NCBI RefSeq assembly: GCF_003334815.1
Contig: NZ_QOWO01000050.1
Origin: Escherichia coli
GTDB taxonomy: Bacteria > Pseudomonadota > Gammaproteobacteria > Enterobacterales > Enterobacteriaceae
Direction: 5' to 3' (one strand)
Length of the DNA stretch: 23,190 bases
Part shown: piece after piece, positions 1-23,190 of the stretch
Position numbering within the stretch: the stretch's first letter is position 1
How the letters are laid out: every line of letters starts with the position of its first letter
Made by a program: the position numbers and the translations under genes
The notes under the pieces: generated by a model
The model's input: the letters and a program-made list of their open reading frames with translations, nothing else
Database searches by the model: none
What the model was told of the DNA's origin: nothing

Positions 1-1
1 G

Positions 2-898
2 TGGCTTGCGCAGTGCGGGCTGACGGTGGAGCAACTGGCCAGACAGGTGGAGCCGGAATACACACCGGCGCGAAAAGCTCATCTTTATCACTGCGACCAC
101 CGGGGACTGCCGCTGGCGCTTATCAGCGAAGACGGCAATACGGCGTGGAGCGCGGAATATGATGAATGGGGCAACCAGCTTAATGAGGAGAACCCGCATC
201 ATGTGTATCAGCCGTACCGTCTGCCAGGGCAGCAGCATGATGAGGAATCAGGGCTGTACTATAACCGTCACCGGTACTACGATCCGTTGCAGGGGCGGTA
301 TATTACTCAGGACCCGATGGGGTTGAAAGGGGGATGGAATTTATATCAGTATCCTTTAAATCCACTACAACAAATTGACCCTATGGGATTATTGCAGACT
401 TGGGATGATGCCAGATCTGGAGCATGTACGGGGGGAGTTTGTGGTGTTCTTTCACGTATAATAGGACCAAGTAAATTTGATAGTACTGCAGATGCTGCGT
501 TAGATGCTTTGAAAGAAACGCAGAATAGATCTCTATGTAATGATATGGAATACTCTGGTATTGTCTGTAAAGATACTAATGGAAAATATTTTGCATCTAA
601 GGCAGAAACTGATAATTTAAGAAAGGAGTCATATCCTCTGAAAAGAAAATGTCCCACAGGTACAGATAGAGTTGCTGCTTATCATACTCACGGTGCAGAT
701 AGTCATGGCGATTATGTTGATGAATTTTTTTCAAGTAGCGATAAAAATCTTGTAAGAAGTAAAGATAATAATCTTGAAGCATTTTATCTCGCAACACCTG
801 ATGGACGATTTGAGGCGCTTAATAATAAAGGAGAATATATTTTTATCAGAAATAGTGTCCCGGGATTGAGTTCAGTATGCATACCGTATCATGATTAA
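2..898 (+). CDS. rhsD: Rhs-family polymorphic toxin, C-terminal ~299 codons (5'-partial; gene begins upstream of window). Conserved Rhs core end followed by a variable AT-rich C-terminal toxin domain
   Basis: Frame is open from position 2 with no stop before the track ORF at 26. Translation contains the Rhs core-terminal signature YDxxGR...[13 protein letters not shown] (PxxxxDPxGL) at about 300-390. Base composition drops sharply to AT-rich immediately after that motif, as expected for a swapped toxin tip. Gene symbol is from recalled context (rhsD-ybbC-ylbH-ybbD next to mnmH/allS). Confidence 0.85.
113..392 (+). repeat. Rhs core-terminal homology block, copy 1 (direct repeat with 1309-1588)
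   Basis: Nucleotide and protein similarity to 1309-1588 visible by eye, including a 33-nt identical block ccggtactacgatccgttgcaggggcggtatat at 271-303 and 1467-1499. Both copies end at the DPxGL motif. Confidence 0.8.
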
Positions 899-937
899 TT
901 TTAGTGCTTTTATTAGTGGGGCCTATAAGGAGATTCA

Positions 938-1306
938 ATGAAATATAGTTCAATATTTTCGATGCTTTCATTTTTTATACTATTTGCCTGTAATGAGACA
1001 GCTGTTTACGGTTCTGATGAAAACATTATTTTTATGAGGTATGTGGAAAAATTACATTTAGATAAATACTCTGTTAAAAATACGGTAAAAACTGAAACAA
1101 TGGCGATACAATTAGCTGAAATATATGTTAGGTATCGCTATGGCGAACGGATTGCAGAAGAAGAAAAACCATATTTAATTACGGAACTACCAGATAGTTG
1201 GGTTGTTGAGGGAGCAAAGTTACCTTATGAAGTTGCGGGTGGTGTATTTATTATAGAAATTAATAAGAAAAATGGATGTGTTTTGAATTTCCTACATAGT
1301 AAATAA
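938..1306 (+). CDS. ybbC: Small protein directly downstream of the Rhs toxin tip; putative cognate Rhs immunity protein with a hydrophobic N-terminus (possible signal peptide or lipoprotein)
   Basis: 122-aa ORF starting 40 nt after the rhs stop, AT-rich like the toxin tip. N-terminus [18 protein letters not shown] is signal-peptide-like with a Cys after the hydrophobic stretch. Position immediately 3' of an Rhs C-terminal tip is the canonical immunity-gene location. Confidence 0.75.
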
Positions 1307-2016
1307 TGCTGGCGCTGATGGATGCGGATGGAAACATTGCGTGGAGCGGGGAGTATGATGAGTGGGGCAACCAGCTGAATGAAGAGAACCCGCATCACCT
1401 GCACCAGCCGTACCGGCTGCCGGGGCAGCAGTATGATAAGGAGTCGGGGCTGTACTACAACCGGAACCGGTACTACGATCCGTTGCAGGGGCGGTATATC
1501 ACTCAGGACCCGATAGGGCTGGAGGGGGGATGGAGTCTGTATGCGTATCCGCTGAATCCGGTGAATGGTATTGATCCATTAGGGTTAAGTCCCGCAGATG
1601 TAGCGCTAATAAGAAGAAAAGATCAACTAAACCATCAAAGAGCATGGGATATATTATCTGATACTTATGAAGATATGAAGAGATTAAATTTAGGTGGGAC
1701 TGATCAATTTTTCCATTGTATGGCATTTTGTCGAGTGTCTAAATTAAATGACGCTGGTGTTAGCCGATCGGCGAAAGGGCTGGGTTATGAAAAAGAGATT
1801 AGAGATTACGGGTTAAATCTGTTCGGTATGTACGGCAGAAAAGTAAAGCTATCCCATTCTGAAATGATTGAAGATAATAAAAAAGACTTGGCTGTAAATG
1901 ACCATGGGTTGACATGTCCATCAACAACAGATTGCTCAGATAGATGTAGTGATTATATTAATCCAGAGCATAAAAAAACGATAAAGGCTTTACAAGATGC
2001 TGGCTATCTCAAGTAA
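1306..2016 (+). CDS. ylbH: Orphan Rhs C-terminal module: ~95 residues of Rhs core end (through DPLGL) fused to a different, AT-rich C-terminal toxin domain of unknown activity
   Basis: 236-aa ORF whose ATG overlaps the ybbC stop (TAATG). N-terminal third is homologous to the end of the upstream rhs core; the sequence after DPLGL (about 1590) is unrelated to the RhsD tip and AT-rich. No upstream Rhs repeat region is in frame, so it is a displaced tip rather than a full rhs gene. Confidence 0.8.
1309..1588 (+). repeat. Rhs core-terminal homology block, copy 2 (5' part of the orphan tip module)
   Basis: Same as copy 1. Encoded peptide [26 protein letters not shown]...[14 protein letters not shown] parallels [26 protein letters not shown]...[14 protein letters not shown] in the main rhs ORF. 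Confidence 0.8.
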
Positions 2017-2257
2017 TCTATCAAAGATGATAATATTTATTTTTGCTATTATAATCATTGTTGTTTTATGCGTAATTACTTATCTTTATTTATACAAAGA
2101 TGAATCTCTTGTAAGTAAACATTACATAAACTATATGGCAATACCAGAAAATGATGGAGTTTTTACATGGCTCCCAGATTTTTTTCCGCACGTAGCGGTG
2201 GATATATCAATATACACAAATGTAGAAGATGATTATTTTTTTCTTATTTTTCCCTAA
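1997..2257 (+). CDS. ybbD: Small predicted membrane protein downstream of the orphan Rhs tip; candidate immunity protein for the orphan toxin (start uncertain; an internal ATG at 2027 just after the ylbH stop is an alternative)
   Basis: 86-aa ORF, very AT-rich, with a strongly hydrophobic N-terminal segment [22 protein letters not shown]. Sits in the immunity-gene position relative to the orphan tip. Weak ribosome-binding sites for both candidate starts. Confidence 0.5.
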
Positions 2258-3000
2258 CAAATGATGATGGGGGTAGGTTTAAGAAAACATTGACAGTGAG
2301 GGCCAGGGAACAAGTGGCGAAAATCGTATCAAAGAATGATCCAGATACAAAAAAAGTGTGGTGTAAATATGGTAAGATACCAGGGCAAGGGGATGGTGTA
2401 AACCTTTTTTTGTTGGTGAAATTAATGTTACGCATTATTTTATAACAAATATTGGAGCTGGATTGCCTGATGCTTGTGCAGAGTAATTGCTTGAATTAAG
2501 AGTCTATCCCATATCGAAGTCGTCAACTTCGTAGTGAGGAAAAGTAAAATTCCTGACTGAGAAAAGACATGTCGGCTATTGTGTAAAGCCATATAGCTCA
2601 GACGATGAATATCTACTCGTATTCAGTTGTTTATTGAGGGTGAGTTCCGACCCTGAAACAACAAATAAAATGAACAGTCAGAGAGTTTACATAGAATTGC
2701 ACTGGTCTTTTACGATATCTGACATTGTGTAATACATATTCAGCCATGCATTAATTAAAATGTTACGTGTTTAATGTGAGTCCCTATCTGAAAATAAATA
2801 ATCCTTCCGGATTAAAATAAATTCTTGCCGGGAAAGAAAGAGGAAATAAACCATTAGCGGAAAACCAGCGGCACGCCAGGGTGACATGCCCCAGTACGGC
2901 GGCCCGATAGTCCAGGGTTCAGCGGGGGTACTGATAGTCGCGCCGACTGCATCGAGAACTCCATACAACTTTTTACGGAACGTCACCTGATAAAATTTGT

Positions 3001-3372
3001 TCAGTATCGTCTTTTGAGATTCTCAAGGTTATGGAGTAACCAGACAGAACGGACACCACTGTCGGAGATAAAAACCCCCTGTTTACGCAGCTCGTTGCTG
3101 GCCCGGTGCTGACCATGTGTCGGGAAAGCGACGGCGTAATCAACAACAGCCTGTTCAGTTGCCTCATCGGTACGGTTCTTAAGGTTAGGAGCGCGGCGAC
3201 TACGATTAATCTGCGCATCCACACCGCCTTCAGCGACCAGTTCGCGGTAACGATAAAACGTATCACGCGAAACGCCCATGATTTTACAGGCTTTTGATAC
3301 GTAGCTGAGTTCTTCAGCCAGATTGAGCAAACCGGCTTTGTGTTTGATGACGGGATTGGCAGTATGAAGCAT
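3001..3372 (-). pseudogene. ylbG: Truncated IS481-like transposase N-terminal (HTH) fragment; no integrase/DDE domain follows
   Basis: Minus-strand ORF with ATG at 3370-3372 preceded by AAGAGGTAA (the track's GTG at 3408 lies upstream of this). Translation MGVSRDTFYRYRELVAEGG...NRSRRAPNLKNRTDEATEQAVVDYAVAFPTHGQHRASNELRKQGVFISDSGVRSVW resembles the N-terminal HTH region of IS481/IS3-like transposases. The ORF stops after ~123 aa and downstream sequence is AT-rich without a recognisable catalytic domain. Confidence 0.55.
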
Positions 3373-3487
3373 GAGAGTTACCTCTTGTTTTGGATAAGGA
3401 TTCGACACTCATATCAAAACCGGTAACTCTCAACCTTTCAAGGCCATGTGTCAGATCAAGTCGCGACTAATACAAATACGTCCCTCA

Positions 3488-4597
<1,110 letters not shown>

Positions 4598-4650
4598 TCA
4601 AATCAGCTTGCGCGCTATTTTACGCGCCAACGCGCAAGGAAACTTGATTT

Positions 4651-5577
4651 TTAACTGCGTGGGTTGCCGAAAATTTCTAAAAATCCGCTGATTTCCGGCC
4701 TGCGCTGGGTAAACAAGGTCACAATATCTTCTACCGCTTTGCCGCTGCCAAATTTGCGCCATGCCAGACTCAATGGCGAAGGAGGGCGCATCGTTGGGAT
4801 TACCCGGCTGACCAGTTGTTGATTATCGATCATTGACTGGCAAAGCGATTTTGGCAAAAAACCAATGCCAACGCCCGCCAGATGGGCGGCGATTTTCGTT
4901 TCCATATCGGGAACAATAATCTCTTTTTGCCCTGGCAATCGCCAGGCGACGCGTTTGGTTAAGGTGCGGGCGCTGTCTTCAATATTGACCGCCGGAAAGC
5001 GCCGCAACTGCGCTTCTGTTAGCGGCTCTTCAACGTTCGCCAGCGGATGATCCGCCGCCATGACAAAGCGCCATTGCACCGATCCTAAGGGATCAAGACT
5101 AAAGGTATTTGCCAGCGCCTCAGTTCCCGTGACGCCGATAGCCAGCGAAAAACCTTCGTACAATAGCGAGTCCCAGACGCCCATATAGATTTGTCGGGAG
5201 ATGTGAAACTGGGTAAAGGGGTAACGCTCATTCAGCCACGCCAGCAACTGGGCGACGGCCTGGGGGTTGTAGAGCAGGTTGTTGATGACAATATTCACCT
5301 GGCGTTCCACGCCATCATTCACCTGTTGCAGCTCGCTTGGCATACTTTCCAGCCAGCTCAGCCAGTCTCTGGCCTGGGAAAGTAGATGCTCGCCAGCCGC
5401 TGTCAACGTCACGCTGCGAGTCGTACGGAAAAACAGCGCTACTCCGGTATTCTCTTCCAGAAGTTTAATGCGATAACTGATCGTCGCCGTGGTTTTACAT
5501 AATCGTTCTGCCGCTTTTGAAAAACTTCCTGTTTCAGCAACCGCAATGAAAGTCCGCAAGGTTTCTGGATCGAACAT
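4651..5577 (-). CDS. allS: LysR-type transcriptional activator of the allantoin catabolic operon
   Basis: 308-aa ORF with a LysR N-terminal HTH ([36 protein letters not shown]). Divergent from allA, as in the allantoin regulon. Confidence 0.9.
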
Positions 5578-5684
5578 CTTCAGGTATCCCCTTTTAAATC
5601 CGCAAGTTGCGTGATTTTCTTATCCTCTGATTTATCAGTATTTTTACATGATAACCCTGTTCAATTTGTGGACTAAATCTAGTT

Positions 5685-5701
5685 TTGGAAAAATATTCCA
5701 A
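5685..5701. promoter_or_regulatory. Candidate AllR operator in the allS-allA divergent region (TTGGAAAAATATTCCAA)
   Basis: 17-mer inverted repeat centred in the 229-bp divergent intergenic region. It differs at a single position from a second 17-mer at 7235-7251 upstream of gcl. A TTGGAA-type dyad is consistent with what I recall of AllR (IclR family) sites. Confidence 0.6.
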
Positions 5702-5806
5702 CTTTTGTATTGATGTTGTTCTCTTAAGGTTTTAGATTGCCTGTTATTGAAACCAAGCTGACCGGTCGGCGGTGGTTGAACGGAATTATGTTACAAGGAC
5801 AAAAAG

Positions 5807-6289
5807 ATGAAACTTCAGGTATTACCGTTAAGTCAGGAAGCCTTTAGTGCTTATGGCGACGTAATCGAAACGCAGCAACGGGATTTTTTCCATATTAACA
5901 ATGGCCTGGTGGAGCGTTACCACGATTTGGCGCTGGTTGAGATTCTTGAGCAAGACCGTACGCTTATCAGCATTAACCGCGCGCAACCGGCGAATCTGCC
6001 GCTGACCATTCACGAACTCGAACGTCATCCGCTGGGTACTCAGGCCTTTATCCCGATGAAAGGTGAGGTGTTTGTGGTGGTCGTGGCGTTAGGTGACGAC
6101 AAACCAGACCTGTCAACGCTGCGGGCGTTTATCACCAACGGCGAACAGGGAGTGAATTACCATCGTAACGTCTGGCATCACCCACTTTTCGCCTGGCAGC
6201 GCGTCACCGATTTTCTGACCATCGATCGCGGCGGCAGTGACAACTGTGATGTTGAAAGTATTCCTGAACAGGAACTCTGTTTTGCGTGA
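5807..6289 (+). CDS. allA: Ureidoglycolate lyase (ureidoglycolate hydrolase family)
   Basis: 160-aa ORF; sequence and length match AllA; position between allS and allR. Confidence 0.9.
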
Positions 6290-6366
6290 CGCCTGCAACC
6301 GACTTGCATAAGATAAACTAATTGTTCATTGTTTATGCTCACTTGTAGGTCGGAGTTAACGTAGGT

Positions 6367-7182
6367 ATGACGGAAGTTAGACGGCGCGGCAGGCCAGGAC
6401 AGGCGGAGCCTGTGGCACAGAAGGGCGCACAGGCGTTAGAGCGGGGAATTGCGATTCTGCAATATTTGGAAAAAAGTGGGGGAAGTTCGTCGGTTAGCGA
6501 TATTTCTCTCAATCTGGATTTGCCGCTCTCCACGACCTTTCGCTTGCTGAAGGTTTTACAGGCAGCGGATTTTGTCTATCAGGACAGTCAATTAGGCTGG
6601 TGGCATATAGGATTAGGTGTCTTTAACGTCGGTGCGGCGTACATCCATAACCGCGATGTCCTCTCCGTCGCCGGGCCGTTTATGCGCCGCCTGATGTTAC
6701 TTTCCGGCGAAACGGTCAATGTCGCGATCCGTAACGGCAATGAAGCGGTATTAATTGGTCAGTTAGAGTGTAAATCGATGGTCAGGATGTGTGCGCCACT
6801 GGGCAGTCGTCTGCCACTGCATGCTTCCGGTGCGGGCAAAGCGCTGCTTTATCCGCTGGCGGAAGAGGAGTTGATGAGCATCATTCTGCAAACCGGTTTG
6901 CAGCAGTTTACGCCAACTACGCTTGTGGATATGCCCACCTTGCTGAAGGACCTGGAACAAGCGCGTGAACTGGGCTATACCGTAGATAAAGAAGAGCATG
7001 TTGTAGGTCTGAATTGCATAGCTTCAGCAATTTACGATGATGTCGGTAGTGTTGTTGCCGCTATCTCCATCTCCGGGCCTTCATCAAGACTGACAGAAGA
7101 TCGTTTTGTCAGTCAGGGTGAGCTGGTCAGAGACACCGCCCGCGATATCAGCACGGCGTTGGGACTGAAAGCACATCCATAA
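6367..7182 (+). CDS. allR: IclR-family transcriptional repressor of the allantoin/glyoxylate regulon
   Basis: 271-aa ORF with an N-terminal HTH and C-terminal IclR effector domain; matches AllR length and context. Confidence 0.9.
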
Positions 7183-7194
7183 TGTCTGTCGCAT

Positions 7195-7219
7195 CCCGCT
7201 CTGCGGAGCGGGTTTTTTT
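7195..7219 (+). terminator. Rho-independent terminator downstream of allR
   Basis: GC-rich hairpin CCCGCTC-TGCG-GAGCGGG followed by a run of seven T, starting 13 nt after the allR stop. Confidence 0.7.
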
Positions 7220-7234
7220 GACAAAATTTGAAAG

Positions 7235-7251
7235 TTGGAAAAATTTTCCAA
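7235..7251. promoter_or_regulatory. Candidate AllR operator in the gcl promoter (perfect palindrome TTGGAAAA-A-TTTTCCAA)
   Basis: Perfect 8-1-8 palindrome 21 nt upstream of the gcl ATG, near-identical to the 17-mer at 5685-5701. A possible -35 hexamer TTGACA lies at 7218-7223. Confidence 0.6.
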
Positions 7252-7271
7252 TAAATAGAGGTAGGAATAAA

Positions 7272-9053
7272 ATGGCAAAAATGAGAGCCGTTGACGCGGC
7301 AATGTATGTGCTGGAGAAAGAAGGTATCACTACCGCCTTCGGTGTTCCGGGAGCTGCAATCAATCCGTTCTACTCAGCGATGCGTAAGCACGGCGGTATT
7401 CGTCACATTCTGGCGCGTCATGTGGAAGGTGCTTCGCACATGGCGGAAGGTTATACCCGCGCAACGGCAGGGAATATCGGCGTATGTCTGGGGACTTCCG
7501 GTCCTGCGGGCACGGACATGATCACCGCGCTCTATTCCGCTTCTGCTGATTCCATTCCTATTCTGTGCATTACCGGCCAGGCACCGCGCGCCCGTCTGCA
7601 TAAAGAAGATTTTCAGGCCGTAGATATTGAAGCAATTGCTAAACCGGTCAGCAAAATGGCGGTTACAGTTCGTGAAGCGGCGCTGGTGCCTCGCGTGCTG
7701 CAACAGGCATTTCACCTGATGCGTTCTGGTCGTCCGGGTCCGGTACTGGTGGATTTACCGTTCGACGTTCAGGTTGCGGAAATCGAGTTTGATCCTGACA
7801 TGTACGAACCGCTGCCGGTCTACAAACCTGCTGCCAGCCGTATGCAGATCGAAAAAGCTGTAGAAATGTTAATCCAGGCCGAACGTCCGGTGATTGTTGC
7901 CGGGGGCGGGGTAATTAATGCTGACGCAGCTGCACTGTTACAACAGTTTGCTGAACTGACCAGCGTTCCGGTGATCCCAACGCTAATGGGCTGGGGCTGT
8001 ATCCCGGACGATCATGAACTGATGGCCGGGATGGTGGGTCTGCAAACCGCGCATCGTTACGGTAACGCAACGCTGCTGGCGTCTGACATGGTGTTTGGTA
8101 TCGGTAACCGTTTTGCTAACCGTCATACCGGCTCGGTAGAGAAATACACCGAAGGGCGCAAAATCGTTCATATTGATATTGAGCCGACGCAAATTGGTCG
8201 CGTGCTGTGTCCGGATCTCGGTATTGTCTCTGATGCTAAAGCGGCGCTGACACTGCTGGTTGAAGTGGCGCAGGAGATGCAAAAAGCGGGTCGTCTGCCG
8301 TGTCGTAAAGAATGGGTCGCCGACTGCCAGCAGCGTAAACGCACTTTGCTGCGCAAAACCCACTTCGACAACGTGCCGGTGAAACCGCAGCGCGTGTATG
8401 AAGAGATGAACAAAGCCTTTGGTCGCGATGTTTGTTATGTCACCACCATTGGTCTGTCACAAATCGCTGCGGCACAAATGCTGCATGTCTTTAAAGACCG
8501 CCACTGGATCAACTGTGGTCAGGCTGGTCCGTTAGGCTGGACGATTCCGGCTGCGCTAGGGGTTTGTGCCGCTGATCCGAAACGCAATGTGGTGGCGATT
8601 TCTGGCGACTTTGACTTCCAGTTCCTGATTGAAGAGTTAGCTGTTGGCGCGCAGTTCAACATTCCGTACATCCATGTGCTGGTCAACAACGCTTATCTGG
8701 GGCTGATTCGTCAGTCACAACGCGCTTTTGACATGGACTACTGCGTGCAACTCGCTTTCGAGAATATCAACTCCAGTGAAGTGAATGGCTACGGTGTTGA
8801 CCACGTAAAAGTAGCGGAAGGTTTAGGTTGTAAAGCTATTCGGGTCTTCAAACCGGAAGATATTGCGCCAGCCTTTGAACAGGCGAAAGCCTTAATGGCG
8901 CAATATCGGGTACCGGTAGTCGTGGAAGTTATTCTCGAGCGTGTGACCAATATTTCGATGGGCAGCGAACTGGATAACGTCATGGAATTTGAAGATATCG
9001 CCGATAACGCAGCGGACGCACCGACTGAAACCTGCTTCATGCACTATGAATAA
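7272..9053 (+). CDS. gcl: Glyoxylate carboligase (tartronate-semialdehyde synthase), thiamine-diphosphate dependent
   Basis: Track ORF 7182-9053 begins at an upstream alternative start inside the terminator; the real start is ATG at 7272 ([19 protein letters not shown]...) preceded by AGAGGTAGGAAT, giving 593 aa. Confidence 0.92.
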
Positions 9054-9065
9054 GGGAGATAAATA

Positions 9066-9842
9066 ATGTTACGTTTCTCTGCTAATTTATCGATGTTATT
9101 TGGAGAATATGATTTTCTCGCCCGTTTTGAGAAAGCTGCGCAGTGTGGTTTTCGCGGCGTTGAATTTATGTTTCCTTATGACTACGACATTGAAGAATTA
9201 AAACATGTGCTGGCGAGTAATAAACTCGAACATACGCTGCACAATTTACCGGCGGGTGACTGGGCGGCGGGGGAGCGCGGTATTGCCTGTATTCCTGGCC
9301 GTGAAGAAGAGTTTCGGGATGGCGTAGCAGCAGCGATTCGTTATGCCCGTGCGCTGGGTAATAAAAAAATTAACTGTCTGGTCGGTAAAACGCCGGCTGG
9401 TTTCAGCAGTGAACAGATTCACGCAACGCTTGTAGAAAACCTGCGTTATGCCGCGAATATGCTGATGAAAGAAGATATTTTATTACTGATTGAACCTATT
9501 AACCATTTTGATATTCCTGGTTTCCATCTCACCGGAACTCGGCAGGCGCTGAAATTGATTGATGATGTTGGTTGCTGCAATTTGAAAATTCAGTATGACA
9601 TTTATCATATGCAGCGGATGGAAGGTGAATTAACCAACACCATGACTCAGTGGGCTGATAAAATTGGTCACCTGCAAATTGCCGATAATCCGCATCGCGG
9701 CGAACCGGGAACCGGAGAAATTAATTATGATTATCTCTTTAAGGTAATCGAAAATTCTGACTACAACGGTTGGGTTGGGTGTGAATATAAACCCCAAACC
9801 ACCACGGAAGCCGGTTTACGCTGGATGGATCCGTACCGTTAA
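9066..9842 (+). CDS. hyi: Hydroxypyruvate isomerase
   Basis: 258-aa ORF 12 nt after gcl with RBS GGGAGA; sequence matches Hyi (xylose-isomerase-like TIM barrel family). Confidence 0.9.
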   Translation: MLRFSANLSMLFGEYDFLARFEKAAQCGFRGVEFMFPYDYDIEELKHVLASNKLEHTLHNLPAGDWAAGERGIACIPGREEEFRDGVAAAIRYARALGNKKINCLVGKTPAGFSSEQIHATLVENLRYAANMLMKEDILLLIEPINHFDIPGFHLTGTRQALKLIDDVGCCNLKIQYDIYHMQRMEGELTNTMTQWADKIGHLQIADNPHRGEPGTGEINYDYLFKVIENSDYNGWVGCEYKPQTTTEAGLRWMDPYR

Positions 9843-9941
9843 AACGTAACGCTATTCAGACAATGCTTTTTTAGGCCGCTAAGTTGGCAGGGGATCGTGT
9901 TGTCTGAATTCAGGAAAAGCGAAATTTAAAAGAGGTTAATT

Positions 9942-10820
9942 ATGAAACTGGGATTTATTGGCTTAGGCATTATGGGTACACCGATGGCCATTAATCTGGC
10001 GCGTGCCGGTCATCAATTACATGTCACGACCATTGGACCGGTTGCTGATGAATTACTGTCACTGGGTGCCGTCAGTGTTGAAACTGCTCGCCAGGTAACG
10101 GAAGCATCGGACATCATTTTTATTATGGTGCCGGACACACCTCAGGTTGAAGAAGTTCTGTTCGGTGAAAATGGTTGTACCAAAGCCTCGCTGAAGGGCA
10201 AAACCATTGTTGATATGAGCTCCATTTCCCCGATTGAAACTAAGCGTTTCGCTCGTCAGGTGAATGAACTGGGCGGCGATTATCTCGATGCGCCAGTCTC
10301 CGGCGGTGAAATCGGTGCGCGTGAAGGGACGTTGTCGATTATGGTTGGCGGTGATGAAGCGGTATTTGAACGTGTTAAACCGCTGTTTGAACTGCTCGGT
10401 AAAAATATCACCCTCGTGGGCGGTAACGGCGATGGTCAAACCTGCAAAGTGGCAAATCAGATTATCGTGGCGCTCAATATTGAAGCGGTTTCTGAAGCCC
10501 TGCTATTTGCTTCAAAAGCCGGTGCGGACCCGGTACGTGTGCGCCAGGCGCTGATGGGCGGCTTTGCTTCCTCACGTATTCTGGAAGTTCATGGCGAGCG
10601 TATGATTAAACGCACCTTTAATCCGGGCTTCAAAATCGCTCTGCACCAGAAAGATCTCAACCTGGCACTGCAAAGTGCGAAAGCACTTGCGCTGAACCTG
10701 CCAAACACTGCGACCTGCCAGGAGTTATTTAATACCTGTGCGGCAAACGGTGGCAGCCAGTTGGATCACTCTGCGTTAGTGCAGGCGCTGGAATTAATGG
10801 CTAACCATAAACTGGCCTGA
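9942..10820 (+). CDS. glxR: Tartronate semialdehyde reductase (NAD-dependent 3-hydroxyacid dehydrogenase family)
   Basis: 292-aa ORF with an N-terminal Rossmann motif GFIGLGIMGTPMA; RBS AAGAGG; matches GlxR. Confidence 0.9.
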   Translation: MKLGFIGLGIMGTPMAINLARAGHQLHVTTIGPVADELLSLGAVSVETARQVTEASDIIFIMVPDTPQVEEVLFGENGCTKASLKGKTIVDMSSISPIETKRFARQVNELGGDYLDAPVSGGEIGAREGTLSIMVGGDEAVFERVKPLFELLGKNITLVGGNGDGQTCKVANQIIVALNIEAVSEALLFASKAGADPVRVRQALMGGFASSRILEVHGERMIKRTFNPGFKIALHQKDLNLALQSAKALALNLPNTATCQELFNTCAANGGSQLDHSALVQALELMANHKLA

Positions 10821-10988
10821 TACCCGCAATAAAAATGGCCGATATCAGAAAATGAATCGGCCAGCAATATTAAAAAAGAAAGCAGCCAAAGATGTTGCTT
10901 CAGTATTAAAAATAATATTTTTATTTTATTTGTTCCTCATAGCTAGATTAAAACAACGTTATTCGATACGTGAAATTAAGAGGGATTT

Positions 10989-12443
10989 ATGGAACATCAG
11001 AGAAAACTATTCCAGCAACGCGGCTATAGCGAAGATCTATTGCCGAAAACGCAAAGCCAGCGGACCTGGAAAACATTTAACTATTTTACCTTATGGATGG
11101 GTTCGGTTCATAACGTTCCCAATTATGTGATGGTCGGCGGCTTTTTTATTCTCGGCTTGTCTACCTTTAGTATTATGCTGGCAATTATCCTCAGCGCCTT
11201 TTTCATTGCCGCGGTAATGGTATTAAACGGTGCTGCGGGCAGTAAATACGGTGTGCCTTTTGCCATGATCCTGCGTGCTTCTTACGGTGTACGTGGTGCA
11301 CTGTTTCCCGGATTATTAAGGGGCGGAATTGCCGCCATCATGTGGTTTGGTTTGCAATGTTACGCGGGGTCACTGGCCTGCTTGATTCTGATTGGCAAAA
11401 TCTGGCCGGGATTTTTAACTCTCGGTGGTGATTTCACTCTGTTAGGCCTTTCTCTACCGGGCTTAATTACTTTCTTAATCTTCTGGCTGGTCAACGTTGG
11501 TATAGGTTTTGGCGGTGGCAAAGTTTTAAATAAATTCACTGCCATTCTTAACCCGTGCATCTATATCGTTTTCGGCGGTATGGCGATTTGGGCGATTTCA
11601 CTGGTCGGGATCGGTCCAATCTTTGACTACATTCCGAGCGGTATTCAGAAAGCAGAAAACGGTGGCTTCCTGTTCCTGGTGGTGATTAACGCGGTAGTTG
11701 CGGTCTGGGCGGCACCGGCGGTGAGCGCATCCGACTTTACGCAAAACGCCCACTCGTTTCGTGAGCAGGCGCTGGGGCAAACGCTGGGTTTAGTTGTGGC
11801 CTATATTCTGTTTGCGGTCGCCGGGGTATGTATTATTGCCGGAGCCAGTATTCACTACGGCGCTGATACCTGGAACGTGCTGGATATTGTTCAGCGTTGG
11901 GACAGCCTGTTCGCCTCGTTCTTTGCGGTACTGGTTATTCTGATGACAACTATCTCCACTAACGCGACCGGTAATATTATTCCAGCCGGTTATCAGATTG
12001 CCGCCATTGCACCGACAAAACTGACCTATAAAAACGGCGTACTGATTGCCAGTATTATCAGCTTGCTGATCTGCCCGTGGAAATTAATGGAAAATCAGGA
12101 CAGCATTTATCTTTTCCTCGATATTATCGGCGGAATGCTTGGTCCGGTAATTGGTGTCATGATGGCGCATTATTTTGTGGTGATGCGCGGACAAATTAAT
12201 CTTGATGAACTGTATACCGCACCTGGCGATTATAAATATTACGATAACGGTTTTAACCTCACTGCGTTTTCAGTAACTCTGGTGGCCGTTATTTTATCTC
12301 TTGGCGGTAAGTTTATTCACTTTATGGAACCGTTATCGCGTGTTTCATGGTTTGTCGGCGTCATCGTCGCCTTTGCGGCCTACGCCTTATTAAAGAAACG
12401 TACAACAGCAGAAAAAACAGGAGAGCAAAAAACCATAGGTTAA
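10989..12443 (+). CDS. ybbW: Allantoin permease, NCS1 family transporter
   Basis: 484-aa highly hydrophobic ORF with multiple predicted transmembrane segments; RBS AAGAGGG; matches YbbW/AllP in length and context. Confidence 0.88.
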   Translation: MEHQRKLFQQRGYSEDLLPKTQSQRTWKTFNYFTLWMGSVHNVPNYVMVGGFFILGLSTFSIMLAIILSAFFIAAVMVLNGAAGSKYGVPFAMILRASYGVRGALFPGLLRGGIAAIMWFGLQCYAGSLACLILIGKIWPGFLTLGGDFTLLGLSLPGLITFLIFWLVNVGIGFGGGKVLNKFTAILNPCIYIVFGGMAIWAISLVGIGPIFDYIPSGIQKAENGGFLFLVVINAVVAVWAAPAVSASDFTQNAHSFREQALGQTLGLVVAYILFAVAGVCIIAGASIHYGADTWNVLDIVQRWDSLFASFFAVLVILMTTISTNATGNIIPAGYQIAAIAPTKLTYKNGVLIASIISLLICPWKLMENQDSIYLFLDIIGGMLGPVIGVMMAHYFVVMRGQINLDELYTAPGDYKYYDNGFNLTAFSVTLVAVILSLGGKFIHFMEPLSRVSWFVGVIVAFAAYALLKKRTTAEKTGEQKTIG

Positions 12444-12502
12444 TTAATCCCGATATTGAACATTGAGTTAAAAACCAATCTGTATTTTACAAGGAGTTTG
12501 TT

Positions 12503-13864
12503 ATGTCTTTTGATTTAATCATTAAAAACGGCACCGTTATTTTAGAAAACGAAGCTCGCGTTGTAGATATCGCCGTTAAAGGCGGAAAAATTGCTGCTAT
12601 CGGTCAGGATCTGGGCGATGCAAAAGAAGTTATGGATGCGTCTGGTCTGGTGGTTTCGCCGGGCATGGTTGATGCGCACACCCATATTTCTGAACCGGGT
12701 CGTAGCCACTGGGAAGGTTATGAAACCGGTACTCGCGCAGCGGCAAAAGGTGGTATCACCACCATGATCGAAATGCCGCTCAACCAGCTGCCTGCAACGG
12801 TTGACCGCGCTTCAATTGAACTGAAGTTCGATGCCGCTAAAGGCAAGCTGACTATTGATGCGGCACAACTCGGTGGCCTGGTGTCTTACAACATCGACCG
12901 TCTGCATGAGCTGGATGAAGTGGGCGTTGTCGGCTTCAAATGCTTCGTTGCGACCTGTGGCGATCGCGGTATCGACAACGACTTCCGTGATGTAAACGAC
13001 TGGCAGTTCTTCAAAGGTGCGCAGAAGCTGGGCGAACTGGGTCAGCCGGTGCTGGTGCACTGCGAAAACGCGCTGATTTGTGACGAACTGGGCGAAGAAG
13101 CGAAGCGTGAAGGTCGCGTAACCGCTCATGACTATGTGGCTTCGCGTCCGGTATTTACCGAAGTGGAAGCAATTCGCCGCGTACTGTATCTGGCGAAAGT
13201 TGCTGGTTGCCGTCTGCACGTTTGCCACGTCAGCAGCCCGGAAGGTGTTGAGGAAGTGACTCGTGCACGTCAGGAAGGTCAGGACGTTACTTGTGAATCC
13301 TGCCCGCATTACTTTGTACTGGATACCGATCAGTTCGAAGAAATCGGTACTCTGGCGAAGTGTTCACCGCCGATCCGCGATCTGGAAAACCAGAAAGGCA
13401 TGTGGGAAAAACTGTTTAACGGTGAAATCGACTGCCTGGTTTCCGACCACTCTCCATGCCCGCCGGAAATGAAAGCCGGTAACATCATGAAAGCATGGGG
13501 CGGTATCGCCGGTCTGCAAAGCTGCATGGACGTGATGTTCGATGAAGCGGTACAGAAACGCGGTATGTCTCTGCCAATGTTCGGCAAATTAATGGCGACT
13601 AACGCAGCAGATATTTTCGGTCTGCAGCAAAAAGGCCGTATCGCCCCAGGAAAAGATGCCGACTTCGTCTTCATTCAGCCGAATAGCAGCTATGTTCTTA
13701 CCAATGACGATCTGGAATATCGCCACAAAGTCAGCCCGTATGTTGGCCGTACCATTGGCGCGCGTATCACGAAAACCATCTTACGTGGTGATGTGATTTA
13801 CGACATTGAACAGGGCTTCCCTGTTGCGCCGAAAGGTCAATTTATCCTTAAACATCAGCAGTAA
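12503..13864 (+). CDS. allB: Allantoinase (cyclic amidohydrolase)
   Basis: 453-aa ORF with the amidohydrolase metal-binding motif DAHTH near the N-terminus; RBS AAGGAG. Confidence 0.92.
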
Positions 13865-13920
13865 TCTGGCCCCTGCAATGCCCGTCCTTGCGGCGGGCAT
13901 TCTCCGGTTAAGGTGTGTTT

Positions 13921-15222
13921 ATGTTCAATTTTGCAGTCAGCCGCGAAAGCCTGTTATCAGGATTTCAGTGGTTTTTCTTTATTTTTTGCAACACGGTTGT
14001 GGTTCCTCCTACGCTACTTTCTGCTTTTCAGTTGCCGCAAAGTAGCCTGCTTACGCTCACGCAATATGCTTTTCTTGCTACCGCACTGGCCTGCTTCGCT
14101 CAGGCGTTTTGCGGTCATCGTCGCGCTATTATGGAAGGGCCAGGTGGCCTGTGGTGGGGAACCATCCTTACTATCACCCTTGGTGAAGCATCGCGCGGGA
14201 CACCGATCAACGATATCGCCACCAGCCTGGCAGTGGGGATTGCACTCTCCGGCGTGCTGACGATGTTGATTGGTTTTAGCGGATTAGGCCATCGCCTGGC
14301 ACGGTTATTTACGCCGTCGGTGATGGTCTTGTTTATGTTGATGCTGGGCGCGCAGCTGACCACTATCTTTTTCAAAGGTATGCTCGGGCTGCCGTTTGGC
14401 ATAGCCGACCCGAATTTTAAAATTCAGTTACCGCCGTTCGCGCTCTCGGTGGCGGTGATGTGCCTGGTACTGGCGATGATTATCTTCCTGCCGCAACGTT
14501 TTGCCCGTTATGGCCTGCTGGTCGGCACCATAACCGGCTGGTTGTTGTGGTACTTTTGCTTTCCTTCTTCGCACTCGCTCTCCGGTGAGTTGCACTGGCA
14601 GTGGTTCCCGCTCGGCAGTGGCGGTGCTTTGTCGCCGGGAATTATTCTGACGGCGGTGATTACAGGTCTGGTAAATATCAGCAATACCTACGGTGCGATT
14701 CGGGGCACGGATGTTTTTTATCCGCAGCAGGGCGCAGGGAATACGCGTTATCGTCGTAGCTTTGTGGCGACCGGATTTATGACGCTGATAACCGTACCGC
14801 TGGCGGTAATTCCATTTTCACCGTTTGTTTCATCCATTGGTTTATTAACCCAGACTGGCGATTACACGCGGCGTTCGTTTATTTATGGCAGCGTTATTTG
14901 CCTGCTGGTGGCGCTGGTTCCTGCACTCACGCGACTGTTTTGCAGTATCCCTTTACCCGTGAGTAGTGCGGTCATGCTGGTTTCTTATCTGCCTTTACTC
15001 TTTTCCGCGCTGGTGTTTAGCCAGCAAATAACGTTTACCGCTCGCAATATTTATCGACTCGCATTGCCGTTATTTGTCGGCATATTTTTAATGGCATTAC
15101 CGCCTGTGTATCTGCAAGACCTTCCATTAACGCTTCGTCCTCTGCTCAGTAACGGCTTATTGGTCGGGATTTTACTGGCTGTTCTTATGGATAACCTTAT
15201 TCCGTGGGAACGCATCGAATAA
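13921..15222 (+). CDS. ybbY: Predicted nucleobase/purine-type permease of unknown substrate
   Basis: Track ORF starts at GTG 13915, but the ATG at 13921 (MFNFAVSRESLL...) with upstream AAGGTG gives 433 aa. Polytopic membrane protein by hydrophobicity. Confidence 0.85.
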   Translation: MFNFAVSRESLLSGFQWFFFIFCNTVVVPPTLLSAFQLPQSSLLTLTQYAFLATALACFAQAFCGHRRAIMEGPGGLWWGTILTITLGEASRGTPINDIATSLAVGIALSGVLTMLIGFSGLGHRLARLFTPSVMVLFMLMLGAQLTTIFFKGMLGLPFGIADPNFKIQLPPFALSVAVMCLVLAMIIFLPQRFARYGLLVGTITGWLLWYFCFPSSHSLSGELHWQWFPLGSGGALSPGIILTAVITGLVNISNTYGAIRGTDVFYPQQGAGNTRYRRSFVATGFMTLITVPLAVIPFSPFVSSIGLLTQTGDYTRRSFIYGSVICLLVALVPALTRLFCSIPLPVSSAVMLVSYLPLLFSALVFSQQITFTARNIYRLALPLFVGIFLMALPPVYLQDLPLTLRPLLSNGLLVGILLAVLMDNLIPWERIE

Positions 15223-15243
15223 TTTGTTGAAAAAGGATTGATA

Positions 15244-16389
15244 ATGAAGATTGTCATTGCGCCAGACTCTTTTAAAGAGAGCTTAAGTGCAGAAAAATGT
15301 TGTCAGGCAATTAAAGCCGGGTTTTCGACCCTCTTTCCCGATGCGAACTATATCTGTTTGCCGATAGCGGATGGCGGCGAAGGGACGGTGGATGCGATGG
15401 TCGCCGCGACGGGCGGCAACATCGTGACGCTTGAAGTCTGCGGGCCGATGGGCGAAAAAGTGAATGCTTTTTATGGCCTTACCGGCGACGGGAAAACGGC
15501 GGTGATTGAGATGGCGGCAGCAAGTGGCCTGATGCTGGTCGCGCCTGAAAAGCGTAATCCGTTGCTGGCCTCCAGTTTTGGTACGGGGGAGTTAATTCGT
15601 CATGCGCTGGATAACGACATTCGCCATATTATTCTCGGCATTGGCGGCAGTGCGACGGTCGACGGCGGTATGGGCATGGCGCAGGCGCTCGGTGTGCGTT
15701 TCCTTGATGCCGACGGTCAGGCGCTGGCGGCAAACGGTGGTAATTTAGCGCGCGTGGCAAGCATTGAGATGGATGAATGCGATCCGCGTCTGGCGAATTG
15801 CCATATTGAAGTAGCATGTGACGTTGATAACCCGCTGGTAGGGGCACGCGGCGCGGCGGCGGTGTTTGGCCCGCAAAAAGGGGCAACGCCGGAGATGGTC
15901 GAAGAACTTGAACAGGGGCTGCAAAATTACGCCCGTGTTTTACAACAGCAAACTGAAATTAATGTCTGCCAGATGGCGGGCGGCGGCGCTGCGGGCGGTA
16001 TGGGTATTGCGGCGGCGGTATTTCTCAATGCGGATATTAAACCGGGCATTGAAATTGTGTTGAATGCGGTCAATCTTGCGCAGGCAGTGCAGGGCGCAGC
16101 ACTGGTGATTACCGGGGAAGGGCGCATCGACTCGCAAACGGCAGGCGGTAAAGCGCCGCTGGGTGTGGCGTCGGTGGCGAAGCAGTTTAATGTACCGGTG
16201 ATTGGGATTGCTGGCGTATTGGGTGATGGCGTGGAAGTGGTGCACCAGTACGGCATTGACGCGGTATTCAGCATTTTGCCTCGTCTGGCACCTTTAGCCG
16301 AAGTGCTCGCCAGCGGTGAAACCAATCTCTTCAACAGCGCGCGAAATATTGCCTGCGCCATTAAAATAGGTCAGGGAATTAAAAACTAA
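15244..16389 (+). CDS. glxK: Glycerate 2-kinase
   Basis: Track ORF starts at TTG 15238; the ATG at 15244 ([14 protein letters not shown]...) with RBS AAGGA gives 381 aa; matches the glycerate kinase family. Confidence 0.9.
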
Positions 16390-16407
16390 CCCTTACCTTT
16401 AAAGCGG

Positions 16408-16539
16408 ATGCGATTTATATCGCATAAGAGTGCAGTACTCATGCCGGATGCGGCATGAGTACCATATCCTTCCTGAAAATCGCGCAAATTCTATATATTG
16501 CAGAGATCATGTAGGCCTGATAAGCGAAGCGCATCAGGC
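16408..16539. repeat. Cluster of REP/BIME-like palindromic units in the glxK-allE convergent intergenic region
   Basis: Three palindromes by eye: ATGCGAT-TTAT-ATCGCAT (about 16408-16425); a perfect 12-bp stem GTACTCATGCCG-GATG-CGGCATGAGTAC (about 16435-16462) containing the REP-like core GCCGGATGCGGC; and GTAGGCCTGATAAGCGAAGCGCATCAGGC (16511-16539), a classical REP consensus in reverse orientation. Confidence 0.6.
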
Positions 16540-16547
16540 AATGTTAC

Positions 16548-16574
16548 AAAAAAAGCCACGGTATAAACCGTGGC
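16548..16574 (-). terminator. Rho-independent terminator for the allE-allC-allD transcript (minus strand)
   Basis: On the minus strand, hairpin GCCACGG-TTTATA-CCGTGGC is followed by seven T (plus strand shows AAAAAAA then the stem). It lies ~45 nt downstream of the allE stop. Confidence 0.6.
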
Positions 16575-16616
16575 AAAATCCAACATAGCTAAAAATAATC
16601 AGGCGAGTGGTATGAC

Positions 16617-17402
16617 TTAAATCTCTACGTCGCGGTTACAATCTTTCGAGTAAATATAGCTGAACGCTTCACCACGCCCTACACCATAACCAGCCTGTAA
16701 AGAATAAGCGCCCATAAAGATGTAATCGCCTTTTTTCACCGGGATCCAGTTATTGTCGAGGTTATAAACCCCCTGACCGGAAAGAATATAGGCACCGTGT
16801 TCCTGAACGTGTGTTTCGATATAACCGTGGCTGGCACCTGGTGCAAAAGAGAGGATATGCATGTTCATATCAAAACCTAACTCTTTGGGCAGAAAATCCA
16901 GCAGAATAACATCGTCCATGCCTTCATAATGAATGCGTTCCAGTTCGCTGGCATTGCCAGAAACCAGCCACGGTGCATAGCCTTCTACCGGAACATAGCG
17001 GCGCTTATATAAAAAGATTTGGCTGTCTTCGGCCTGGGCGTTAACAAACGTCATTAAGGAGCCTGGCGGGCAATAAAGATAGCCACCTTCGCTTAAGGCA
17101 AATGTTTTGCCTTCGGCTTTGGCAGTGATATTTCCAGAGATCACATACAGGAACGTTTCAATGCCTTCGCCACCGAAGCCCTGTTGGTTGCCACCGTTTT
17201 GATGCAGTGTGACCAGATAATCAACAAAAGAGGCACCCAGCTTTGGCGTGGAGAGGATTGTCGCGTCACAATTTTCAAAGCCCGGAATAATATTTTTTAC
17301 CAGACCATCCGGGGTTAACAGTGCGAAATTACCGTGTTTAACAATCGCACGGTTAGCCAGTAAATCTTCGCGGTAACCGGTGACGTTATTTAAATATCCC
17401 AT
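16617..17402 (-). CDS. allE: (S)-ureidoglycine aminohydrolase (bicupin)
   Basis: 261-aa ORF with ATG at 17400-17402; sequence matches YlbA/AllE; operon with allC and allD. Confidence 0.88.
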   Translation of the reverse strand: MGYLNNVTGYREDLLANRAIVKHGNFALLTPDGLVKNIIPGFENCDATILSTPKLGASFVDYLVTLHQNGGNQQGFGGEGIETFLYVISGNITAKAEGKTFALSEGGYLYCPPGSLMTFVNAQAEDSQIFLYKRRYVPVEGYAPWLVSGNASELERIHYEGMDDVILLDFLPKELGFDMNMHILSFAPGASHGYIETHVQEHGAYILSGQGVYNLDNNWIPVKKGDYIFMGAYSLQAGYGVGRGEAFSYIYSKDCNRDVEI

Positions 17403-17412
17403 TTATGACTCC

Positions 17413-18648
17413 TTATTTCTGCCAGGCAAGTTGATAAAGCATGAGTGCCAACGTTTTGACCCCTTCGGCAAGGTCGGTAATATTGGTGCGTTCCGCCGGG
17501 TTATGGCTGATCCCGTTGATGCTGGGGATAAAAATCATGCAGGTTGGTACGCGAGGCGCGAAAATTTGCGCGTCGTGCCCGGCATCACTGTGCATCACCC
17601 GGTAATTCAGTTTTTCTCTTTCACACAATTCTGTCAGGGTGGCGACCAGCTCCTTATTCATCGGCACGGGTTCTTCGTCCATCCATAAATCGATATCAAT
17701 ACCAATGTCCATTTCATCGCAAATCGCCCGCATGTCGTTTTCTAACTGTTGGGTGAAATCGCGCAGCACGGCAGCGTCGGTATGACGACAATCAATGGTG
17801 AACGTGGTTTTACCCGGCACCACATTTACCGTATTCGGGCGCGGCTCTACTTTGCCAAAGGTCAGAACCAGCGGATCGCCCATCCTTTTCGCTTTTTCGA
17901 CCGACTGATGGCAAATGCGACTGAAAGCGTAAACTGTATCACGACGATAACCCATCGGCGTGGTGCCTGCATGGTTTGATTCGCCGTTCAGCGTTACCGT
18001 ATAACGACGCTGCCCGACAATTGCATTCACCACGCCAATTGATTGCCCATTACTTTCCAGCACACAGCCCTGTTCAATATGCAGTTCAACAAAGGCTTTA
18101 ATATCCTGACGCGGAGTTAGTGGGGCGTTCGGAAGAGTAAATCCGCAAGCCTTCATCGCATCGACAAAACTATTTCCTTTGGCATCACAGATATTCCGCA
18201 CGTCGTCAGGATTCGCCAGCCCAAAAATATTTTTACTGCCCCAGAAGACATACGGGAAGCGGCTGCCTTCTTCTTCTGCCATCGCCACCACTTCGACCGT
18301 ACGTAGCGGCGCGCCGTATTGCGTTTTCAGCCAGTCAATTGCCAGCCACGCCGCCAGCGCGCCGAATTGCCCGTCAAGGTTACCGCCGTTAACCACGGTA
18401 TCGATATGCGAACCGCTCAGAACCACTTCCTGTGGATATTCGGTGCCATTCAGGCGACCGTATAAATTCCCCACTTCATCGAAACGTGTTTCCAGCCCGC
18501 TTGCTGCCATTCTTTTTTTAAATTGCTGCTGGGTTTCCAGCCATTCCGGCGAATAAAGTAAACGGGTCATCCCACCCGCTGGGTCAGCGCCAAAAGAGGA
18601 AAGCCAGGGCAGCGTTTCTTCTATAGCTTGACGGAAATGTGTAATCAT
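17413..18648 (-). CDS. allC: Allantoate amidohydrolase (M20 peptidase family)
   Basis: Track ORF extends to an upstream alternative start at 18666; the internal ATG giving MITHFRQAIEETLPWL... yields 411 aa. 10-nt gap to allE. Confidence 0.9.
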   Translation of the reverse strand: MITHFRQAIEETLPWLSSFGADPAGGMTRLLYSPEWLETQQQFKKRMAASGLETRFDEVGNLYGRLNGTEYPQEVVLSGSHIDTVVNGGNLDGQFGALAAWLAIDWLKTQYGAPLRTVEVVAMAEEEGSRFPYVFWGSKNIFGLANPDDVRNICDAKGNSFVDAMKACGFTLPNAPLTPRQDIKAFVELHIEQGCVLESNGQSIGVVNAIVGQRRYTVTLNGESNHAGTTPMGYRRDTVYAFSRICHQSVEKAKRMGDPLVLTFGKVEPRPNTVNVVPGKTTFTIDCRHTDAAVLRDFTQQLENDMRAICDEMDIGIDIDLWMDEEPVPMNKELVATLTELCEREKLNYRVMHSDAGHDAQIFAPRVPTCMIFIPSINGISHNPAERTNITDLAEGVKTLALMLYQLAWQK

Positions 18649-18669
18649 AAGAAAGTCCTGTCTCAATAA

Positions 18670-19719
18670 TTATTGCGCAAAGGGATTTTTCGTTTCGTAT
18701 GACGTGTTATAAAGCGCGTCGGAAATTAAATACTGGTAAATATCATCAACAATTTCGATGCCTTCGACGGCGGCTTTGCGTTGTTTAATATCCTGATCCT
18801 GTCCGGGATAATAAACCTGATTAAAACCGGGCGCGGGGGTAATGGCATTTAATTCGCGCATGGTCTGGCTAAGATGTTGACGGAATAATTCGCTGGAGGA
18901 GAAAAAGTTCGGATTAATAACTATATGTAATTGCCCCAAATTACGCCCTGCGTGTAAATCGTCATACATCGAACTAACCTGTCGCCCGAACGGTAAGCCG
19001 AGTAAGACGCCTGAGAGGACGTCAATCATCATCATCAGGCCATACCCTTTTGGCCCGGCGGCGGGGAGCAGAGCATGTACCGCGAACGGATCGGTTGTTG
19101 GTACACCGTTTTTATCGACCGCCCAGGTATCCGGGATAGACATATTACGCGAGCGGGCGTCGAGCACTTTTCCCCATGCCTGTACGGTAGTCGCCATATC
19201 AAAGGTAAGGATCTCGTCGCCTTCTCCCGGCGCGGCAAAGGCCAGGGGGTTAGTACCGTAGTAAATTTCCGCGCCGCCAAACGGCACCACCATTGGATCG
19301 GACTGGCACATCGAAATGCCAATGAATCCGGCGCGGGCTGCCTGCTGCACAAAATAAGAGATTGCGCCGCTGTGACCCATCCGGCTGATACCGACCACCG
19401 CAACGCCATTTTGCTGGGCGGTTTTGATGGCATGTTCCATACCCATTTTCGCCGCGACCTGTCCGGCGGCATTGTCGGCATGTAAAATTGCCGAGCACGG
19501 CCCGGTTTCCTCAAGACGAAACTCCGGTTCGCGGTTGGTGCCGCCTTTTGAAATGCGTTCCGCGTAGTATTCCACGCGCACCGCGCCATGAGAGTGGATC
19601 CCTCTGGCATCGGCGTAAACCAATACTTCAGCCACGGTTGCAGCGTGCTCACGTTTTAACCCAGCCTGGCAGAGTTTATTCTCAATTAGCTGGTGGAGTG
19701 TTTCCCGACTGATTTTCAT
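18670..19719 (-). CDS. allD: Ureidoglycolate dehydrogenase (NAD-dependent, Ldh_2 family)
   Basis: 349-aa ORF with ATG at 19717-19719; matches AllD; first gene of the minus-strand allDCE operon. Confidence 0.9.
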   Translation of the reverse strand: MKISRETLHQLIENKLCQAGLKREHAATVAEVLVYADARGIHSHGAVRVEYYAERISKGGTNREPEFRLEETGPCSAILHADNAAGQVAAKMGMEHAIKTAQQNGVAVVGISRMGHSGAISYFVQQAARAGFIGISMCQSDPMVVPFGGAEIYYGTNPLAFAAPGEGDEILTFDMATTVQAWGKVLDARSRNMSIPDTWAVDKNGVPTTDPFAVHALLPAAGPKGYGLMMMIDVLSGVLLGLPFGRQVSSMYDDLHAGRNLGQLHIVINPNFFSSSELFRQHLSQTMRELNAITPAPGFNQVYYPGQDQDIKQRKAAVEGIEIVDDIYQYLISDALYNTSYETKNPFAQ

Positions 19720-19778
19720 CTGTCTTCCTTTTTAACGACGGTGTGAAGCATGACTGCAATTAACATACAGGGAAAATA

Positions 19779-19798
19779 TCTGGATTATGTGATCCAGA
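19779..19798. promoter_or_regulatory. 20-bp palindrome TCTGGAT-TATGTG-ATCCAGA upstream of allD; candidate regulator (possibly AllS) binding site
   Basis: Perfect 7-bp inverted-repeat arms with a 6-bp spacer, ~60 nt upstream of the allD start in the allD/fdrA divergent region. Assignment to AllS is inference only. Confidence 0.35.
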
Positions 19799-19932
19799 CA
19801 GGCAAGAAAATATAGTTAGAATTTATTTGATAATCCGCTCACTTTTAACCTGATTTTTAAAACAACCACGCTTATTAAAAAATAATGAGTAATAGCCTGG
19901 CGGTTATTTGAATTCTTTTGTTAATAATTCCT

Positions 19933-19948
19933 GTGTGATATTCATCAC
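19933..19948. promoter_or_regulatory. CRP-like site TGTGA-tattca-TCACc upstream of fdrA
   Basis: Matches the CRP core TGTGA-N6-TCACA at 9 of 10 core positions, ~95 nt upstream of the fdrA ATG. Confidence 0.35.
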
Positions 19949-20035
19949 CTTATTTACTCGTTGTCATCGATACCGTAATCGCCACATTAACACTGCTCGT
20001 GCAATTGCCATGGGTGCAATTTTTAAGGAGTTGTT

Positions 20036-21703
20036 ATGATCCACGCCTTTATTAAAAAAGGGTGTTTTCAGGATTCGGTCAGTTTAATGATTATTTCACG
20101 AAAACTCAGCGAATCAGAAAATGTTGATGATGTTTCCGTAATGATGGGTACGCCCGCCAATAAAGCGTTATTAGATACCACAGGTTTCTGGCATGACGAT
20201 TTTAATAACGCCACGCCGAACGATATTTGCGTGGCAATTCGTAGCGAAGCGGCGGATGCGGGGATCGCGCAGGCGATTATGCAGCAGCTTGAAGAGGCGC
20301 TAAAACAACTGGCGCAGGGGTCAGGCAGCAGCCAGGCGTTGACGCAGGTGCGTCGCTGGGACAGTGCCTGTCAGAAATTACCCGACGCCAGTCTGGCGCT
20401 GATTTCAGTGGCTGGCGAGTATGCGGCGGAGCTGGCGAACCAGGCGCTGGATCGCAACCTCAACGTGATGATGTTCTCCGATAACGTCACGCTGGAAGAT
20501 GAAATCCAACTTAAAAGCCGCGCGCGGGAAAAAGGCTTGCTGGTGATGGGGCCGGACTGCGGTACGTCGATGATTGCCGGCACGCCGCTGGCTTTTGCTA
20601 ACGTGATGCCGGAAGGCAATATTGGCGTCATTGGCGCTTCCGGTACCGGGATTCAGGAACTGTGTTCGCAGATTGCGCTGGCAGGGGAGGGAATTACTCA
20701 CGCGATTGGCCTTGGCGGGCGCGACCTCAGCCGTGAAGTGGGCGGCATCAGTGCGCTGACGGCGCTGGAAATGCTCAGTGCAGACGAGAAAAGCGAAGTG
20801 CTGGCATTTGTTTCAAAACCGCCTGCCGAAGCTGTGCGTCTGAAAATTGTTAATGCCATGAAAGCAACCGGCAAACCGACGGTGGCGCTGTTTTTAGGTT
20901 ATACCCCGGCGGTGGCCCGCGACGAGAATGTCTGGTTTGCCTCCTCGCTGGATGAGGCCGCACGCCTGGCTTGCCTGCTTTCACGCGTTACGGCGCGACG
21001 TAACGCGATAACGCCTGCCAGCAGCGGATTTATTTGCGGTTTGTATACCGGCGGTACCCTGGCTGCCGAAGCGGCGGGATTACTTGCTGGACACCTTGGC
21101 GTGGAAGCCGACGATACCCATCATCACGGCATGATGCTCGACGCCGATGGTCACCAGATTATTGACCTCGGCGATGATTTCTACACCGTCGGGCGTCCCC
21201 ATCCGATGATCGACCCAGCCTTACGCAATCAGTTAATTGCCGATCTCGGCGCTAAACCGCAAGTGCGCGTATTGCTGCTTGATGTCGTGATTGGCTTCGG
21301 TGTGACCGCCGATCCTGCCGCCTCGCTGGTAAGCGCCTGGCAAAAAGCCTGTGCTGCGCGTTCAGACAATCAACCACTGTATGCCATTGCCACGGTGACA
21401 GGCACTGAACGTGACCCGCAATGCCGCTCGCAGCAAATCGCCACGCTGGAAGATGCGGGGATCGCGGTAGTGAGTTCGCTGCCGGAAGCCACCTTGCTGG
21501 CGGCGGCACTGATTCGTCCGCTTTCGCCTGCCACTCAGCAACACACACCGTCATTACTGGAAAACGTCGCCGTGATTAACATCGGATTACGCAGCTTTGC
21601 GCTGGAGCTACAAAGCGCCAGCAAACCGGTTGTGCATTACCAATGGTCGCCAGTCGCCGGCGGCAATAAAAAACTGGCTCGTTTATTAGAACGTTTGCAA
21701 TAA
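20036..21703 (+). CDS. fdrA: FdrA protein (CoA-binding / succinyl-CoA-synthetase-alpha-like fold family), function unresolved
   Basis: 555-aa ORF with RBS AAGGAG; N-terminus MIHAFIKKGCFQDSVSLMIISRKL matches FdrA; first gene of the fdrA-ylbE-ylbF operon. Confidence 0.88.
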   Translation: MIHAFIKKGCFQDSVSLMIISRKLSESENVDDVSVMMGTPANKALLDTTGFWHDDFNNATPNDICVAIRSEAADAGIAQAIMQQLEEALKQLAQGSGSSQALTQVRRWDSACQKLPDASLALISVAGEYAAELANQALDRNLNVMMFSDNVTLEDEIQLKSRAREKGLLVMGPDCGTSMIAGTPLAFANVMPEGNIGVIGASGTGIQELCSQIALAGEGITHAIGLGGRDLSREVGGISALTALEMLSADEKSEVLAFVSKPPAEAVRLKIVNAMKATGKPTVALFLGYTPAVARDENVWFASSLDEAARLACLLSRVTARRNAITPASSGFICGLYTGGTLAAEAAGLLAGHLGVEADDTHHHGMMLDADGHQIIDLGDDFYTVGRPHPMIDPALRNQLIADLGAKPQVRVLLLDVVIGFGVTADPAASLVSAWQKACAARSDNQPLYAIATVTGTERDPQCRSQQIATLEDAGIAVVSSLPEATLLAAALIRPLSPATQQHTPSLLENVAVINIGLRSFALELQSASKPVVHYQWSPVAGGNKKLARLLERLQ

Positions 21704-21712
21704 GGGGTTCCC

Positions 21713-22972
21713 ATGTTTACATCAGTGGCGCAAGCCAATGCTGCGGTTATCGAACAAATTCGTCGCGCTCGTCCACACTGGCTGGATGTGCAACCGGCTT
21801 CTTCACTTATCAGCGAACTAAACCAGGGCAAAACACTGCTTCACGCCGGGCCGCCAATGCGCTGGCAGGAGATGACCGGACCTATGAAAGGGGCGTGCGT
21901 GGGCGCATGTCTGTTCGAAGGTTGGGCGAAAGATGAAGCGCAGGCGCTGGCAATACTGGAGCAGGGGGAAGTGAACTTCATTCCTTGTCACCATGTGAAT
22001 GCCGTCGGGCCAATGGGCGGTATTACTTCTGCCAGTATGCCGATGCTGGTGGTCGAGAACGTGACCGACGGCAACCGGGCGTACTGCAACCTCAACGAAG
22101 GTATCGGCAAAGTGATGCGTTTTGGCGCTTATGGCGAAGATGTCCTGACTCGCCATCGCTGGATGCGCGATGTGTTAATGCCAGTATTAAGCGCGGCGCT
22201 GGGGCGCATGGAGCACGGTATCGATCTCACGGCGATGATGGCGCAGGGCATTACCATGGGCGATGAGTTCCATCAACGCAATATTGCTTCCTCAGCACTG
22301 TTAATGCGTACGCTGGCCCCACAAATTGCTCGCCTCGATCATGATAAACAGCACATTGCGGAAGTGATGGATTTCCTCAGCGTGACCGATCAGTTCTTCC
22401 TCAACCTCGCGATGGCCTACTGCAAGGCGGCGATGGATGCTGGCGCGATGATCCGCGCAGGCAGCATCGTTACGGCTATGACCCGCAACGGCAATATGTT
22501 CGGGATTCGGGTAAGCGGGCTGGGTGAACGCTGGTTTACTGCGCCTGTAAACACTCCGCAAGGTCTGTTTTTCACCGGCTTCTCGCAGGAGCAGGCGAAC
22601 CCGGATATGGGCGATAGCGCGATTACCGAAACCTTTGGTATCGGAGGTGCGGCAATGATCGCAGCGCCTGGCGTAACGCGCTTTGTCGGTGCGGGTGGCA
22701 TGGAAGCGGCCAGGGCGGTATCTGAAGAGATGGCGGAAATTTACCTTGAACGCAATATGCAGTTGCAGATCCCAAGCTGGGATTTTCAGGGCGCCTGCCT
22801 GGGACTGGACATTCGTCGCGTGGTAGAAACCGGTATTACGCCACTCATCAATACCGGTATCGCCCATAAAGAGGCGGGGATCGGGCAGATTGGCGCAGGC
22901 ACCGTGCGGGCACCGCTGGCGTGTTTTGAACAGGCGCTGGAAGCACTGGCTGAAAGCATGGGGATTGGTTGA
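21713..22972 (+). CDS. ylbE: DUF1116-family protein YlbE, intact 419 aa
   Basis: ORF starts 10 nt after the fdrA stop with RBS AAGGGG; continuous 419-aa frame with no frameshift in this window. Confidence 0.85.
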
Positions 22973-22982
22973 GGAACGCACA

Positions 22983-23135
22983 ATGACGATCATCCATCCT
23001 CTGCTTGCCAGTAGTAGCGCACCGAATTATCGCCAGTCCTGGCGGTTAGCGGGAGTGTGGCGACGGGCGATTAACCTGATGACGGAAAGCGGCGAACTGT
23101 TAACGCTGCATCGGGTGATGCTGCCAACTTACTGA
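22983..23135 (+). pseudogene. ylbF: ylbF 5' fragment (carbamoyltransferase-like protein of the fdrA operon) disrupted by an IS1 insertion after about 44 codons
   Basis: ATG at 22983 with RBS GAGGAA 11 nt after the ylbE stop. Native-looking N-terminus [43 protein letters not shown], then the frame runs into IS1 sequence and terminates at TGA 23133-23135 inside the IS1 inverted repeat. Confidence 0.6.
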
Positions 23136-23190
23136 TTTAGCGTATGATGGTGTTTTTGAGGTGCTCCAGTGGCTTCTGTTTCTATCAGCT
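23114..23190 (+). mobile_element. insA: IS1 left end (terminal inverted repeat plus the start of insA); element continues beyond the window
   Basis: Sequence GGTGATGCTGCCAACTTACTGATTTAG(C)GTATGATGGTGTTTTTGAGGTGCTCCAGTGGCTTCTGTTTCTATCAGCT matches the IS1 left end as I recall it, with one mismatch. GTGGCTTCTGTTTCTATCAGC at ~23169 encodes MASVSIS, the InsA N-terminus. Confidence 0.8.

Follow-up and report, generated by a model that had tools for sequence, protein, structure and literature searches.

A K-12-type rhsD toxin tip of the Tox-JAB-2/DUF4329 family and its Imm-NTF2-2 partner YbbC: an apparently exchanged Rhs cassette with a probable periplasmic target

The DNA considered here is a window of 23,190 nucleotides from Escherichia coli (contig NZ_QOWO01000050.1 of assembly GCF_003334815.1), and this report concerns its left end. 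Database comparison found many E. coli chromosomes that match bases 1-2600 with 100% identity, and on these the same DNA is annotated as rhsD, ybbC, a partial "RHS repeat-associated core domain-containing protein", and a YbbD-related gene. The toxin tip and ybbC of K-12 MG1655 are likewise 100% identical to the window copy. Bases 2-1306 almost certainly represent the 3' end of a K-12-type rhsD gene together with ybbC, with a toxin tip of the Tox-JAB-2/DUF4329 family and an immunity protein of the Imm-NTF2-2 family. The initial annotation, which was made from the sequence alone, had recognized a resident Rhs tip with an adjacent immunity-type gene, ybbC, and both the RefSeq annotation of identical DNA and the identity to K-12 MG1655 agree with that description. 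The rhsD-ybbC locus is already known: it is annotated in K-12, and both protein families were named in 2012.

In frame 2, an ORF that enters the window at its left edge ends with a stop codon at 896-898. Its first part (plus strand, 2-391) comprises the last 130 codons of the RhsD YD-repeat core end, which matches the Rhs-associated core domain (Pfam RHS, PF03527, E=2.6e-16) and is 100% identical to annotated rhsD. This core end carries two DPMGL motifs spaced 18 residues apart; the second of these, in the form PxxxxDPMGL, ends at base 391 and is the expected autoproteolysis site. The C-terminal toxin tip follows (plus strand, 392-898) and consists of 168 residues, encoded by 392-895, and a stop codon, close to the approximately 170 residues first estimated. 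A 39-nt spacer separates the tip stop codon from ybbC and contains AAGGAG, a Shine-Dalgarno-like element read from the sequence (plus strand, 928-933) that lies 4-5 nt 5' of the ybbC ATG. The ybbC gene (plus strand, 938-1306) encodes a 122-residue putative Imm-NTF2-2 immunity protein with a lipoprotein-type signal and an alpha+beta cone domain. Its stop codon overlaps the ATG of a displaced, orphan rhs fragment (plus strand, 1306-2016; NCBIfam RHS_core / Rhs_assc_core) in which a GC-rich core end of 94 codons is followed by a different, AT-rich tip of 142 residues. This fragment is the direct repeat partner of bases 112-391, with 80% nucleotide identity, and a small membrane-protein gene (1997-2257) lies 3' of the orphan tip.

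Base composition changes sharply along these features. A maximum-likelihood single-change-point scan of GC content over bases 1-1306, with significance assessed against 500 shuffles, places the change at base 337 (298-341 at 2-lnL support). The log-likelihood ratio at this point is 30.3, whereas the shuffles averaged 2.5 and never exceeded 8.4. Thus, the abrupt GC switch described in the initial annotation is real, but it had been placed at about 390, immediately after the PxxxxDPxGL motif, and that position did not hold: the step lies approximately 55 nt upstream of the end of that motif at 391, just past the first of the two DPMGL motifs. Core bases 1-326 are 58.0% GC (the GC3 of core codons in 2-391 is 0.59), and the last 22 core codons (plus strand, 327-391), in which the change point falls, are 35.4% GC. 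AT-richness continues through the tip (36.5% GC, GC3 0.18) and ybbC (30.6% GC, GC3 0.21), as had been stated. GC content rises again at 1307, the exact start of the orphan rhs core fragment, where the orphan core (1306-1587) is 56.7% GC with a GC3 of 0.71; the orphan tip is again AT-rich, with 36.6% GC and a GC3 of 0.28.

The same boundary can be seen when the two core copies are compared with one another. Nucleotide identity between the resident and orphan cores is 0.97 at 272-311 but 0.60 at 352-391, where the protein motif is nonetheless preserved; homology between the two copies ends at DPxGL. The resident copy has its AT-rich codons where identity to the orphan core falls. Since the GC step precedes the end of the DPMGL motif by approximately 55 nt, the last 18-22 core codons would belong to the imported cassette. 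The cassette would thus have carried its own last 20 or so core codons, with the recombination joint lying inside the conserved core end.

Comparison among strains is consistent with such an exchange. Of 5426 complete E. coli genomes, 1855 hold the tip and ybbC at 99% identity or more; core-type sequence is present in 3696. At the ybbP-rhs-ylbG-mnmH-allS locus of O157:H7 strain 2159, the segment of approximately 1.2 kb that holds the JAB tip and ybbC is absent; there, the rhs gene ends in the orphan-type tip of the window, and the small membrane-protein gene comes directly after it. Followed base by base, the core end of O157 agrees with the resident K-12 copy as far as about position 151 of the window; from about 1339-1387 onward it agrees perfectly with the orphan copy. 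A mosaic of this kind would be expected from direct-repeat recombination, or if an inserted cassette had brought a core end with it. In another genome, a 52%-identical tip and a 48%-identical YbbC homologue are found at a different rhs locus, beside selA/selB and a GST gene. The presence of the orphan tip in place of the tip and ybbC in O157:H7, and the related tip at another rhs locus, support the earlier proposal that the cassette has been exchanged horizontally.

The locus displays the features by which Rhs C-terminal polymorphic cassettes are recognized: a PxxxxDPxGL core end followed by a variable tip, a compositional break, and differences in the tip at a given locus. These features support the view that the tip and ybbC constitute a laterally acquired toxin/immunity cassette grafted onto a conserved Rhs core. 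Orphan or displaced Rhs tip arrays (rhs-CT/rhsI modules) have reportedly been described by Jackson et al. in 2009 and by Koskiniemi et al. in 2013-2014. The plan is the same here, with a resident tip and immunity gene followed by a core-end fragment bearing an older tip and a small gene. Direct repeats permit recombination in both cases; we see no notable difference, and the locus can be regarded as a textbook case.

The initial annotation had found no motif in the tip that could be assigned to a known class, and this claim is not supported. Residues 164-283 of the translated fragment, within the tip, match Pfam DUF4329 (PF14220) with E=2.6e-37 (model positions 2-114 of 116). Zhang, de Souza, Anantharaman, Iyer and Aravind (2012; PMC3482391) named this family Tox-JAB-2, a JAB domain of the deaminase-like fold that conserves E, H[ST]H, S and D, occurs on RHS proteins, and has Imm-NTF2 family 2 as its immunity partner. 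The YHTHG...SSSD segment, which the initial annotation had singled out but could not place, is the JAMM/MPN+ metal-binding motif: residues 97-108 supply the HxH, and FSSSD, sixteen residues later, provides the Ser and Asp. This metal-binding and oxyanion part of the motif (H98, H100, S114, D117) maps to 680-745 on the plus strand, and the predicted catalytic set is E53, H98-T-H100, S114 and D117 in tip numbering.

These residues are conserved throughout the family. An exhaustive search of 1.84 billion representatives returned 254 relatives of the tip at E<=0.001, nearly all of which carry the domain at their extreme C-terminus, with a median of 7 residues after it. A word-indexed homologue search found close E. 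coli relatives only; the distant ones came from the exhaustive search. In a 112-sequence alignment, E53 and D117 are present in all 112 sequences, S114 in 110, and H98 and H100 each in 109, with two C-to-T-damaged reads among the few exceptions; 92 sequences retain the full S-E-H-H-E-S-D pattern. After cleaning to 58 sequences (23-52% identity), the alignment has just five invariant columns: E53, H98, H100, S114 and D117. A separate search for related loci with the enterobacterial sub-alignment yielded five loci, three of which appear to be mis-binned E. coli-type contigs.

AlphaFold2 run on the 58-sequence alignment gave a confident model of the tip (pLDDT 92.2, pTM 0.87) with the JAB/MPN fold of JAMM metalloenzymes. 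In the fold comparison, the top twelve matches are all peptidases, isopeptidases or close relatives of these, and every one of them ranks above RadC. Searches of PDB chain sequences with the tip, YbbC and the 58-sequence tip profile returned nothing useful (the best match, to a plastid ribosomal protein, had E=1.6), and NCBIfam holds no model that matches the tip or YbbC. Judged from the motif and the model, the tip is apparently a complete and catalytically competent JAB/MPN+ domain. A nucleic-acid deaminase toxin, which would share the deaminase-like fold, was considered and excluded because the tip lacks the [HC]xE...PCxxC zinc motif.

We compared the tip with JAMM/MPN+ zinc isopeptidases (AfJAMM, PfJAMM1, Rpn11, BRCC36, AMSH and CSN5, and the bacterial Cap3 and BilC), to which it is 9-20% identical. 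It differs from them in the spacing from HxH to SxxD, which is 13 residues in the tip and 7 in the isopeptidases, and in the two additional N-terminal helices, with a CxxxxC pair, of the enterobacterial tip clade. It also lacks a ubiquitin-like partner, and its proposed site of action is extracytoplasmic. With respect to the Tox-JAB-2/Imm-NTF2-2 system of PMC3482391, the tip and YbbC are simply members, with the same motif set, RHS context and E. coli pairing.

YbbC matches Pfam Imm-NTF2-2 (PF15631) over the full model with E=6.8e-26. Its AlphaFold2 model (pLDDT 81.5) consists of a signal helix, a second helix, and a long helix that lies against a curved sheet of four strands; this is the alpha+beta cone, or NTF2-like, fold that together with the HMM match places YbbC in the family. 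Folds similar to the model include those of cystatin, PepSY and metalloprotease-propeptide inhibitors, together with NTF2-like periplasmic domains. The family is not confined to E. coli, with members in Salmonella, Pseudocitrobacter, E. albertii and high-GC metagenomes. By its position, by the pairing of the two families, and by co-divergence with the tip (tips that are 52, 48 and 40% identical to the resident one are accompanied by YbbC homologues that are 48, 34 and 38% identical), YbbC is a putative immunity protein.

The N-terminus of YbbC suggests that the protein is exported. A lipobox of the PS51257-type pattern occurs at ILFA-C18, preceded by a basic n-region (K2) and a hydrophobic stretch with a Kyte-Doolittle value of 2.59 over 10 residues, and YbbC is predicted on these grounds to be a bacterial lipoprotein. 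By the usual +2 rule, Asn at +2 directs a lipoprotein to the outer membrane; YbbC has Asn at +2 after C18 and would therefore be sorted there. The good Shine-Dalgarno sequence at the ybbC ATG favours this start codon, with which the signal sequence is translated. YbbC homologues mostly carry signal peptidase I-type signals and not lipoboxes. Signal peptides were called heuristically, from hydrophobicity and sequence patterns: of 24 full-length, diverse Imm-NTF2-2 proteins, 20 passed, and the four that failed are gene calls visibly truncated at the 5' end.

The genes that follow DUF4329 toxins show the same tendency. A signal-like N-terminus was found on the gene downstream of seven of eight diverse DUF4329 toxins, and these genes are not all of one family. 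Three are Imm-NTF2-2 members, in genomes GCA_013899055.1 (L002) and GCA_047642595.1 (L003) and in a metagenome (L011). The downstream gene in E. albertii (L007) is YbbC-like at 38% identity; that in a second metagenome (L012) has no Pfam match but matches a YbbC-family profile (P0206, E=9e-25). The remaining two are a DUF6794 gene in a sequencing-run assembly (L009) and, in Rahnella (L008), a gene without noticed similarity that has a lipobox of its own (VLASC). The sole exception is a giant pig-gut protein (L010), which is followed by a dubious ORF and not by a signal-bearing gene.

The tip itself contains six cysteines (C12, C17, C49, C59, C87 and C163), and these covary. Of the sequences in the alignment, 53 have both C59 and C87 and 46 have neither; C87 occurs without C59 in 13, and C59 never occurs without C87. 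C12, C17, C49 and the C-terminal cysteine co-occur in the enterobacterial clade only, and the E. albertii-type sequence has lost C49 and the C-terminal cysteine together. We predict from these patterns, with pairs assigned by covariation only, the disulfides C12-C17, C49-C163 and C59-C87. Three predicted disulfides in 168 residues would fit an oxidizing compartment.

For type VI effectors, immunity in the periplasm is taken as the sign of a target there, a logic that is also used in PMC10469887. Since the Imm-NTF2-2 family and most genes downstream of DUF4329 toxins appear to be exported, and since the tip cysteines covary, the toxin probably acts in the periplasm. The arrangement is reminiscent of the Tae/Tai amidases and the Tge/Tgi and Tle/Tli pairs, in which small immunity genes with Sec or lipoprotein signals also lie immediately downstream of the effector. 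Those effectors are cargo with NlpC/P60, lysozyme-like or lipase folds, whereas here the domain has a JAB fold and would be encapsulated by Rhs.

Known Rhs tips act mostly in the cytoplasm, and this counts against a periplasmic site. The current literature label for the tip is that of a cytoplasm-acting nuclease or RNase, with the JAB fold serving as in the proposed RadC nucleases and with YbbC neutralizing the toxin before export or on entry. Three further points count against the periplasm: PMC3482391 argues from the missing ubiquitin-tunnel residues, RadC is among the structural neighbours of the tip, and Table 2 of PMC10469887 lists a Salmonella SPI-6 PAAR-Rhs-DUF4329 effector with a CdiI-type immunity gene that has no signal peptide. 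Nevertheless, we consider a cytoplasmic nuclease unlikely. Such a toxin needs an immunity protein without an export signal, and YbbC, essentially all of its Imm-NTF2-2 relatives (20/24) and 7/8 of the downstream genes carry one. The covarying cysteine pairs suit an oxidizing compartment, and RadC ranks below every one of the twelve peptidase- or isopeptidase-related matches. The RNase label is itself a prediction that has been handed from paper to paper; our literature search found no assay behind it, nor an experiment of any kind on a DUF4329 toxin. Our reading differs from that of PMC3482391 and the papers citing it (nuclease/RNase) in the periplasmic target and not in structure.

Taken together, a mobile Rhs cassette whose JAB zinc hydrolase tip acts in the periplasm and is inhibited by exported YbbC is the explanation that we favour, with a probability of roughly 65%. 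The early steps follow established Rhs/Tc biology, in which a YD shell encapsulates the tip, autoproteolysis frees it, and a type VI system delivers it. By that scheme the YD shell would enclose the tip, aspartyl autoproteolysis after DPMGL would release it, and it would be delivered into neighbouring cells in strains that have a type VI system and a PAAR/VgrG adaptor. Once in the periplasm of the neighbour, the tip would act as a zinc-dependent hydrolase on an amide or isopeptide bond of the cell envelope, and YbbC, anchored in the outer membrane on its periplasmic side, would bind the enzyme and so inhibit it. Peptidase or amidase chemistry for the tip has, in our estimation, even odds. If MPN+ enzymes, with their Lys-ε-amide chemistry, are taken as a guide, peptidoglycan peptide cross-links or the Lpp-mDAP isopeptide could be guessed at as substrates; any particular envelope substrate is an unlikely choice at best. 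More tentatively still than the chemistry of this one tip, and at slightly less than even odds, Tox-JAB-2/DUF4329 tips in general, the K-12 RhsD-CT included, may be periplasmic zinc (iso)peptidases or amidases and not RNases, with YbbC-type lipoproteins or periplasmic proteins as their cystatin/PepSY-like inhibitors.

The locus itself adds little to what is known, and its value lies in a correction and a lead. DUF4329 is routinely labelled "RNase", and the one point that goes beyond the literature is that the exported immunity family and the disulfide-type covariation of cysteines argue for an envelope target rather than RNA. Roughly one in three complete E. coli genomes carries this toxin, which is also reported to be widespread in Salmonella SPI-6. 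If the periplasmic reading is correct, these would be the first JAB-fold cell-envelope toxins and a new enzymatic class among envelope-targeting interbacterial toxins. They would also provide a rare case of an Rhs-encapsulated effector with a non-cytoplasmic target, and would give the JAB fold a role outside the bacterial cytoplasm.

K-12, to our knowledge, has no functional type VI system. The K-12-type cassette could accordingly be a relic that is no longer deployed, with ybbC kept as protection against kin firing the same toxin and with the biochemistry of the tip irrelevant to the strain. The N-terminus of RhsD has DUF6531 and only a fragmentary PAAR match (E=0.11), the homologous tip in E. 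albertii is frame-disrupted beside an intact immunity gene, and a promoter/terminator scan of 1-2700 found nothing above shuffles (11 sites, with 9.2 expected). With no type VI system and a vestigial PAAR in K-12, the cassette may serve there mainly as immunity, and the toxin may never be delivered. As an account of the cassette this is very unlikely: the reading frame of the tip is unbroken and keeps all of the catalytic residues, the tip is at least 99% identical across 1892 records with no sign of decay, and the same cassette occurs in many non-K-12 lineages, which may have type VI systems. The relic reading also concerns use in one strain and does not conflict with the periplasmic mechanism proposed above. 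Finally, the suggestion that the AT-rich stretch is ordinary intergenic or low-complexity DNA was rejected, as both ORFs are intact, matched to families, and conserved.

The end of the RhsD core is present twice in the window, as a 280-bp direct repeat at 112-391 and 1308-1587 whose two copies are 80% identical overall and 97% identical at 272-311. The second copy lies within an orphan rhs fragment which, together with an overlapping membrane-protein gene, occupies 1306-2257. The fragment consists of a 94-codon core end followed by a 142-residue tip, for which the serum-amyloid-A match is weak (Pfam, E=0.0013), and the overlapping gene encodes an 86-residue membrane protein of the YbbD/PRK14710 type. 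At the same locus in O157:H7 strain 2159, this orphan tip is the resident tip. The changeover of the O157:H7 allele from the first repeat copy to the second one falls at about 152-190 / 1339-1387. Recombination that swaps tips would have the 280-bp core-end repeat as its substrate.

On the right-hand side, the rhsD island is bordered by two reading frames on the minus strand, beyond which lie the allantoin genes. These are an IS-type helix-turn-helix ORF at 3001-3408, which identical genomes annotate as the ylbG pseudogene, and the adjoining mnmH (tRNA 2-selenouridine synthase) at 3488-4582. For the N-terminus of full-length RhsD (2618-4117 of retrieved locus L001), we found DUF6531 and RHS repeats. 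The PAAR model is matched just at its end, by residues 3-20 (E=0.11), and a complete PAAR domain seems, by this profile comparison, to be absent from K-12 RhsD.

Among the best structural neighbours of the predicted YbbC model (938-1306) are domains of the cystatin fold, PepSY domains and the propeptide domains of fungalysin/vibriolysin, every one of which is a protease-inhibitor module. The NTF2-like periplasmic domains of VirB8/DotI are also among the best neighbours.

In E. albertii NBRC 107761 (L007, 44-3294), the homologous Tox-JAB-2 tip is frame-broken between ...FDALKK and ...MICKD, and the signal-bearing Imm-NTF2-2 gene 3' of it is intact; immunity has here outlasted the decay of the toxin. 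Two tip homologues from Logan assemblies, P0002 and P0003, show the substitutions H>Y, S>F, P>L, T>I and A>V in a systematic manner, also at the catalytic His residues. They are not natural variants; the pattern is typical of reads with C-to-T conversion or damage, such as those from bisulfite libraries. Fragments of rhs tips of the E. coli type, with identities of 100% and 52%, also occur on short MAG contigs labelled Alistipes, Lachnospiraceae and Flavobacterium psychrophilum (L004, L005 and L006); these contigs are probably enterobacterial and mis-binned.

Follow-up and report, generated by a model that had tools for sequence, protein, structure and literature searches.

A probable displaced rhsD toxin tip of predicted serum-amyloid-A-like fold and its frameshifted partner gene ybbD at the K-12-type rhsD locus of Escherichia coli

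A C-terminal displacement model has been described for rhs genes (Jackson et al. 2009, PMC2935791), and in Salmonella Typhimurium LT2 the fusion of rhs-main with rhs-CT-orphan (STM0291/STM0292) has been shown experimentally (Koskiniemi et al. 2014, PMC3967940). The switching substrate in Salmonella measured 522 bp at 95% identity, and the switch needed a prior duplication for the main immunity gene to be retained (PMC3967940). The prok-SAA Lipocones are tips of polymorphic toxins with a His/Glu/Asp(Asn) pocket, predicted to cleave lipid head groups from the periplasmic side, and the immunity proteins of this family are all transmembrane proteins or lipoproteins (bioRxiv 10.1101/2025.01.14.632903). 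TelC, an LXG toxin of Streptococcus intermedius, belongs to the same superfamily as prok-SAA (bioRxiv 10.1101/2025.01.14.632903). The locus described below shares features with each of these systems, and it is best read, in our opinion, as an ordinary displaced toxin/immunity module.

The window, by which we mean the whole stretch of 23,190 nucleotides of E. coli DNA that was analysed, opens within the final ~390 nt of the rhsD core. A search of complete E. coli genomes found its positions 1-3500 to be 100% identical to strain UMNF18, and at least 80% of the same 3500 positions were recovered in one piece from 1757 of 5426 genomes. The gene order in the identical record NZ_AGTD01000001 is ybbP, rhsD (4281 nt), ybbC, a partial RHS pseudogene, an ORF of 261 nt, an IS-type ylbG remnant, mnmH and allS. 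In that record the counterpart of ylbH is labelled "RHS repeat-associated core domain", as a pseudogene with missing N-terminus, and the 261-nt ORF is labelled "hypothetical protein". We refer to this succession, in which rhsD is followed by ybbC and then by the orphan, as the orphan layout. The locus is the K-12-type rhsD–ybbC–ylbH–ybbD arrangement, which is annotated in every K-12 record; the literature on ylbH/ybbD function consisted of genome-scale tables only, and a PADLOC scan of the orphan tip and intact YbbD returned no matches. The features are collected in Table 1. Base composition changes along the region: the core pieces have a GC content of 0.54-0.57, the two tips one of 0.37, and ybbC and ybbD one of 0.31-0.33.

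Table 1. Features of the rhsD–ybbC–ylbH–ybbD region, in window coordinates
Feature	Position	Strand	Basis
rhsD core 3' end	1..391	+	RHS_core positions 1141-1261, E 2e-75; rhsD annotation in NZ_AGTD01000001
Longest exact repeat identity, 34 nt	270..303	+	partner 1466-1499
Resident RhsD tip and stop codon	392..898	+	Pfam DUF4329, E 2.5e-37, domain at about 491-850
ybbC, resident-tip immunity gene (YbbC/YhhH, NTF2-fold immunity family)	938..1306	+	RefSeq annotation
ylbH core remnant	1306..1587	+	RHS_core 1169-1261, E 2e-50; TIGR03696
Orphan tip, 142 aa, SAA-like (prok-SAA / Lipocone), predicted	1588..2016	+	profiles and predicted structure; frame intact
ybbD pseudogene, candidate cognate immunity gene	1997..2486	+	NF011298 match; alignment to intact 163-aa copies
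ybbD frameshift site 1	2236..2242	+	T7 here, T8 in intact copies
ybbD frameshift site 2	2405..2411	+	T7 here, T8 in intact copies

The original prediction described an orphan Rhs tip module whose reading frame retains only about the last 95 residues of the Rhs core, through DPLGL, and the measured layout agrees with it. The module is a C-terminal one lying downstream of rhsD and ybbC, and the match of its ORF (1306-2016, 236 aa) to NCBIfam RHS_core is restricted to the last 93 of the 1261 model positions. The N-terminal and delivery part is absent and the core 3' end is kept through the motif PxxxxDPxGL. The last 142 residues are unrelated to the DUF4329 tip of RhsD, as had been stated, and resemble serum amyloid A (SAA) instead. 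The ATG of the orphan is placed exactly at the boundary of the homology and overlaps the TAA stop codon of ybbC (TAATG, 1304-1308). The direct repeat that had been read by eye was also recovered by alignment, at 112-391 and 1308-1587, with 224 of 280 nucleotides identical (80%) and a spacing of 1196, so that the similarity is not far lower than had been read; the perfect identity given as 33 nt is an exact run of 34 nt, the longest between the copies. A repeat scan found no other direct repeat longer than 29 nt anywhere in the 23-kb window. The two copies share the codon register, encode 75 identical residues out of 93 and both finish at the Rhs cleavage motif DPxGL (DPMGL at 377-391 and DPLGL at 1573-1587), directly after which the similarity collapses.

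The activity of the tip had been called unrecognisable from sequence; its family, at least, can be recognised. The tip by itself gave a weak match to Pfam SAA (E 1.3e-3 to 3.6e-4), and searches of the PDB with a single sequence or with six sequences reached SAA only at E 0.3-0.6. A profile built from six close relatives and run against 1.84 billion representative proteins yielded 121 relatives, in most of which the matched stretch is C-terminal and many of which are members of the Rhs family according to precomputed Pfam RHS matches and AFDB descriptions. In an alignment of 45 sequences, residues D39, H43, C44, E70, D100, G107 and C120 (tip numbering) are invariant and C48, D73, D96, N104 and C116 are conserved in at least 90%. 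The profile of these 45 sequences matched PDB structures of serum amyloid A at E 1.6e-18, and 33 of the 45 relatives match Pfam SAA individually at E<=1e-3, the best of them at 1.7e-26. The link to SAA is solid only with the 45-sequence profile. Structure prediction followed the same pattern: the AF2 model from the 45-sequence alignment reached pLDDT 94.5 and pTM 0.86, and the one from the 6-sequence alignment (pLDDT 57) was unusable. The former contains a four-helix core (helices 2-33, 39-51, 56-78 and 90-108) and short extra helices at 116-123 and 129-137. Foldseek placed SAA1 (human) and SAA3 (mouse) structures in all of its top 7 PDB positions (probability 1.00, target-normalised TM 0.69-0.75), and its AFDB50 matches comprised Rhs tips, MuF-domain toxins and animal SAAs. 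A search of the residues after DPLGL has thus led to a predicted SAA-like fold.

The pocket residues of prok-SAA have their counterparts in H43 of helix 2, E70 of helix 3 and D100 of helix 4, and on these profiles and the model the tip is assigned to the prok-SAA family of the Lipocone superfamily. It resembles the described members in the predicted four-helix cone, the His/Glu/Asp(Asn) set, the C-terminal toxin-tip position and the membrane-anchored partner, and differs from them in several respects. At the position of the sNxxGR motif, a feature of helix 4 in the SAA-Wnt clade, the tip reads VNDHGL, in which N104 and G107 are kept and the R is replaced by L; the tip carries a Cys-rich C-terminal extension (C110, C116, C120) together with the two short helices; and the putative partner YbbD falls outside the immunity folds named in the Lipocone paper, with 2 cysteines in its soluble part and not 4. 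TelC is comparable in that its action, on lipid II, is confined to the outside of the cytoplasm and its immunity protein, TipC, is located in the membrane or periplasm, but it represents another clade of the superfamily and is delivered by a T7SS; it was absent from the fold searches with the window tip. A further comparison is with BteO, a T6SS effector of Bacteroides fragilis (PDB 9UU0; PMC12541434), which has a similar fold and binds the periplasmic domain of OmpA.

A small membrane-protein gene following the tip had been proposed as its candidate immunity gene. An ORF with an N-terminal hydrophobic helix does follow (1997-2257, 86 aa), but it covers only positions 1-85 of the 163 in the YbbD model NF011298, at 177 bits against a cut-off of 326, and the remainder of ybbD is present out of frame, continuing through window position 2486. 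Alignment to six genomes in which intact YbbD has 163 aa (ETEC6335, APEC37, 2015C-3905, 88-3493, GPEC403 and KD0845) shows two T8 tracts that have each been shortened by one T in the window. The gene in the window is a pseudogene with two frameshifts and the 86-aa ORF is its 5' half, and the "ybbD" ORF of K-12-type strains is better read in the same way, as what two frameshifts have left of a gene for a 163-aa membrane protein. Both T deletions recur in O157:H7, the first of them only is present in MMC-J-0105, and 07_3636 carries a different change (+T). Among 28 genomes taken as a spread sample, tip plus ybbD matched over 902, 903, 904 or 905 nt, which indicates that tract length varies widely, although homopolymer assembly errors may contribute, and suggests that most copies of ybbD carry at least one tract change.

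Intact YbbD consists of a Lys-flanked N-terminal hydrophobic helix followed by a domain of ~125 aa, a layout that fits the membrane-anchored immunity proteins described as partners of prok-SAA. A homologue of YbbD (34% identity, E 6e-18) was found directly 3' of a related tip in another orphan array (L013). That tip is only about 54% identical to the tip of the window, and the conserved pairing with a diverged tip provides indirect support for the candidate role of YbbD in immunity. A Pfam scan of intact YbbD gave nothing significant, with a Pfam copy that apparently did not contain PF26610; the homologue has a precomputed Pfam match to PF26610 YbbD_head.

Recombination between the repeat copies had been predicted to graft the orphan tip onto full-length Rhs, and such a product exists: a junction query counted about 966 genomes, out of 5426 complete ones, in which the ylbH tip continues the RhsD core. 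In O157:H7 the same locus, from ybbP to mnmH, falls short of that in the window by exactly 1196 bp and contains an intact Rhs gene of 4197 nt (1398 aa) that ends in the window-type tip and is followed by ybbD. The orphan layout was found in roughly 1757-1839 genomes, and tip plus ybbD in 2738-2863, about the sum of the two layouts. Full-length Rhs genes with a window-type tip occur together with intact 163-aa YbbD in ETEC6335, APEC37, 88-3493 and GPEC403. The tip on the full-length Rhs of strains 88-3493, 2015C-3905 and 07_3636 is identical to that of the window; in 88-3493 a fused tip that is 100% identical to the orphan is paired with intact YbbD. ETEC6335, APEC37 and GPEC403 have a second tip allele, with 10 amino-acid changes, in fused form; SC492 has it as an orphan, and KD0845 combines the orphan layout with intact 163-aa YbbD.

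The distribution of variation between the two layouts bears on the direction of the event. Across the junction of ybbC with the orphan, 271 nt are 100% identical in nearly all of 1839 carriers, and 1612 K-12-type loci share 99% identity or more over 3.5 kb, which suggests a single origin of the orphan layout. Pairs of fused genes show 91-100% identity across their junction. Compared with the K-12-type core, the fused cores reach 93-97%, and two tip alleles with a divergence of about 4% occur in these genes, most of which have intact immunity. Because the orphan junction is nearly invariant and the fused forms are diverse, the orphan is favoured as the displaced and derived state, and the most likely reading of this comparison of sequences is that it is a relic of displacement. 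The direction cannot be read from the junction by itself, since a single crossover that inserts is the exact reverse of one that deletes. At the beginning of the orphan copy, within its first ~35 nt, 12 sites (window 121-142) differ from the main-type bases present in all 9 full-length genes sampled, a pattern that fits donor DNA at a crossover scar. Several of the main-type and orphan-type sites that were considered for orienting the event segregate among full-length alleles, and were set aside as shared polymorphisms rather than donor markers.

Other observations point away from displacement. In the fused genes, the position at which main-type gives way to orphan-type sequence differs from lineage to lineage, with mixed sites over window 143-187, changes at 188-201 and at 227-235, and an internal patch at 262-269. 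Those of 88-3493 and 07_3636 are main-type up to window 187 and orphan-type from 202, the exact reciprocal of the window, and correspond to the expected product of a deletion in the window with a crossover at 188-201. The ybbD frameshifts that O157:H7 has in common with the K-12 type also fit decay as an orphan followed by re-fusion. Furthermore, a +G frameshift is common to the orphan copy of KD0845 and the full-length genes of 2015C-3905 and 07_3636. Crossovers do occur inside the repeat block, and exchange from strain to strain explains them equally as well as intrachromosomal deletion. The derivation of APEC37 by deletion from an SC492-like parent, with K-12 layout and ETEC-type tip, was rejected: the orphan core of SC492 is of the K-12-orphan type up to DPLGL, and APEC37 follows ETEC6335 from window 236.

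Taken as a whole, the module of the window is probably a displaced former tip/immunity pair with an envelope-acting SAA-like tip, silent and partly decayed at this locus. The pair ylbH/ybbD would have been the main C-terminal toxin/immunity pair of the rhsD gene until recombination at the conserved core end brought in a cassette, made up of a core 3' end, the DUF4329 tip and ybbC, that pushed ylbH/ybbD downstream, and the 280-bp repeat would be the scar of this displacement. The composition of the region resembles the C-terminal displacement model (Jackson et al. 2009), with GC-rich core joined to AT-rich tip and with the former tip, still attached to some core, lying 3' of the newly acquired tip and immunity gene; there is no difference in kind, and the population counts of both states are what is added here.

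The orphan tip would be a soluble four-helix SAA-like domain. When carried on full-length Rhs, it would be encapsulated, cleaved after DPLGL and delivered to a neighbouring cell, where it may act on the cell envelope from the periplasmic side. A candidate action is the cleavage of lipid-linked head groups, for instance of lipid II or undecaprenyl-PP intermediates, in the manner of TelC and in line with the prediction for the superfamily; another would be binding of the periplasmic domain of OmpA, as by BteO. Human SAA reportedly binds OmpA of E. coli. The single-pass membrane protein YbbD, with its predicted periplasmic domain, would neutralise the tip in the periplasm. In the window the module would be silent and partly decayed, as the intact tip ORF lacks a delivery domain and the two single-nucleotide deletions have inactivated ybbD. 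Recombination of the RecA type in the repeat could re-fuse the tip in frame with deletion of 1196 bp, which is expected to be rare, and such a re-fusion in the window would give a toxin without intact immunity.

A reading closer to the original prediction, in which the locus was said to be set up for tip switching, makes the orphan a reserve weapon: recombination of 112-391 with 1308-1587 would regularly graft the tip onto RhsD and change the toxin/immunity type, and many of the fused genomes would be revertants. We regard this as unlikely. The locus is similar to that of Salmonella LT2, where homologous recombination in a shared core block joins an orphan tip to a delivery part and where main/orphan fusion has an experimental basis (PMC3967940), but the block in the window spans 280 bp at 80% and contains one exact stretch of 34 nt, compared to 522 bp at 95%, and offers no near-identity substrate. 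The tips of the two loci also belong to different families, the orphan immunity gene of the window is frameshifted, and the present locus is known from sequence. Recombination by RecA requires an uninterrupted match of about 25-30 nt, and with active mismatch repair its efficiency drops sharply as the sequences diverge. Given the length, the 80% identity and the one 34-nt block, switching in the window is expected to be orders of magnitude less efficient than in Salmonella.

The remaining observations divide similarly. The repeat is in frame and the architecture of the switch product, shorter by exactly 1196 bp, does exist in nature, so that this part of the prediction stands; a switch in the window, however, would arm the cell without protection owing to the broken ybbD, and would delete ybbC as well. 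The reading frame of the tip is undamaged, and full-length genes carry identical copies of it. The orphan junction is monomorphic, which counts against regular switching. The scattered positions of the change in fused lineages, and the two frameshifts of the orphan form in ybbD of O157, are compatible with repeated re-fusion; the mosaic junctions are, on the other hand, equally explained by allelic exchange between strains, and the test of a deletion parent with APEC37 and SC492 failed. A toxin acting only from the periplasm need not kill a re-fused producer, and O157:H7 apparently tolerates the fused tip with a broken ybbD, but the sibling cells of a re-fused strain would be left unprotected. 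The module of the window is a toxin cassette of an ordinary, known kind rather than a poised switch.

Retention of the module for the sake of orphan immunity only, with ybbD as a shield against neighbours firing the same tip and the toxin fragment as a passenger, appears improbable to us. The threat would be a common one, to judge from the genomes with the tip on full-length Rhs, and intact YbbD does persist in some genomes of the orphan layout, such as KD0845; orphan immunity genes are, moreover, a recognised theme (PMC10539506). Such a shield is nevertheless difficult to reconcile with the two frameshifts in the ybbD of the window and with the match spans of the 28-genome sample, which suggest that alteration of at least one tract affects most copies, and the protection afforded by YbbD is itself putative.

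Expression of the 236-aa orphan by itself, through coupling to ybbC at TAATG or from an internal promoter, and its operation in a toxin-antitoxin-like manner inside the producer, as reported for Salmonella Rhs orphans, is very improbable: the placement of the ATG against the ybbC stop, the precedent for internal expression of Rhs-CT orphans (PMC7043789) and the RpoD holoenzyme sites listed at ylbH>ybbD and ybbD>ylbI of K-12 in a genomic SELEX table (PMC3946193) are outweighed by a start at 1306 that no Shine-Dalgarno sequence precedes, by a promoter scan giving 11 sites against 10.2 expected from shuffled sequence, by a tip family predicted to act outside the cytoplasm combined with the absence of a signal peptide, and by the frameshifts of the putative antitoxin. 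A conserved counterpart of the internal promoter P2 of Salmonella was ruled out, the homologous region being only 71% identical and its -10 element lacking the final T, and independent expression of the orphan looks unlikely.

Returning to the displaced pair, a stronger version of its proposed function is conceivable but in our judgement doubtful, namely that the C-terminal domain of YlbH is an active envelope toxin of SAA fold, delivered on Rhs to the periplasm and directed at Und-PP precursors or the peptidoglycan-binding domain of OmpA, and that YbbD represents a new family of membrane-anchored immunity proteins whose expression is toggled by slippage in the T8 tracts. To our knowledge, no enzymatic assay has been reported for the serum-amyloid-A/Lipocone toxin family. 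If the tip were such a toxin, the activity from which that of vertebrate SAA descends could be studied conveniently in K-12; no organism is more tractable than the one that carries this presumed serum-amyloid-A/Lipocone tip. Both orphan Rhs modules and examples of their re-fusion are in the literature already, and to that subject the locus adds little. The occurrence of the orphan layout in about one third and of the fused arrangement in about one sixth of complete E. coli genomes amounts to a natural experiment, and these counts could be used to estimate how often displacement and re-fusion occur.

A single +G frameshift lying just 5' of DPLGL was found to be common to the orphan copy of strain KD0845 and to the full-length Rhs genes of two other strains, 2015C-3905 and 07_3636 (see table), and the 151-aa ORF that it creates carries the accession WP_001013164.1 in all three genomes. 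Strain SC492 retains the K-12 layout (rhsD-ybbC-orphan) with the second, ETEC-type allele of the orphan tip, which carries 10 amino-acid differences. As its core remnant is of the K-12-orphan type as far as DPLGL and is there joined to an ETEC-type tip, the SC492 orphan implies a crossover at the core/tip boundary. Nord122 has a full-length Rhs whose ylbH-type tip is interrupted by an IS1 element, and the ybbD gene downstream of it is intact.

Coordinates of features in the window and in the compared loci of other genomes (L handles)
Feature	Sequence	Position	Strand	Window equivalent
+G frameshift, orphan copy	KD0845 (L011)	about 2560-2590		~1524
+G frameshift, full-length Rhs	2015C-3905 (L006), 07_3636 (L004)	about 6066-6092		~1524
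ybbD frameshifts	window	2236-2242, 2405-2411
Gene remnant between ybbD and mnmH	window	2853-2948	minus
Gene remnant between ybbD and mnmH	window	3001-3408	minus
IS1-interrupted tip	Nord122 (L008)	6445-7200
K-12 layout, ETEC-type orphan tip	SC492 (L012)	2309-3251
Multi-cassette orphan array	L013	1832-6183
RHS element core protein match	GmM066	3794901-3795013		1308-1420

Each of the two ybbD frameshifts in the window represents the loss of one T from a T8 tract. Among genomes, the match to the tip plus ybbD spans 902, 903, 904 or 905 nt, and this spread suggests either frequent change in T-tract length by slippage or homopolymer errors in some of the assemblies.

At the 5' boundary of the orphan, its ORF start overlaps the ybbC stop in the motif TAATG (window 1304-1308), and the ATG falls exactly on the first base of core homology; translational coupling from ybbC to the orphan is therefore formally possible. 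A Shine-Dalgarno sequence is absent from the region of this start. In GmM066, a full-length "RHS element core protein" gene gives an 87% match beginning at the very first base of the orphan copy, and the 5' segment specific to the orphan may have come from the rhs lineage of this gene. The L013 array contains P0032 (380 aa), a relative of the tip; its cassettes are, in order, an Ntox16-like fragment, a DUF6714 protein, the SAA-like orphan paired with a YbbD_head protein, and TseH with Imm58.

Over window positions 915-1244, ybbC shows 100% identity to a gene annotated as an "NTF2 fold immunity protein" on the 86-kb plasmid NZ_AP027905.1; the resident immunity gene is thus plasmid-borne as well. 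The two remnants that separate ybbD from mnmH are a partial "hypothetical protein" of 96 nt and ylbG, which retains a helix-turn-helix fragment of an IS-type transposase; each is conserved at ~99% or more in all arrangements sampled.

What the first reader, a model, noticed from the sequence alone, without database searches (positions are those of the whole stretch)
938..1020. Putative immunity protein carries a signal-peptide/lipobox-like N-terminus
ybbC begins [18 protein letters not shown], a hydrophobic stretch ending in Cys that resembles a lipoprotein signal (imperfect lipobox LFAC). Rhs toxins delivered between cells act in the target cytoplasm or periplasm; a secreted or lipid-anchored immunity protein would suggest a periplasm- or envelope-acting toxin.
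Basis: inference. Interest (0 to 1): 0.25.

Follow-up and report, generated by a model that had tools for sequence, protein, structure and literature searches.

The report
Exported lipoprotein-type immunity protein YbbC
The E. coli gene ybbC, which protects against the toxin tip of the neighbouring RhsD protein, does begin with an export signal ending in a lipoprotein-type cysteine, so this toxin most likely attacks the cell envelope and is probably not the RNase that published surveys assume.

Summary
**Observation: confirmed.** Window 938-1306 is E. coli ybbC (122 aa, Pfam Imm-NTF2-2). It starts [18 protein letters not shown] and has a strong Shine-Dalgarno site. The N-terminus has K2, a 12-residue hydrophobic core and L-F-A-C18.
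- It passes a PROSITE-type lipobox rule and the G+LPPv3 pattern.
- It fails only the narrow [LVI][ASTVI][GAS]C core, because of Phe at -2.
- The hydrophobic stretch is too short for a membrane helix.

**Export is a family trait.**
- 93 of 121 family representatives carry an N-terminal signal, and 23 pass the lipobox rule.
- The paralog YhhH and a Salmonella homolog have signal-peptidase-I-type signals.

**The partner toxin** (RhsD tip, DUF4329/Tox-JAB-2) keeps all JAMM metalloprotease residues and models as a JAB/MPN fold.
- Tips with exported partners sit apart from tips whose partners lack signals.
- Only the enterobacterial tips have six conserved cysteines.

**Verdict.** YbbC is exported and probably lipid-anchored. 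RhsD-CT probably acts in the periplasm as a peptidase. The "RNase" label in the papers I could read is only an inference. Nothing here is experimentally shown, and lipidation versus plain cleavage remains open. Interest is moderate.

The parts
2..898 (+). 3' end of rhsD. The gene is cut by the window start. It comprises the RHS core followed by the C-terminal toxin tip.
   Evidence: ORF list. NCBIfam RHS_core and Rhs_assc_core end at residue 122 of the ORF. RefSeq annotation reads 'rhsD: rhs element protein RhsD'.
392..895 (+). RhsD-CT toxin tip, after the DPxGL end of the core. The Pfam DUF4329 / Tox-JAB-2 domain spans 491-850. JAMM residues: E at 548-550, H-T-H at 683-691, S at 731-733, D at 740-742. 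The tip contains six Cys.
927..932 (+). Shine-Dalgarno sequence AAGGAG, 5 nt upstream of the ybbC ATG.
   Evidence: Read directly from the sequence.
938..1306 (+). ybbC coding sequence, 122 aa plus stop. It is the cognate immunity gene of RhsD-CT.
   Evidence: ORF. RefSeq names it 'YbbC/YhhH family protein' or 'NTF2 fold immunity protein'. It is at least 99% identical in 1871 E. coli records.
938..988 (+). Predicted signal peptide, residues 1-17: n-region M1-K2, h-region I6-A17.
   Evidence: The AlphaFold model shows a lone helix at residues 4-17 ending at the Cys.
980..991 (+). Lipobox L15-F16-A17-C18. The Cys18 codon is at 989-991. Asn at +2 predicts sorting to the outer membrane under the E. 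coli '+2 rule' (established knowledge, not tested).
   Evidence: Passes the PROSITE-type rule and G+LPPv3. Cys18 is retained in all 58 YbbC-type metagenomic loci.
992..1015 (+). Low-confidence linker, residues 19-26 (NETAVYGS). It would act as the tether between the lipid anchor and the folded domain. It contains the alternative signal-peptidase-I site VYG|S26.
   Evidence: pLDDT is about 60 for residues 21-30. The (-3,-1) rule scan is.
1100..1303 (+). Imm-NTF2-2 domain, residues 55-122.
   Evidence: Pfam PF15631, E=6.8e-26. pLDDT 95-98 in the model.
1306..2016 (+). Context: an orphan Rhs core-end plus a second toxin tip (ylbH type). Its ATG overlaps the ybbC stop codon.
   Evidence: Weak Pfam SAA hit. 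The same gene order occurs in Salmonella.
1997..2257 (+). Context: a truncated ybbD (86 aa) with a true membrane-length hydrophobic segment. It is the presumed partner of the orphan tip.
   Evidence: NCBIfam NF011297 (86/86) against the 163-aa NF011298 model. KD(19)=3.37.

Best explanation
ybbC encodes an exported immunity protein.

Proposed mechanism, step by step:
- Translation starts at ATG938.
- The first 17 residues act as a Sec-type signal peptide that ends in a lipobox (L-F-A-C18).
- The protein is most likely diacylglyceryl-modified on Cys18 by Lgt and cleaved by signal peptidase II. Because residue +2 is Asn, it would then be sent by the Lol system to the inner face of the outer membrane.
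- A short flexible tether (residues 19-26) holds the Imm-NTF2-2 domain in the periplasm.
- There the domain binds and blocks the C-terminal tip of RhsD. That tip is a Tox-JAB-2/DUF4329 domain with an intact JAMM metalloprotease centre (E...HTH...S..D).
- It follows that RhsD-CT, and the RhsB-CT/YhhH pair, act in the periplasm, probably as a zinc (iso)peptidase on an envelope substrate. A cytoplasmic RNase is then unlikely.

Shown by computation: the ORF and its ribosome-binding site; the pattern matches; family-wide export signals; conserved toxin-immunity adjacency; the JAMM residues and fold.

Inferred: actual export, lipidation, outer-membrane sorting, direct binding, the toxin's compartment and its substrate.
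For: Sequence anatomy and ribosome-binding site.

Lipobox evidence.
- The pattern rules are passed, with a low chance rate.
- The hydrophobic core is signal-length, not membrane-helix length.
- The AlphaFold model shows helix 4-17, then a floppy linker, then a confident domain.

Family evidence.
- Of 121 representatives, 23 pass the lipobox rule, 70 carry another signal and 28 have none.
- The consensus of an HMM built from 112 representatives plus YbbC has a signal plus Cys, aligned to YbbC Cys18.

Conserved pairing of signal-bearing partners with DUF4329 tips.
- E. coli RhsB/YhhH.
- Salmonella.
- An independent clade about 30% identical to the RhsD tip, with a Pfam-positive Imm-NTF2-2.
- Nitrospirae and Nitrospinae-type loci, whose partners have a Cys at the end of the hydrophobic stretch.

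Toxin evidence.
- Pfam DUF4329.
- Conserved JAMM residues.
- Six Cys conserved only in the enterobacterial tips. This fits disulfide formation in the periplasm.
- Tips with signal-less partners cluster separately.
- Some standalone DUF4329 proteins are themselves lipoproteins or secreted.

Literature.
- The other JAB toxin family, Tox-JAB-1, is reported to pair strictly with a lipoprotein immunity protein, Imm65 (PMC3482391).
- In the papers I could read, the nuclease/RNase label rests only on analogy with RadC (PMC3239186; PMC3482391). A 2024 preprint calls the activity and substrate 'still unknown'.
Against: No dedicated predictor (SignalP, LipoP) and no experiment was available.

Against lipidation.
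- Phe at -2 lies outside the classical lipobox core.
- The closest paralog, YhhH, has W-A-Q-C or W-A-N, which is not a valid lipobox.
- Two signal-peptidase-I sites exist in YbbC.

Against a periplasmic toxin.
- Three DUF4329 tips (Burkholderia, Lysinibacillus, Tenacibaculum) have signal-less downstream partners.
- A Salmonella SPI-6 survey lists the partner of its Rhs-DUF4329 as 'no signal / CdiI' (PMC10469887).
- 23% of Imm-NTF2-2 representatives are bare domains without any signal.

Other weaknesses.
- The homology of the Nitrospirae and Nitrospinae-type partners to YbbC is only marginal: 10.3 and 6.3 bits against my own HMM.
- The toxin tree is a crude neighbour-joining tree without support values.
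- E. coli K-12 has no type VI secretion system (my knowledge, not tested), so the pair may be a relic in that strain.
Confidence: 0.55

Rival explanations
1. YbbC is exported but not lipidated. The signal is removed by signal peptidase I, at LFA|C18 or VYG|S26, and the protein is a soluble periplasmic immunity protein. The toxin still acts in the periplasm.
For: - Both sites obey the (-3,-1) rule.
- Phe at -2 is outside the classical lipobox core, and outside G+LPPv2 as described in PMC13068155.
- YhhH, the Salmonella homolog and the L021 homolog all have signal-peptidase-I-type ends (TWA|Q, GWA|D, CQA|D) and no valid lipobox.
- 70 of 121 family representatives have signals that fail the lipobox rule.
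Against: - YbbC passes the PROSITE-type rule and G+LPPv3.
- A Cys placed exactly at the end of the hydrophobic core is rare by chance.
- That Cys aligns with the family consensus Cys.
- Phe at -2 occurs in 4 of 23 lipobox-bearing relatives.
- Cys18 is retained in all 58 YbbC-type loci, although their divergence is minimal.
Confidence: 0.25
2. YbbC is exported, but RhsD-CT is a nucleic-acid-targeting toxin that acts in the cytoplasm, as published surveys label it. The periplasmic immunity protein would intercept the toxin in transit, or it has another role.
For: - Zhang et al. 2012 and Iyer et al. 2011 argue that toxin JAB domains resemble RadC and may be nucleases.
- Later surveys list DUF4329 as an RNase.
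- Some DUF4329 clades have signal-less, presumably cytoplasmic, partners.
Against: - The nuclease idea is an analogy with no assay behind it, and a 2024 preprint says the activity and substrate are unknown.
- A producer cell would be unprotected in its own cytoplasm if the toxin were active there.
- The best structural matches are proven isopeptidases.
- Signal-bearing partners recur in at least three toxin clades.
- The six clade-specific Cys fit an oxidising compartment.
Confidence: 0.12
3. The N-terminal hydrophobic stretch is an uncleaved signal-anchor, that is, a single inner-membrane helix. The domain would still face the periplasm.
For: - The hydrophobic N-terminus follows a single Lys.
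- Neighbouring immunity-type proteins such as YbbD use true membrane segments.
Against: - The core is only 12 residues, and the uncharged run 17.
- KD(19) is 1.57, against 3.37 for YbbD.
- Small residues at -1 and -3 and a Cys at +1 make cleavage likely.
Confidence: 0.05
4. The signal-like stretch is not part of the functional protein. Translation would start at Met33 (MRYVEKLH...), giving a cytoplasmic 90-aa immunity protein, and the lipobox match would be coincidence.
For: - Several database entries begin at MRYVEKL (P0036, P0038).
- 28 of 121 family representatives are bare domains.
Against: - There is a strong AAGGAG site before ATG938 and none before Met33.
- Those short entries come from short contigs or fragments.
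- The full 122-aa ORF is intact in 1859 genomes.
- The paralogs also keep N-terminal signals.
Confidence: 0.03

Closest known systems
YhhH (E. coli), the Imm-NTF2-2 partner of the RhsB DUF4329 tip
   Same: - Same Pfam family, about 50% identical to YbbC.
- Same position directly after a DUF4329 tip that carries the same six Cys.
- It also carries an N-terminal export signal.
   Different: The signal ends in TWA|QC (or GWA|N/D in variants). That is a signal-peptidase-I type without a valid lipobox, so YhhH is predicted to be soluble in the periplasm where YbbC would be lipid-anchored.
Tox-JAB-1 / Imm65 pair of Bacteroidetes Rhs toxins (Zhang et al. 2012, PMC3482391)
   Same: A JAB-fold Rhs toxin tip is paired with an immunity protein that has an N-terminal lipobox.
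   Different: - Both the toxin clade and the immunity fold are different.
- Zhang et al. called Imm65 the only lipoprotein immunity protein in their collection and did not flag Imm-NTF2-2, which they saw in E. coli only.
Periplasmic type VI effector-immunity pairs: peptidoglycan amidases (Tae/Tai, Tse1/Tsi1), glycoside hydrolases (Tge/Tgi) and lipases (Tle/Tli)
   Same: The logic is the same. [quoted passage not shown] This comes from my own knowledge of that literature; the same reasoning is used in PMC10469887.
   Different: - Those toxins are amidase, lysozyme-like or lipase folds, and are mostly not Rhs-encapsulated.
- I found no JAMM-fold effector with a demonstrated periplasmic activity in the papers searched.
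JAMM/MPN+ isopeptidases (Rpn11, AMSH, BRCC36, archaeal JAMM1, CBASS Cap3)
   Same: The toxin tip shares their fold and the E...HxH...S..D zinc site.
   Different: - Sequence identity is only 8-20%.
- Those enzymes work in the cytosol on ubiquitin-like tails. [quoted passage not shown]
- The substrate of the toxin is unknown.
RadC-type JAB domains
   Different: RadC is cytoplasmic and associated with DNA. Its own nuclease activity is an inference and has not been demonstrated.

Membership tests
Pfam Imm-NTF2-2 (PF15631), the YbbC/YhhH family | A significant match to the family HMM over its full length. | tested here: met
   E=6.8e-26, model positions 1-68 of 68, residues 55-122.
Pfam Imm-NTF2-2 (PF15631), the YbbC/YhhH family | Gene lies directly downstream of a Tox-JAB-2/DUF4329 toxin tip. 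| tested here: met
   There are 39 nt between the rhsD stop and the ybbC start. The same arrangement occurs for YhhH, Salmonella and L021.
Pfam Imm-NTF2-2 (PF15631), the YbbC/YhhH family | NTF2-like alpha+beta fold. | tested here: inconclusive
   The model has helices followed by a four-stranded sheet at high confidence. Foldseek against the PDB gave no significant match, best E=0.15.
Bacterial lipoprotein (Lgt / signal peptidase II substrate) | A positively charged n-region followed by an uncharged hydrophobic core of about 7-22 residues. | tested here: met
   K2; core I6-A17; uncharged run at residues 3-19.
Bacterial lipoprotein (Lgt / signal peptidase II substrate) | Lipobox with an invariant Cys at +1, located within residues 15-35. 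| tested here: met
   L-F-A-C18 passes the PROSITE-type rule and G+LPPv3.
Bacterial lipoprotein (Lgt / signal peptidase II substrate) | Classical core [LVI][ASTVI][GAS]C. | tested here: not met
   Phe at -2 is outside the set. G+LPPv3 was widened specifically to admit it.
Bacterial lipoprotein (Lgt / signal peptidase II substrate) | Lipid modification and globomycin-sensitive cleavage. | not testable with these tools
   Needs palmitate labelling, globomycin treatment and a C18 mutant.
Sec signal peptide cleaved by signal peptidase I | Small neutral residues at -1 and -3, placed after the hydrophobic core. | tested here: met
   LFA|C18 and VYG|S26 both qualify. This rival therefore cannot be excluded from sequence alone.
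Tox-JAB-2 / DUF4329 toxin domain (the partner, RhsD-CT) | Pfam DUF4329 match together with the E, H[ST]H, S, D motif. | tested here: met
   E=2.5e-37. The motif residues are invariant or at least 90% conserved across 39 sequences.
Tox-JAB-2 / DUF4329 toxin domain (the partner, RhsD-CT) | JAB/MPN (deaminase-like) fold. | tested here: met
Tox-JAB-2 / DUF4329 toxin domain (the partner, RhsD-CT) | Catalytic activity, whether peptidase or nuclease, and its substrate. | not testable with these tools
   No assay was found in the papers searched.
Periplasm-acting effector / exported immunity pair | The immunity protein carries an export signal that is conserved among orthologs and paralogs. | tested here: met
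Periplasm-acting effector / exported immunity pair | The toxin is toxic only when it is in the periplasm. | not testable with these tools
   Needs compartment-targeted expression of the toxin.

The most novel reading that the evidence does not exclude
The enterobacterial Rhs tips of the Tox-JAB-2/DUF4329 type (RhsD-CT and RhsB-CT) would be periplasm-acting, disulfide-stabilised zinc (iso)peptidases and not RNases. They would be the first JAMM-fold antibacterial toxins with an envelope target. Candidate targets are an isopeptide-type bond in the peptidoglycan stem or cross-link, or the Lpp-peptidoglycan link. More broadly, the DUF4329 family would have split into envelope-acting and cytoplasm-acting clades. 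The two could be told apart by whether the downstream immunity protein carries a signal peptide.
Probability: 0.4. Interest if true: 0.6.

Novelty: new member of a known kind. Interest (0 to 1): 0.38.

Why it matters
Rhs toxin tips of the DUF4329 type are widespread. The ybbC region is in 1859 of 5426 complete E. coli genomes. The Rhs-DUF4329 effector is reported in more than 150 Salmonella serotypes (PMC10469887). Surveys routinely list these tips as RNases, yet that label traces back to an analogy with RadC.

An export signal on the cognate immunity protein, conserved across the family, points to the wrong compartment for an RNase and to a peptidase acting on the envelope. If that is right:
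- It corrects a propagated annotation.
- It adds a new enzyme fold to the set of periplasmic interbacterial toxins.
- It gives a simple rule, partner signal present or absent, for sorting DUF4329 toxins by target compartment.

The claim can be tested directly in E. coli K-12 with standard tools. On its own, a signal peptide on one small K-12 protein is a modest observation.

Tried and rejected
- **NCBIfam.** No model matches YbbC.
- **PDB sequence searches.** No hit for YbbC or for the toxin tip, even at E<=10.
- **Foldseek of the YbbC model against the PDB.** Nothing significant. The attached signal helix probably dilutes the match.
- **tblastn of the tip.** No phage hits. Only six plasmid records, five of them enterobacterial.
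- **Genome-contig scan.** Only four loci, three of them identical or nearly identical to E. coli sequence and sitting in assemblies labelled as other taxa.
- **Viral-contig scan.** Only two E. coli-type loci.
- **Metagenome-contig scan.** 226 relatives were found, but the 80 retained were all E. coli RhsD or RhsB copies. I could use it only to show that Cys18 is invariant.
- **Literature.** The supplements of the E. coli membrane-proteome paper do not list YbbC or YhhH. Ma et al. 2017, the usual citation for 'DUF4329 = RNase', is not in the held library. Searches found no paper that calls YbbC a lipoprotein.
- **My own error.** My first regex, labelled 'G+LPPv2', wrongly allowed Phe at -2. One search showed that only v3 allows it, so I re-ran the test as v3.
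- **Rejected readings.** A membrane helix (core too short), an internal start at Met33 (no ribosome-binding site), and a chance match.

Full report
**What is in the window.**
The first 2.3 kb are the E. coli rhsD locus.
- The ORF ending at 898 carries the end of the RHS core. NCBIfam RHS_core and Rhs_assc_core end at residue 122.
- After the core comes a 168-residue tip that matches Pfam DUF4329 with E=2.5e-37.
- Thirty-nine bases later, behind an AAGGAG site at 927-932, comes ATG938 of a 122-codon ORF.
- RefSeq annotates this ORF as ybbC, 'YbbC/YhhH family protein' or 'NTF2 fold immunity protein'.
- Pfam places Imm-NTF2-2 at residues 55-122 with E=6.8e-26.
- The ybbC stop codon overlaps the ATG of an orphan Rhs core-end plus second tip (1306-2016). 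A truncated ybbD follows at 1997-2257.
- G+C falls from 0.58-0.60 in the core pieces to 0.29-0.35 in the tips and immunity genes. No promoter-like site on the + strand separates rhsD from ybbC.

**Checking the observation.**
The N-terminus reads exactly as reported: [18 protein letters not shown]18-N-E.
- It passes a PROSITE PS51257-style lipoprotein rule (the rule is from my memory).
- It passes the published G+LPPv3 pattern. The authors of that pattern widened it specifically to admit Phe at -2 (PMC13068155; test).
- It fails only the narrow [LVI][ASTVI][GAS]C core, because of Phe16.
- The match is unlikely by chance. Two of 616 possible starts in the window pass the rule, one being ybbC. 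Only 0.3-0.5% of shuffles of residues 2-30 pass.
- The hydrophobic core is 12 residues. The best 19-residue Kyte-Doolittle mean is 1.57, against 3.37 for the real membrane segment of the YbbD fragment.
- The AlphaFold model shows a lone helix at residues 4-17 ending at the Cys. A low-confidence linker follows (pLDDT about 60), and then a domain at pLDDT 95-98. This is the layout expected of a tethered lipoprotein.
- Two signal-peptidase-I sites also fit: LFA|C18 and VYG|S26. Export is therefore the robust conclusion, and lipidation is the probable but unproven refinement.

**Is export a property of the family?**
- A full HMMER search of 1.84 billion representatives found 260 relatives.
- Of the 121 usable ones among the best 150, 23 pass the lipobox rule and 70 have another signal-like hydrophobic N-terminus. 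Several of those 70 have a Cys at the end of the hydrophobic stretch. The remaining 28, mostly bare domains of about 75 aa, have no signal.
- Phe at -2 occurs in 4 of the 23 lipobox members.
- In an HMM built from 112 representatives plus YbbC, the consensus begins 'mkkllllilll.allllsC', and YbbC Cys18 aligns to that Cys.
- Closest relatives:
  - RefSeq YhhH reads MSAEFMVICKKILFRNCVIVSLFVFTYNTWA|QC.
  - Variants end in GWA|N or GWA|D.
  - These are signal-peptidase-I-type signals without a valid lipobox.
- ybbC itself is almost invariant. It is at least 99% identical in 1871 records and present in 1859 of 5426 complete E. coli genomes. Cys18 is retained in all 58 YbbC-type metagenomic loci. 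Within-species variation is therefore uninformative.

**The partner toxin.**
- Zhang et al. 2012 equate DUF4329 with Tox-JAB-2 and pair it with Imm-NTF2-2.
- In 39 diverse DUF4329 sequences, H100, H102, G103 and S116 (tip numbering) are invariant. E55, T101 and D119 are at least 90% conserved.
- The tip models with pLDDT 86.8 and pTM 0.81.
- The nuclease or RNase label is an argument by analogy with RadC. Surveys repeat it. One of them states that the activity and substrate are 'still unknown'. I found no assay.

**Does an exported partner go with this toxin elsewhere?** Loci where the partner has an export signal:

| Locus | Partner and its N-terminus | Calls |
|---|---|---|
| E. coli RhsD | YbbC, lipobox | this window |
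| E. coli RhsB | YhhH, signal-peptidase-I type | 31, 82, 85, 86 |
| Salmonella orphan tip | P0032, signal-peptidase-I type; followed by the same SAA-like orphan tip and YbbD as in this window | 87, 88 |
| Metagenomic clade, about 30% identical to the RhsD tip | Pfam-positive Imm-NTF2-2, MKFAKHIVVVSGLLLSFAASTLCQA\|DE | 95, 97 |
| Nitrospirae-type, Nitrospinae-type and L023 (three loci) | Small partners beginning ...IMFNIGC, ...LLLFTASC, ...LLWFTGC | 45, 54, 98 |

The homology of the partners in the last row to YbbC is only marginal.

Loci where the partner has no signal:
- Burkholderia stabilis, 111 aa.
- Lysinibacillus, 147 aa.
- A Tenacibaculum plasmid, 224 aa.
- In addition, a Salmonella SPI-6 survey reports 'no signal / CdiI' for its Rhs-DUF4329 partner. 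I could not check that sequence.

Further observations on the toxin family:
- In a crude neighbour-joining tree, the three tips with signal-less partners fall in one branch. The tips with exported partners lie elsewhere.
- The six Cys of the RhsD tip are conserved in the RhsB and Salmonella tips but absent from every other clade. This fits disulfide bonding in the periplasm.
- Some standalone DUF4329 proteins are themselves lipoproteins (P0223 ...LLAAC, P0234 ...LIPAC) or secreted (P0229). P0234 lies between yceG/mltG-gmk and rsmA-pdxA-surA.
- The other JAB toxin family, Tox-JAB-1, is reported to pair strictly with a lipoprotein, Imm65.

**Interpretation.**
- The best-supported model is that YbbC is exported, and probably anchored by lipid on Cys18.
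- Asn at +2 would send it to the outer membrane under the E. coli '+2 rule'. That is established knowledge, not tested here.
- In this model it neutralises RhsD-CT in the periplasm. RhsD-CT would then act there as a zinc (iso)peptidase.
- The logic is the one used for type VI amidase, muramidase and lipase effectors. A toxin that was active in the cytoplasm would leave its producer unprotected if the immunity protein were exported.
- The substrate is unknown. Peptidoglycan isopeptide-type bonds or the Lpp-peptidoglycan link are speculation on my part.
- The conclusion applies to this clade only. The DUF4329 family as a whole appears to have both envelope-facing and cytoplasmic branches.

**Comparison with what is known, and novelty.**
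- ybbC, its family and its pairing with Tox-JAB-2 are already described.
- In the papers I could search, no one describes its export signal or lipobox, or the consequence for the toxin's compartment. Zhang et al. named Imm65 as the only lipoprotein immunity protein in their set. The later surveys I read that pair DUF4329/Tox-JAB-2 with NTF2-2 do not mention a signal peptide.
- I therefore class it as a new member of a known kind, namely exported immunity proteins that mark periplasm-acting effectors. It also corrects a propagated functional label.

**Limits.**
- No dedicated signal-peptide predictor, no model coordinates and no experiment were available.
- Toxin-side sampling is small: seven loci with exported partners against three without.
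- The large scans were swamped by E. coli copies.

Noticed in passing
window 1306-2257: A second toxin-immunity module follows ybbC. An orphan Rhs core-end carries a Cys-rich tip with a weak Pfam serum-amyloid-A hit (i-E=0.0013). After it comes an 86-aa ybbD fragment with a genuine membrane-length hydrophobic segment. Full-length YbbD is 163-171 aa. This may be another envelope-facing pair, and the ybbD copy here looks truncated.
   Followed up: partly
L019 1440-3859 (Salmonella enterica contig): The order DUF4329 tip, Imm-NTF2-2, SAA-like orphan tip, YbbD is the same in Salmonella as in this E. coli window. There YbbD is full length (171 aa, Pfam YbbD_head). The two modules therefore appear to travel together.
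   Followed up: partly
window 392-895; L016 310-792; L019 1440-2342: Six cysteines (tip positions 14, 19, 51, 61, 89, 165) are conserved among the RhsD, RhsB and Salmonella DUF4329 tips. They are absent from all other DUF4329 clades sampled. This suggests clade-specific disulfides. No coordinates were available to test whether they pair.
   Followed up: partly
L014 3001-3576 (P0234); also P0223 and P0229: Standalone DUF4329 proteins that are not toxin tips carry their own lipoprotein or secretory signals. One lies in a housekeeping neighbourhood between yceG/mltG-gmk and rsmA-pdxA-surA. This hints at a non-toxin, envelope-located role for the domain.
   Followed up: partly
P0225 / L015 3001-3585: JGI names one DUF4329 protein 'LysM repeat protein'. 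A LysM domain binds peptidoglycan, so this would fit a cell-wall substrate. The precomputed Pfam domains show only DUF4329, and I did not verify the LysM part.
   Followed up: no
window 938-1306 (ybbC); literature PMC8767339: A TraDIS-Xpress screen reports that transposon insertions in ybbC increase trimethoprim susceptibility in E. coli. ybbC is listed there alongside envelope genes such as ldcA and wbbK. This could mean the immunity function matters in K-12 under stress. It remains unexplained.
   Followed up: no
L005 3086-3352 (E. coli STEC639 record); L017 and L018 767-1144: Several E. coli genomes carry YhhH-type genes that are frameshifted or lack the signal-encoding 5' part. PGAP flags them as 'frameshifted', and in STEC639 the ORF starts at MRKYES. 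The immunity gene is decaying in some lineages.
   Followed up: no
window 1-3000: G+C alternates sharply. It is about 0.58-0.60 in the two Rhs core pieces (1-300 and 1300-1600) and 0.29-0.38 in the tips and immunity genes. This mosaic is typical of Rhs elements whose tips were acquired horizontally.
   Followed up: yes
window 3001-3408 (- strand): A 135-aa ORF looks like the helix-turn-helix N-terminal part of an insertion-sequence transposase. It sits between the rhs remnants and the 364-aa ORF at 3488-4582, which looks like mnmH/selU. It is probably an IS fragment marking the edge of the Rhs element.
   Followed up: no
L006-L008 (genome-contig hits): Sequences identical or nearly identical to the E. 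coli rhsD or rhsB tip regions sit in assemblies labelled Alistipes, Flavobacterium psychrophilum and Lachnospiraceae. This is most likely E. coli contamination of those bins, not real occurrence.
   Followed up: no

What the first reader, a model, noticed from the sequence alone, without database searches (positions are those of the whole stretch)
3001..3431. IS481-like transposase N-terminal fragment marks the island/core boundary, with a 10-bp inverted repeat bracketing its start
The ylbG-like ORF encodes only the HTH part of an IS481/IS3-type transposase and stops before any catalytic domain, indicating an old, truncated insertion at the right edge of the Rhs accessory region (core gene mnmH starts at 3488). 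GAGAGTTACC (about 3373-3382) and its reverse complement GGTAACTCTC (about 3422-3431) flank the ribosome-binding site and start codon, which could form a hairpin occluding translation initiation or be a remnant of the element end.
Basis: partly seen in the sequence, partly recalled or inferred. Interest (0 to 1): 0.35.

Follow-up and report, generated by a model that had tools for sequence, protein, structure and literature searches.

The report
Dead insertion-sequence remnant with its regulatory hairpin
This is the decayed left end of an IS481-family insertion sequence (the known E. coli pseudogene ylbG) sitting 13 bases from the core gene mnmH; the small inverted repeat is the base of a leader hairpin conserved in the living relatives of that element, so the finding is real but ordinary.

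Summary
ORF 3372..3001 (minus strand, 123 aa) is residues 1-122 of a 346-aa IS481-family transposase: helix-turn-helix only, no catalytic domain. The repeat lies exactly where stated and is 11 bp perfect (3372-3382 / 3422-3432).

The anatomy is more than a truncation:
- The left terminal inverted repeat survives at 3449-3474, and core homology resumes at about 3481.
- An internal deletion removed the whole DDE region.
- A 69-bp C-terminal scrap (3016..2948) follows in another frame.
- That scrap is fused to a 32-codon Rhs gene start on the plus strand (2853-2947). The right IS end is lost.

ylbG is decaying. dN/dS is 0.83 against the nearest active copy (0.02-0.1 between well-diverged active copies), and frameshifted alleles are common in E. 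coli.

The repeat is not an element end. It is the outer stem of a three-tier hairpin that abuts the start codon in about 60 active relatives across Proteobacteria, with compensatory changes. The likeliest role, inferred and untested, is to bury the ribosome-binding site in transcripts reading in from outside. An antisense-RNA stem is a live rival: Rfam psRNA2 matches the opposite strand below its threshold. This is a known kind of IS control. Interest is low.

The parts
3449..3474 (-). Left terminal inverted repeat (IRL) of the IS, TGTATTAGTCGCGACTTGATCTGACA. The IS tip is at 3474.
   Evidence: Matches the IRL of complete copies, whose IRL and IRR pair over 26-31 nt (L001 1785-1815 / 2948-2978). 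Similarity to the complete IS ends at 3475.
3475..3481 (.). Seven bases between the IS tip and the point where homology to island-free genomes resumes. Probably the surviving copy of the 7-bp target duplication (inferred).
   Evidence: Relatives make 7-bp duplications in 28 of 49 copies with both flanks. Core homology resumes at about 3481. The second copy is lost with the right end, so this cannot be tested here.
3370..3432 (-). Conserved 63-nt leader hairpin ending at the start codon.
   Evidence: Fold z = -4.9. Covariance model R1 scores 91.4 bits here. 95% of cells are paired against 42-52% in slid controls, and 7 of 23 pairs show compensatory changes.
3381..3386 (-). Shine-Dalgarno-like AAGAGG, 8 nt before the ATG. 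Its last two G are the first two pairs of the 3' arm of the outer stem.
   Evidence: Read from the sequence and from the fold.
3001..3372 (-). ylbG ORF: 123 codons plus stop, equal to transposase residues 1-122 plus one junction codon. HTH only.
   Evidence: 91% amino-acid identity to residues 1-122 of the intact 346-aa transposase.
3008..3475 (-). Left piece of the IS (IS positions 1-468).
   Evidence: 94-95.7% nucleotide identity to complete copies on E. coli and E. albertii plasmids.
3005..3016 (-). Internal deletion junction. About 460 bp of IS are missing (residues ~123-276, including the rve/DDE core). A short stretch here can be aligned to both sides.
   Evidence: The blastn and tblastn alignments of the two pieces overlap here. 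In the intact protein rve covers residues 162-267.
2948..3016 (-). Right scrap of the IS: transposase residues ~277-299 (KTILNKFYQVTFRKKLYG.LD) in a different frame from ylbG.
   Evidence: tblastn E 4e-8. Only 81-86% nucleotide identity to any copy held.
2853..2947 (+). First 32 codons of an Rhs core gene (ISGKPAARQGDMPQYGGPIVQGSAGV..., with ATT in place of ATG), fused head-on to the IS scrap. This is where the IS right end was lost.
   Evidence: 77-82% identity to the 5' ends of Rhs core genes. RefSeq marks a partial CDS at this spot in MG1655. Translation.
3413..3441 (-). Candidate native promoter (inferred only): TTGAAA (3441..3436), 17 bp, TTTGAT (3418..3413). The 5' arm of the hairpin lies in the spacer.
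   Evidence: TTGAAA occurs in 49 of 61 distinct copies and TTTGAT 17 bp downstream in 57 of 61. It fails the consensus scanner because there is no A at position 2 of the second hexamer.
3338..3365 (+). Candidate outward (antisense) promoter (inferred only): TTGTGT (3338-3343), 16 bp, CAGTAT (3360-3365). Active copies have TAGTAT.
   Evidence: Read from the hexamer counts after a 2-nt register correction, TAGTAT is present in 59 of 61 distinct copies. Synonymous variability is lowest in codons 1-10, 0.46 against about 0.85 elsewhere, especially at CAT ACT AAC and AAA CAC AAA. It fails the scanner.
3375..3474 (+). Sub-threshold match to Rfam RF02349 psRNA2 on the strand opposite the transposase. 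The reported match runs to 3546, but beyond the IS tip it is poorly aligned.
   Evidence: 31.1 bits, E 8e-6, gathering score 65. Relatives score 42-63.8 bits on the same relative strand.
3488..4582 (-). mnmH (tRNA 2-selenouridine synthase), the adjacent core gene. It is co-oriented with ylbG, and its stop codon is 13 bp from the IS tip.

Best explanation
An IS481-family insertion sequence of about 1.2 kb inserted, pointing the same way as mnmH, 13 bp past the mnmH stop codon in the variable ybbP-mnmH gap. One submitter calls close relatives ISSod13. The element makes 7-bp target duplications. It then died in two steps: an internal deletion removed the catalytic region, and a second rearrangement joined what was left to the start of an Rhs gene, removing the right end.

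What remains is the left terminal repeat, the 5' leader, an HTH-only ORF (ylbG) drifting neutrally, and a 69-bp out-of-frame scrap.

In an RNA that enters the element from outside, the hairpin pairs the spacer, two bases of the Shine-Dalgarno sequence and the A of the AUG. This would keep ribosomes off the transposase start, as in IS10 'fold-back inhibition' and the IS200 5'UTR stem-loop. A transcript started at the element's own weak promoter, whose spacer holds the 5' arm, would lack that arm and be translatable.

Shown: the identity and anatomy of the relic, its decay, and the existence, conservation and covariation of the hairpin.

Inferred: the translational block, the promoter positions, and that mnmH read-through (co-oriented, with no terminator-like site found between) is what the hairpin would meet in this genome.
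For: Identity:
- NF033577 covers profile positions 2-112 of 284. Pfam finds HTH domains only.
- 91% amino-acid identity to residues 1-122 of an intact 346-aa transposase. That protein passes NF033577 at 293 bits against a cut-off of 224 and has rve/rve_3 over residues 162-326.

Anatomy:
- Terminal repeats of complete copies, and the IS end at 3474/3475.
- Internal deletion and right scrap.
- Rhs 5' fragment.
- 7-bp duplications in 28 of 49 relatives.

Boundary:
- 2905 of 5426 complete E. coli genomes carry the relic beside mnmH.
- The others show a REP-only site, a dinQ-like gene or a T6SS island, with homology resuming at about 3481.

Decay:
- 4 synonymous against 11 non-synonymous differences from the closest active copy, dN/dS 0.83, against 0.02-0.1 between well-diverged active copies.
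- Frameshifted alleles of 132 aa and others are widespread.

Hairpin:
- Fold z = -4.9.
- Every one of 56 distinct relatives folds the same way.
- Compensatory changes in the ungapped outer stem: GAGAG/CTCTC becomes GAAAG/CTTTC, GAGCG/CGCTC or GAGGG/CCCTC.
- 95% of cells paired against 42-52% in slid controls; 7 of 23 pairs and 32 cells with double changes; covariation score 0.091 against 0.044, reached by 0 of 500 shuffles.
- The 3' arm stays within 0-3 nt of the ATG while the spacer before it varies by about 13 nt.
- G-U wobbles on the sense strand number 52 cells, against 12 A-C.

Precedents:
- IS200 stem-loop sequestering the Shine-Dalgarno sequence (PMC4513863).
- ISPpu9 5'UTR (PMC8450116).
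- Tn10 protection from external promoters (Davis, Simons and Kleckner 1985, as cited in PMC2965389).
Against: - No transcript start is mapped. The candidate native promoter TTGAAA-17-TTTGAT lacks the key A of the -10 hexamer and fails the consensus scan.
- TTTGAT is also part of the inner stem, so its conservation is ambiguous.
- A hairpin is symmetrical, so covariation does not say which strand's RNA is selected. The G-U excess comes mostly from one nearly invariant pair.
- The alignment used for the pair counts was fitted to the structure.
- Rfam models this sequence on the opposite strand.
- dN/dS rests on only 15 differences.
- The right scrap is much more diverged (81-86%) than the left piece (95.7%). 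A single-element history does not obviously explain this.
Confidence: 0.7

Rival explanations
1. The conserved hairpin is mainly the stem-loop of an antisense RNA. The RNA would start at an outward promoter in the first codons of the transposase gene, read out through the left end, and pair with the 5' end of the transposase mRNA (IS10 RNA-OUT/RNA-IN, IS200 art200, IS481 Pout). This could act together with the fold-back block rather than instead of it.
For: - Rfam RF02349 psRNA2 matches the strand opposite the transposase in the window (31 bits, E 8e-6) and in every relative tested (42-63.8 bits). The match starts 3 nt from the complement of the ATG.
- Read from the hexamer counts after a 2-nt register correction, the antisense strand carries TTGTGT-16-TAGTAT, with TAGTAT in 59 of 61 distinct copies, ending 7 nt before that point.
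- The codons that encode these hexamers have the lowest synonymous variability in the gene.
- The type element IS481 has experimentally mapped Pin and Pout promoters whose transcripts overlap by 19 nt (PMC11774165).
Against: - All Rfam scores are below the gathering score of 65.
- As I recall it, without a source held here, psRNA2 was a computational prediction, so its strand may be arbitrary for a symmetrical hairpin.
- The candidate promoter has only 3 of 6 matches in its -35 hexamer and fails the scanner.
- Low synonymous variability next to a start codon also has translational explanations.
- The nearly invariant G-U pair in the apical stem would be a C-A mismatch in the antisense RNA.
Confidence: 0.3
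2. The two arms are DNA half-sites for a protein, for example the transposase HTH acting as an autorepressor or a host factor, rather than a folded nucleic acid.
For: - The arms lie between the terminal repeat and the start codon, where IS-encoded repressors often act.
- The arm sequence is almost invariant across the clade.
Against: - Where an arm changes, the partner changes to keep complementarity, while the HTH protein stays highly conserved.
- Two further nested stems between the arms also covary. Half-sites 39 bp apart would not require this.
Confidence: 0.06
3. ylbG is a domesticated stand-alone HTH regulator retained by E. coli, not a dead fragment.
For: - The ORF is intact in K-12-type genomes and more than 99% identical in about 2750 genomes.
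- Some sources name it 'DNA-binding transcriptional regulator'.
Against: - dN/dS is 0.83 against the nearest active copy, with replacements at positions invariant in the 11 closest copies aligned.
- A 132-aa frameshift allele occurs on at least 1000 contigs, and a double-frameshift allele also exists.
- Similar-sized homologues are fragments of many lengths, 115-216 aa.
- About 46% of complete E. coli genomes lack the relic.
- The ybbD-ylbG gap is used as a neutral landing pad (bioRxiv 10.1101/2020.01.04.894907).
Confidence: 0.03
4. The inverted repeat is a chance match, or a leftover of the element's terminal repeat.
For: A 10-11 bp inverted repeat within 60 nt is not rare in 23 kb: the window holds about five non-palindromic ones.
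Against: - The true terminal repeat is 3449-3474.
- The same stem is present at the same place in about 60 diverged copies, with compensatory changes.
Confidence: 0.01

Closest known systems
IS481-family insertion sequences; closest relatives are ~1.2-kb elements that one submitter labels ISSod13, on E. coli and E. albertii plasmids and across Gamma- and Betaproteobacteria
   Same: - The N-terminal HTH region is 91% identical to the intact 346-aa transposase.
- The left terminal repeat begins TGT.
- Leader and hairpin are the same.
- Nucleotide identity is 94-96% over 468 bp.
   Different: - The window copy lacks residues ~123-276 (all of rve/DDE), the C-terminus and the right terminal repeat, so it cannot move.
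- The ISfinder name could not be checked here.
E. coli K-12 pseudogene ylbG (b0502), as annotated in RefSeq
   Same: Same locus. RefSeq marks it 'helix-turn-helix domain-containing protein; incomplete; missing C-terminus' in MG1655.
   Different: The annotation does not state the IS family, the surviving terminal repeat, the internal deletion, the out-of-frame C-terminal scrap or the leader hairpin.
[quoted passage not shown]
   Same: An inverted repeat in the left end puts the ribosome-binding region into a stem. In IS10 the element's own transcript starts inside the repeat and so escapes. In IS200, disrupting the stem-loop raises tnpA expression (PMC4513863; Davis et al. 1985 as cited in PMC2965389).
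   Different: - It is a different IS family with no sequence relation.
- Here neither the start site nor any effect on translation has been measured.
- Only 2 of 6 Shine-Dalgarno bases and 1 base of the AUG are in the stem.
Pin/Pout arrangement of IS481 in Bordetella pertussis, and RNA-IN/RNA-OUT of IS10
   Same: - Same IS family as IS481.
- A candidate outward promoter in the first codons and a candidate inward promoter in the left end would give overlapping transcripts, as mapped for IS481 with a 19-nt overlap (PMC11774165).
   Different: The promoters here are predictions from conserved hexamers and fail a consensus scan. No transcript data were available.
Rfam RF02349 psRNA2 (Proteobacterial sRNA)
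   Same: The model aligns to the leader hairpin plus the left terminal repeat of this IS clade.
   Different: - The match is on the strand opposite the transposase.
- All scores are below the gathering score (31 bits in the window, at most 63.8 in relatives, against 65).
- The model runs about 75 positions beyond the IS tip into sequence that is not part of the element.

Membership tests
IS481-family insertion sequence | Transposase reaches the curated score of NCBIfam NF033577 | tested here: not met
   ylbG scores 88.4 bits against a cut-off of 224, covering profile positions 2-112 of 284 only. The intact relative L002:704-1741 scores 293 bits. The window therefore holds a fragment of a member, not a member.
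IS481-family insertion sequence | DDE catalytic core (rve domain) | tested here: not met
   Pfam finds no rve in ylbG. In the intact relative rve covers residues 162-267 and rve_3 covers 256-326. tblastn finds only residues 1-122 and about 277-299 in the window.
IS481-family insertion sequence | Two terminal inverted repeats | tested here: not met
   IRL is present at 3449-3474. IRR is absent: the IS sequence stops at 2948, where it is fused to an Rhs fragment.
IS481-family insertion sequence | Short direct target duplication flanking the element | not testable with these tools
   Relatives make 7-bp duplications in 28 of 49 copies. In the window the right junction is gone, so only one candidate copy (3475-3481) remains.
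IS leader structure that blocks translation of read-through transcripts (IS10 fold-back, IS200 stem-loop type) | A stable stem that includes ribosome-binding-site or start-codon bases | tested here: met
   An 11-bp outer stem pairs the 8-nt spacer, the last 2 Shine-Dalgarno bases and the A of the AUG. MFE is -30.5 kcal/mol, z = -4.9.
IS leader structure that blocks translation of read-through transcripts (IS10 fold-back, IS200 stem-loop type) | Structure maintained by selection (conservation with compensatory changes) | tested here: met
   95% of cells paired against 42-52% in slid controls; 7 of 23 pairs with double changes; 0 of 500 shuffles reach the covariation score. Compensations are visible in ungapped sequence. 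Caveat: the alignment was fitted to the model.
IS leader structure that blocks translation of read-through transcripts (IS10 fold-back, IS200 stem-loop type) | The element's own transcript starts inside the structure and so escapes the block | tested here: inconclusive
   The conserved TTGAAA-17-TTTGAT would place the start in the apical loop, but it fails the consensus scan. No 5'-end data were available.
IS leader structure that blocks translation of read-through transcripts (IS10 fold-back, IS200 stem-loop type) | Disrupting the stem raises translation, and restoring it lowers translation again | not testable with these tools
   This needs reporter fusions.
Antisense RNA control (IS10 RNA-OUT, IS481 Pout) | Outward promoter near the transposase start, and a detected antisense transcript | tested here: inconclusive
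   There is a candidate TTGTGT-16-TAGTAT; after a 2-nt register correction the counts give TAGTAT in 59 of 61 distinct copies. Synonymous variation is suppressed over its hexamers. Rfam psRNA2 matches this strand. No expression data were available and the promoter is below the scanner's criteria.
Rfam RF02349 psRNA2 | Score at or above the family's gathering score (65 bits) | tested here: not met
   Window 31.1-32.5 bits. The best relative scores 63.8 bits.
Stand-alone HTH transcriptional regulator | Conserved intact homologues of the same length under purifying selection | tested here: not met
   Homologues of similar size range from 115 to 216 aa and include frameshift forms. dN/dS is 0.83.

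The most novel reading that the evidence does not exclude
The hairpin belongs to an IS10-like two-RNA switch in an IS481-family clade. An outward promoter hidden in codons 3-12 would make an antisense RNA (what Rfam calls psRNA2). Its 5' stem-loop would be this hairpin, and its loop would meet the 5' end of the transposase mRNA. In E. coli K-12-type genomes the relic's outward promoter (now CAGTAT) might still fire and send an antisense transcript into the 3' end of mnmH, as IS481 Pout does to fim2 in Bordetella pertussis.
Probability: 0.2. Interest if true: 0.45.

Novelty: new member of a known kind. Interest (0 to 1): 0.2.

Why it matters
For the genome itself this matters little. It gives an exact anatomy for a known pseudogene and fixes the right edge of the rhsD island to within a few bases of the IS tip.

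The wider value is modest:
- A widespread IS481-family clade, at least 77% amino-acid identity from Escherichia to Vibrio, Acinetobacter and Nitrosomonas, carries a covarying leader hairpin over its translation start.
- The Rfam 'sRNA' family psRNA2 appears to be the left end of this insertion sequence read on the opposite strand. This would help annotators avoid calling IS ends as free-standing sRNAs.
- It gives a ready-made case for testing whether IS481-family elements use fold-back or antisense control.

Tried and rejected
- Simple N-terminal truncation: rejected. The IS resumes after a ~460-bp internal deletion for 69 bp in another frame, then meets an Rhs gene start.
- Repeat as an IS end: rejected. 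The terminal repeat is 3449-3474.
- IS3-family origin: rejected in favour of IS481, 30 against 88 bits.
- Consensus sigma-70 promoters and intrinsic terminators in 2900-3600 and in the leaders of two active copies: none relevant found.
- RNAalifold on a plain MAFFT alignment recovered only the outer stem, because indels misaligned the 3' half of the inner stems. I then built a covariance model and realigned. The first realignment was contaminated by weak reverse-strand hits and was discarded.
- A second small hairpin just 5' of the main one, holding TTGAAA, looked covarying by eye. Its folding energy is no better than that of shuffled sequence (-1.11 against -1.07 kcal/mol), so it is not claimed.
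- Literature: no paper held discusses ylbG beyond using the ybbD-ylbG gap as a landing pad. The Mahillon and Chandler review was not available. The origin of psRNA2 could not be confirmed from the papers held.
- An extension of the stem into codons 2-3, seen in the window's own fold, is not conserved in relatives.
Full report
**1. What is there**

The window is the E. coli K-12-type rhsD ... ylbG | mnmH-allS-allA region. On the minus strand an ATG at 3372-3370 opens a 123-codon ORF that stops at 3003-3001.

- Pfam sees only helix-turn-helix domains: HTH_29 at 1.3e-18, plus HTH_32, HTH_23 and HTH_28.
- NCBIfam's best model is the IS481-family transposase NF033577 (E 5.8e-25, 88.4 bits). It covers only profile positions 2-112 of 284 and lies far below the 224-bit cut-off. 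The IS3 model scores 30 bits.
- The stated repeat is exact. It is in fact an 11-bp perfect match (3372-3382 / 3422-3432), or 16 nt at 88%, with 39 nt between the arms.

**2. Comparison with intact elements**

Megablast against complete E. coli genomes found a plasmid copy annotated as an IS481-family transposase (H26). That copy and others on E. coli and E. albertii plasmids define a ~1.2-kb element. Its 26-31-nt terminal inverted repeats begin TGTATTAG...ATCTGACA.

An intact copy encodes a 346-aa protein. It passes NF033577 at 293 bits and has rve (162-267) and rve_3 (256-326) domains.

Eighty relatives with at least 77% amino-acid identity were recovered from Gamma- and Betaproteobacteria. 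Of 49 with both flanks, 28 show a perfect 7-bp target duplication, and the elements are 1194-1209 bp long. One submitter labels 87-89% identical Klebsiella fragments 'ISSod13'. I could not check ISfinder.

**3. Anatomy of the remnant**

- Window 3475..3008 matches IS positions 1-468 at 94-95.7%. The left terminal repeat therefore survives at 3449-3474.
- ylbG is residues 1-122 of the transposase at 91% identity.
- At about 3016-3005 the sequence jumps to IS position ~930. This internal deletion removes residues ~123-276, the whole catalytic core. A few bases at the junction can be aligned to both sides.
- The IS then continues for 69 bp (3016..2948; KTILNKFYQVTFRKKLYG.LD) in a different frame.
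- At 2948/2947 it is fused head-on to the first 32 codons of an Rhs core gene on the plus strand (2853-2947, start codon ATT). This is shown by 77-82% matches to the 5' ends of Rhs genes and by the RefSeq partial CDS in MG1655.
- The right terminal repeat is gone. 'Truncated' is therefore right in effect, but the history is an internal deletion plus loss of the right end.
- One oddity remains. The right scrap is only 81-86% identical to any copy held, against 95.7% for the left piece. It may come from a second, more distant copy, or the sample may be too short to judge.

**4. The boundary**

- 2905 of 5426 complete E. coli genomes carry the remnant next to mnmH.
- In the rest the ybbP-mnmH gap holds only REP-like sequence (ATCC 25922), a dinQ-like toxin gene (EC19) or a T6SS Hcp/DUF2931 island (CUVET17-1136).
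- Homology between all of these and the window resumes at about 3481, seven bases from the IS tip at 3474.
- Those seven bases are the right length for the surviving copy of the target duplication, but this is inference.
- The remnant therefore does mark the island/core edge.

**5. Dead or domesticated?**

- Against the closest active copy, ylbG has 4 synonymous and 11 non-synonymous differences (dN/dS 0.83). Well-diverged active copies compared with each other give 0.02-0.1.
- Several ylbG replacements hit positions invariant in the 11 closest copies aligned.
- A 132-aa frameshift allele is found on at least 1000 contigs, and another allele has a double frameshift. Similar-sized homologues range from 115 to 216 aa.
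The counts are small, but everything points to neutral decay.

**6. The inverted repeat**

It lies inside the element, 17 nt in from the terminal repeat, so it is not an element end.

- As RNA, the 91 nt around it fold at -30.5 kcal/mol (z = -4.9).
- The 3' arm always ends 0-3 nt before the ATG. The A-rich, Shine-Dalgarno-bearing spacer before it varies by about 13 nt.
- Compensatory changes are visible in ungapped sequence. GAGAG/CTCTC becomes GAAAG/CTTTC in Acinetobacter and Moraxella, GAGCG/CGCTC in a Methylotenera copy and GAGGG/CCCTC in Alkanindiges. The inner stem changes to CTTTGATT/AATCAAAG in Vibrio and to GGTTTAG/CTAAACC in Undibacterium.
- On an alignment made with a covariance model, 95% of cells pair against 42-52% when partners are slid. 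Seven of 23 pairs and 32 cells carry changes on both sides. No shuffle of 500 reaches the covariation score. That alignment is fitted to the structure, which inflates the paired percentage; the outer-stem cases do not depend on it.
- The relic's own copy is slightly degraded, at -25.4 against about -30 kcal/mol in active enteric copies.

**7. How it most likely works**

The stem pairs the 8-nt spacer, the last two Shine-Dalgarno bases and the A of the AUG. This is the arrangement described for other insertion sequences:

- The IS200 5'UTR stem-loop sequesters the Shine-Dalgarno sequence (PMC4513863).
- Weakening the ISPpu9 5'UTR structure raised a translational fusion 26-fold (PMC8450116).
- Tn10/IS10 protects itself from external promoters (Davis, Simons and Kleckner 1985, cited in PMC2965389).

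In those systems, transcripts entering from outside contain both arms and are not translated.

Here a near-invariant TTGAAA lies 17 bp upstream of a near-invariant TTTGAT (49 and 57 of 61 distinct copies), with the 5' arm in the spacer. If this is the native promoter, its transcript would start in the apical loop, lack the 5' arm and be translatable. That step is inference. The -10 candidate lacks the key A, it doubles as the inner stem, and the consensus scanner finds nothing.

In this genome mnmH is co-oriented with ylbG. It ends 13 bp before the IS tip, about 115 bp before the ylbG ATG, and no terminator-like site lies between. Read-through from mnmH is thus the 'outside' transcript the hairpin would meet. 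This too is inference.

**8. The live rival**

Rfam RF02349 (psRNA2) matches the opposite strand. It starts 3 nt from the complement of the ATG and runs through the hairpin and the terminal repeat. It scores 31 bits in the window and 42-63.8 bits in relatives, all below the gathering score of 65.

- Read from the hexamer counts after correcting my extraction register by 2 nt, that strand carries TTGTGT-16-TAGTAT. TAGTAT is present in 59 of 61 distinct copies and is CAGTAT in the relic.
- These hexamers are encoded by codons 10-12 and 3-5. Those are the codons with almost no synonymous variation, and codons 1-10 score 0.46 against about 0.85 elsewhere.
- The type element IS481 has mapped Pin and Pout promoters with overlapping transcripts (PMC11774165).
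- The hairpin may therefore be, or also be, the stem-loop of an RNA-OUT-like antisense RNA.
- Weak evidence favours the sense strand: 52 G-U cells against 12 A-C, mostly from one pair.
- I cannot separate the two readings with these tools, and they are not exclusive. IS200 uses both.

**9. Verdict**

The object is a known pseudogene, and its IS origin is ordinary. The hairpin is a real, selected structure of the parent element and a new example of a well-known kind of IS self-restraint. The apparent identity of Rfam psRNA2 with this IS end is a useful annotation note. Interest is low.

Noticed in passing
window 2853-2947 (+): The first 32 codons of an Rhs core gene, with its upstream AG-rich ribosome-binding region and ATT in place of ATG, fused head-on to the IS scrap. 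This is a third Rhs-derived piece besides the rhsD C-terminus (26-898) and the orphan at 1306-2016.
   Followed up: partly
window 16476-16518 and 16544-16610 (+): Two Rfam matches at gathering score: ES036 (CssrF) sRNA at 38.1 bits and STnc480 at 87.6 bits.
   Followed up: no
window 3375-3546 (+); L067 409-598 (-), L040 422-598 (-) and others: Rfam RF02349 psRNA2 appears to be the left end (leader hairpin plus terminal repeat) of this IS481-family clade, modelled on the strand opposite the transposase. It scores 42-63.8 bits in relatives, just under the 65-bit gathering score.
   Followed up: partly
ybbP-mnmH gap: window ~3475-3487; L006 3868-4007, L007 3292-4002, L008 1-3979: The gap downstream of mnmH is a variable hotspot in E. 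coli. It holds REP-only sequence, a dinQ-like type I toxin, a T6SS Hcp/DUF2931 island, or the rhsD island with the IS relic.
   Followed up: partly
window ~3060-3075 (run of G and T in ylbG); proteins P0089, P0030: A very common E. coli allele of ylbG is frameshifted after ...RKQGV and reads on for 132 aa through the K-12 stop (at least 1000 contigs). Another allele carries a double frameshift.
   Followed up: partly
window 3439-3474 and 2701-2804: A 36-bp stretch holding only the terminal repeat matches at 100% elsewhere in strain MRSN346647 (H30). Window 2701-2804 matches at 95% an unannotated place in strain 1428 (H29).
   Followed up: no
window 2948-3016 (-): The right IS scrap is 81-86% identical to every copy held, while the left piece is 95.7% identical to its best match. 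The two pieces may come from different IS copies.
   Followed up: partly
transposase codons 301-340 of the relatives (L009-L088): Synonymous variability also drops near the 3' end of the transposase gene, to 0.59-0.74 against about 0.85. This hints at an overlapping constraint near the right terminal repeat.
   Followed up: no
L040 1759-2238 (-): One Pseudoalteromonas copy sits just beside the 5S and 23S end of an rRNA operon.
   Followed up: no

Follow-up and report, generated by a model that had tools for sequence, protein, structure and literature searches.

Among described systems, the closest to the sequences considered here are the operators of AllR in Escherichia coli K-12. According to PMC12535856, which cites Rintoul 2002 and Hasegawa 2008, AllR binds the control region of allS-allA and the promoter of the gcl operon, with glyoxylate acting as the inducer and allantoin as the corepressor; the same article describes repression of allS by AllR and reports a ΔallR phenotype. 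Direct AllR binding that is released by glyoxylate is attributed to the same two studies, Rintoul 2002 and Hasegawa 2008, in PMC12535856, PMC13300388 and PMC6090065, and what we say about direct binding and effector responses is taken second-hand from this literature. Suvorova and Gelfand give the AllR motif as KTTGGAAWAWTWTTCCAAC (2021; PMC8222616, Table 1). A 2026 paper, PMC13300388, reproduces from Rintoul et al. 2002 (J Mol Biol 324:599) a 37-nt sequence under the name "AllR recognition site", and uses Pgcl as an AllR-repressed promoter in a lux biosensor. Genomic SELEX has reported further AllR targets, such as artP, in which no box was found (PMC6640053).

Two related types of site help to place these operators. 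The box of IclR at aceBAK and iclR, TGGAAATNATTTCCA, resembles the AllR box in being A/T-rich, in its TGGAA...TTCCA arms and single central base, and in serving a paralogous, glyoxylate-sensing regulator. IclR boxes span 15 bp with inner AT/AT, whereas AllR boxes span 17 bp with inner AA/TT and one more conserved pair at each end, and the target genes differ. Boxes of both types lie close to the start codon of the regulated gene, as illustrated by TGGAAATCATTTTCA, 24 nt upstream of the iclR ATG (positions 11653-11667 of the comparison locus that we label L123); iclR carries a box in its own promoter, whereas allR does not. Tetrameric regulators of the IclR family such as TtgV, which belong to the same protein family as AllR, use tandem dyads 18-22 bp apart (PMC8222616). 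The AllR sites differ from this arrangement in having a single dyad per promoter, and resemble it in that the 37-bp recognition site is larger than one dyad.

The window analysed here, a stretch of 23,190 nucleotides from E. coli contig NZ_QOWO01000050.1, carries the chromosomal allantoin cluster, as judged by annotation and gene identities, and its positions convert to MG1655 coordinates by adding 526,644 (U00096.3) or 525,868 (U00096.2). In the annotation, mnmH and allS occupy the minus strand at the left of the cluster and are followed on the plus strand by allA, allR, gcl, hyi, glxR, allW, allB, ybbY and glxK; to the right of glxK lie allE, allC and allD on the minus strand and then fdrA on the plus strand. 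Protein family models agree with the annotation for each gene central to this work. The LysR-type activator gene allS (4651-5577, minus strand) scores 644 bits against the NCBIfam equivalog NF007501, the ureidoglycolate lyase gene allA (5807-6289, plus strand) 365 bits against the NCBIfam equivalog NF002948, and the glyoxylate carboligase gene gcl (7272-9053, plus strand), the first gene of its operon, 1283 bits against the equivalog TIGR01504. The product of allR (6367-7182, plus strand), an IclR-family repressor, scores 619 bits (cutoff 406) against the NCBIfam equivalog NF007548, "HTH-type transcriptional repressor AllR", in agreement with RefSeq, and its C-terminal domain matches PDB 1TF1 with E = 2e-110. 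The true start of gcl is the ATG at 7272 (593 aa), and the longer reading frame from 7182 is an artefact of mechanically taking the longest ORF.

Several E. coli chromosomes match the 2-kb stretch around the two sites at 100% identity, and 5405 of 5426 complete genomes of the species contain it. Two of the 5408 places that match window 5400-7400 in this collection lie on plasmids rather than chromosomes, and the region is absent from 21 complete E. coli genomes. At the left of the window, upstream of mnmH, positions 1-3400 hold Rhs-element remnants and pseudogenes unrelated to the dyads, whose counterparts are annotated in a matching strain as the end of rhsD, ybbC, an RHS core fragment and ylbG.

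An earlier note, made from the sequence of this window, had pointed to two near-identical 17-bp palindromes, differing at one base, in the allS-allA and gcl promoter regions, and we find the letters and coordinates to be exact. The copy in the allS-allA intergenic region is TTGGAAAAATATTCCAA at 5685-5701 and that upstream of gcl is TTGGAAAAATTTTCCAA at 7235-7251, neither being assigned to a strand; they differ solely at position 11 (A at 5695, T at 7245). The gcl dyad has perfect 8-1-8 symmetry, and its allS-allA counterpart pairs at 7 of 8 positions, the A residues at positions 7 and 11 being unpaired. The dyad centre at 5693 lies next to the centre, 5692, of the 229-bp allS-allA intergenic region (5578-5806), bearing out the description of this copy as centred between the divergent genes. 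The stated distance of 21 nt to gcl is likewise correct, since the A of the ATG is the 21st nucleotide past the last dyad base, with 20 nt in between. Recurrence of such a sequence in two promoters of one regulon was taken in the note as strong evidence for a shared operator, and the recurrence is not a chance event: dinucleotide-preserving shuffles of the window yielded no match to the 17-mer motif in any of 100 trials, and base composition predicts 5e-6 matches per window and about 1e-3 per 4.64-Mb genome. With up to 3 mismatches allowed, the window contains no third copy of the 17-mer, and at the same tolerance no further AllR box is found in the allA-allR, glxR-allW, glxK-allE or allD-fdrA intergenic regions. 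Inspection by eye of 5660-5730 and 7210-7270 recognised no second tandem dyad at 18-22 bp from either centre.

The two sites conform to what has been published on AllR operators. tTTGGAAAAATATTCCAAc (5684-5702) agrees with the motif KTTGGAAWAWTWTTCCAAC at 19 of 19 positions, and gTTGGAAAAATTTTCCAAt (7234-7252) at 18 of 19, the last flanking base being T instead of C. Window 5675-5711, again with no strand assigned, is letter for letter the 37-mer that PMC13300388 takes from Rintoul et al. 2002 as the AllR recognition site. The sites fit the published motif, lie in control regions that are known targets, accompany a gene for the cognate AllR, and keep their dyads at orthologous positions. We consider it almost certain that these 17-bp dyads are the two operators of AllR, an IclR-family protein that senses glyoxylate and allantoin and represses the allantoin regulon, and the proposal that the dyads form a shared operator for the regulator encoded between them is upheld by a literature that assigns both regions to AllR. 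Since both dyads match the published motif and the allS-allA copy lies within the quoted 37-mer, the present analysis is a rediscovery of an operator pair already known, experimentally characterised in 2002 and included in motif collections: the K-12 operators of Rintoul et al. 2002 involve these very promoters, with an identical regulator in an identical organism, and nothing is different. What our analysis adds is limited to conservation across genera and within the species, and to the geometry relative to transcription start sites from an open-access dataset.

To follow the dyads beyond E. coli, the motif TTGGAAWAWTWTTCCAA was scanned over one genome per species, which gave at least 120 stretches with matches. 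Among the matches listed, loci with two copies are confined to allS-allA-allR-gcl clusters, namely those of Citrobacter werkmanii, Citrobacter sp. FP75, Citrobacter sp. R56 and a Providencia, and in these clusters of other genera the two copies are 1,548-1,647 bp apart, as compared with 1,550 bp in the E. coli window. Superficieibacter electus has a single copy in its allS-allA region, in a locus that is cut just after allR. Of the matches listed, the 115 that fall outside the allantoin clusters of enterobacteria are single copies, for the most part in A/T-rich DNA from metagenome bins (median G+C 0.385). Near those listed in unrelated genomes, no homologue of AllR or IclR was found even at E = 1e-3. 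Because they are single, mostly A/T-rich and unaccompanied by such a homologue, these matches look like chance.

Intergenic alignments of E. coli, the three Citrobacter, Providencia and, for allS-allA only, Superficieibacter set the dyads apart from their surroundings. Fifteen of the 17 columns of the allS-allA dyad are invariant in six species, compared with 20% over the remainder of that intergenic region, and 16 of the 17 columns of the gcl dyad are invariant in five species, as against 32% in the rest of the allR-gcl region; in both regions the dyad is the top-ranked conserved 17-column window. Variation across species is confined to the central base and position 11, and in the gcl dyad to the central base alone. 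Providencia also keeps the dyads, its AllR being 65% and its AllS 52% identical and its flanks barely alignable.

The same pattern is seen within E. coli. The allS-allA 37-mer occurs once per genome in 5404 of 5426 complete genomes. The gcl 37-mer was found in 5088, with a median of one place per genome, and its lower count is probably a matter of BLAST sensitivity to a short, A/T-rich query together with polymorphisms in the flanks. About half of these genomes (2,551 of 5,088) differ at 2 bases of the gcl 37-mer; in the strains sampled, one difference is an A to T change at the dyad's central base and the other lies in the flank, at 7253. In six divergent strains, three per site, the substituted positions are 5682, 5702, 5709, 7253 and 7243, the last being the central base, all of them common polymorphisms in E. 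coli, and a one-base deletion lies in the flank just after 5702; the 16 symmetric dyad positions are untouched in the strains sampled. Fixed arms around a freely varying centre are the signature of a dimer-binding site.

At gcl, the position of the operator can be related to published promoter boundaries. The 3′ ends of the biosensor primers given in PMC13300388 map to 7183-7201 (plus) and 7241-7264 (minus), and the 82 bp of 7183-7264 (plus strand) therefore hold a complete AllR-regulated promoter. The intrinsic terminator of allR occupies the left part of this fragment (7195-7219, plus strand), with a hairpin at 7195-7212 followed by a T-run (-14.8 kcal/mol, z = -3.7). Immediately beyond the terminator comes TTGACA (7218-7223), and the dyad lies next in line. 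With the fragment ending at 7264 and the terminator bounding the promoter on the left, promoter and operator are forced to overlap, and any sigma-70 promoter between the terminator and 7264 must overlap the gcl dyad. A position weight matrix (PWM) scan places a candidate core promoter at 7218-7247 on the plus strand, with TTGACA as the -35 element and an extended -10-like TGnAAAAAT (7236-7244) inside the dyad, and from this we infer a gcl start near 7251-7254 (about 533,895-533,898 in MG1655 v3). TGnAAAAAT is found in all 5 species, as expected of a part of the conserved dyad. The plus-strand starts listed from Cappable-seq, obtained under non-inducing conditions, include none for gcl. The suggestion in the earlier note that the gcl copy lies over the -10 region and the start, and would act by occlusion, is consistent with the sequence in respect of the 82-bp promoter, its terminator boundary and the predicted -10 element within the dyad; the start itself has the standing of a prediction.

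The allR terminator is also the 3′ end of a small RNA. The MG1655 annotation has the sRNA AllZ (b4831) at window 6985-7219, comprising the 3′ part of allR and the terminator, so that AllZ ends (7219) 16 nt before the gcl AllR box. AllZ has been verified by northern blot and possibly has an independent promoter (PMC8175672).

The geometry at the divergent region is of another kind. A simple promoter scan was unproductive; the PWM scan yielded a clear promoter for allA, a plausible one for gcl and three competing candidates for allS. The allA promoter (5710-5746, plus strand) consists of a -35 element TTGATG (5710-5715), a 17-bp spacer, a -10 element TAGATT (5733-5738) and a start at 5746, where Cappable-seq places a start site (U00096.2 531,614, plus strand), exactly as the best-scoring, conserved promoter predicts. 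It is the best-scoring sigma-70 match in five of six species, at a fixed offset from the dyad, the predicted start lying at +50 to +52 from the dyad centre in all six. The distance from the dyad to allS varies, and the Providencia intergenic region is about 130 bp longer. Relative to the allA start, as placed by Cappable-seq, the dyad is centred at about -53 and spans -61 to -45, upstream of the -35 element; the 17-mer is clear of both core hexamers, and only the 37-nt recognition site enters the -35 element, by 2 nt. Since the dyad lies upstream of the -35 element, simple -10 occlusion does not fit allA, and repression by blocking -35 or upstream (alpha-CTD) contacts is more likely.

For allS, the candidates, with predicted starts near 5633, 5641 and 5685 respectively, are TGTAAAAAT at 5640-5648, in which the TG is conserved in five Enterobacteriaceae and the following base varies, Providencia having TATAAT at this position; TATCAT at 5648-5653; and TGGAATATT, embedded in the dyad at 5692-5700, which ranks top in four other species and is weak in E. 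coli. Operator and promoter may share bases at TGnAAAAAT (7236-7244) and at the last of these candidates (5692-5700, minus strand). To the left of the dyad, 5667-5682 holds a weak CRP-like site, TGTGG-N6-TCTAG, centred 18.5 bp from the dyad centre; its TGTG (5667-5670) is unchanged throughout the six species, Providencia among them. CRP control of allS has been described in Klebsiella pneumoniae (Xue et al. 2016, as listed in PMC11495319). The allR gene itself has three plus-strand start sites upstream, at 6321, 6339 and 6358, in the Cappable-seq data, within the allA-allR region 6290-6366. Even with 3 mismatches tolerated, this region contains no AllR box, and allR thus seems not to regulate itself through the AllR motif.

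The only other reading with real support at the level of sequence is that the paralogue IclR, the repressor of the glyoxylate bypass, whose box is near-identical, is the main protein binding the dyads or an additional one. The IclR consensus TGGAAATNATTTCCA and the AllR core TGGAAAANTTTTCCA differ solely at the two innermost positions (PMC8222616), the gcl site agrees with TGGAAANNNTTTCCA throughout (15 of 15 positions), AllR and IclR are 42% identical with similar recognition helices (LPNSTTHRLL in IclR), and both sense glyoxylate (PMC5934670). We nevertheless regard binding by IclR as improbable. The arms match those of an IclR box, but the inner bases are AA/TT (or AA/TA) and not AT/AT, and the location is the allantoin cluster rather than aceBAK or iclR; the inner AA/TT and the additional terminal T and A are kept across genera, which points to an AllR-specific box. 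Furthermore, the sites co-occur with allR, and not with iclR, in every species sampled, and PMC12535856 reports the ΔallR phenotype within a literature that assigns them to AllR.

The symmetry of the conservation also bears on whether the 17-mer might have been retained as a promoter element, either an extended -10 or an UP-like A/T tract, instead of a repressor site. The extended -10-like TGnAAAAAT in the dyad, which provides the best gcl promoter candidate in several species, would suit such a role, as would the A/T-rich centre, which relative to the allA promoter falls in the zone typical of UP elements (about -45 to -61). Promoter elements, however, are not twofold symmetric, and in these dyads neither arm varies, the central base alone being A in some species and strains and T in others; because the conservation is symmetric, a reading as promoter element and nothing else fails. 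The same 17-mer also takes different positions relative to the gcl and allA promoters, and AllR binding is reported in PMC12535856 and PMC13300388. We hold this account to be very unlikely as a replacement for an operator, although at gcl the two roles are compatible and do not exclude each other. Least probable of all, to the point of being effectively refuted by fold energies and copy number, is that the palindromes are RNA or DNA hairpins acting as terminators or attenuators, or the ends of a repeated or mobile element. Each dyad can fold into a short stem-loop (-4.4 and -6.5 kcal/mol, with z scores of -1.2 and -2.5), but their stems are weak, A/U-rich and not followed by a T-run, and allR has its actual terminator elsewhere, in the G+C-rich hairpin at 7195-7212 (-14.8 kcal/mol), the sole hit of a terminator scan, so intrinsic-terminator identity was rejected. 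The end of a repeated or mobile element was rejected as well: each 37-mer occurs once per E. coli genome (median one place), the 23-kb window holds two copies of the 17-mer, and the matches listed outside enterobacterial allantoin clusters are single copies.

Returning to the two dyads as AllR operators, we propose that AllR, encoded between its two sites and transcribed from its own operator-free promoter, would use its N-terminal winged-helix domains to bind each dyad, with every TTGGAA(A/T)A half-site occupied by one monomer. The single dyad in the divergent region may serve both allS and allA; at allA, its position just upstream of the -35 element, at about -53, would block the upstream part of the promoter and not the -10. 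At gcl, with the dyad between the -35 TTGACA and the start and containing the -10 region, bound AllR would exclude RNA polymerase and shut off gcl-hyi-glxR-allW-allB-ybbY-glxK. Glyoxylate would release AllR, allantoin would strengthen its binding, and derepressed AllS could then activate allDCE and the allF operon.

One further arrangement deserves mention. Walker is said to have reported in 2006 that AllR acts as a tetramer, a dimer of dimers. As each promoter offers the protein a single dyad, one tetramer might bridge the allS-allA and gcl operators, 1,550 bp apart, in a loop enclosing allA and allR. We know of no published test of AllR looping between these operators, and we think it unlikely that they are joined in this way, since the 37-bp recognition site suggests a tetramer on one extended site instead. 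If a bridging loop were to form, repression of the three promoters would be coupled.

The small questions that remain concern divergent repression from about -53, the role of the second dimer of the tetramer, and cross-talk with IclR. The value of the locus is that of a positive control: a dyad recurring in two promoters that flank a regulator gene is a reliable signal, from sequence by itself, of a shared operator, and it also illustrates an operator in which the central base is free to vary and the arms are fixed.

Follow-up and report, generated by a model that had tools for sequence, protein, structure and literature searches.

How is one transcription unit closed and the next one opened within a spacer of 89 bp, and can the same bases take part in both? 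The question is raised by the junction between allR and gcl in a stretch of 23,190 nucleotides of Escherichia coli DNA (the window, in which position 1 is the first letter), where the initial annotation had described a terminator after allR whose T-tract runs directly into a candidate -35 hexamer of gcl. The window covers the E. coli allS-allA-allR-gcl-hyi-glxR region and the locus is part of the E. coli chromosome. Over 701 bp around the junction, many E. coli chromosomes show 100% identity, and a match exists in 5,405 of 5,426 complete genomes, where the annotation gives allR, for the HTH-type repressor AllR, and then gcl, for glyoxylate carboligase. In the E. coli genome collection the junction has 5,417 matches, two of which sit on plasmids instead of chromosomes. 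The gene order around the junction is mnmH, allS (minus strand), allA, allR, gcl, hyi, glxR, allW, allB, and ybbY. The allR coding sequence, encoding an IclR-family repressor, occupies 6367-7182 on the plus strand and ends with a TAA stop codon at 7180-7182, as given by the open reading frame, its translation and the RefSeq annotation of identical E. coli chromosomes; that of gcl occupies 7272-9053 on the same strand, with its ATG at 7272 (open reading frame list and annotation of the identical chromosomes). The spacer between them extends from 7183 to 7271.

The two genes are described as separately transcribed: according to reviews of the cluster, allR is monocistronic and gcl-glxK forms an operon apart from it, driven by a promoter of its own, gclp (PMC12535856). 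In the Cappable-seq data of strain EDL933, allR starts are found at 625,248/625,249 and 625,267, i.e., positions 6320, 6321, and 6339 of the window (PMC10469882, supplementary file 6). The start at 625,267 (6339) is detected in all conditions; it precedes the allR ATG (6367) by 28 nt and agrees with a constitutive expression of the gene. At the other end of the gene, an ATG at 7182 overlaps the stop codon (TAATG) and is in frame with gcl, so that a stop-free upstream extension of 30 codons is formed (open reading frame 7182-9053). The same site reads TAGTG in other Escherichia alleles, the ATG is absent in other genera, and it looks accidental.

The allR transcript is ended by a terminator of the intrinsic (Rho-independent) type. 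Its hairpin, CCCGCTC-TGCG-GAGCGGG, is located at 7195-7212 on the plus strand and consists of a 7-bp stem with six G-C pairs and a 4-nt loop; the T7 tract (U7 in the RNA) follows at 7213-7219 on the same strand. Direct reading places these elements, as well as the TTGACA at 7218-7223, exactly where the initial annotation had put them, and a consensus scan reports the same terminator; 20 kb of sequence contain just one other clear terminator. For the hairpin alone, a folding energy of -14.8 kcal/mol (z = -3.25) was obtained, none of 200 shuffled sequences being equally stable, while a wider stretch of 43 nt folds at -18.8 kcal/mol (z = -3.7). In the fold of this wider stretch, UGUC (7183-7186, just after the allR stop codon) pairs with the GACA of the candidate -35 hexamer (7220-7223) and encloses the terminator hairpin; this pairing would require read-through RNA, and other genera do not conserve it. 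Rfam gave no match at 6000-8000.

Mapped RNA ends agree with this anatomy. The available part of the Term-seq tables (Adams et al., bioRxiv 10.1101/2020.07.18.207399) lists two allR 3′ ends classed as primary, namely NC_000913.3 533,861 (LB 0.4 sheet; 3,571 reads on average) and 533,862 (a later sheet; count of 14,222); both rows carry the context ...GCGGAGCGGGTTTTTTTGACAAAAT. The register of the 61-nt contexts was checked on the rows of thrW, aspU, aspV, and sgrS, where the reported position is base 51, and window positions were obtained by subtracting 526,644 from the NC_000913.3 coordinate. The two ends thus correspond to 7217 and 7218 on the plus strand, the fifth and sixth U of the tract, so that the last base of the allR RNA is either the first T of TTGACA or the base preceding it. 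A G+C-rich 7-bp stem, a 4-nt loop, a U7 tract directly after the stem, a position 12 nt past the stop codon and RNA 3′ ends 5-6 nt into the U-tract are all features shared with canonical E. coli Rho-independent terminators, from which the one studied here differs in its context only, the last two T's being used again at the beginning of a candidate -35 hexamer.

The terminator is also conserved as a structure. One genome per species was scanned, which yielded 21 further usable allR loci and, with E. coli, a set of 22 spacers anchored on the AllR palindrome, drawn from Escherichia, Superficieibacter, Klebsiella, Raoultella, Citrobacter, Buttiauxella, Izhakiella, Atlantibacter, Providencia, and other Enterobacteriaceae; these sequences are related, and counts taken over them are not independent. 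At all 21 further loci, gcl follows allR. In 17 taxa the stem is invariant while the loop varies freely, and the remaining five have other stem sequences, e.g., CCCACGC/GCGTGGG in Buttiauxella B2 and CCGTTT/AAACGG in Providencia. Four of these five divergent sequences were folded (B. brennerae being left out), and in all four the hairpin ends at the same column; the hairpins of Buttiauxella B2, B. agrestis, and Atlantibacter are stable and that of Providencia is weak (-4.5 kcal/mol). RNAalifold, applied to the ungapped alignment of 22 sequences, returned no consensus structure, the 5′ arms being out of register, and single-sequence folds were therefore used. Five positions of the tract are T in all 22 orthologous spacers. 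With its canonical anatomy, a hairpin that is kept with different stems and RNA ends at 7217 and 7218, the terminator proposed in the initial annotation is fully supported.

What the overlap with TTGACA means is less straightforward. T7218 and T7219 are common to the terminator tract and to TTGACA (7218-7223, plus strand), a 2-bp overlap with a hexamer that matches the -35 consensus at six of six positions and is invariant in the sampled Escherichia alleles. TTGACA occurs six times in the window, where 12 occurrences are expected; that at 7218-7223 is the only one in the spacer, and the remaining five are distributed over the rhs region, allS, allA, and gcl. The sequence TTTTTGACA occurs in 31 of 100 shuffles, the allE terminator (16574-16555) is followed by TTTTTTTGTA, again a T-run and a G, and several rows in the available part of the Term-seq table also show a G after the terminator T-run. 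The bare motif is within chance: since it is not rare and a T-run followed by G is common, any significance must come from position and conservation, and only these exceed chance. The allE case can be seen as a control. This strong terminator, GCCACGGTTTATACCGTGGC followed by T7 (window 16548-16574, minus strand), is located downstream of allE (ylbA) in the convergent spacer between glxK and allE and adjoins a REP-like element (16512-16540); a TTG follows its tract (TTTTTTTGTA) though no gene comes after it, indicating that a T-run followed by G is nothing special.

That a gcl promoter is contained in the spacer is indicated by a reporter. In a 2026 study, a chromosomal Pgcl-lux fusion gave low basal, AllR-repressed light and was opened by proteins that titrate AllR (PMC13300388). 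The gene-specific parts of the primers used for this construct delimit positions 7183-7264 of the window, and as this 82-bp fragment suffices for AllR-repressed expression, the gcl promoter lies inside the spacer. The available parts of the Cappable-seq tables of MG1655 and EDL933 list no start in the spacer, as is expected while AllR represses, and the available parts of the supplements on ROSE in-vitro transcription, MG1655 Cappable-seq and the Urtecho promoter screen hold no entry for gcl or for relevant coordinates. Full-text searches with the operator sequence or the term "AllR box" returned irrelevant matches only.

The second fixed point of the spacer is the AllR operator, a palindrome TTGGAAAA-A-TTTTCCAA at 7235-7251 (given without strand), of which 11 of 17 positions are invariant in the 22 taxa. 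Together with its flanking bases, G-TTGGAAAAATTTTCCAA-T at 7234-7252, it fits the published AllR motif KTTGGAAWAWTWTTCCAAC (PMC8222616). Two palindromes of this type can be found in the window, as compared with 0.09 expected. AllR is known to bind the gcl promoter, and glyoxylate lowers or relieves this binding (PMC11323563; PMC12535856). The sole other copy in the window, the perfect palindrome TTGGAAAAATATTCCAA at 5685-5701, lies in the divergent spacer between allS and allA, where ACAAAAG on the allS-facing side resembles the TTGAAAG flank of the gcl operator; the AAAG next to both operators may provide accessory contact bases for AllR.

Between hairpin and operator, the spacing does not vary. 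From the final G of the stem to the palindrome the distance is 22 nt in every case, and from the 3′ arm of the hairpin to the operator there are zero indels in the 22 spacers, whereas on either side the distances drift, with 46-148 nt from stop codon to operator and 12-27 nt from operator to ATG. Within Escherichia, the sampled alleles (K-12-like, EDL933, WEM25, MLI109, and E. whittamii) do not differ from the stop codon up to the first operator half-site, all variation being found in the operator center and the leader. Judged from the aligned spacers, hairpin, T-run, and operator form a rigid module, kept across at least ten genera, and the gcl core promoter would be part of it, so that core promoter, AllR operator and terminator make up one rigid block of about 57 bp (7195-7251).

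Where the promoter would be placed in this block can be argued from the Shine-Dalgarno sequence. In E. coli this is GAGGT at 7258-7262 on the plus strand, 9 nt before the gcl ATG, and a comparable sequence is present in all 22 taxa; in every taxon it starts 2-14 nt past the operator (GAGGT, AAGGAG, AAGGA, or similar). The tightest case is Providencia, in which AGGAG starts 2 nt and the ATG 12 nt past the operator. As the Shine-Dalgarno sequence must be in the transcript, transcription would begin near the operator's 3′ boundary, which would put the -10 hexamer inside the A/T center of the operator; a -35 hexamer 15-18 bp further upstream would then have to overlap the end of the T-tract, which is where TTGACA lies. 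Only the hexamers located 15-18 bp downstream of TTGACA combine an A at position 2 with a T at position 6 and also leave the Shine-Dalgarno sequence in the transcript. Four such -10 candidates can be read at 7239-7247 on the plus strand and were ranked with an approximate weight matrix: AAAAAT (7239-7244, preceded by TGG, spacer of 15 bp), AAAATT (7240-7245, 16 bp), AAATTT (7241-7246, 17 bp), and AATTTT (7242-7247, 18 bp). In all of them the second base is A and the sixth is T, but the matches are two or three of six at spacers of 16-18 bp and four of six plus TG at 15 bp, and the register is ambiguous. A -10 element that is weak and sits within the operator is what the initial annotation had suggested, and its AAATTT at 7241-7246 indeed falls inside the palindrome. 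With 7 nt added to these candidates, the start would be expected at 7251-7254 on the plus strand, upstream of the Shine-Dalgarno sequence, with a leader of 18-21 nt.

Scoring across taxa points in the same direction. A -35 hexamer at the boundary of the T-tract combined with a -10 hexamer in the operator is the best arrangement starting upstream of the ATG in 15 of the 22 taxa, according to a sigma-70 weight matrix with approximate frequencies after published compilations, so that its results are indicative only. In 17 of the 22 spacers the T-run is followed by TTG, with the register as in E. coli or shifted downstream by 1 nt; the other five have TTC or TTA. The six columns after the TTG are nearly random. 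A slip of 1 nt would be the tolerance expected for a -35 element with a spacer of 16-18 bp. Using a strict consensus scan, a promoter composed of TTGACA and one of these -10 hexamers was not called. TTTCCA-17-TAAAAT (7245-7273), the only promoter match of that scan and also the top weight-matrix match, was rejected, as its start would be about 8 nt inside the gcl frame. The gcl promoter proposed in the initial annotation is thus supported indirectly: its presence in the spacer follows from the active 82-bp fragment, and the role of TTGACA as its -35 hexamer is a prediction from the sequence, its position and the conserved spacing.

Taken together, these observations are best accounted for, with a probability of roughly 70%, by a terminator followed by a sigma-70 promoter whose -35 hexamer TTGACA shares T's with the terminator tract and whose -10 hexamer lies in the AllR operator. 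Hairpin and U7 tract end the allR transcript at 7217/7218. The promoter of the gcl-hyi-glxR-...-glxK operon would then use a -35 hexamer that begins with the last two T's of the tract and a weak -10 hexamer in the A5T4 center of the operator, giving a start at about 7251-7254. AllR bound to the palindrome would cover roughly -18 to -2 and block RNA polymerase until it is released by glyoxylate, as has been published for AllR at the gcl promoter. The terminator would keep allR transcription out of gcl, the expression of which would be set by the occupancy of its own promoter by AllR. The insulation of gcl from allR read-through that had been proposed along with the terminator is a reasonable idea, since the literature treats allR and the gcl operon as two transcription units. 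As for the 2-bp overlap, it is best read as a consequence of geometry and not as a special device: a -10 hexamer in the operator for repression, and ahead of the Shine-Dalgarno sequence, places the -35 hexamer at the end of the T-tract, and the T's of the tract supply its TT.

Because the best -10 match of the spacer is TGG-AAAAAT, with four of six positions plus the TG, an extended -10 promoter made of TG at 7236-7237 and AAAAAT at 7239-7244 has to be considered, for which no -35 hexamer would be needed and TTGACA would be incidental, or auxiliary at most, since the spacer would be 15 bp. It is the top usable candidate of the weight matrix in E. coli and its TG is invariant in all taxa, though these bases are also part of an AllR half-site. 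However, most other genera would have a spacer of 14 bp to the -35 position, alleles with an A4T5 operator (EDL933, E. whittamii, and many genera) reduce the hexamer to AAAATT, and the indel-free spacing between terminator and operator would be left unexplained, which makes such a promoter unlikely.

The conserved flanks of the operator suggest another arrangement, with TTGAAA (7228-7233) as -35 hexamer, the 17-bp operator itself as spacer and TAAATA (7252-7257) as -10 hexamer, from which transcription would start near 7264; the T-tract and TTGACA would then be outside the core promoter, the former acting at most as an UP-like element. TTnAAA(G) is fairly well conserved upstream of the operator, the base two positions past it is A in 20 of 22 taxa, and in five taxa (Raoultella, K. 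oxytoca, K. grimontii, Izhakiella australiensis, and Superficieibacter electus) this arrangement scores best. Yet in most taxa transcription would start inside or after the Shine-Dalgarno sequence, and in Providencia, where this is impossible, on the ATG; four of the five Escherichia alleles (EDL933, WEM25, MLI109, and E. whittamii) have T in place of the A at -11; a T at -7 is found in just six of 22 taxa; and the AAAG flank, being found beside the allS-allA operator too, may be an accessory contact of AllR. On the position of the Shine-Dalgarno sequence, the Providencia geometry and the variation among E. coli alleles, this quite improbable pair was rejected.

Finally, transcription of gcl mainly by read-through from the allR promoter or from an internal start at 7048, with the terminator as a partial attenuator and a promoterless spacer, would agree with the available part of the EDL933 Cappable-seq table, where two of eight conditions show a start assigned to gcl within allR (625,976; window 7048) and the spacer has none, but it is hardly credible in view of the AllR-regulated expression driven by the 82-bp spacer fragment alone, the strong terminator with allR 3′ ends in its U-tract, the published status of allR as monocistronic and of gclp as a separate promoter (PMC12535856), and the repression by AllR under which a missing spacer start is expected. 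The start at 7048 (NZ_CP008957.1 625,976; PMC10469882, supplementary file 6) is 134 nt before the allR stop codon, and a weak promoter-like pair, TTGCAT (7014-7019) and GATGAT (7036-7041), can be found ahead of it.

Seen against known systems, a terminator followed by a sigma-70 promoter with its -10 hexamer in the operator would not be exceptional, intrinsic terminator, sigma-70 promoter and IclR-family operator each being textbook members of their classes. The IclR operator at aceBAK also overlaps the core promoter (Pan et al., 1996, as cited in PMC8222616). The core-promoter operators of the IclR family, i.e., that of IclR at aceBAK and those of AllR at gcl and allS-allA, have in common an A/T-rich palindrome with TTGGAA/TTCCAA half-sites, an overlap with the promoter and a repression that is relieved by glyoxylate; regarding the operator itself there is no difference, the locus being the gcl site already described for AllR. 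Back-to-back junctions of terminator and promoter between units transcribed in the same direction occur in compact bacterial and phage genomes. In these too, the downstream promoter lies within a few bases of the upstream terminator and differently regulated units are insulated; what differs here is the 2-bp overlap and the hairpin-operator spacing, which is fixed in at least ten genera. A literature search for earlier descriptions of an overlap between a terminator and a -35 element found nothing specific.

The junction is a compact arrangement of terminator, promoter, and operator built from already known parts, in keeping with the ordinary packing of bacterial genes. The terminator of this locus had been described by genome-wide mapping of 3′ ends; its promoter and operator, as well as the action of AllR at both gcl and allS-allA, were reportedly described by Rintoul et al. 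in 2002, and promoter and operator also figure in later work. The additions made here are small, namely the explicit sharing of 2 bp and the indel-free block across at least ten genera. Beyond annotation, i.e., a strong terminator between the separately transcribed allR and gcl operon, their importance is little. One practical aspect concerns Pgcl as a glyoxylate- or AllR-responsive part, of which the minimal fragment necessarily includes the allR terminator hairpin; in cloning, trimming of the T-tract would cut into the predicted -35 hexamer. It is conceivable, but only as a long shot, that the indel-free module reflects a functional coupling, either a re-initiation of polymerase at gcl or a roadblock by AllR that raises termination. 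If so, polymerase released at 7217/7218 would stay on the DNA and re-initiate at gcl once AllR leaves, or else AllR, bound 17 bp downstream of the release site, would act as a roadblock, the repressor tightening its own insulation.

Two of the sequences encountered deserve mention. In E. coli WEM25 (NZ_CP061530.1, locus L025 of the set), gcl is annotated as a frameshifted pseudogene, and the operator carries a G in its center (TTGGAAAGTTTTTCCAA) together with two further changes in the leader. The assembly CACSKA010000001.1 (L008), titled "Chryseobacterium sp. 18061", encodes an AllR 86% identical to that of E. coli and has a spacer close to that of Citrobacter sp. 18056 (L020); it is probably mislabelled or contaminated.

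Follow-up and report, generated by a model that had tools for sequence, protein, structure and literature searches.

A conserved intercistronic RNA hairpin between hyi and glxR in Enterobacterales, with a near-invariant tandem U.G block

Intercistronic hairpins that stabilize part of a polycistronic message are known from several bacterial operons, including the REP/BIME elements of malE-malF, the iscR-iscS structure and the structure associated with papB-papA processing. If the A/U-rich RNA that follows a stem-loop between operon genes is cut, the stem-loop could protect the RNA upstream of it against 3' exonucleases, with discoordinate expression from one promoter as the outcome. RNase III processing hairpins, such as those of the rpsO-pnp leader, the rnc leader and the phage T7 R1.1 type, are imperfect hairpins of about two turns with a small internal loop at the center. 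In fourU RNA thermometers, for example that of Salmonella agsA, a run of U residues is paired to a G-rich sequence that resembles a Shine-Dalgarno (SD) element. Riboswitches and protein-binding leaders collected in Rfam typically have a conserved stem, a loop or wobble block with invariant nucleotides, a variable apical stem and a metabolic gene downstream.

The RNA element described here, located between hyi and glxR of Escherichia coli, shares features with each of these systems. Like the RNase III processing hairpins, it is imperfect, extends over roughly two helical turns, has a small central internal loop and lies between cistrons of one transcript. However, it shares no sequence with known RNase III substrates, and its UUU/GGG block is not a described determinant for that enzyme. 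As a stem-loop between operon genes it is also comparable to the stabilizer hairpins. Unlike REP elements, it is present in a single copy in E. coli, lacks the REP consensus and is rich in A/U and G.U rather than GC; unlike mobile REPs, it keeps its sequence and architecture at a single orthologous position in different genera. Its single-copy status also means that it is not a repeat element. As in the fourU thermometers, a U-run pairs with an SD-like sequence (GGGGA, positions 9890-9894) through weak A-U and G.U pairs, but this sequence is not the SD of glxR, which lies ~40 nt downstream. The hairpin has the conserved stem, the invariant block, the variable apical stem and the downstream metabolic gene of the Rfam leaders, yet it matches no family, has few conserved nucleotides and has no evident expression platform. 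Intrinsic (Rho-independent) terminators and attenuators likewise form hairpins in transcribed spacers, whereas this stem is long and imperfect, and no U-run follows it. In the literature searched, no description of the hyi-glxR hairpin was found. The element is of a familiar kind, a conserved intercistronic mRNA hairpin, with an unusual near-invariant tandem U.G block.

The window, which is the whole 23,190-nt stretch of E. coli DNA that was analyzed, carries the allantoin/glyoxylate cluster; the identical stretch in RefSeq is annotated with allR, gcl, hyi, glxR, allW and allB. Between the end of the hyi open reading frame (ORF) at 9842 and the start of glxR at 9942 lies a spacer of 99 nt (9843-9941). 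The original prediction regarded this spacer as unusually long and put the other gaps of the operon at 12-60 nt. The length is correct, and gaps of 12, 59, 50 and 15 nt agree with that range. However, if the doubtful ORF ybbV is ignored, the glxR-allW spacer measures 168 nt, so the hyi-glxR spacer is not the longest in the operon. The genes from gcl to glxK have been treated as a single operon with control at the gcl promoter (PMC12535856, PMC10163214). The operon is nearly silent in published standard conditions (TPM of ~2-10 in Salmonella TIER-seq tables).

A repeat search recovered the perfect 10-nt inverted repeat from which the analysis started: ATTCAGACAA at 9854-9863 and TTGTCTGAAT at 9900-9909 are 100% complementary and 36 nt apart. 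Perfect inverted repeats of at least 10 bp arose in 47 of 20,000 shuffles of the spacer (p ~0.002). The whole 23-kb window contains 10 such k-mer matches at 5 places, compared with a mean of 1.6 in dinucleotide shuffles. When the spacer RNA was folded, the + strand reached -26 kcal/mol (z = -2.8), and none of 200 shuffles was as stable. The repeat proved to be the core of a larger sense-strand hairpin, which the original prediction had missed, that spans 9854-9909 (~55 nt) with ~21 bp in total. The fold is a single long imperfect hairpin consisting of P1, a 2x2 internal loop, a UUUU/GGGA segment, a second small loop and P2, and it is retained in both the minimum free energy (MFE) and the centroid structure of a 301-nt context. 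With G.U pairs admitted, the repeat stem grows to a 13-bp P1 (9854-9866 with 9897-9909), in which two pairs are G.U. The features are as follows.

9840-9842, + strand: hyi stop codon (TAA); the base of the hairpin begins 11 nt downstream.
9850-9853, + strand: 5' strand (CGCU) of P0, an optional 4-bp basal helix in the spacer MFE, pairing with 9918-9921 across an 8-nt bulge.
9854-9866, + strand: 5' arm of P1, AUUCAGACAAUGC, of which the first 10 nt are the left repeat (repeat search, fold and covariation).
9867-9872, + strand: U-tract (UUUUUU) facing GGGGA, with predicted U.G wobble pairs.
9875-9888, + strand: P2, the apical hairpin (GCCG, loop CUAAGU, UGGC), predicted by folding and paired in orthologs.
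9890-9894, + strand: GGGGA block directly 3' of P2, in alignment columns that are invariant or at least 90% conserved.
9897-9909, + strand: 3' arm of P1, GUGUUGUCUGAAU, of which the last 10 nt are the right repeat; the consensus elsewhere is CUGUUGCCUGAAU.
9910-9931, + strand: A-rich linker from the hairpin to the glxR ribosome-binding site, predicted to be unstructured except for the 4-nt 3' strand of P0.
9918-9921, + strand: 3' strand (AGCG) of P0, within the A-rich linker.
9932-9944, + strand: glxR SD (GAGG, 9932-9935) and start codon (9942-9944), from sequence and ORF annotation.

In E. coli, the hairpin is therefore located 11 nt past the hyi stop codon and 32 nt ahead of the glxR start codon. 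Salmonella and Klebsiella have basal extensions that are analogous to P0 but not homologous to it. Folding the spacer alone leaves the glxR SD unpaired in the MFE, as does the centroid of the 301-nt context, and in the 301-nt MFE it is partly paired. It had been noted from the outset that the element is not a classical terminator, and this view is supported: the stem is followed by GAAUUCAGGAAAAG and not by a U-run, and a terminator scan found no sites in 9500-10300. The suggestion of a partial attenuator fares less well, with neither a terminator nor a consistent alternative pairing with the ribosome-binding site in evidence.

Orthologous hyi-glxR junctions were collected by a genome scan with Hyi, from Hyi homologs and their contigs, from E. 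coli genomes and from metagenomes; the metagenome scan was anchored on the glxR start codon region and not on the hairpin. One protein (P0004), from a frameshifted assembly, was left out of the comparison. Spacers of 80-101 nt with the same hairpin were found as 18 distinct Enterobacterales sequences, and metagenomes and E. coli provided extra alleles. These spacers come from E. coli, Citrobacter, Salmonella, Klebsiella, an Enterobacter-like lineage, Scandinavium, Superficieibacter, RIT691, Izhakiella, Buttiauxella, Budvicia (in a divergent form) and further lineages; in all, ~20 Enterobacterales lineages share the architecture. It appears in the full-spacer MFE of every ortholog except the divergent sequences L103 and L102, and in L103 when the hairpin segment is folded alone. 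The distance from the hyi stop codon to P1 is ~9-14 nt in most orthologs and as little as ~6-8 nt in Scandinavium (L095), and the distance from the hairpin to the glxR start codon is 17-33 nt.

Serratia silvae has a hyi-glxR spacer of 10 nt and no hairpin, and the structure was not found in ~75 hyi loci outside Enterobacterales. The 67 such loci with glxR directly downstream have a median spacer of 34 nt and gave no matches to a covariance model of the hairpin. With the same model, the window and each orthologous locus yielded a single copy, and a 141-nt query matched E. coli genomes at a median of 1 place (maximum 2). Identity of the spacer between E. coli and other genera is 54-72%, compared with 33-54% at four-fold degenerate sites of hyi and glxR. 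Lack of conservation in orthologous loci had been named as an observation that would count against the repeat; instead, the hairpin is retained in these loci through compensatory substitutions.

Several variants of the junction occur within E. coli. A divergent hyi-glxR allele (L104/L108), 80-90% identical, is carried by ~110 genomes; its P1 is identical, and its middle portion and P2 are re-shaped and fully paired (UUUUUUGCCG/CGGCAGGGGA). In strain E4, an IS1 element is inserted just downstream of the spacer (~720-1417 of L004), and glxR is annotated as a pseudogene. A few genomes (H12, H52) match the junction only in part.

The pattern of substitution in the orthologs is that of a base-paired RNA. 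In a structure-blind MAFFT alignment of 18 spacers, the 13 pairs of P1 are formed in 80% of cases, versus 31-47% for slid partners; 7 of the 13 change on both sides, and the covariation score was reached by none of 500 shuffles. An alignment fitted to the covariance model (A4), which for that reason leans towards the model, has 25 sequences and 23 pairs and gives 84.5% paired, versus 38-53% in controls. In it, 9 pairs and 37 cells are changed on both sides, and again none of 500 shuffles reached the score. Cell counts of this kind overstate the number of independent events, because the aligned sequences are related and several are alleles from E. coli or Klebsiella.

The changes themselves form recognizable series. 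The E. coli version of P1, CAGACAA/UUGUCUG, corresponds to CAGGCAA/UUGCCUG in most genera, to UUGGGCA/UGCCCAA in Klebsiella and Izhakiella, and to CCGGCAG/CUGCCCGG in L094; G.U intermediates are found in L103 and in one E. coli allele, L106. For P2, different genera share no sequence, yet pairing is always preserved in the 21 sequences listed, as illustrated by UUCCA/UGGAA, UCCGC/GCGGA, UGCCCA/UGGGCA, UAUCC/GGAUA and UUCACA/UGUGAA. In Klebsiella-like metagenome variants, an apical insertion of 22 nt merely lengthens the stem, and single-nucleotide alleles of E. coli alter stem positions solely to wobble or better pairs.

These data also bear on the strand. The + strand is more stable than the - strand by a mean of 6 kcal/mol, although z-scores are alike on both. 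A function of the minus strand was considered and rejected: the similar z-scores leave thermodynamics undecided, and the balance of wobble pairs favors the + strand. Specifically, P1 cells hold 31 G.U or U.G combinations versus 7 A.C or C.A, which indicates that the mRNA (+) strand is the functional one. Because three consecutive U.G pairs and the G.U excess in P1 work only on the + strand, the conserved entity is an RNA structure and not a DNA operator. Comparative sequence evidence thus indicates that the hyi-glxR hairpin is a cis-acting structure under selection as RNA. An mRNA processing or stability structure had been among the possibilities listed for the repeat. Its RNA-structure component is borne out by the compensatory substitutions and by G.U pairs that form on the mRNA strand only, and a post-transcriptional role is proposed below from the form of the hairpin.

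No nucleotide feature of the hairpin is better conserved than the GGG immediately 3' to P2. U.G is kept at three consecutive positions in 18-23 of the 25 sequences and is never replaced there by C-G or U-A. The GGG persists even in Buttiauxella, L101 and Budvicia, where it faces an A-rich strand and is not predicted to pair. Because GGG is retained where it cannot pair, a purely structural helix is not a sufficient explanation. Judging from the alignments, the near-invariant GGG points to a deliberately weak helix center or to sequence-specific recognition. A bolder proposal is that the UUU/GGG block, beside a P2 that is free in sequence, forms a receptor for a protein, a small RNA or a pathway metabolite and represents a new class of cis-regulatory RNA; we consider this improbable. 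If it were a metabolite receptor, the candidate ligands would presumably be metabolites of the glyoxylate/tartronate-semialdehyde pathway. If the proposal is correct, then glxR and the downstream allantoin genes would be under signal-dependent post-transcriptional control, within an operon thought to be regulated at its promoter only, by AllR with a reported input from RutR.

The explanation that we prefer, with a probability that we place a little short of even, is that the hairpin acts after transcription as an intercistronic processing or stability determinant, a function suggested by its anatomy. The inverted repeat makes up the outer stem of this hairpin, which is carried on the polycistronic message gcl-hyi-glxR-allW-allB-...-glxK. 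The likeliest route would be endonucleolytic cleavage, with RNase III cutting inside the stem or RNase E cutting the A/U-rich single-stranded RNA at its 3' base. Such a cut would separate a gcl-hyi message from a message for glxR and downstream genes, and in the case of RNase E the protective hairpin would cap the 3' end of the gcl-hyi part. Although transcribed from one shared, AllR-controlled promoter, the parts could in this way differ in half-life and in translation yield. Because the literature considers only control at the promoter, there is room for post-transcriptional tuning of this kind.

The dimensions of the hairpin are consistent with cleavage by RNase III. Across 25 orthologs, the helix has a median of 21 bp (range 17-28) and an arm length of ~24.5 nt, or about two helical turns, and thus has the size of an RNase III substrate, for which ~20-22 bp of roughly coaxial double-stranded RNA are expected. 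By position, the internal loop and the wobble block would lie at the helix center, where a symmetric RNase III dimer would cut. The sequence GA↓AUU at the stem base (GA↓AUUC) resembles the preference of RNase E, R-N↓W-U-U. For RNase III, ~22 bp fit into the binding valley of the enzyme, and sites mapped in vivo are overrepresented in the intergenic portions of transcripts (PMC6212723). In the portion of the Gordon 2017 supplement consulted, the spacer is not among the RNase III sites, and the operon is barely expressed in datasets of this kind. It is also not among the Term-seq 3' ends of Adams 2021, again with the operon barely expressed under standard conditions. Because of this low expression, published RNA-end datasets are nearly blind at the spacer. 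Other considerations also weigh against a processing function. It is not obvious why a plain substrate for a nuclease, or a barrier to exonucleases, should require an invariant GGG opposite U residues, and physiology offers no clear reason for uncoupling hyi from glxR.

The main alternative, which seems to us possible but rather unlikely, is that the hairpin controls translation of glxR and maybe of later genes. In one version, UUU/GGG would be a specific binding site for a trans-acting factor, which may be a small molecule, a small RNA or a protein such as CsrA; in another, the hairpin would be a structural insulator or standby platform, so that the A-rich ribosome-binding site of glxR stays open independently of hyi translation. 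The near invariance of GGG, even where it is predicted to be unpaired, fits recognition by a factor, as do the three U.G pairs that never become C-G or U-A, which would be unusual in a merely structural helix. P2 tolerates any sequence and even a 22-nt insertion, in the manner of the variable peripheral stems of functional RNA motifs, and only 17-33 nt separate the hairpin from the start codon. In addition, the first 20 nt of glxR (9942-9961, ATGAAACTGGGATTTATTGG) are identical in 12 of 17 lineages despite saturation at synonymous positions, with ~40-54% identity at four-fold sites of glxR, which suggests that the initiation region of glxR is constrained at the nucleotide or RNA level. GGA-containing motifs, found within and after the hairpin in many species, would suit CsrA; however, several orthologs carry GGGU or GGGC in place of GGA, and the CsrA CLIP supplements searched have no entry for gcl, hyi or glxR, at low expression of the operon. 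When parts of the hairpin were blocked in partition-function models of nine sequences, the accessibility of the ribosome-binding site changed in directions that were inconsistent between species, which gives no support to a simple conserved switch that sequesters the SD. Beyond GGG and the P1 arms, few nucleotides are conserved, which leaves little for a ligand pocket, and a cmscan against Rfam 15 gave no match on the hairpin in any of six genera (E-values up to 10 in E. coli and up to 5 in the five others).

The remaining explanations are less probable still. The suggestion that the repeat is an operator for an internal glxR promoter found no support, in that there is no sigma70-like site, no sigma54 match or peak and no RutR box, and the substitution pattern is of the RNA type; a DNA-level operator or internal promoter for glxR-allW-allB is in our estimate very improbable. 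Its most developed form is a sigma54-type promoter with GG (in GGG) and GC (in TTGCC) 12 nt apart. The GG-N10-GC spacing, read by eye, recurs unchanged in most orthologs; the pathway has a role in nitrogen scavenging, and a sigma54 binding site lies nearby, inside gcl (IS03, PMC4591121). However, a hand count against the consensus TGGCAC-N5-TTGCW in the GGG..TTGC register gives only 5 of 11 positions in E. coli, and 7-9 of 11 in those orthologs whose top scan match falls in this register. A scan allowing up to 3 mismatches returned 121 matches in the window, which is equal to chance, with none in the hyi-glxR spacer. Genome-wide sigma54 ChIP-seq in E. coli detects the gcl site and nothing at hyi-glxR (PMC4591121), and the main text of a paper on the Salmonella sigma54 regulon has nothing on this junction. 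The scan for sigma70 promoter-like sites found none in 9500-10300. The sequence of the 3' arm is more conserved than a plain stem requires, as a DNA site might predict, but compensatory changes together with the 31:7 excess of G.U over A.C are the mark of selection on one RNA strand, which a DNA site leaves unexplained. Nor is the arrangement that of a symmetric DNA operator, given arms 36 nt apart and strand-asymmetric substitutions. That the hairpin instead hides a short upstream ORF coupled to glxR, with GGGGA as its SD, a UUG in the 3' arm as its start and a fourU-like pairing of the U-tract with GGGA, strikes us as extremely unlikely. A UUG ORF of 15 codons whose UGA overlaps the glxR AUG is indeed present in Salmonella, Superficieibacter and the related L099, and hand translation gives the same 15-codon ORF in Citrobacter werkmanii. 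Across lineages the ORF varies from 3 to more than 15 codons, ends 29 nt before glxR, at its start or inside it, in differing frames, and begins with CUG in one lineage; no peptide is conserved, and both its SD and its start lie within the helices of highest stability. To a functionless chance palindrome or decaying remnant of a repeat element we assign almost no probability. Perfect 10-bp inverted repeats do occur at 5 places in the window, and the one in gcl is not kept by compensatory changes elsewhere, but the p value of ~0.002 for the spacer, compensatory conservation across families, conservation of the spacer above that of synonymous sites and the single-copy status of the hairpin all speak against chance, which the sequence comparisons have effectively refuted.

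Some specific candidates for interacting factors were also rejected. The window has just two matches with 3 mismatches to the RutR operator (TTGACCAnnTGGTCAA box), at 17209 and 17456, with none in the spacer. AllR-like half sites (TTCCA/TGGAA) occur in P2 of Citrobacter and Salmonella, and not in E. coli, the Enterobacter-like lineage or others. Pairing of the arms with Spot 42 or GcvB was judged by eye, and a 7-nt match to Spot 42 is limited to the E. coli allele.

Other elements were observed in the neighborhood. A GC-rich hairpin (GGCCGAU...AUCGGCC, 10838-10863) is found ~17 nt downstream of the glxR stop codon. GC-rich hairpins of unrelated sequence occupy a similar place in most glxR 3' flanks examined (Salmonella, Klebsiella, L094-L096, L098, L099 and L103), and that of Klebsiella has a U-run. 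Conserved hairpins thus flank glxR on both sides, and an ancestral unit may have consisted of the three genes gcl-hyi-glxR. Within the 168-nt glxR-allW spacer, a block at ~10925-10975 upstream of allW, TTGTTCC(T/G)CATAGCTA...CGTTATT(C)CGATACGTGAAA, is conserved across genera; it could be an internal promoter, an operator or an RNA motif for allW-allB.

Upstream, the sequence GCGGCACAAATGCTGCA at 8469-8485 inside gcl is the intragenic sigma54 binding site IS03 detected by ChIP-seq (PMC4591121). A Term-seq 3' end at 535744(+), classed as 'primary gcl / internal hyi' (Adams 2021, supplement file 2), maps to ~9098 at the start of hyi. By approximate coordinate conversion, this end lies ~45 nt beyond the gcl stop codon, and no convincing terminator is present there. 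The gcl gene also contains a 12-bp perfect inverted repeat (8859-8870 and 8896-8907) that is kept in Salmonella and is not kept compensatorily in Citrobacter, Klebsiella and others; to judge from this pattern, it is probably due to chance or codon usage. Two more perfect inverted repeats, of 10-11 bp with 40-47-nt loops, are located at 2347-2413 and 3372-3433. Downstream of glxK, a REP-like 12-bp hairpin (GTACTCATGCCGGATGCGGCATGAGTAC, 16435-16464) is followed by two Rfam small RNA matches (16476-16518 and 16544-16610), to ES036/CssrF and STnc480, both above the gathering score.

The gcl operon is described as a single transcription unit that is controlled at its promoter by AllR, with input from RutR. 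A selected hairpin between its second and third genes implies an extra post-transcriptional layer, which may consist of differential mRNA processing or stability or of control of glxR translation. The gcl-hyi-glxR module is widely transferred and over-expressed for assimilation of ethylene glycol and glyoxylate, and keeping or removing the spacer may alter the enzyme ratios obtained from it. More broadly, the hairpin offers a clean, testable case of a conserved intercistronic RNA structure with an unusual, near-invariant tandem U.G block.

Follow-up and report, generated by a model that had tools for sequence, protein, structure and literature searches.

The closest described relatives of YbbY of Escherichia coli are transporters of the NAT/NCS2 family. 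UraA, the uracil:H+ symporter of E. coli (PDB 3QE7, 5XLS and 8OMZ), has in common with it the Pfam family, the 14-helix fold and two scaffold residues of the signature region, G307 and T312 in YbbY numbering. The two proteins are nevertheless only about 19% identical, UraA residues F73, E241, H245, E290 and N291 are replaced in YbbY by G76, N255, A259, S304 and S305, and uraA adjoins upp, for salvage, whereas ybbY lies in a catabolic cluster. The xanthine/urate permeases of the XanQ/UacT/PbuX type resemble YbbY in family, in fold and in an operon-level link to purine breakdown, and UacT is its closest E. coli paralogue (approximately 21–25% identity by tblastn); but the TM8 Glu (E272) and the TM10 Gln-Asn pair (Q324-N325) of XanQ are missing from YbbY, and NAT/NCS2-hound assigns YbbY to cluster 3, apart from the xanthine/urate permeases of cluster 1. 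The best structural matches are SVCT1 (SLC23A1) and UapA (Foldseek E-values 5e-14 to 9e-12, TM-score 0.77–0.80), of which SVCT1 demonstrates that the NAT fold is able to carry a non-nucleobase organic anion, ascorbate; but both are eukaryotic, have other substrates and are 15–20% identical to YbbY, and SVCT1 is Na+-coupled. The SLC26/SulP carriers (SLC26Dg, SLC26A3/A6, BicA) form a second tier of structural matches and are likewise 7+7 in architecture; small anions bind in them between two half-helix N-termini, those of TM3 and TM10, and this geometry is proposed below for oxamate in YbbY. In sequence, however, YbbY shows only a weak, partial match to MFS_MOT1 (E = 0.0012). The NCS1 allantoin permeases AllW and PucI share operon and pathway with YbbY but are unrelated to it, having a LeuT-type fold, and AllW is both sufficient and necessary for allantoin uptake.

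The window analysed here is a stretch of 23,190 nucleotides of E. coli DNA, in which ybbY occupies positions 13921..15222 of the + strand, from the ATG at 13921 to the TAA at 15222, and encodes an NCS2/NAT-fold permease of 433 amino acids. The RefSeq CDS is identical in its coordinates (window coordinates being locus coordinates plus 1599, from the RefSeq comparison) and in its flanking genes, which bears out the placement between allB and glxK given in a preliminary description of this DNA. A Shine-Dalgarno-like AAGGTG, read from the sequence at 13910..13915 (+), precedes the ATG with its AAGG some 6 nt 5' of it, and translation is unlikely to begin instead at the GTG that lies in frame at 13915. 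Upstream on the + strand lie allW (ybbW, 10989..12443), the operon's first permease gene, and allB (12503..13864), encoding allantoinase; downstream is the operon's last gene, glxK (15244..16389, +), encoding glycerate kinase. The gaps between allB and ybbY and between ybbY and glxK are 56 nt and 21 nt, respectively, and neither contains a promoter- or terminator-like site above the shuffled background. An internal promoter or terminator cutting ybbY off from allB or glxK was accordingly rejected, and the arrangement is consistent with the published operon gcl-hyi-glxR-allW-allB-ybbY-glxK, in which ybbY is co-transcribed with allW and allB. The allB-ybbY spacer does contain a GC-rich 10-bp hairpin (13877..13901, +), which has no U-tract and is not a canonical terminator; the fold of 13855-13930 (-23.2 kcal/mol, z = -1.46) is not significant against shuffled sequences and there is no Rfam match, so a regulatory RNA was likewise rejected. 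An interaction between YbbY and GlxK has been reported from an interactome screen (PMC10163214). Beyond glxK, positions 16617..22972 house the oxamate-branch genes, with allE, allC and allD on the - strand and allF/fdrA and allG/ylbE on the + strand.

Neither ybbY nor its family is new. In MG1655 the gene is b0513, 'putative purine transporter', and databases elsewhere use this name or 'uracil/xanthine transporter'. Of 5426 complete E. coli genomes, 5351 have the gene region, 5330 of them with at least 80% query coverage, and orthologues of the same length and 50–80% identity occur across the Enterobacterales. That it might be a decaying or functionless passenger, as insertions of the IS1, IS903B or IS10 type within or beside ybbY in several E. 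coli strains and the absence of an allantoin-use phenotype from the published literature searched might suggest, is scarcely credible in the face of this distribution, of length and motifs conserved across phyla down to 33% identity, and of one screen in which its deletion cost up to ~25% of the maximal growth rate (PMC11025615).

Assignment of YbbY to a family by profile search, proposed in the preliminary description, gave NCS2/NAT. The Pfam model PF00860 (Xan_ur_permease) matches residues 9-395 over model positions 2-388/389 with E = 3.4e-100, effectively full length, and with the family model NF037981 (NCS2_1) the score is 187 bits (cutoff 40). The equivalog model NF008502 (PRK11412, 'uracil/xanthine transporter') scores 818 bits (cutoff 370); it effectively amounts to a model of the YbbY orthologues, and no published evidence behind its name was found in the literature searched. 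Models of defined or general specificity fall far below their cutoffs: 96.5 bits against 414 for the xanthine permease model TIGR03173, 56.6 against 292 for the general ncs2 model TIGR00801, and 18.4 against 477 for the uracil permease model NF007995. In a search of PDB sequences UraA was the sole match, with E = 0.28. The AlphaFold2 model (pLDDT 88.6, pTM 0.87) has the NAT fold, with 14 TM helices in a 7+7 inverted repeat and a strand plus half-helix in each of TM3 and TM10 (strands 72-74 and 299-301, half-helices 77-90 and 305-312). Its top Foldseek matches are SVCT1, UapA and UraA (TM 0.7–0.8), followed by SLC26/SLC4 anion carriers. Membership of SLC26/SulP was considered and rejected, there being no Sulfate_transp or STAS domain in Pfam and the fold likeness ranking below that to NAT. 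YbbY is a polytopic 14-helix secondary transporter of the NAT/NCS2 (UraA/UapA) fold, and its clade is a separate, fairly small branch of that family with altered substrate positions. Its description as an uncharacterised membrane permease stands, no published substrate having been found in the literature searched.

The substrate-contacting positions were compared in a 90-sequence alignment, with conservation counted in 87 clade members and UraA, XanQ and UacT as references; the description of the pocket is based on alignment to UraA and XanQ together with predicted secondary structure. The TM3 strand and the start of its half-helix (residues 65-79, GHRRAIMEGPGGLWW; 14113..14157, +) contain H66, G73, G76 and W78, which are invariant in the clade, and E72, which is nearly so. 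G76 aligns with the base-stacking aromatic residue of UraA (F73) and XanQ (F94), which is therefore lacking in YbbY. In the TM8 segment (residues 252-259, NISNTYGA; 14674..14697, +), N255 occupies the column of the essential Glu (E241 in UraA, E272 in XanQ, and also UacT); this column is Asn in 85 of the 87 clade sequences and Glu in all three reference transporters. A259 replaces UraA H245 and XanQ D276. The NAT signature motif of TM10 reads [Q/E/P]-N-x-G-x-x-x-x-T-[R/K/G], whereas at the same position YbbY has S304-S305-I-G-L-L-T-Q-T-G, in the strand and half-helix formed by residues 298-313 (PFSPFVSSIGLLTQTG; 14812..14859, +). Two substrate-contact positions are changed here, S304-S305 replacing E290-N291 of UraA and Q324-N325 of XanQ, while G307, T312 and G313 are kept. 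S305 is nearly invariant within the clade, and G76, N255, A259 and S304-S305 are nearly invariant as a set across the 87 members.

YbbY-clade genes are embedded in allantoin, oxalurate and oxamate clusters of two bacterial phyla. In Enterobacterales the order allW-allB-ybbY is kept even in the rearranged clusters of Providencia, and AllW and YbbY are co-inherited both there and in many Bacillales. Among 45 Bacillales loci with YbbY homologues of 40–48% identity, 21 contain oxamate-branch genes (allD, allE, allF, allG, allH, allK), and five are PucF/PucG/amidase/allantoinase clusters, in which PucG makes oxalurate. Immediately upstream of the permease gene, and in the same orientation, 13 Bacillales loci have a gene with the Pfam AllH domain (E = 6e-25), defined by Pfam as 'oxamate carbamoyltransferase subunit'. 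In a further seven of the 45 the permease gene is followed by one for a GGT-family protein and one for OxdC, a three-gene operon with the permease first that occurs in Sporosarcina, Staphylococcus nepalensis and Paenibacillus. Another 11 of the 45 loci are uninformative, with no related neighbours, and have, where annotated, unrelated genes such as those for LtaS, an MCP, sigma-54, ABC exporters or proline dehydrogenase. In none of the 45 was a gene for guanine deaminase, xanthine dehydrogenase, a phosphoribosyltransferase or a nucleoside hydrolase found beside the permease. A clade member of only 33% identity, on a metagenome contig, is again accompanied by GGT-family and bicupin genes, together with PucR. 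Seven other distant relatives of 27–36% identity (P0129, P0130, P0136, P0138, P0145, P0150 and P0157) lie on short contigs or among unrelated neighbours; for ten distant relatives the cluster-member names are generic only and all from Firmicutes, and no Sinorhizobium sequence linking to the published rhizobial purine carriers was found in their clusters.

The enzymes of the three-gene unit suggest what the permease might carry. The bicupin matches Bacillus subtilis OxdC with E = 1e-163. The GGT-like protein matches best, over two chains summed, structure 5HFT (342 and 330 bits; 279 and 260 for the next structure), which is the oxamate amidohydrolase HpxW, and JGI and NCBI give the name oxamate amidohydrolase to relatives at ~52% identity; by similarity alone, it is a predicted HpxW-like oxamate amidohydrolase. 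A pair of these enzymes also occurs in Arthrobacter, close to a formate-channel gene. With the metagenome contig, there are eight instances (seven of them genome loci) of the permease with an HpxW-like enzyme and an oxalate decarboxylase, and the clade is linked in this way, and through the AllH-domain and other oxamate-branch genes, to enzymes that make or consume oxamate. Two side observations are less easily accommodated to oxamate: next to the permease gene of some clade members stand unrelated genes (that for a PepT-like peptidase in Kluyvera and Providencia, ghrB in Morganella), and the HpxW-like/OxdC pair of Arthrobacter is without a YbbY-like permease.

During anaerobic use of allantoin E. 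coli releases oxamate at millimolar levels. The allFGH genes encode oxamic transcarbamylase (PMC11326118), and under anaerobic conditions 11.1 mM allantoin gave 7.3 mM oxamate, and as much as 21.7 mM was reached by a complemented allS mutant (PMC12535856); HPLC on culture supernatants is the analysis given in that group's methods of 2024 (PMC11326118). Oxamate is termed a dead-end product in both papers (PMC11326118, PMC12535856). The two recent papers on the oxamate branch make no mention of ybbY or of an exporter, and no bacterial oxamate transporter was found in the literature searched. Against this background we suggest, with somewhat less than even confidence and from sequence comparison, that YbbY is a reversible oxamate transporter which works as an exporter in E. 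coli. The clade as a whole might then represent, on an equally tentative footing, the first dedicated oxamate transporter, a NAT branch re-tooled for a two-carbon amide acid. On the same reading E. coli YbbY could possibly provide oxamate efflux, the step still missing at the end of allantoin fermentation, while in some Bacillales its homologue would perhaps provide the entry step of an undescribed route for use of oxamate nitrogen, via the HpxW-like amidohydrolase and oxalate decarboxylase.

The proposed cargo, oxamate (H2N-CO-COO-), arises as the dead end of the anaerobic branch from allantoin through allantoate, ureidoglycine and ureidoglycolate to oxalurate (by AllD), from which AllFGH forms oxamate along with carbamoyl phosphate, which in turn yields ATP, NH3 and CO2 through AllK; the oxamate-branch genes near ybbY would be its source. 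As judged from the alignment and the model, the anion may sit between the half-helices of TM3 and TM10, at their N-termini, in a predicted pocket lined by G75-G76, S304-S305, N252 and N255; either E72 or H66 may serve as the proton site. The carrier would be reversible and probably H+-coupled. Since E. coli is without an oxamate amidohydrolase, the gradient would be directed outward and YbbY would act as an oxamate exporter, allowing allantoin fermentation to continue. In Sporosarcina, Staphylococcus nepalensis and Paenibacillus the permease would instead import oxamate, for conversion into oxalate and NH3 and then into formate and CO2. There is a functional analogy here with ArcD (arginine/ornithine antiporter) and OxlT (oxalate/formate antiporter), dedicated carriers that remove a non-metabolisable product, and whose action keeps a carbamate-kinase ATP pathway or a membrane gradient running. 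The likeness is one of function only, since they belong to different protein families; and ArcD and OxlT are obligatory precursor/product exchangers, whereas here import by AllW and the proposed export by YbbY would reside on separate proteins.

Regulation tells against oxamate as the cargo: ybbY belongs to the AllR-controlled gcl operon, for the glycerate branch and uptake, while the oxamate-making allD and allF operons, controlled by AllS/ArcA, both exclude it. Further, to our knowledge all characterised NAT members import nucleobases or ascorbate, so that net export would be new for the family.

Carriage of another small compound of the pathway, namely allantoate, ureidoglycolate or oxalurate (by import or recapture of leaked material), glyoxylate or oxalate, is an alternative that we regard as unlikely but worth weighing. 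Linkage to the allantoin cluster would support any intermediate of the pathway; the E. coli operon is glyoxylate-induced and encodes glyoxylate assimilation; the Morganella gene is divergent from that for the glyoxylate/hydroxypyruvate reductase, ghrB; and in the HpxW-like/OxdC unit oxalate is the compound between the two enzymic steps. These molecules are close structural analogues of oxamate, and a broader specificity for C2 oxo-acids is therefore possible. However, the amidohydrolase, a constant partner of the permease in the three-gene unit, would be superfluous to a carrier importing oxalate, and E. coli does not make oxalate in the allantoin pathway. Allantoate, ureidoglycolate and oxalurate could not be processed by an HpxW-like enzyme and OxdC alone, and a need for exit has been documented only for oxamate and urea (PMC12535856).

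Import of adenine, guanine or hypoxanthine, for upper purine catabolism or salvage, appears slightly less probable again, though it is a serious competitor. It derives from an unpublished statement of 2018 that 'recent evidence suggests' these three substrates, made by the Frillingos laboratory, which characterised the other E. coli NAT members (PMC6308229). The MG1655 name, undoubted membership of PF00860 and the thematic link that allantoin is a purine breakdown product are in its favour, as is one relative of 38% identity that adjoins a gene for inosine-uridine nucleoside hydrolase, though in convergent orientation. Yet the TM3 aromatic, the TM8 Glu and the TM10 Gln/Glu-Asn of UraA, XanQ and UacT are all replaced. 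Across about 90 clade loci none lies near a gene for guanine deaminase, xanthine dehydrogenase or a phosphoribosyltransferase, and that one relative supplies the sole nucleoside hydrolase. Purine import would leave unexplained both the permease/HpxW-like/OxdC unit and the adjacency to AllH-domain genes; E. coli already has four dedicated adenine/guanine/hypoxanthine permeases; deletion of ybbW-allB-ybbY left sensitivity to toxic purine analogues unaltered (PMC3809563); and in the literature searched the claim is still unpublished.

A second, redundant or low-affinity allantoin importer, as location in the same operon as allW and allB might suggest, is very improbable. AllW matches NF047713 at 898 bits (cutoff 800) in the profile search and there is transport evidence that it carries allantoin; deletion of allW alone, with ybbY intact, abolishes uptake (PMC10163214), which means that YbbY is not a redundant importer. 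That both permeases are kept together in Enterobacterales and Bacillales argues against simple redundancy, and some Bacillales clusters have two NCS1 genes as well as a YbbY homologue. The preliminary description had noted two permeases in one operon and taken them to imply a second substrate; AllW is indeed an NCS1 allantoin transporter, YbbY comes from a different family, and the loss of uptake on deleting allW supports the implication. It had also held that the substrate, whether another imported ureide or purine or an exported intermediate, could not be resolved from sequence. This is the one point to be amended: the binding site and the gene neighbourhoods of some 90 related loci narrow the options considerably, although the present conclusion is still short of proof. 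Of the alternatives it listed, export is favoured, and oxamate, an end product rather than an intermediate, is predicted to be the most likely cargo.

Of the 17 genes in the allantoin cluster of E. coli, ybbY alone still has no assigned role, others having been settled recently (allW in 2023, allFGH in 2024), and no exit is known for the oxamate that the pathway makes at millimolar levels. Should the purine claim be right instead, YbbY would be an ordinary paralogue, unusual in its binding site. If an exporter can be assigned, the pathway would be closed and a dead-end metabolite removed from metabolic models; and if YbbY does carry oxamate, the names 'uracil/xanthine transporter' and 'purine permease', which have spread to thousands of genomes, would be corrected. 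Of medical interest, the allantoin cluster serves as a marker for hypervirulent Klebsiella, and oxamate inhibits lactate dehydrogenase. For the family, an oxamate-carrying YbbY would mean that specificity within the NAT fold can be shifted from nucleobases towards a small oxo-acid amide.

The window covers the E. coli chromosome region around the allantoin (ALL) gene cluster, and a 1.9-kb query centred on ybbY matched 5351 of 5426 complete E. coli genomes at 95-100% identity. The ybbY reading frame extends on the + strand from the ATG at 13921 to the TAA at 15222, encodes 433 aa and coincides exactly with the RefSeq CDS ybbY (b0513). Gene order on this strand is gcl, hyi, glxR, allW (ybbW), allB, ybbY and glxK, with spacers of 56 nt between allB and ybbY and of 21 nt between ybbY and glxK; past glxK lie allE, allC and allD on the - strand, then allF/fdrA and allG/ylbE on the + strand. 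The preliminary description, in which ybbY was an uncharacterised permease gene between allB and glxK, was correct in every detail of position and setting. A consensus scan from allB to glxK found nothing resembling a promoter or terminator that exceeded the shuffled background, which is consistent with the published single operon. The allB-ybbY spacer contains a GC-rich 10-bp hairpin at 13877-13901 on the + strand, with arms AAUGCCCGUC and GGCGGGCAUU and without a U-tract, which might serve in mRNA processing or stability; the fold energy of this region was not significant against shuffles (z -1.46).

In several E. coli strains, e.g. NZ_CP045457.1 (ET12567) and NZ_CP038453.1, ybbY is split by IS1, IS903B or ISVsa5 (IS10-type) insertions and annotated as two fragments, 'uracil/xanthine transporter' and 'solute carrier family 23 protein'; among these strains is one laboratory derivative of K-12. 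Predicted AllB-YbbY fusion proteins of 436-758 aa, with amidohydrolase and Xan_ur_permease domains, occur in some E. coli assemblies (homologues P0009, P0060-P0063 and P0066) and probably reflect deletions or frameshifts linking the adjacent genes. A transporter-deletion screen found the ybbY deletion among three E. coli strains that were slower in plain control medium, maximal growth rate being down by up to ~25% across the set (PMC11025615); this is unexpected if the role of ybbY is limited to allantoin use, and a polar effect on glxK is possible.

Elsewhere in the window, the glxK-allE spacer has two Rfam matches on the + strand that reach the gathering score, ES036/CssrF (16476-16518, 38.1 bits) and STnc480 (16544-16610, 87.6 bits). 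The latter overlaps a strong hairpin and T-run at 16555-16574 resembling the allDCE terminator, so that this 'sRNA' may be a terminator-derived 3' fragment. Positions 1-3000, upstream of mnmH/selU, have low GC (0.36-0.43, against ~0.5 elsewhere) and strong positive GC skew, and contain RHS-repeat remnants, small hypothetical ORFs and a ylbG pseudogene; they are probably horizontally acquired debris.

The ybbY gene, its family and its operon were already known. YbbY matches Pfam PF00860 (Xan_ur_permease) from end to end (E 3e-100), and an AlphaFold2 model built from 29 clade sequences is confident (pLDDT 88.6, pTM 0.87), with the hallmark of the fold at TM3 and TM10: two short strands (72-74 and 299-301) that each lead into a half-helix. 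Foldseek comparison of the model with the PDB placed SVCT1, UapA and UraA on top (E 5e-14 to 1e-10, TM 0.7-0.8), and in a second tier the SLC26, SLC4 and BicA anion carriers, which have the architecture in common. Membership of the NAT/NCS2 superfamily is secure. Both NCBIfam (898 bits against a cutoff of 800) and experiment (PMC10163214) identify AllW as an allantoin transporter of the NCS1 family, so the presence of two permeases of different families in one operon, from which a second substrate had been cautiously suggested, is borne out, and that caution was sound. Within its superfamily YbbY belongs to a small and distinct clade, cluster 3 of the NAT/NCS2-hound paper (PMC6308229), with 481 relatives at E <= 0.001 among 1.84 billion representative proteins. 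It passes just two NCBIfam models, the broad NCS2_1 and NF008502, which represents its own orthologues (818 bits); its scores are far too low for the curated models of xanthine permease (96, cutoff 414), general ncs2 (57, cutoff 292) and uracil permease (18, cutoff 477), and a PDB sequence search returned UraA alone, at E 0.28.

Alignment of YbbY with UraA, XanQ and UacT, and of 87 clade members with the same three references (90 sequences), showed changes at every position through which characterised members bind the base and the coupling proton. The TM3 aromatic residue (F73 in UraA, F94 in XanQ) is replaced by an invariant glycine, G76; in TM8, E241 of UraA (E272 of XanQ) is replaced by N255, with Asn in 85 of the 87 clade members, and H245 (D276) by A259; and in TM10, E290-N291 (Q324-N325) is replaced by S304-S305. 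Because of these changes YbbY departs from the family signature motif at the substrate-contact positions, while the signature region retains its scaffold Gly and Thr; the residues conserved within the clade are instead H66, E72, G73, W78 and N252. Conservation of the binding site lends no support to 'uracil/xanthine transporter' and 'purine permease', the names given in databases. SLC26 and SLC4 carriers hold small anions at the ends of the TM3 and TM10 half-helices, and in YbbY Gly, Ser and Asn would line the same place.

Gene neighbourhoods were compared in 80 loci from one-genome-per-species contigs, together with loci around specific homologues (L-numbers below), and scored by tblastn, the queries being proteins of the window itself and marker proteins from the loci. 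The ybbY gene lies within the ALL cluster from Escherichia to Serratia, Rahnella, Budvicia and Providencia (50-98% identity), and the order allW-allB-ybbY is kept even in Providencia, despite glxK and gcl-hyi-glxR being on the other strand there. In Serratia aquatilis an OHCU decarboxylase gene of the urate oxidation pathway (L004:11637-12221) takes the place of glxK directly 3' of ybbY. Clade genes also occur outside the ALL cluster: in Kluyvera (L010) with a LysR regulator, a PepT-like M20 peptidase and an MFS transporter; in Providencia (L025/L029) as a second paralogue adjoining a PepT-like M20 peptidase, Providencia alcalifaciens having two copies in a single genome (L029, L038); and in Morganella (L031-L036) divergent from ghrB, encoding glyoxylate/hydroxypyruvate reductase. 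Klebsiella/Citrobacter-like ALL clusters with 70-93% protein identity to E. coli in a 'Sporobacter termitidis' MAG (L016) and in 'Chryseobacterium sp. 18061' (L039) suggest mis-binned or contaminated assemblies, not real transfer.

The nearest relatives outside Enterobacterales are from Bacillales (45 loci, 40-48% identity). At 21 of these the permease gene accompanies oxamate-branch genes (allD, allE, allF, allG, allH, allK), usually with allW, allB and allC; five have clusters of PucR, PucF allantoate deiminase, PucG-like aminotransferase, permease, amidase, FAH-family protein and allantoinase, the product of PucG being oxalurate; seven have a compact same-strand unit of permease, GGT-family protein and bicupin; one, on a short contig, has a GGT-like gene; and 11 have no related neighbours. 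Guanine deaminase, xanthine dehydrogenase, phosphoribosyltransferase and nucleoside hydrolase genes were found within 10 kb at none of the 45. The element shared by the informative contexts is neither purines nor allantoin as such, but the oxalurate/oxamate end of the pathway. A distant clade member (33% identity) again has a GGT-family gene, a bicupin and a PucR regulator alongside, and a neighbour-joining tree places the GGT/bicupin-linked permeases together in one subclade, which is nested within the Bacillales permeases from allantoin clusters.

At 13 Bacillales loci (L042:8985-9929, and equivalents in L040, L043, L048, L050, L053, L055, L064, L065, L074 and L081-L083) the same-strand gene directly upstream of the permease gene has a Pfam AllH domain ('oxamate carbamoyltransferase subunit AllH', E 6e-25). 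The match is limited to the C-terminal 110 residues of the ~314-aa protein, whose N-terminal 200 residues had no Pfam or NCBIfam match; since the gene is distinct from the allF-allG genes of the same clusters, it may encode an AllH paralogue with a role of its own. In PucF/PucG-type clusters an amidase (NF006169, 512 bits) and a FAH-family hydrolase are conserved 3' of the YbbY homologue (L051, L047, L049, L058 and L071, from Bacillus swezeyi, Priestia abyssalis and relatives), and are candidates for post-oxalurate steps in bacilli lacking allFGH.

The bicupin is identified by its match to OxdC, the oxalate decarboxylase of B. subtilis (E 1e-163). For the GGT-family protein, with its two processed chains summed, the top structure is PDB 5HFT (172 + 170 bits in Sporosarcina, 169 + 161 in Staphylococcus; next structure 279 and 260), which is HpxW, the oxamate amidohydrolase of Klebsiella; its products from oxamate are oxalate and ammonium. 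The Sporosarcina protein is annotated YwrD, which has been described as very similar to HpxW and as co-evolving with purine catabolism, and relatives at ~52% identity carry the name oxamate amidohydrolase (JGI, NCBI). From these similarities the pair looks like a module for oxamate to oxalate to formate + CO2, beginning in Bacillales with a YbbY-type permease. In Arthrobacter rhombi (L101/L102) a GntR regulator, an HpxW-like GGT-family gene and an OxdC-like bicupin occur without a YbbY-like permease. A gene of the formate/nitrite-transporter family lies ~2 kb upstream on the other strand, and there are resolvase genes on the flanks; this set looks like a mobile oxamate/oxalate-to-formate module.

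In the searchable literature that mentions ybbY, no substrate is reported, and a 2023 paper still called YbbY 'a hypothetical transporter', with an interactome link to GlxK (PMC10163214). Oxamic transcarbamylase is encoded by allFGH (fdrA, ylbE, ylbF) (PMC11326118). From 11.1 mM allantoin, anaerobic E. coli cultures produced 7.3 mM oxamate, and a complemented allS mutant gave up to 21.7 mM (PMC12535856); the same group's 2024 methods describe HPLC on culture supernatants (PMC11326118). Oxamate is repeatedly termed a dead-end product. These two papers mention neither ybbY nor any exporter (PMC11326118, PMC12535856), and a literature search found no bacterial oxamate transporter, exporter or uptake system.

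It is tempting to suggest that YbbY is a reversible, probably proton-coupled oxamate carrier, which would serve for export in E. coli and for import where the amidohydrolase occurs. The permease adjoins oxamate-forming enzymes in E. coli, where oxamate is not degradable; it heads an oxamate-degrading operon where HpxW-like and OxdC enzymes are present; and it has lost every nucleobase contact, with Gly, Ser and Asn at the half-helix ends. Oxamate would be the only cargo to account for all three. Family and fold, the replaced binding-site residues, the conserved linkage, the identity of OxdC and the release of much oxamate by E. coli are established; the substrate, transport direction, coupling ion and pocket geometry, as well as the specificity of the GGT-like enzymes for oxamate, are inferences. 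The proposal is a tentative one, plausible but short of probable, and the Kluyvera, second Providencia paralogue and Morganella contexts are unaccounted for by it. It is also plausible, although less likely, that the cargo is some related small molecule (glyoxylate, oxalate, oxalurate, allantoate or ureidoglycolate) or that the specificity extends more broadly to C2 oxo-acids; this would suit the Morganella gene beside ghrB, and the place of E. coli ybbY in the glyoxylate-induced gcl operon, not the allD or allF operons. Purine transport, which we consider unlikely, is backed by an unpublished result from an expert laboratory that is not to be dismissed (PMC6308229); a ybbW-allB-ybbY deletion was without effect on sensitivity to toxic purine analogues in a 2013 study (PMC3809563). 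A redundant allantoin importer is very improbable, since AllW suffices for allantoin uptake and its deletion alone abolishes it (PMC10163214). That ybbY is functionless is scarcely credible given its conservation.

Beyond existing annotation, YbbY demonstrably departs from the nucleobase-binding signature of its family. The oxamate hypothesis is specific and cheaply testable, and would fill a documented gap in a pathway whose enzymes have been complete only since 2024.

Follow-up and report, generated by a model that had tools for sequence, protein, structure and literature searches.

The glxK-allE spacer of Escherichia coli as a probable layered convergent-terminator region carrying a single BIME-1

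The spacer between the convergent genes glxK (+ strand) and allE (− strand) in the Escherichia coli DNA analyzed here (a stretch of 23,190 nt, hereafter the window) is likely a layered convergent-terminator region, made up of an allE terminator, a glxK terminator and one BIME-1, and not a cluster of three REP elements. The oldest layer is the allE 3′ UTR with its minus-strand intrinsic terminator, whose core is conserved across enterobacterial genera. A separate glxK terminator, consisting of a hairpin called P1 here and a T-run, was added in Escherichia, and it is intact in ∼56% of complete E. coli genomes; in the other ∼44% a single ∼119-nt BIME-1 stands in the place of the T-run, and P1 remains as a stem without a U-tract. 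Within this BIME-1, the y unit has lost its canonical hairpin and CTAC tail, and its 5′ half pairs instead with the left flank in a second palindrome, P2.

The spacer is 227 nt long (16,390–16,616) and 100% identical to that of K-12 MG1655 and K-12-type genomes; the glxK stop codon is TGA in most other haplotypes. The two gene names are taken from the RefSeq annotation (glxK is 541,888–543,033 in MG1655), and they and the bounding stop codons agree with the earlier description of the junction. Four hairpins are present in the spacer, each of which folds better than shuffled sequence (z-scores below are relative to such shuffles, 200 of them for P2); the palindromes first noticed there are all real and correctly placed. 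Both exact copies of the REP core GCCKGATGCG in the 23-kb window lie inside the spacer, as do both of the Rfam matches in the whole window that exceed their gathering scores (ES036 and STnc480). The anatomy summarized in Table 1 accounts for all of the structure in the K-12 spacer that the RefSeq copy used here leaves unannotated. The RefSeq MG1655 record has no repeat_region features anywhere, including between yaaX and yaaA, where the original MG1655 record annotates a REP element; because it is devoid of such features, its silence about a REP at glxK-allE is uninformative. Two other candidate features were rejected: a 52-aa open reading frame (16,430–16,588, + strand) spans the BIME and is missing in short alleles, and a promoter-like site (16,570–16,599, + strand) is at chance level.

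Table 1. Features of the glxK-allE spacer and its edges (positions in the window)
Feature	Position	Strand	Description and basis
glxK stop codon TAA	16,387–16,389	+	Left edge of spacer; open reading frame list
P1, ATGCGAT-TTAT-ATCGCAT	16,408–16,425	+	Orphaned glxK terminator stem-loop, 7-bp stem
BIME-1, whole	16,427–16,547	.	Left flank, degenerate y iREP, L linker, z1 REP, right flank; specific to long allele; paralog alignment
P2, GTACTCATGCCG-GATG-CGGCATGAGTAC	16,435–16,462	+	Perfect 12-bp palindrome; left flank of BIME pairs with 5′ half of y
Degenerate y REP, inverted (iREP)	16,442–16,475	+	5′ half intact (TGCCGGATGCGGC); 3′ half mutated, CTAC tail gone
L linker	16,476–16,510	+	Near-identical to L linker of paralogs; IHF-site position 16,488–16,500
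z1 REP, intact	16,511–16,540	+	Consensus score, fold; GTAGGCCTGATAAGCGAAGCGCATCAGGC is 16,511–16,539
allE 3′ UTR and intrinsic terminator, STnc480 homolog	16,548–16,616	−	Terminator scan, fold, Rfam RF02068
Conserved core: A/T-run, hairpin, AAAATCCAACATAGCTAAA (minus-strand RNA UUUAGCUAUGUUGGAUUUU)	16,548–16,593	−	Five-genus comparison
allE stop codon	16,617–16,619	−	Right edge of spacer

By its sequence, the repeat element in the spacer is one BIME-1 (RIP or RIB in earlier papers). Each of the 5426 complete E. coli genomes has paralogs that cover at least 80% of the segment 16,428–16,545, at dispersed, extragenic places that number from 17 to more than 40 per genome, and in the rows sampled they are 78–86% identical to it. 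The element is ordinary for E. coli, as the earlier note had supposed. Alignment with eight paralogs (mscS-fbaA, rnpB-yhaC, rnr-rlmB, ysaA-avtA, ugpB-livF, yaaX-yaaA and two others) reveals a common order of left flank AGTGCGCTTTGTTCA, inverted y unit, ∼35-nt L linker AAAAnCnCGCAAATTCAATATATTGCAGAGATCAT, z1 unit beginning with GTAG, and right flank AATTTTGC. The glxK-allE copy aligns with the paralogs over its whole length. It has y and z1 in inverse orientation on either side of the conserved long linker, the conserved flank motifs, a single copy and a convergent extragenic spacer as its location, and it fits the published definition of BIME-1, z1 plus y in single copy, separated by an L linker that is long and conserved and in many cases includes an IHF site (PMC3333891).

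Consensus sequences for the y, z1 and z2 types of REP were built from the paralogous copies, and the rest of the 23-kb sequence, taken window by window, served as the null. The z1 unit scores 28 of 30 against its consensus, a value reached by no random window, and is invariant among E. coli long alleles; its fold has stems of 7 bp and 3 bp with an AA bulge between them (−12.9 kcal/mol, z −3.0). The tetranucleotide GTAG that is required of a REP 5′ of the stem foot (PMC3333891) lies directly there, at 16,511–16,514. The y unit matches 25 of 33 consensus positions, and since its score of 19 lies above the null maximum (13), the region is y-homologous. All of its differences (eight substitutions and one gap) are in the 3′ half, the foot reads CCTG where the family has CCTAC, and the required tetranucleotide is missing. 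The left flank is altered as well; the L linker and z1 are near consensus. Unlike that of a typical BIME-1, this y unit is a relic whose 5′ half has come to pair with the left flank.

Compared with the family, the L linker here has an additional mismatch in the core of the IHF site (TCAA to TCTA; ATTCAATATATTG in the family and ATTCTATATATTG here). The site has two mismatches to WATCAANNNNTTR, and the window as a whole has 226 such matches where 222 are expected, so that IHF binding, which had been proposed for this junction from the general properties of REP clusters, is uncertain; it is possible, judging from the altered core, and probably weakened. The parallel proposal of gyrase binding was imprecise, as the preferential gyrase cleavage that has been reported concerns BIME-2 elements (PMC6379681), a different class from the BIME-1 present here. 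The L linker also gives rise to the Rfam match to ES036 (CssrF) at 16,476–16,518, which barely passes its gathering score (38.1 bits against 37.6). In that model the consensus is the L linker of BIME-1 continued into GUAGGCCU of the z1 REP, and the match marks a repeat-derived family and is no evidence for a discrete sRNA gene here; a literature search for ES036/CssrF returned unrelated papers only.

P2 folds at −22.2 kcal/mol (z −6.1), and none of the 200 shuffled sequences folds as well. In folding, the canonical y hairpin cannot form in the glxK-allE copy and P2 is the only option. Most paralogs fold best as the canonical hairpin (−21 to −23 kcal/mol), and two of the eight as the alternative hairpin of flank plus y; relative to the family consensus, P2 was created by about seven substitutions. 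The decayed y form is present in Escherichia sp. E1V33 as well. Variation in P2 was followed through eight long-allele haplotypes, including that of E1V33. The pair 16,437–16,460 is A-T in K-12, O55:H7 and strain H2, G.T in EC98 and 20-16, and G-C in APEC37, KV7 and E1V33, and a C-to-T change at 16,463 forms a thirteenth pair in some haplotypes; the stability of the stem ranges from −19.4 to −23.6 kcal/mol. The G.T state pairs solely in glxK-sense RNA, and is suggestive of constraint at the RNA level, though it concerns one covarying pair and probably one or two events.

There is a substantial chance, somewhat short of even, that P2 is functionless, having arisen neutrally through decay or when template switching during replication "corrected" a quasi-palindrome, and that the BIME is a passive passenger in the spacer. 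The pairing of flank with y pre-exists in the family consensus, so few steps were needed to reach P2; there is a single covarying pair, and the variant is unique to this locus. In the literature searched, no transcript 3′ ends, mRNA half-lives, IHF or Hfq data were found for the E. coli locus, and glxK and allE go unmentioned in the main text of a Term-seq paper (PMC9023263). Against neutrality, a stem of −19 to −24 kcal/mol has been held across haplotypes, one of its states being the G.T intermediate, whose pairing is confined to the glxK-sense RNA, and the substitution at 16,463 extends it, whereas the adjoining P1 decays over the same haplotypes. No U-tract follows P2, and it is therefore no canonical terminator.

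Comparison of the junction across strains, a check that had been suggested for it, separates spacers of 227 nt from spacers of 128 nt. The full-length long form is present in 2367 of 5426 complete E. coli genomes (∼44%), including K-12 and O157:H7, and every genome sampled from the remaining ∼56% has a spacer ∼99 nt shorter. The two alleles differ by replacement: ∼119 nt specific to the long form (about 16,426–16,544) stand where the short form has ∼20 nt (ATTTTTTTACCTGAATTTAC), and neither segment has left a remnant in the other allele. The BIME-1 sits at the place of the T-run and ∼13 further bases of the short allele. Flank haplotypes are common to both allele classes, which suggests recombination, and because the long form is also carried by Escherichia sp. 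E1V33 and, from the right junction, by E. whittamii, the polymorphism is old. No IS insertions were present at the junction among the sampled genome rows.

In the short alleles of IHE3034, Z1323PEC0010 and FDAARGOS_1276, six or seven T residues directly follow P1, and by the terminator scan P1 is a + strand terminator in two short alleles (L002 and L003). The same scan of the window finds no + strand terminator there; AAGAGTGC follows P1 in place of a U-run. Since P1 is followed by T6–7 in short alleles and the BIME and T-run segments interchange, P1 is the stem of glxK's own intrinsic terminator, and in K-12-type strains glxK would appear to lack a canonical + strand terminator. The P1 hairpin of the window folds at −9.0 kcal/mol (z −3.1). 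In the sampled short alleles, all of which have the T-run, its energy is about −8 to −15 kcal/mol (−8.4 to −14.7), and in long alleles it is −9.0 (K-12), −7.9 (APEC37) or −3.6 kcal/mol, at which it is effectively lost (EC98 and E1V33). This erosion fits relaxed constraint after loss of the U-tract; it rests on few haplotypes, because P1 is intact in ∼78% of long-allele genomes by a rough count from an evenly spaced listing.

The short allele is probably the older one, the BIME having arrived by an insertion with a small replacement. The opposite, that the long form is ancestral in Escherichia and short alleles arose by excision or deletion with filler sequence, is unlikely. E. coli shares the long form with E1V33 and E. 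whittamii, decay of the y unit goes back to the common ancestor of these copies, and neither allele contains the other's specific segment, all of which would suit a long ancestor. Such a loss, however, would have had to generate six or seven T residues precisely where an existing hairpin ends and so produce a textbook terminator, and P1 has no evident role when the T-run is missing and erodes in several long alleles. A third allele, in strain E69 of a divergent lineage, is moreover built on the right half of the short type. It has two P1-type hairpins around a ∼70-nt insert with a G+C-rich palindrome, and T6 after the second of them; none of the 5426 RefSeq genomes has an allele of this type.

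The spacers of Citrobacter and Klebsiella (76–85 nt) and of Salmonella LT2 (79 nt) have the shared hairpin alone; in Citrobacter and Klebsiella it starts 9–12 nt past the glxK stop codon. Superficieibacter has a different glxK terminator. Klebsiella oxytoca and Raoultella have an inverted REP pair of their own between the conserved core and allE, and together with the E69 insert this indicates that the glxK-allE site repeatedly attracts small repeats. A scan of a genome collection found at least 11 loci; the main E. coli and Salmonella representatives are not among these, and the scan is of no use as evidence of absence.

The earlier note had described three REP-like palindromes in a BIME-type cluster beside a convergent terminator, and had named alignment to REP consensus families as the test that could refute it. 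Read literally, this description is very unlikely to be correct. All three palindromes exist, P1 and P2 have the octamer CGGATGCG in common, and the third palindrome is indeed the classical REP unit that had been recognized, the intact z1. P1, on the other hand, scores 7–8 when compared with the three REP consensus types (y, z1, z2), a value equaled by 15–36% of random windows, and it occurs with its T-run in alleles that have no REP at all; P1 was rejected as a REP on these grounds. The perfect 12-bp stem of P2 is present as described and is not a REP stem, being a re-pairing built on the decayed y unit. The alignment test thus fails for P1, finds a degenerate y in the P2 region and is passed by the third palindrome, and the paralog alignment defines just one y-L-z1 unit. 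What stands is a REP/BIME element; what does not is the cluster, since the element is a single BIME-1 composed of a degenerate y, the L linker and z1. A hairpin that lies beside a REP need not itself be a REP, and the count of three was an over-call.

The layered reading preferred here retains the minus-strand intrinsic terminator, which had been recognized correctly. Its 8-bp stem (16,574–16,555) has six G-C pairs and is followed by T7 (16,554–16,548), the stem and U-run that are expected of an intrinsic terminator, and it folds with −15.4 kcal/mol (z −6.2). The core that includes it is identical in Escherichia, Citrobacter, Klebsiella, Raoultella and Superficieibacter, save for the loop, the first base of the stem and the length of the A-run. 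The GlxK proteins of those genera are 67–77% identical to that of E. coli, and the conservation of the core, judged from these sequences, is greater than a terminator alone usually shows.

The same part of the spacer is matched by the Rfam family STnc480 (RF02068) at 16,544–16,610 on the + strand, with 87.6 bits (gathering score, 72). STnc480 was described in Salmonella as a candidate between glxK and ylbA (allE) with the orientation "-> <- <-", was enriched 18.5-fold by Hfq co-immunoprecipitation (74 reads against 4 in the control), and was negative ("nd") in a Northern blot with the probe GCCACGGTTCTCACCG (Sittka 2008 supplement, PMC2515195). In the literature searched it was found only in that supplement and was absent from the main texts. 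The probe has the sequence of the + strand and therefore detects minus-strand RNA, which, with the reported orientation, puts the STnc480 RNA on the allE strand. The Rfam model appears, then, to lie on the strand opposite to that of the original report, a point for the database. The allE (ylbA) 3′ UTR and its terminator resemble the family in passing its gathering score, with the differences that the orientation of the model is opposite to the reported strand and that the read data are those of Salmonella; the STnc480 homolog is most simply a 3′ UTR/terminator fragment of the allE mRNA. That STnc480 is instead a plus-strand sRNA starting at the A-run, antisense to the allE 3′ UTR, is suggested by the strand of the RF02068 match and is most improbable, as the original table places the candidate on the ylbA strand, the probe detects minus-strand RNA, and the + orientation would give a 5′ hairpin without a U-tail where the minus orientation gives a hairpin and then U7.

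What the spacer may do is read here from its observed anatomy, repeat-family membership, polymorphism and conservation. Transcripts of glxK in K-12-type strains probably continue past P1 into the BIME, whose hairpins P2 (−22 kcal/mol) and z1 could hold back 3′-5′ exonucleases, cause pausing or help Rho to stop transcription. REPs and BIMEs elsewhere are reported to stabilize mRNA 3′ ends and to attenuate transcription (introduction of PMC3333891). The glxK 3′ end resembles those cases in having stable hairpins downstream of a coding region without a U-tract terminator, and differs from them in that the repeat appears to replace part of an intrinsic terminator and not just to add to a 3′ UTR. 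A further, linked pair of proposals is doubtful: that P2 was reshaped by RNA-level selection for the glxK 3′ end, and that STnc480 is an Hfq-dependent sRNA from the allE 3′ UTR. If both were true, a decayed REP unit, reshaped after displacement of a U-tract, would define or protect the 3′ end of the glxK mRNA; the two common alleles would terminate glxK transcripts differently and would not have the same antisense read-through into allE; and the invariant 19 nt of UUUAGCUAUGUUGGAUUUU, directly 5′ of the allE terminator, would be an sRNA seed tied to allantoin catabolism.

The element in this spacer is of an ordinary and previously described kind, in the best-studied of genomes, and the current understanding of REP and BIME biology is unchanged by it; the displaced terminator, the remodeled y unit and the strand of STnc480 are useful details and no surprises. 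The locus does offer a natural experiment, in which about half of the strains have a canonical glxK terminator and the other half have a BIME-1 in the place of its U-tract, and a swap of the two alleles would be a direct test of the effect of a BIME on mRNA 3′ ends and on convergent read-through.

E. coli strain E69 (CP089930.1) carries a third allele of the convergent glxK-allE junction with a 232-nt spacer, in which an insert of about 70 nt containing CCCCCTCTCCCCAAAGGGGCGAGGGG lies between two hairpins of the P1 type (the stem of glxK's own intrinsic terminator). The core of this insert has ∼97% matches elsewhere in other genomes, and we take the insert to resemble a boxC-type repeat. No allele of the E69 type was found among the 5426 complete RefSeq E. 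coli genomes searched. Strain APEC37 (NZ_CP127303.1) has the long, BIME-1-containing allele, and its glxK gene is annotated as a frameshifted pseudogene. The MG1655 RefSeq copy NC_000913.3 has no REP or repeat_region features at the places inspected (loci L001 and L006), including the yaaX-yaaA spacer, which visibly contains an unannotated z2-L-y element (L006 1066–1172).

The corresponding spacer of K. oxytoca and Raoultella planticola is 217 nt long and contains a Klebsiella-type inverted REP pair (…CCTTACCCGGCCTAC … GTAGGCCCGCGCCAGCGGGC) that sits on the allE side, where it separates the conserved core (see table) from the stop codon of allE. This REP pair is an independent insertion, a separate colonization of this convergent junction in another genus. 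A 12-kb contig (JAJUHI010000052.1) from a metagenome-assembled genome labeled Sporobacter termitidis has a Klebsiella/Raoultella-like glxK-allE junction whose spacer shares the REP pair of K. oxytoca, and its AllE protein is 84% identical to that of E. coli; it is probably an enterobacterial contig that was mis-binned into a Firmicutes genome.

Features of the glxK-allE junction, in window coordinates
Feature	Position	Strand	Description
ORF, 52 aa	16430–16588	+	GTG start; runs across BIME-1 and terminator
Conserved core	16548–16593	minus-strand RNA	UUUAGCUAUGUUGGAUUUU + hairpin + U7

The 52-aa reading frame was rejected as a gene because it is missing from the 56% of genomes that have the short allele. 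In a 241-nt fold of the plus-strand RNA, bp 16463–16476 (CAUAUCCUUCCUGA, directly 3′ of the perfect palindrome P2) are predicted to pair over a long range with bp 16599–16614 (UCAGGCGAGUGGUAUG, by the allE stop codon), which would enclose the L linker, the z1 REP and the terminator hairpin; this predicted pairing may be due to chance. With regard to allE expression, a genomic SELEX study of four minor sigma factors lists RNA polymerase holoenzyme binding peaks at 543470–543560 for three of them, inside allC and upstream of ylbA (allE) (PMC5493296). From their location, allE may have an internal promoter. If the published coordinates follow, as they apparently do, the older MG1655 numbering, these peaks presumably fall near window positions 17600–17700.

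An Rfam search matched STnc480 (RF02068), a Salmonella candidate RNA, to the plus strand at 16544–16610, whereas the original report assigned the RNA to the ylbA/allE strand and used a plus-strand sequence as Northern probe (supplement, Sittka 2008, PMC2515195); the Rfam model thus appears to represent the strand complementary to the RNA as first reported. The conserved core is identical across Escherichia, Citrobacter, Klebsiella, Raoultella and Superficieibacter; only the loop of the hairpin, the first base of its stem and the A-run length differ. The GlxK proteins of the latter four genera are only 67–77% identical to that of E. coli. The core looks like a 3′ module for Hfq binding that includes a conserved single-stranded stretch, and this stretch may be a seed of a 3′ UTR-derived sRNA.

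Follow-up and report, generated by a model that had tools for sequence, protein, structure and literature searches.

A conserved CRP site in the divergent allD-fdrA control region of Escherichia coli and its predicted class II placement at the allF promoter

In Escherichia coli, the 316 bp between the divergent genes allD and fdrA (allF) serve both oxamate-branch allantoin operons, allDCE and allFGHK, as a common control region. Our analysis supports the presence in it of a genuine, conserved CRP site, TGTGA-N6-TCACC, to which binding has been shown in vitro only. What the sequence comparison adds to this known in-vitro site is its deep conservation and its placement, relative to a predicted allF promoter, at a class II position. 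The palindrome that catches the eye on the allD side is, as judged from the related sequences, an Escherichia-only coincidence, whose left arm would be a lineage-specific accident on a conserved half-site. The control region is ordinary and for the most part already explained and described, and the modest and testable addition would be catabolite control of the oxamate branch.

The analysis covered a stretch of 23,190 bp, which is called the window here and in whose coordinates all positions are given. The window holds the E. coli allantoin cluster; a 1-kb query found matches of 95-100% identity in 5405 of 5426 complete E. coli genomes, and allD and fdrA are annotated on either side of the gap in the matching genomes. 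The function of the allF product as an oxamic transcarbamylase subunit is taken from earlier work (PMC11326118). The original prediction had described the gap as a 316-bp AT-rich divergent control region, which is borne out by the open reading frames, the annotation and a G+C content of 35%. The intergenic region differs from that of K-12 MG1655 at three positions, none of them within a motif, and K-12 positions are obtained by adding 526644 to the window position. Table 1 shows the coordinates of the features.

Table 1. Features of the allD-fdrA region in window coordinates, with the basis of each assignment.
Feature	Position	Strand	Basis and remarks
allD, ureidoglycolate dehydrogenase, first gene of allDCE	18670-19719	-	ORF and E. 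coli annotation
Candidate allD -10 hexamer TATGTT	19762-19767	-	Conserved spacing; predicted start ~19755
Dyad TCTGGAT-TATGTG-ATCCAGA (TCTGGAT-N6-ATCCAGA)	19779-19798		Escherichia only
TGTGATC, CRP-type half-site	19788-19794		Invariant in 35/35 intergenic regions
Conserved block TATAGTTAGAATTTATTTGATAATCC	19811-19836		Alignment; about -56 to -81 of predicted allD start
allFp -203/-144, shifted by AllS lysate	19833-19892		PMC12535856; holds TTTTAA-N8-TTAAAA, 19843-19862
allFp -142/-83, shifted by phosphorylated-ArcA lysate	19894-19953		PMC12535856; also holds CRP site
CRP site, core TGTGA-TATTCA-TCACC	19934-19949 (core); 19931-19952 (22-bp site); centre 19941.5		Consensus match, PWM, conservation, literature Kd
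Candidate allF (fdrA) -10 hexamer TACCGT	19971-19976	+	Conserved spacing from CRP core; predicted start ~19983
Direct repeat GTGCAATT around CCATGG	19999-20006 and 20014-20021	+	Found in 15% of shuffles
fdrA (= allF), oxamic transcarbamylase subunit, first gene of allFGHK	20036-21703	+	ORF and annotation; function PMC11326118

General searches of the gap returned little. None of the small open reading frames in it (21-43 aa) had support, the sole match in an Rfam covariance search was a spurious one to the eukaryotic SCARNA7 (21 bits against a gathering score of 65), and a simple sigma-70 scan gave plus-strand hits only, none of which fitted the conserved geometry described below. The bloodstream isolate E. 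coli elppa5 has an internal stop in allD, which is therefore annotated there as pseudogenic, and its intergenic motifs are intact. A genomic-SELEX peak of NtrC has been reported at K-12 547,672 and assigned to fdrA > ylbF (Shimada et al. 2021, PMC8743547); this position corresponds to about 21028 in the window, inside fdrA, where the allF operon may contain an internal site regulated by nitrogen.

Conservation was determined from 80 allD loci, taken from one genome per species, among which fdrA is divergently adjacent in 34 Enterobacterales loci; the intergenic regions of these 34 loci and that of the window give the 35 regions compared. An alignment was made for 17 Enterobacteriaceae, ungapped stacks anchored on each motif were made for all 35 regions, and nine Escherichia sequences were used for the comparison within the genus. 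The 35 species are related, so a count such as 31 of 35 does not represent that many independent events. The expectation by chance was obtained from 2000 dinucleotide shuffles of the intergenic region. Within Escherichia (n = 9), no change is seen in the right arm of the dyad, in the CRP site or in either candidate -10 hexamer, and the variation clusters in 19836-19897 and 19956-19964.

In Firmicutes (Paenibacillus, Bacillus, Sporosarcina and others), a homologue of fdrA with about 45-50% identity lies directly downstream of allD on the same strand, which indicates that the linkage of the two genes spans phyla and that the divergent promoter region is specific to Enterobacterales. Two loci labelled 'Sporobacter termitidis MAG' and 'Chryseobacterium sp. 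18061' are of the Enterobacteriaceae type, with 83% AllD identity and the same intergenic layout; these contigs are probably mis-binned or contaminated assemblies.

The CRP core matches the consensus at 9 of 10 positions and is the sole match of at least 9/10 in the 23,190-bp window; a match of this quality arose in 36 of the 2000 shuffles of the intergenic region (1.8%). With a position weight matrix (PWM) for 20-mers built from 39 other sites of the Footprint-seq table, the site scores 18.2 bits and ranks first among 23,171 positions, the median of the training set being 16.7 bits. All 35 intergenic regions, which range from Escherichia to Providencia, Budvicia and Pragia, retain GTGA-N6-TCA, with the 6-bp spacer free to vary; the half-site TCAC is found in 32 of the 35, and TCAAC takes its place in Pragia and Providencia.

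The same DNA appears in Table 1 of the Footprint-seq study, where tgTGTGAtattcaTCACCtta is listed for allD/fdrA at NC_000913.3:546586 with an estimated Kd of ~9.8 nM (Wang, Stringer & Wade 2026, PMC12871828, bioRxiv 10.64898/2026.01.16.700004). The coordinates were checked, and the listed position is window 19941.5, the centre of the CRP-like site that the original prediction had named. The site is one of 37 novel high-affinity CRP sites of that study and lies >500 bp from any described site (PMC12871828); being called novel, it is absent from the earlier ChIP and RegulonDB lists. The predicted motif is therefore real and lies about 95 nt from fdrA as proposed (94.5 nt from the core centre to the ATG), with its position corrected from 19933-19948 to that in Table 1, and its reading as a CRP site is upheld by the nanomolar in-vitro Kd, the top PWM score and the retention of its half-sites across Enterobacterales. 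In the literature search for CRP or cAMP in connection with allD/fdrA, the Footprint-seq table was the only source, and no crp, cya or glucose work on allF or allD was found; a search for AllS at the allD promoter likewise gave no hit.

The next-best PWM match in the window, ATCATGATAAACAGCACATT at 22338-22357 (13.8 bits), is inside an open reading frame downstream of fdrA, and another, GATGCGATTTATATCGCATA at 16407-16426 (13.5 bits), is in the gap between convergent open reading frames ending at 16389 and 16617. In E. coli TUM9812, an IS1A element is inserted at 19946-19954, at the right edge of the CRP site; the insertion comprises 777 bp including a 9-bp target duplication, CACCTTATT. It parts the CRP site from the candidate allF -10 hexamer, which makes this strain a natural promoter-disruption mutant.

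The position of the CRP site relative to a promoter was examined through the spacing between the core and -10-like hexamers. A hexamer TAnnnT begins exactly 21 nt after the CRP core in 31 of the 35 regions and 20 nt after it in the remaining four, and at all other offsets from 10 to 34 nt, for both promoters, the counts of TAnnnT are 0-4. In E. coli this hexamer is TACCGT, which is proposed as a -10 element from its conservation and matches TATAAT at only three of six positions. The 21-nt spacing would place CRP at -41.5 of the predicted allF start, which is the class II geometry, and no recognisable -35 element is found at the corresponding place. Taken with the deep conservation, the class II placement makes allF the likely target of the CRP site.

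Further downstream, in the predicted allF leader, the TGCAATT direct repeat flanking CCATGG that had been pointed out in the original prediction is present 5' of the fdrA Shine-Dalgarno sequence (TGCAATT at 20000-20006 and 20015-20021, CCATGG at 20008-20013, and AAGGAG at 20025-20030, just 3' of the repeat). An 8-mer direct repeat within 30 nt arose in 302 of 2000 shuffles, which indicates that the repeat is unremarkable on its own. It can alternatively be read as an inverted repeat, AATTGC (20003-20008) and GCAATT (20016-20021). The repeat is kept in Escherichia, Citrobacter, Klebsiella, Raoultella and Superficieibacter with no covariation, and it is absent from Buttiauxella, Atlantibacter and Serratia; the fold of the predicted leader is no better than that of its shuffles (z = 0.54). 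Sigma-54 and NtrC readings of TGCAATTGCCATGGGTGCAAT were rejected on inspection, as TGCA-N11-TGCA is unlike the NtrC spacing and GG-N10-GC is found on neither strand.

A similar arrangement is seen on the allD side. Conservation of the dyad is confined to the element TGTGATC, which in the predicted allD promoter falls at about -33 to -39, and the bases after this element are often C/T-A/G-G-A. On the allD strand, TAnnnT lies exactly 20 nt after GATCACA in 33 of the 35 regions, with no other offset counted more than once, and the candidate allD -10 hexamer is again proposed from its conservation. In Enterobacteriaceae the two TGTGA elements are 146 bp apart. The allD-side spacing gives -40.5 and not -41.5, and in E. 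coli the element scores 1.2 bits as a full CRP site, with a second half-site, CAGGC, that matches at none of five positions. In most other genera, it scores 6-13.6 bits and is usually the second-best CRP match in the region, with low scores also in a few others, such as Citrobacter werkmanii, Superficieibacter and Pantoea. From these scores, CRP binding at the E. coli allD-side element appears doubtful. TGTGATC may be a weak or ancestral CRP site, or it may be where AllS makes a promoter-proximal contact, its recognition site being the conserved block. The element also includes a GATC, the target of Dam methylation, and all 35 species share this site at the predicted allD -35 region.

The dyad that surrounds TGTGATC in E. 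coli had been described as a perfect 20-bp palindrome. Its position in Table 1 and its distance of 60 nt from the allD ATG are as described, and its perfection is not: the 7-bp arms are perfect, the 6-bp centre is not self-complementary, and 8 of 10 base pairs are symmetric. An inverted repeat with 7-bp arms and a loop of 0-12 nt occurred at least once in 595 of 2000 shuffles (30%), so that the dyad is no more than is expected by chance. Every genus outside Escherichia has unrelated sequence in place of the left arm, TCTGGAT. Within Escherichia the arm differs by 19780 C>T in E. coli strain no107 and by 19779 T>A in E. whittamii, neither change being compensated.

These observations bear on two functions that the dyad could have. 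LysR-type proteins bind dyads, typically at boxes with a T-N11-A register, and the dyad, upstream of allD, would occupy about -24 to -43 in the predicted promoter, where a LysR activation site can sit; as AllS, a LysR-type activator, activates allDCE (Rintoul et al. 2002, as cited in PMC12535856), the dyad had been taken for the AllS operator of allD. The evidence argues against this reading, which we regard as improbable. The dyad is at least 35 bp outside the only fragment for which an AllS shift is reported in the papers examined, and is also outside the PRODORIC AllS motif near 19855. It is of even length with its axis between two bases, and consequently no T-N11-A is in register: the symmetric T/A pairs are T-N6-A, T-N14-A and T-N18-A, and the sole T-N11-A (19786-19798) is off-axis. 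In addition to its chance expectation and its uncompensated variation within Escherichia, the left arm is unconserved in enterobacteria that have the same divergent allD-fdrA layout, including Klebsiella, where allS is documented. Less probable still is a role of the dyad as an RNA hairpin, whether as attenuator, terminator or stabiliser in the leader of allD or in ending read-through transcription on the minus strand. A scan found the dyad to be terminator-like on the minus strand, with nine pairs followed by the U-rich tail UAUUUUCCC, and as minus-strand RNA it folds at -10.9 kcal/mol (z = -4.0). However, the conserved allD -10-like hexamer is downstream of the dyad, which would put the hairpin in promoter DNA and not in the transcript; the stem has three G-C pairs, the tail has just four consecutive U residues, no Rfam family matches the dyad, and the left arm is absent from all relatives outside Escherichia with no compensatory change. 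The position upstream of a conserved -10 hexamer and the lack of conservation together make an RNA role unlikely. The practical value of the analysis is mostly negative, in that the palindrome is not worth pursuing as an AllS operator.

Between the two promoters, the block at 19811-19836 is the most conserved intergenic stretch across Enterobacteriaceae; it is partly kept in Serratia and Erwinia and is invariant within Escherichia except for its last base. Its position fits a LysR recognition site of the allD promoter as predicted here. IHF and FNR were rejected as readings of the block, since Klebsiella does not conserve the critical bases (the C of ATCAA; TTGAT), and an ArcA direct-repeat reading (AGTTAG, then ATTTGA 11 bp on) is weak.

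Published work gives positions for AllS and ArcA in the region. PRODORIC motifs were assigned, by distance from the allF ATG, to AllS at -181 (about 19855), to ArcA at -117, -134 and -163 (about 19919, 19902 and 19873), to OxyR at -224 (about 19812) and to SoxS at -237 (about 19799) (Kim & Kim 2025, PMC12535856). An allF'-'lacZ fusion was expressed only under anaerobic conditions with allantoin, at ~4,000-4,100 Miller units, and fell to ~100 Miller units in allS or arcA deletion mutants; deletion of allR left it unaffected, and deletions of oxyR and soxS raised it slightly, with no clear effect (PMC12535856). These cells were grown on glycerol, and the gel shifts were made with crude lysates containing AllS or phosphorylated ArcA (PMC12535856). 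As shown in Table 1, the ArcA fragment also holds the CRP site, and in a crude lysate the contributions of ArcA and CRP are therefore not separated. Growth on glycerol is itself a condition with active CRP-cAMP. The pentamer TAATA at 19922-19926, within the ArcA fragment, is conserved.

The stretch 19836-19897, which holds the PRODORIC AllS motif and most of the AllS-shifted fragment, is the most variable one, both within E. coli and between genera; for example, 19847-19850 changes from AACC to GGTT in strain E69, and 19853 changes from A to G or T in many strains. In the operator of a conserved regulator, such high variability would be unexpected. The original prediction had also suggested that each operon has its own inputs. 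This proposal is contradicted by the published requirement for AllS, which is common to both operons (for allDCE, Rintoul et al. 2002, as cited there), by that for ArcA, which is required for allF and proposed for allD (PMC12535856), and by the mirror-image layout of the two predicted promoters.

The significance of the two conserved TGTGA elements can be read in other ways than the one that we favour. On the allF side, CRP might bind in vitro with no regulatory role, or with a role that is not of class II, such as repression or a bending of the DNA that aids distant AllS or ArcA. The site is missing from earlier in-vivo collections and is called novel (PMC12871828), AllS and ArcA already explain the roughly 40-fold regulation, and many in-vitro CRP sites have no known function. 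In contrast, the half-sites and the exact 21-nt spacing to the -10-like hexamer are kept across 35 Enterobacterales while the surroundings are scrambled, a pattern not easily accounted for unless the position relative to RNA polymerase is under selection, and the predicted allF promoter has no recognisable -35 element at the corresponding position. We consider this alternative unlikely. On the allD side, AllS might use TGTGATC as its activation-site contact and the conserved block as its recognition site, or TGTGATC might be bound by another factor; in either case CRP would act on allF only. The block is the best conserved part of the region and, at about -56 to -81 with TGTGATC at -33 to -39, forms the classic two-part LysR layout; software matched a matrix of the LysR type (OxyR) at ~19812, the E. 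coli element is poor as a CRP site, and the PRODORIC AllS region is poorly conserved. Against these points, the fragment shifted by the AllS lysate includes the last 4 bp of the block only, TGTGATC with its A/T-rich 5' flank fits the extended CRP half-site consensus AAATGTGATCT, its conservation is stricter than is usual for LysR activation sites, and the full element reaches up to 13.6 bits and second rank in most genera. This second alternative is a possibility of some substance, although we would not bet on it.

The preferred reading is that the shared region contains two back-to-back activator-dependent sigma-70 promoters of the same layout and with shared inputs, with a class II CRP site at allF and with TGTGATC, not the palindrome, as the functional element at allD; we hold this joint model to be moderately probable. 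In this model, CRP centred 41.5 bp upstream of the predicted allF start, with TACCGT as the -10 hexamer, would serve as a class II activator that replaces the -35 element, and it would work with ArcA-P, at sites near 19902-19919, and with AllS, in the fragment 19833-19892. The allF operon would then fire only without a preferred carbon source, without oxygen, and with allS de-repressed by allantoin or glyoxylate. On the allD side, the conserved TGTGATC, 20 nt upstream of TATGTT, would be functional at the place of a class II CRP half-site or of a LysR activation site. The transcription starts, the class II mechanism and the binder of TGTGATC are what we infer from the conserved geometry. A bolder form, which we put forward tentatively and with less than even confidence, is that allDCE and allFGHK have mirror-image class II CRP-type promoters, conserved across Enterobacterales and gated by carbon (CRP), oxygen (ArcA) and induction (AllS via AllR); as a corollary, the true AllS recognition site would be the block at 19811-19836 and not the PRODORIC site at ~19855.

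Compared with known class II CRP promoters (galP1 and the melAB type, where CRP at -41.5 lies over the -35 region), the predicted allF promoter is alike in its 22-bp TGTGA-N6-TCAC site with nanomolar in-vitro CRP binding, in a centre 41.5 bp from the predicted start and in the lack of a -35 element. It differs in that it also needs AllS and ArcA-P, is anaerobic-specific and has a weak -10 hexamer (TACCGT), its start being a predicted one. The allD-side element differs further, since it is too degenerate in E. coli to be called a CRP site; the galP1 CRP site combines a good promoter-proximal half-site with a poor distal half, which the allD-side element resembles. Compared with divergent regions controlled by LysR-type regulators, in which a recognition site lies at about -65 and an activation site at about -35, the region is alike in that AllS is of the LysR type and is required for both operons, in that it is AT-rich with several weak dyads, and in that a conserved block is found at the recognition-site position of the predicted allD promoter. 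It differs in that the dyad of Table 1 is outside the AllS-shifted fragment, unconserved and with no in-register T-N11-A, and in that allS is located elsewhere in the cluster and is not a divergent neighbour.

Two published descriptions concern the same DNA. The allF model with dual activation by AllS and ArcA (Kim & Kim 2025, J Microbiol Biotechnol 35:e2507057) covers motifs that are all within 19720-20035; it includes neither the CRP site nor the promoter geometry, and the probe used there for ArcA, -142/-83, takes in the CRP site unknowingly. The SoxS and OxyR motifs predicted in that model overlap with the edge of the dyad and with the conserved block, and the corresponding deletions are without clear effect. 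The Footprint-seq list (10.64898/2026.01.16.700004) has exactly the same CRP sequence and reports binding only, without a target promoter, a position class, conservation or physiology.

The function of the allF operon was reportedly assigned in 2022-2024 and its regulatory model in 2025, a model that has no input from carbon status. The present result refines, in an incremental way, a known regulon of the best-studied bacterium, for which CRP binding is already public, and it would help to interpret the published ArcA gel shift because the probe contains the CRP site. If the joint model is true, a class II CRP site found Enterobacterales-wide would add catabolite control to the anaerobic salvage of purine nitrogen, a pathway that has been linked to gut colonisation and to the virulence of hypervirulent Klebsiella.

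Follow-up and report, generated by a model that had tools for sequence, protein, structure and literature searches.

The allFGH´ genes and their promoter region

The window, by which we mean the whole 23,190-nt stretch of E. coli DNA that was analyzed, begins inside the rhsD repeat and ends 77 nt into an IS1 element, and looks like a short-read contig with repeats at both ends. The genes considered here lie close to its right end, where the allF operon is divergent from allDCE:

18670-19719, minus strand: allD, from the list of open reading frames
19720-20035, unstranded: allD-allF intergenic region with the allF operon promoter, 316 nt
20036-21703, plus strand: allF (fdrA), intact, 555 aa, the subunit of oxamic transcarbamylase that resembles the alpha subunit of succinyl-CoA synthetase (SCS-alpha)
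21713-22972, plus strand: allG (ylbE), intact, 419 aa, the second oxamic transcarbamylase subunit
22983-23113, plus strand: allH´, the 5´ stub of allH (ylbF), 131 of 816 nt and 44 of 271 residues
22983-23135, plus strand: chimeric ORF of 50 aa, made of 44 AllH residues followed by VMLPTY and a stop codon read from IS1
23114-23190, plus strand: left end of IS1, read directly, with the terminal inverted repeat GGTGATGCTGCCAACTTACTGAT and the insA start at 23169

The region is very likely the 5´ part of the E. coli allFGHK operon, carrying the genes for oxamic transcarbamylase with allH split by IS1, for which the phenotype of a ΔallH strain would be expected. AllF matches the NCBIfam model NF004760 ('acyl-CoA synthetase FdrA') over residues 1-555 with 1041 bits (cut-off 433), the Pfam families CoA_binding (PF02629, residues 193-287, E 2e-11) and Ligase_CoA (PF00549, residues 336-491, E 1.6e-34), and PDB entry 3DMY ('Protein fdrA', E 1.8e-301). 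AllG matches PF06545, the former DUF1116 that is now named AllG (E 1.9e-97), while no NCBIfam model matched AllG or AllH. These matches bear out the identities given in the initial annotation, which had called FdrA an SCS-alpha-like protein and YlbE a DUF1116 protein. Both genes are free of frameshifts and stops, AllF being identical to the K-12 protein at 544 of 555 residues (11 substitutions) and AllG at 416 of 419 (three substitutions). An antisense ORF of 230 aa inside allG (22301-22993) has no family match and was judged to have arisen by chance, the coding sequence being G+C-rich.

The tight spacing and coupling signals noted earlier for the co-oriented fdrA and ylbE are also present in the sequence: the allG ATG lies 9 nt from the allF stop, with an AAGGGG Shine-Dalgarno sequence overlapping that stop, and the allH ATG (22983) lies 10 nt past the allG stop, which is overlapped by GAGGAA. 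In intact relatives, ylbF (271 aa) is followed directly by the carbamate kinase gene ybcF (allK), which overlaps the end of allH, as the initial annotation had stated for related genomes. The window thus has the same locus downstream of allDCE, the same gene order and the same spacing as K-12 allFGHK (b0518, b4572/ylbE, b0520, b0521), but differs in that IS1 interrupts allH after 131 nt and allK is missing from the window.

The intergenic region is identical to that of K-12 at 313 of 316 positions, with differences at -230, -169 and -135 relative to the allF ATG. The fragments to which AllS (-203/-144) and ArcA (-142/-83) were bound in published EMSA experiments (PMC12535856) correspond here to 19833-19892 and 19894-19953, respectively. 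In the same 2025 study, an allF´-lacZ fusion gave 4,155 Miller units in the wild type, 115 in ΔallS and 102 in ΔarcA, in agreement with the EMSA (PMC12535856). Transcription from this region would therefore be expected to require both AllS, for the allantoin signal, and ArcA, for anaerobiosis. A scan of 19700-23190 for consensus promoters and terminators returned none above the shuffled expectation.

IS1 in allH and the far side of the element

The match to intact allH alleles stops after 23113, at codon 44 of 271, and IS1 begins at 23114; the native next base is T, unlike the IS1 base, which makes the break between 23113 and 23114 a clean one. This agrees with the initial annotation, in which ylbF was described as truncated by IS1. 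The stub matches the start of the intact allH of strain 52F4 (contig L002, 7284-7414) at each of its 131 nt, and it encodes the same 44 N-terminal residues as K-12 YlbF. Positions 23114-23190 in turn match exactly the initial 77 nt of a complete 768-bp IS1 on contig L003 (10132-10899), in which the insA/insB domains PF03811, PF12759 and PF03400 were detected. The element and allFGH share their direction of transcription, matching genome records label the element an IS1 transposase, and the exact 50-aa chimeric product has been deposited from E. coli as CAM9147962.1.

L003 is an NCBI contig of 181 kb that shares 10,208 nt of identical sequence with the window and extends through the full IS1. 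Beyond the element it carries lsrK, lsrR and lsrACDBFG, that is, the lsr region, with allK not adjacent, and the left and right flanks of IS1 (GCTGCATCG and CTGAATTTC, respectively) show no 9-bp target duplication. One reading, which we consider just short of an even chance, is that the strain carries a simple IS1 insertion with a 9-bp target duplication and with the rest of allH and allK immediately after it, and that L003 is a mis-join of two IS1 copies. The window and Logan contig L004 both break off within IS1, in the way that short-read assemblies stop at repeats, and L003 follows the K-12 map co-linearly, such that a single event would have to be a deletion of ~0.55 to 1.6 Mb, which we judge inviable. 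Given that other strains carry IS1 at several nearby sites in the autotransporter/lsrK region, a second IS1 copy there is plausible. Against a simple insertion, the deposited L003 runs across a complete IS1, and exact-sequence look-up of three predicted products of the 3´ part of allH (217 aa from a GTG start, and 235 aa via either IS1 end) returned no entry, which is weak evidence as the allele or gene call may differ; the 217-aa GTG-start call is gene-caller output in strains with the allH nonsense allele Q45* and comes from another allele. If the insertion is simple, the operon is split and polar, with nothing lost or moved.

A second reading, which we hold more tentatively and place somewhat below even, is that IS1 marks a rearrangement breakpoint. 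Multi-step IS1 recombination would have joined allF-allG-allH´ to the 5´ part of an ECSE_1600-type autotransporter gene beside lsrK, and the 3´ part of allH together with allK would be elsewhere or lost. The differing flanks without a target duplication, the neighboring lsr genes, the long identity between L003 and the window and the empty look-up for 3´ allH products are all consistent with such an event. However, L003 is a single contig record, listed for two samples, its orientation is unlike that expected of a single inversion, and the loss of so much DNA in one deletion is judged lethal. In addition, 5,426 complete E. coli genomes were searched for the allH-IS1 and IS1-autotransporter junctions, and both were absent from all of them. 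We consider it unlikely that, in a natural E. coli lineage, this IS1 both marks a breakpoint at which the allantoin cluster meets the lsr region, close to the replication terminus, and counts among many independent hits in allH.

The absence of the allH-IS1 junction from the complete genomes and the ending of the window in a repeat could also point to an assembly or chimera artefact, with allH intact in the organism, but this is highly improbable given the clean break and the recurrence of the junction, base for base, in one NCBI E. coli contig and one independently built Logan contig (listed for two and seven samples). Our verdict is that IS1 in allH represents routine IS1 pseudogenization of a known system.

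Oxamic transcarbamylase chemistry and the AllF fold

The initial annotation had tied these genes to the oxalurate/oxamate branch of allantoin breakdown, and purified AllF-AllG-AllH is indeed an oxamic transcarbamylase, catalyzing oxalurate + Pi <-> oxamate + carbamoyl phosphate (Kim & Kim 2024, PMC11326118). The His-AllF-AllG-AllH preparation had KM values of 1.3 mM for carbamoyl phosphate and 36.9 mM for oxamate, and neither CoA nor a nucleotide was required in the assay (PMC11326118). By RT-PCR, fdrA-ylbE-ylbF-ybcF are co-transcribed, and YbcF (AllK) has carbamate kinase activity (2022, PMC9843812). The allFGH system is therefore already known, its chemistry having been solved in 2024, and the earlier description of the module as poorly characterized, with chemistry that could not be assigned, is out of date with respect to the enzyme and its kinetics (PMC11326118), the operon (PMC9843812) and its regulation (2025, PMC12535856). 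In the pathway, AllF, AllG and AllH together phosphorolyse oxalurate to oxamate and carbamoyl phosphate, and AllK then converts carbamoyl phosphate and ADP to ATP, NH3 and CO2, the step that ends anaerobic allantoin breakdown and yields energy and nitrogen.

The reaction is of the same kind as that of the classical transcarbamylases (ATCase PyrB, OTCase ArgI/ArgF and YgeW), in which a carbamoyl group passes between carbamoyl phosphate and an amine or amide nitrogen. In contrast to these enzymes, AllF-AllG-AllH need three gene products rather than one or two (PMC11326118), and no OTCace_N or OTCace domain was detected by Pfam or NCBIfam in AllF, AllG or AllH, which have no sequence or domain likeness to the classical family.

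Instead, AllF resembles the superfamily of SCS-alpha and NDP-forming acyl-CoA synthetases (SucD, PDB 1CQI/2SCU; ATP-citrate lyase), including a second Ligase_CoA-type domain at residues 336-491. SCS-alpha chains in the PDB match AllF with E-values down to 7.8e-12, and the SGT and IGxGG motifs are conserved where AllF residues 118-291 align to SucD residues 66-239. This alignment ends just ahead of the SucD phosphohistidine loop MGHAGA, where AllF has only AVARD, and AllF residues 223-352 contain no histidine. AllF thus differs from SCS-alpha in lacking the phosphohistidine loop, and also in its partners, which are AllG and AllH rather than an ATP-grasp beta subunit. That the glycine-rich loops are kept and the phosphohistidine loop is lost suggests that catalysis may take place at the remnant of SCS site I in AllF, by direct phosphate attack and without a nucleotide or phospho-enzyme step. 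This proposal is drawn from one sequence alignment and one published variant, FdrA D296Y, which raises activity and is the only such AllF variant published; D296 is the last residue of the AVARD linker. The catalytic site could instead be in AllG or AllH, as neither has characterized structural relatives. The position of D296Y, in the linker that replaces the phosphohistidine loop, provides a concrete site to mutate in studies of the mechanism.

Expected effects on allantoin metabolism

The AllH domain (PF11392) spans residues 158-263 and is wholly outside the 44-residue stub. All 13 residues that are invariant in the AllH family fall between 160 and 259, so that none is in the stub, which likewise lacks the invariant motifs GxGPGLTPSxDD and GHTSGAD. 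A sequence search of the PDB with AllH found no relative. In published work, oxamate reached 17.7 mM in the wild type, 0 mM in ΔallF and ΔallG, and 1.2 mM (about 7%) in ΔallH, which used as much allantoin as the wild type (19.5 mM) and diverted it to oxalate via the glyoxylate branch (PMC11326118). Taken together with the missing AllH domain, this phenotype indicates that the oxamate branch is very probably off in this strain and that growth on allantoin should persist; the activity converting oxalurate and Pi to oxamate and carbamoyl phosphate is predicted to be lost. The initial annotation was right to propose a probable loss of function and polarity. Anaerobic growth on allantoin, which it had suggested as a test, does not discriminate between the possibilities because ΔallH cells consume as much allantoin as the wild type.

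With both genes intact, allF and allG would still be expected to be expressed, and the AllH product would be limited to the 50-residue chimeric stub. IS1 would separate allK from the operon promoter, with a probable polar effect on allK, although a transcript reading outward from or through IS1 could express allK if it lies directly downstream. As in the published ΔallH strain, the oxamate branch would be almost shut, ureidoglycolate would be diverted by way of AllA toward glyoxylate and oxalate, and allantoin consumption would continue.

Some residual activity in this strain is possible, as ΔallH cells still made oxamate and allFG alone restored 7% of the wild-type level, although all three genes were needed for full activity (PMC11326118). 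The same observations could be taken to mean that AllF and AllG by themselves keep a useful activity or have another role, the module being functional without AllH. AllF and AllG here have no disabling changes, and across Enterobacterales AllG is conserved at 72% identity at least, with AllH at roughly 25-67%. We nevertheless find such a role improbable, as single genes yielded no oxamate in the triple mutant and the intact allF and allG may simply mean that the insertion is recent.

Loss of AllH is also seen elsewhere. Other allH null alleles of E. coli and Shigella that keep allF and allG include the Q45* nonsense allele, which gives products of 44 and 217 aa (group P0361; contigs L011-L014), C-terminal truncations (P0007, 464 members), an internal deletion in Shigella sonnei (P0008) and frameshifts (P0003, P0004). 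In the Q45* strains allK still adjoins, and the IS1 lesion described here, one codon before Q45*, is an independent event.

Beyond annotation, the significance of the locus is small. The apt labels are allF, allG and allH´, for oxamate carbamoyltransferase subunits, rather than 'acyl-CoA synthetase', 'DUF1116' and 'DUF2877'. For this strain, the prediction is that the ATP-yielding oxamate branch of anaerobic allantoin use is missing and that the glyoxylate branch is kept. Several lineages of E. coli and Shigella have had allH inactivated in independent events.

Gene layout and the allF promoter region

After the divergent allD gene come three genes, all on the + strand.

Features of the allD-allH region (ORF list and raw sequence; window numbering)
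18670-19719, - strand: allD, divergent from the allF side
20036-21703, + strand: ORF1, allF (fdrA), 555 aa
21713-22972, + strand: ORF2, allG (ylbE), 419 aa
22983, + strand: start of ORF3, allH (ylbF)

Only 9 nt separate ORF1 from ORF2 and 10 nt ORF2 from ORF3, with a Shine-Dalgarno sequence overlapping the preceding stop codon at both gaps (caaTAAggggttcccATG for ORF2, ggtTGAggaacgcacaATG for ORF3), and the tight spacing reported in the initial annotation is therefore correct. ORF1 matches the NCBIfam FdrA model NF004760 end to end (1041 bits; cut-off 433 bits); its further matches are to the Pfam domains CoA_binding and Ligase_CoA and to 3DMY, a crystal structure titled “Protein fdrA”. ORF2 matches PF06545 (E 1.9e-97), a Pfam family once called DUF1116 and now named “Oxamate carbamoyltransferase subunit AllG”. 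Compared to K-12 MG1655, AllF carries 11 substitutions and AllG three, with no frameshifts or stops in either, and ORF3 residues 1-44 are those of YlbF. A 230-aa antisense ORF entirely within allG (22301-22993, - strand) gave no match in a family search and was judged a chance ORF.

The allD-allF intergenic region is 316 nt long and differs from K-12 MG1655 at window positions 19806, 19867 and 19901 (-230, -169 and -135 relative to allF), the last two falling inside AllS and ArcA EMSA fragments. Expression of the operon requires anaerobiosis and allantoin, via ArcA and AllS bound upstream of allF (PMC12535856). The promoter sequence of the window recurs at 100% identity in several other natural E. 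coli strains, so the three SNPs are probably neutral. We also noted an IS1 in the allD-fdrA promoter spacer of strain TUM9812 (L001 3311-4008).

The IS1 junction in allH and its far side

A 3.5-kb query matched several E. coli chromosomes at 100% identity, but only as far as window position 23113 (H21-H25). In the intact relative 52F4, ylbF is 816 nt long and the native base after the common 131 nt is T; in the window, the terminal repeat of IS1 (GGTGATGCTGCCAACTTACTGATTTAG...) begins at 23114 and insA at 23169. Across the junction, the allH'-IS1 frame encodes 50 residues, AllH 1-44 followed by VMLPTY. An exact look-up of this chimeric product returned two contigs, a 181-kb NCBI E. coli contig (L003; protein CAM9147962.1, two samples listed) and a Logan contig (L004; seven samples listed), identical to the window over all common bases (10,208 and 6,631, respectively). 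The junction was absent from all 5,426 complete E. coli genomes searched, although 5,402 of these contain 80% or more of the locus. The allH insertion is real, rare and lineage-specific; the end of the allele match, the IS1 sequence beyond it and the same junction on both contigs confirm the truncation of ylbF by IS1 that had been proposed from the window.

Just 77 nt of IS1 (23114-23190) are inside the window, whose first bases are inside an rhsD repeat (the rhsD core spans the left end, 1-900), so that the window looks like a short-read contig with repeats at both ends. Exactly 77 nt of IS1 fits the k=77 overlap of such a contig, so the limits of the assembly account for part of the “truncation” seen at the right edge.

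L003, the one long public contig with this junction, carries a complete IS1 (768 bp, 10132-10899). To its right is not allH but the 5' part of an ECSE_1600/ESPR autotransporter gene (junction and 5' part, 10132-11600), followed by lsrK, lsrR and lsrACDBFG. The element in the window has the terminal repeat of the IS1 family, while on L003, the sole contig permitting the check, the 9-nt flanks are unequal (GCTGCATCG versus CTGAATTTC), so the element lacks a target duplication. The sequences flanking the L003 element are co-linear with the K-12 map, the allantoin side at ~0.55 Mb and the lsr side at ~1.6 Mb, ~1 Mb apart. As a single event the junction would be a ~1 Mb deletion, which we judged inviable. 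The alternatives left are a rearrangement through IS1 in more than one step and a false join of two IS1 copies by the assembler. Look-ups of predicted 3' allH products returned nothing. Under both scenarios the 3' part of allH and allK, the carbamate kinase gene, are severed from the allF promoter. The autotransporter/lsrK region, which is AT-rich, has IS1 at at least three further, differing positions in other E. coli genomes (L005 6514-7211; L006 5328-6025; H91) and is thus a local IS1 hot spot.

AllF-AllG-AllH function and a possible AllF active centre

The function of AllF-AllG-AllH is established in the literature. Oxamate formation requires each of allF, allG and allH (17.7 mM in the wild type, 0 in delta-allF and delta-allG, 1.2 mM in delta-allH), and a triple mutant was restored only by all three genes, allFG alone giving 7% and allGH 16% (Kim & Kim 2024, PMC11326118). 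The reaction of the purified complex is oxamate + carbamoyl phosphate <-> oxalurate + Pi (KM: carbamoyl phosphate, 1.3 mM; oxamate, 36.9 mM; PMC11326118), and the names AllG and AllH are already in use in RefSeq annotation and Pfam. The initial interpretation thus stands in part: like the gene spacing and the IS1 truncation, its guess of the oxalurate/oxamate branch was right, but its description of the module as poorly characterised, with chemistry that could not be assigned, is out of date. Kinship with ATCase/OTCase was rejected, as a domain search of the three proteins found no such domains.

By fold and domains AllF is a member of the succinyl-CoA synthetase (SCS) alpha superfamily. Residues 118-291 align with 66-239 of SucD, the E. 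coli alpha subunit, with the SGT loop and IGxGG motif kept, and a second Ligase_CoA-type domain spans 336-491. AllF lacks the phosphohistidine of this superfamily, however: the alignment ends exactly ahead of the SucD phosphohistidine loop (PKGKRMGHAGAII...), residues 292-296 (AVARD) are all that precedes the next conserved helix, where SCS-alpha has this loop, and no histidine occurs in AllF 223-352. At site I of SCS, phosphate attacks a thioester to give an acyl phosphate. The one published activity-raising variant, FdrA D296Y (PMC8550087), changes the last residue of the AVARD linker, and D296 is kept in the window. The position of this variant, at the end of the linker replacing the phosphohistidine loop, points to the site I remnant as part of the active centre, and this suggests that the N-acylurea bond may be cleaved by direct phosphorolysis, without a phospho-enzyme.

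Consequences of the AllH truncation

In intact AllH, the Pfam domain of that name spans residues 158-263. Aligning 63 members of the family, which share 23-67% identity with E. coli AllH, gave 13 invariant residues, all of them within G160-G259 and making up the motifs GxGPGLTPSxDD and GHTSGAD. The 44-residue stub has 0 of the 13 and, in a high-confidence model of intact AllH (pLDDT 96.9), corresponds to no more than the opening strands of the N-terminal beta domain. Without the domain and the invariant residues, AllH is predicted to have lost its function, as surely as sequence can indicate. In classical work on the gal and lac operons, IS1 had strong polar effects whichever way it was inserted, so polarity on genes downstream of the element is likely. 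The probable non-function or polar block first suggested for the module agrees with these predictions.

Allantoin consumption was 19.5 mM in both delta-allH and wild-type cells, while oxalate was 10.4 mM in delta-allH and 2.4 mM in the wild type (PMC11326118). By analogy, we expect the oxamate output of the strain to be down to a few percent and oxalate to be up, with allantoin consumption unchanged. Because this consumption is equal in the two backgrounds, the allantoin growth test proposed in the initial annotation would not discriminate between them.

Public sequence data for E. coli and Shigella commonly show independent allH knockouts in other lineages.

Other allH lesions (allele; description)
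Q45* nonsense allele; splits the gene into 44 + 217 aa (L011-L014 3001-3816; P0361), listed in 67 collection blocks
C-terminal truncations; cluster P0007, 464 members
Internal deletion; Shigella sonnei (P0008)
Frameshifts; P0003 and P0004

Strain D53-1, apart from IS insertions ~100% identical to the window, has an IS5 inside allB and an IS1 near ylbG (L007 5725-6422 and 17592-18560).

Compared to the known allFGHK operon, the locus here is the same operon minus most of allH. The system was already known and the IS1 allele is new only in a trivial sense; in allH, IS1 has caused an ordinary pseudogenisation within a characterised operon.
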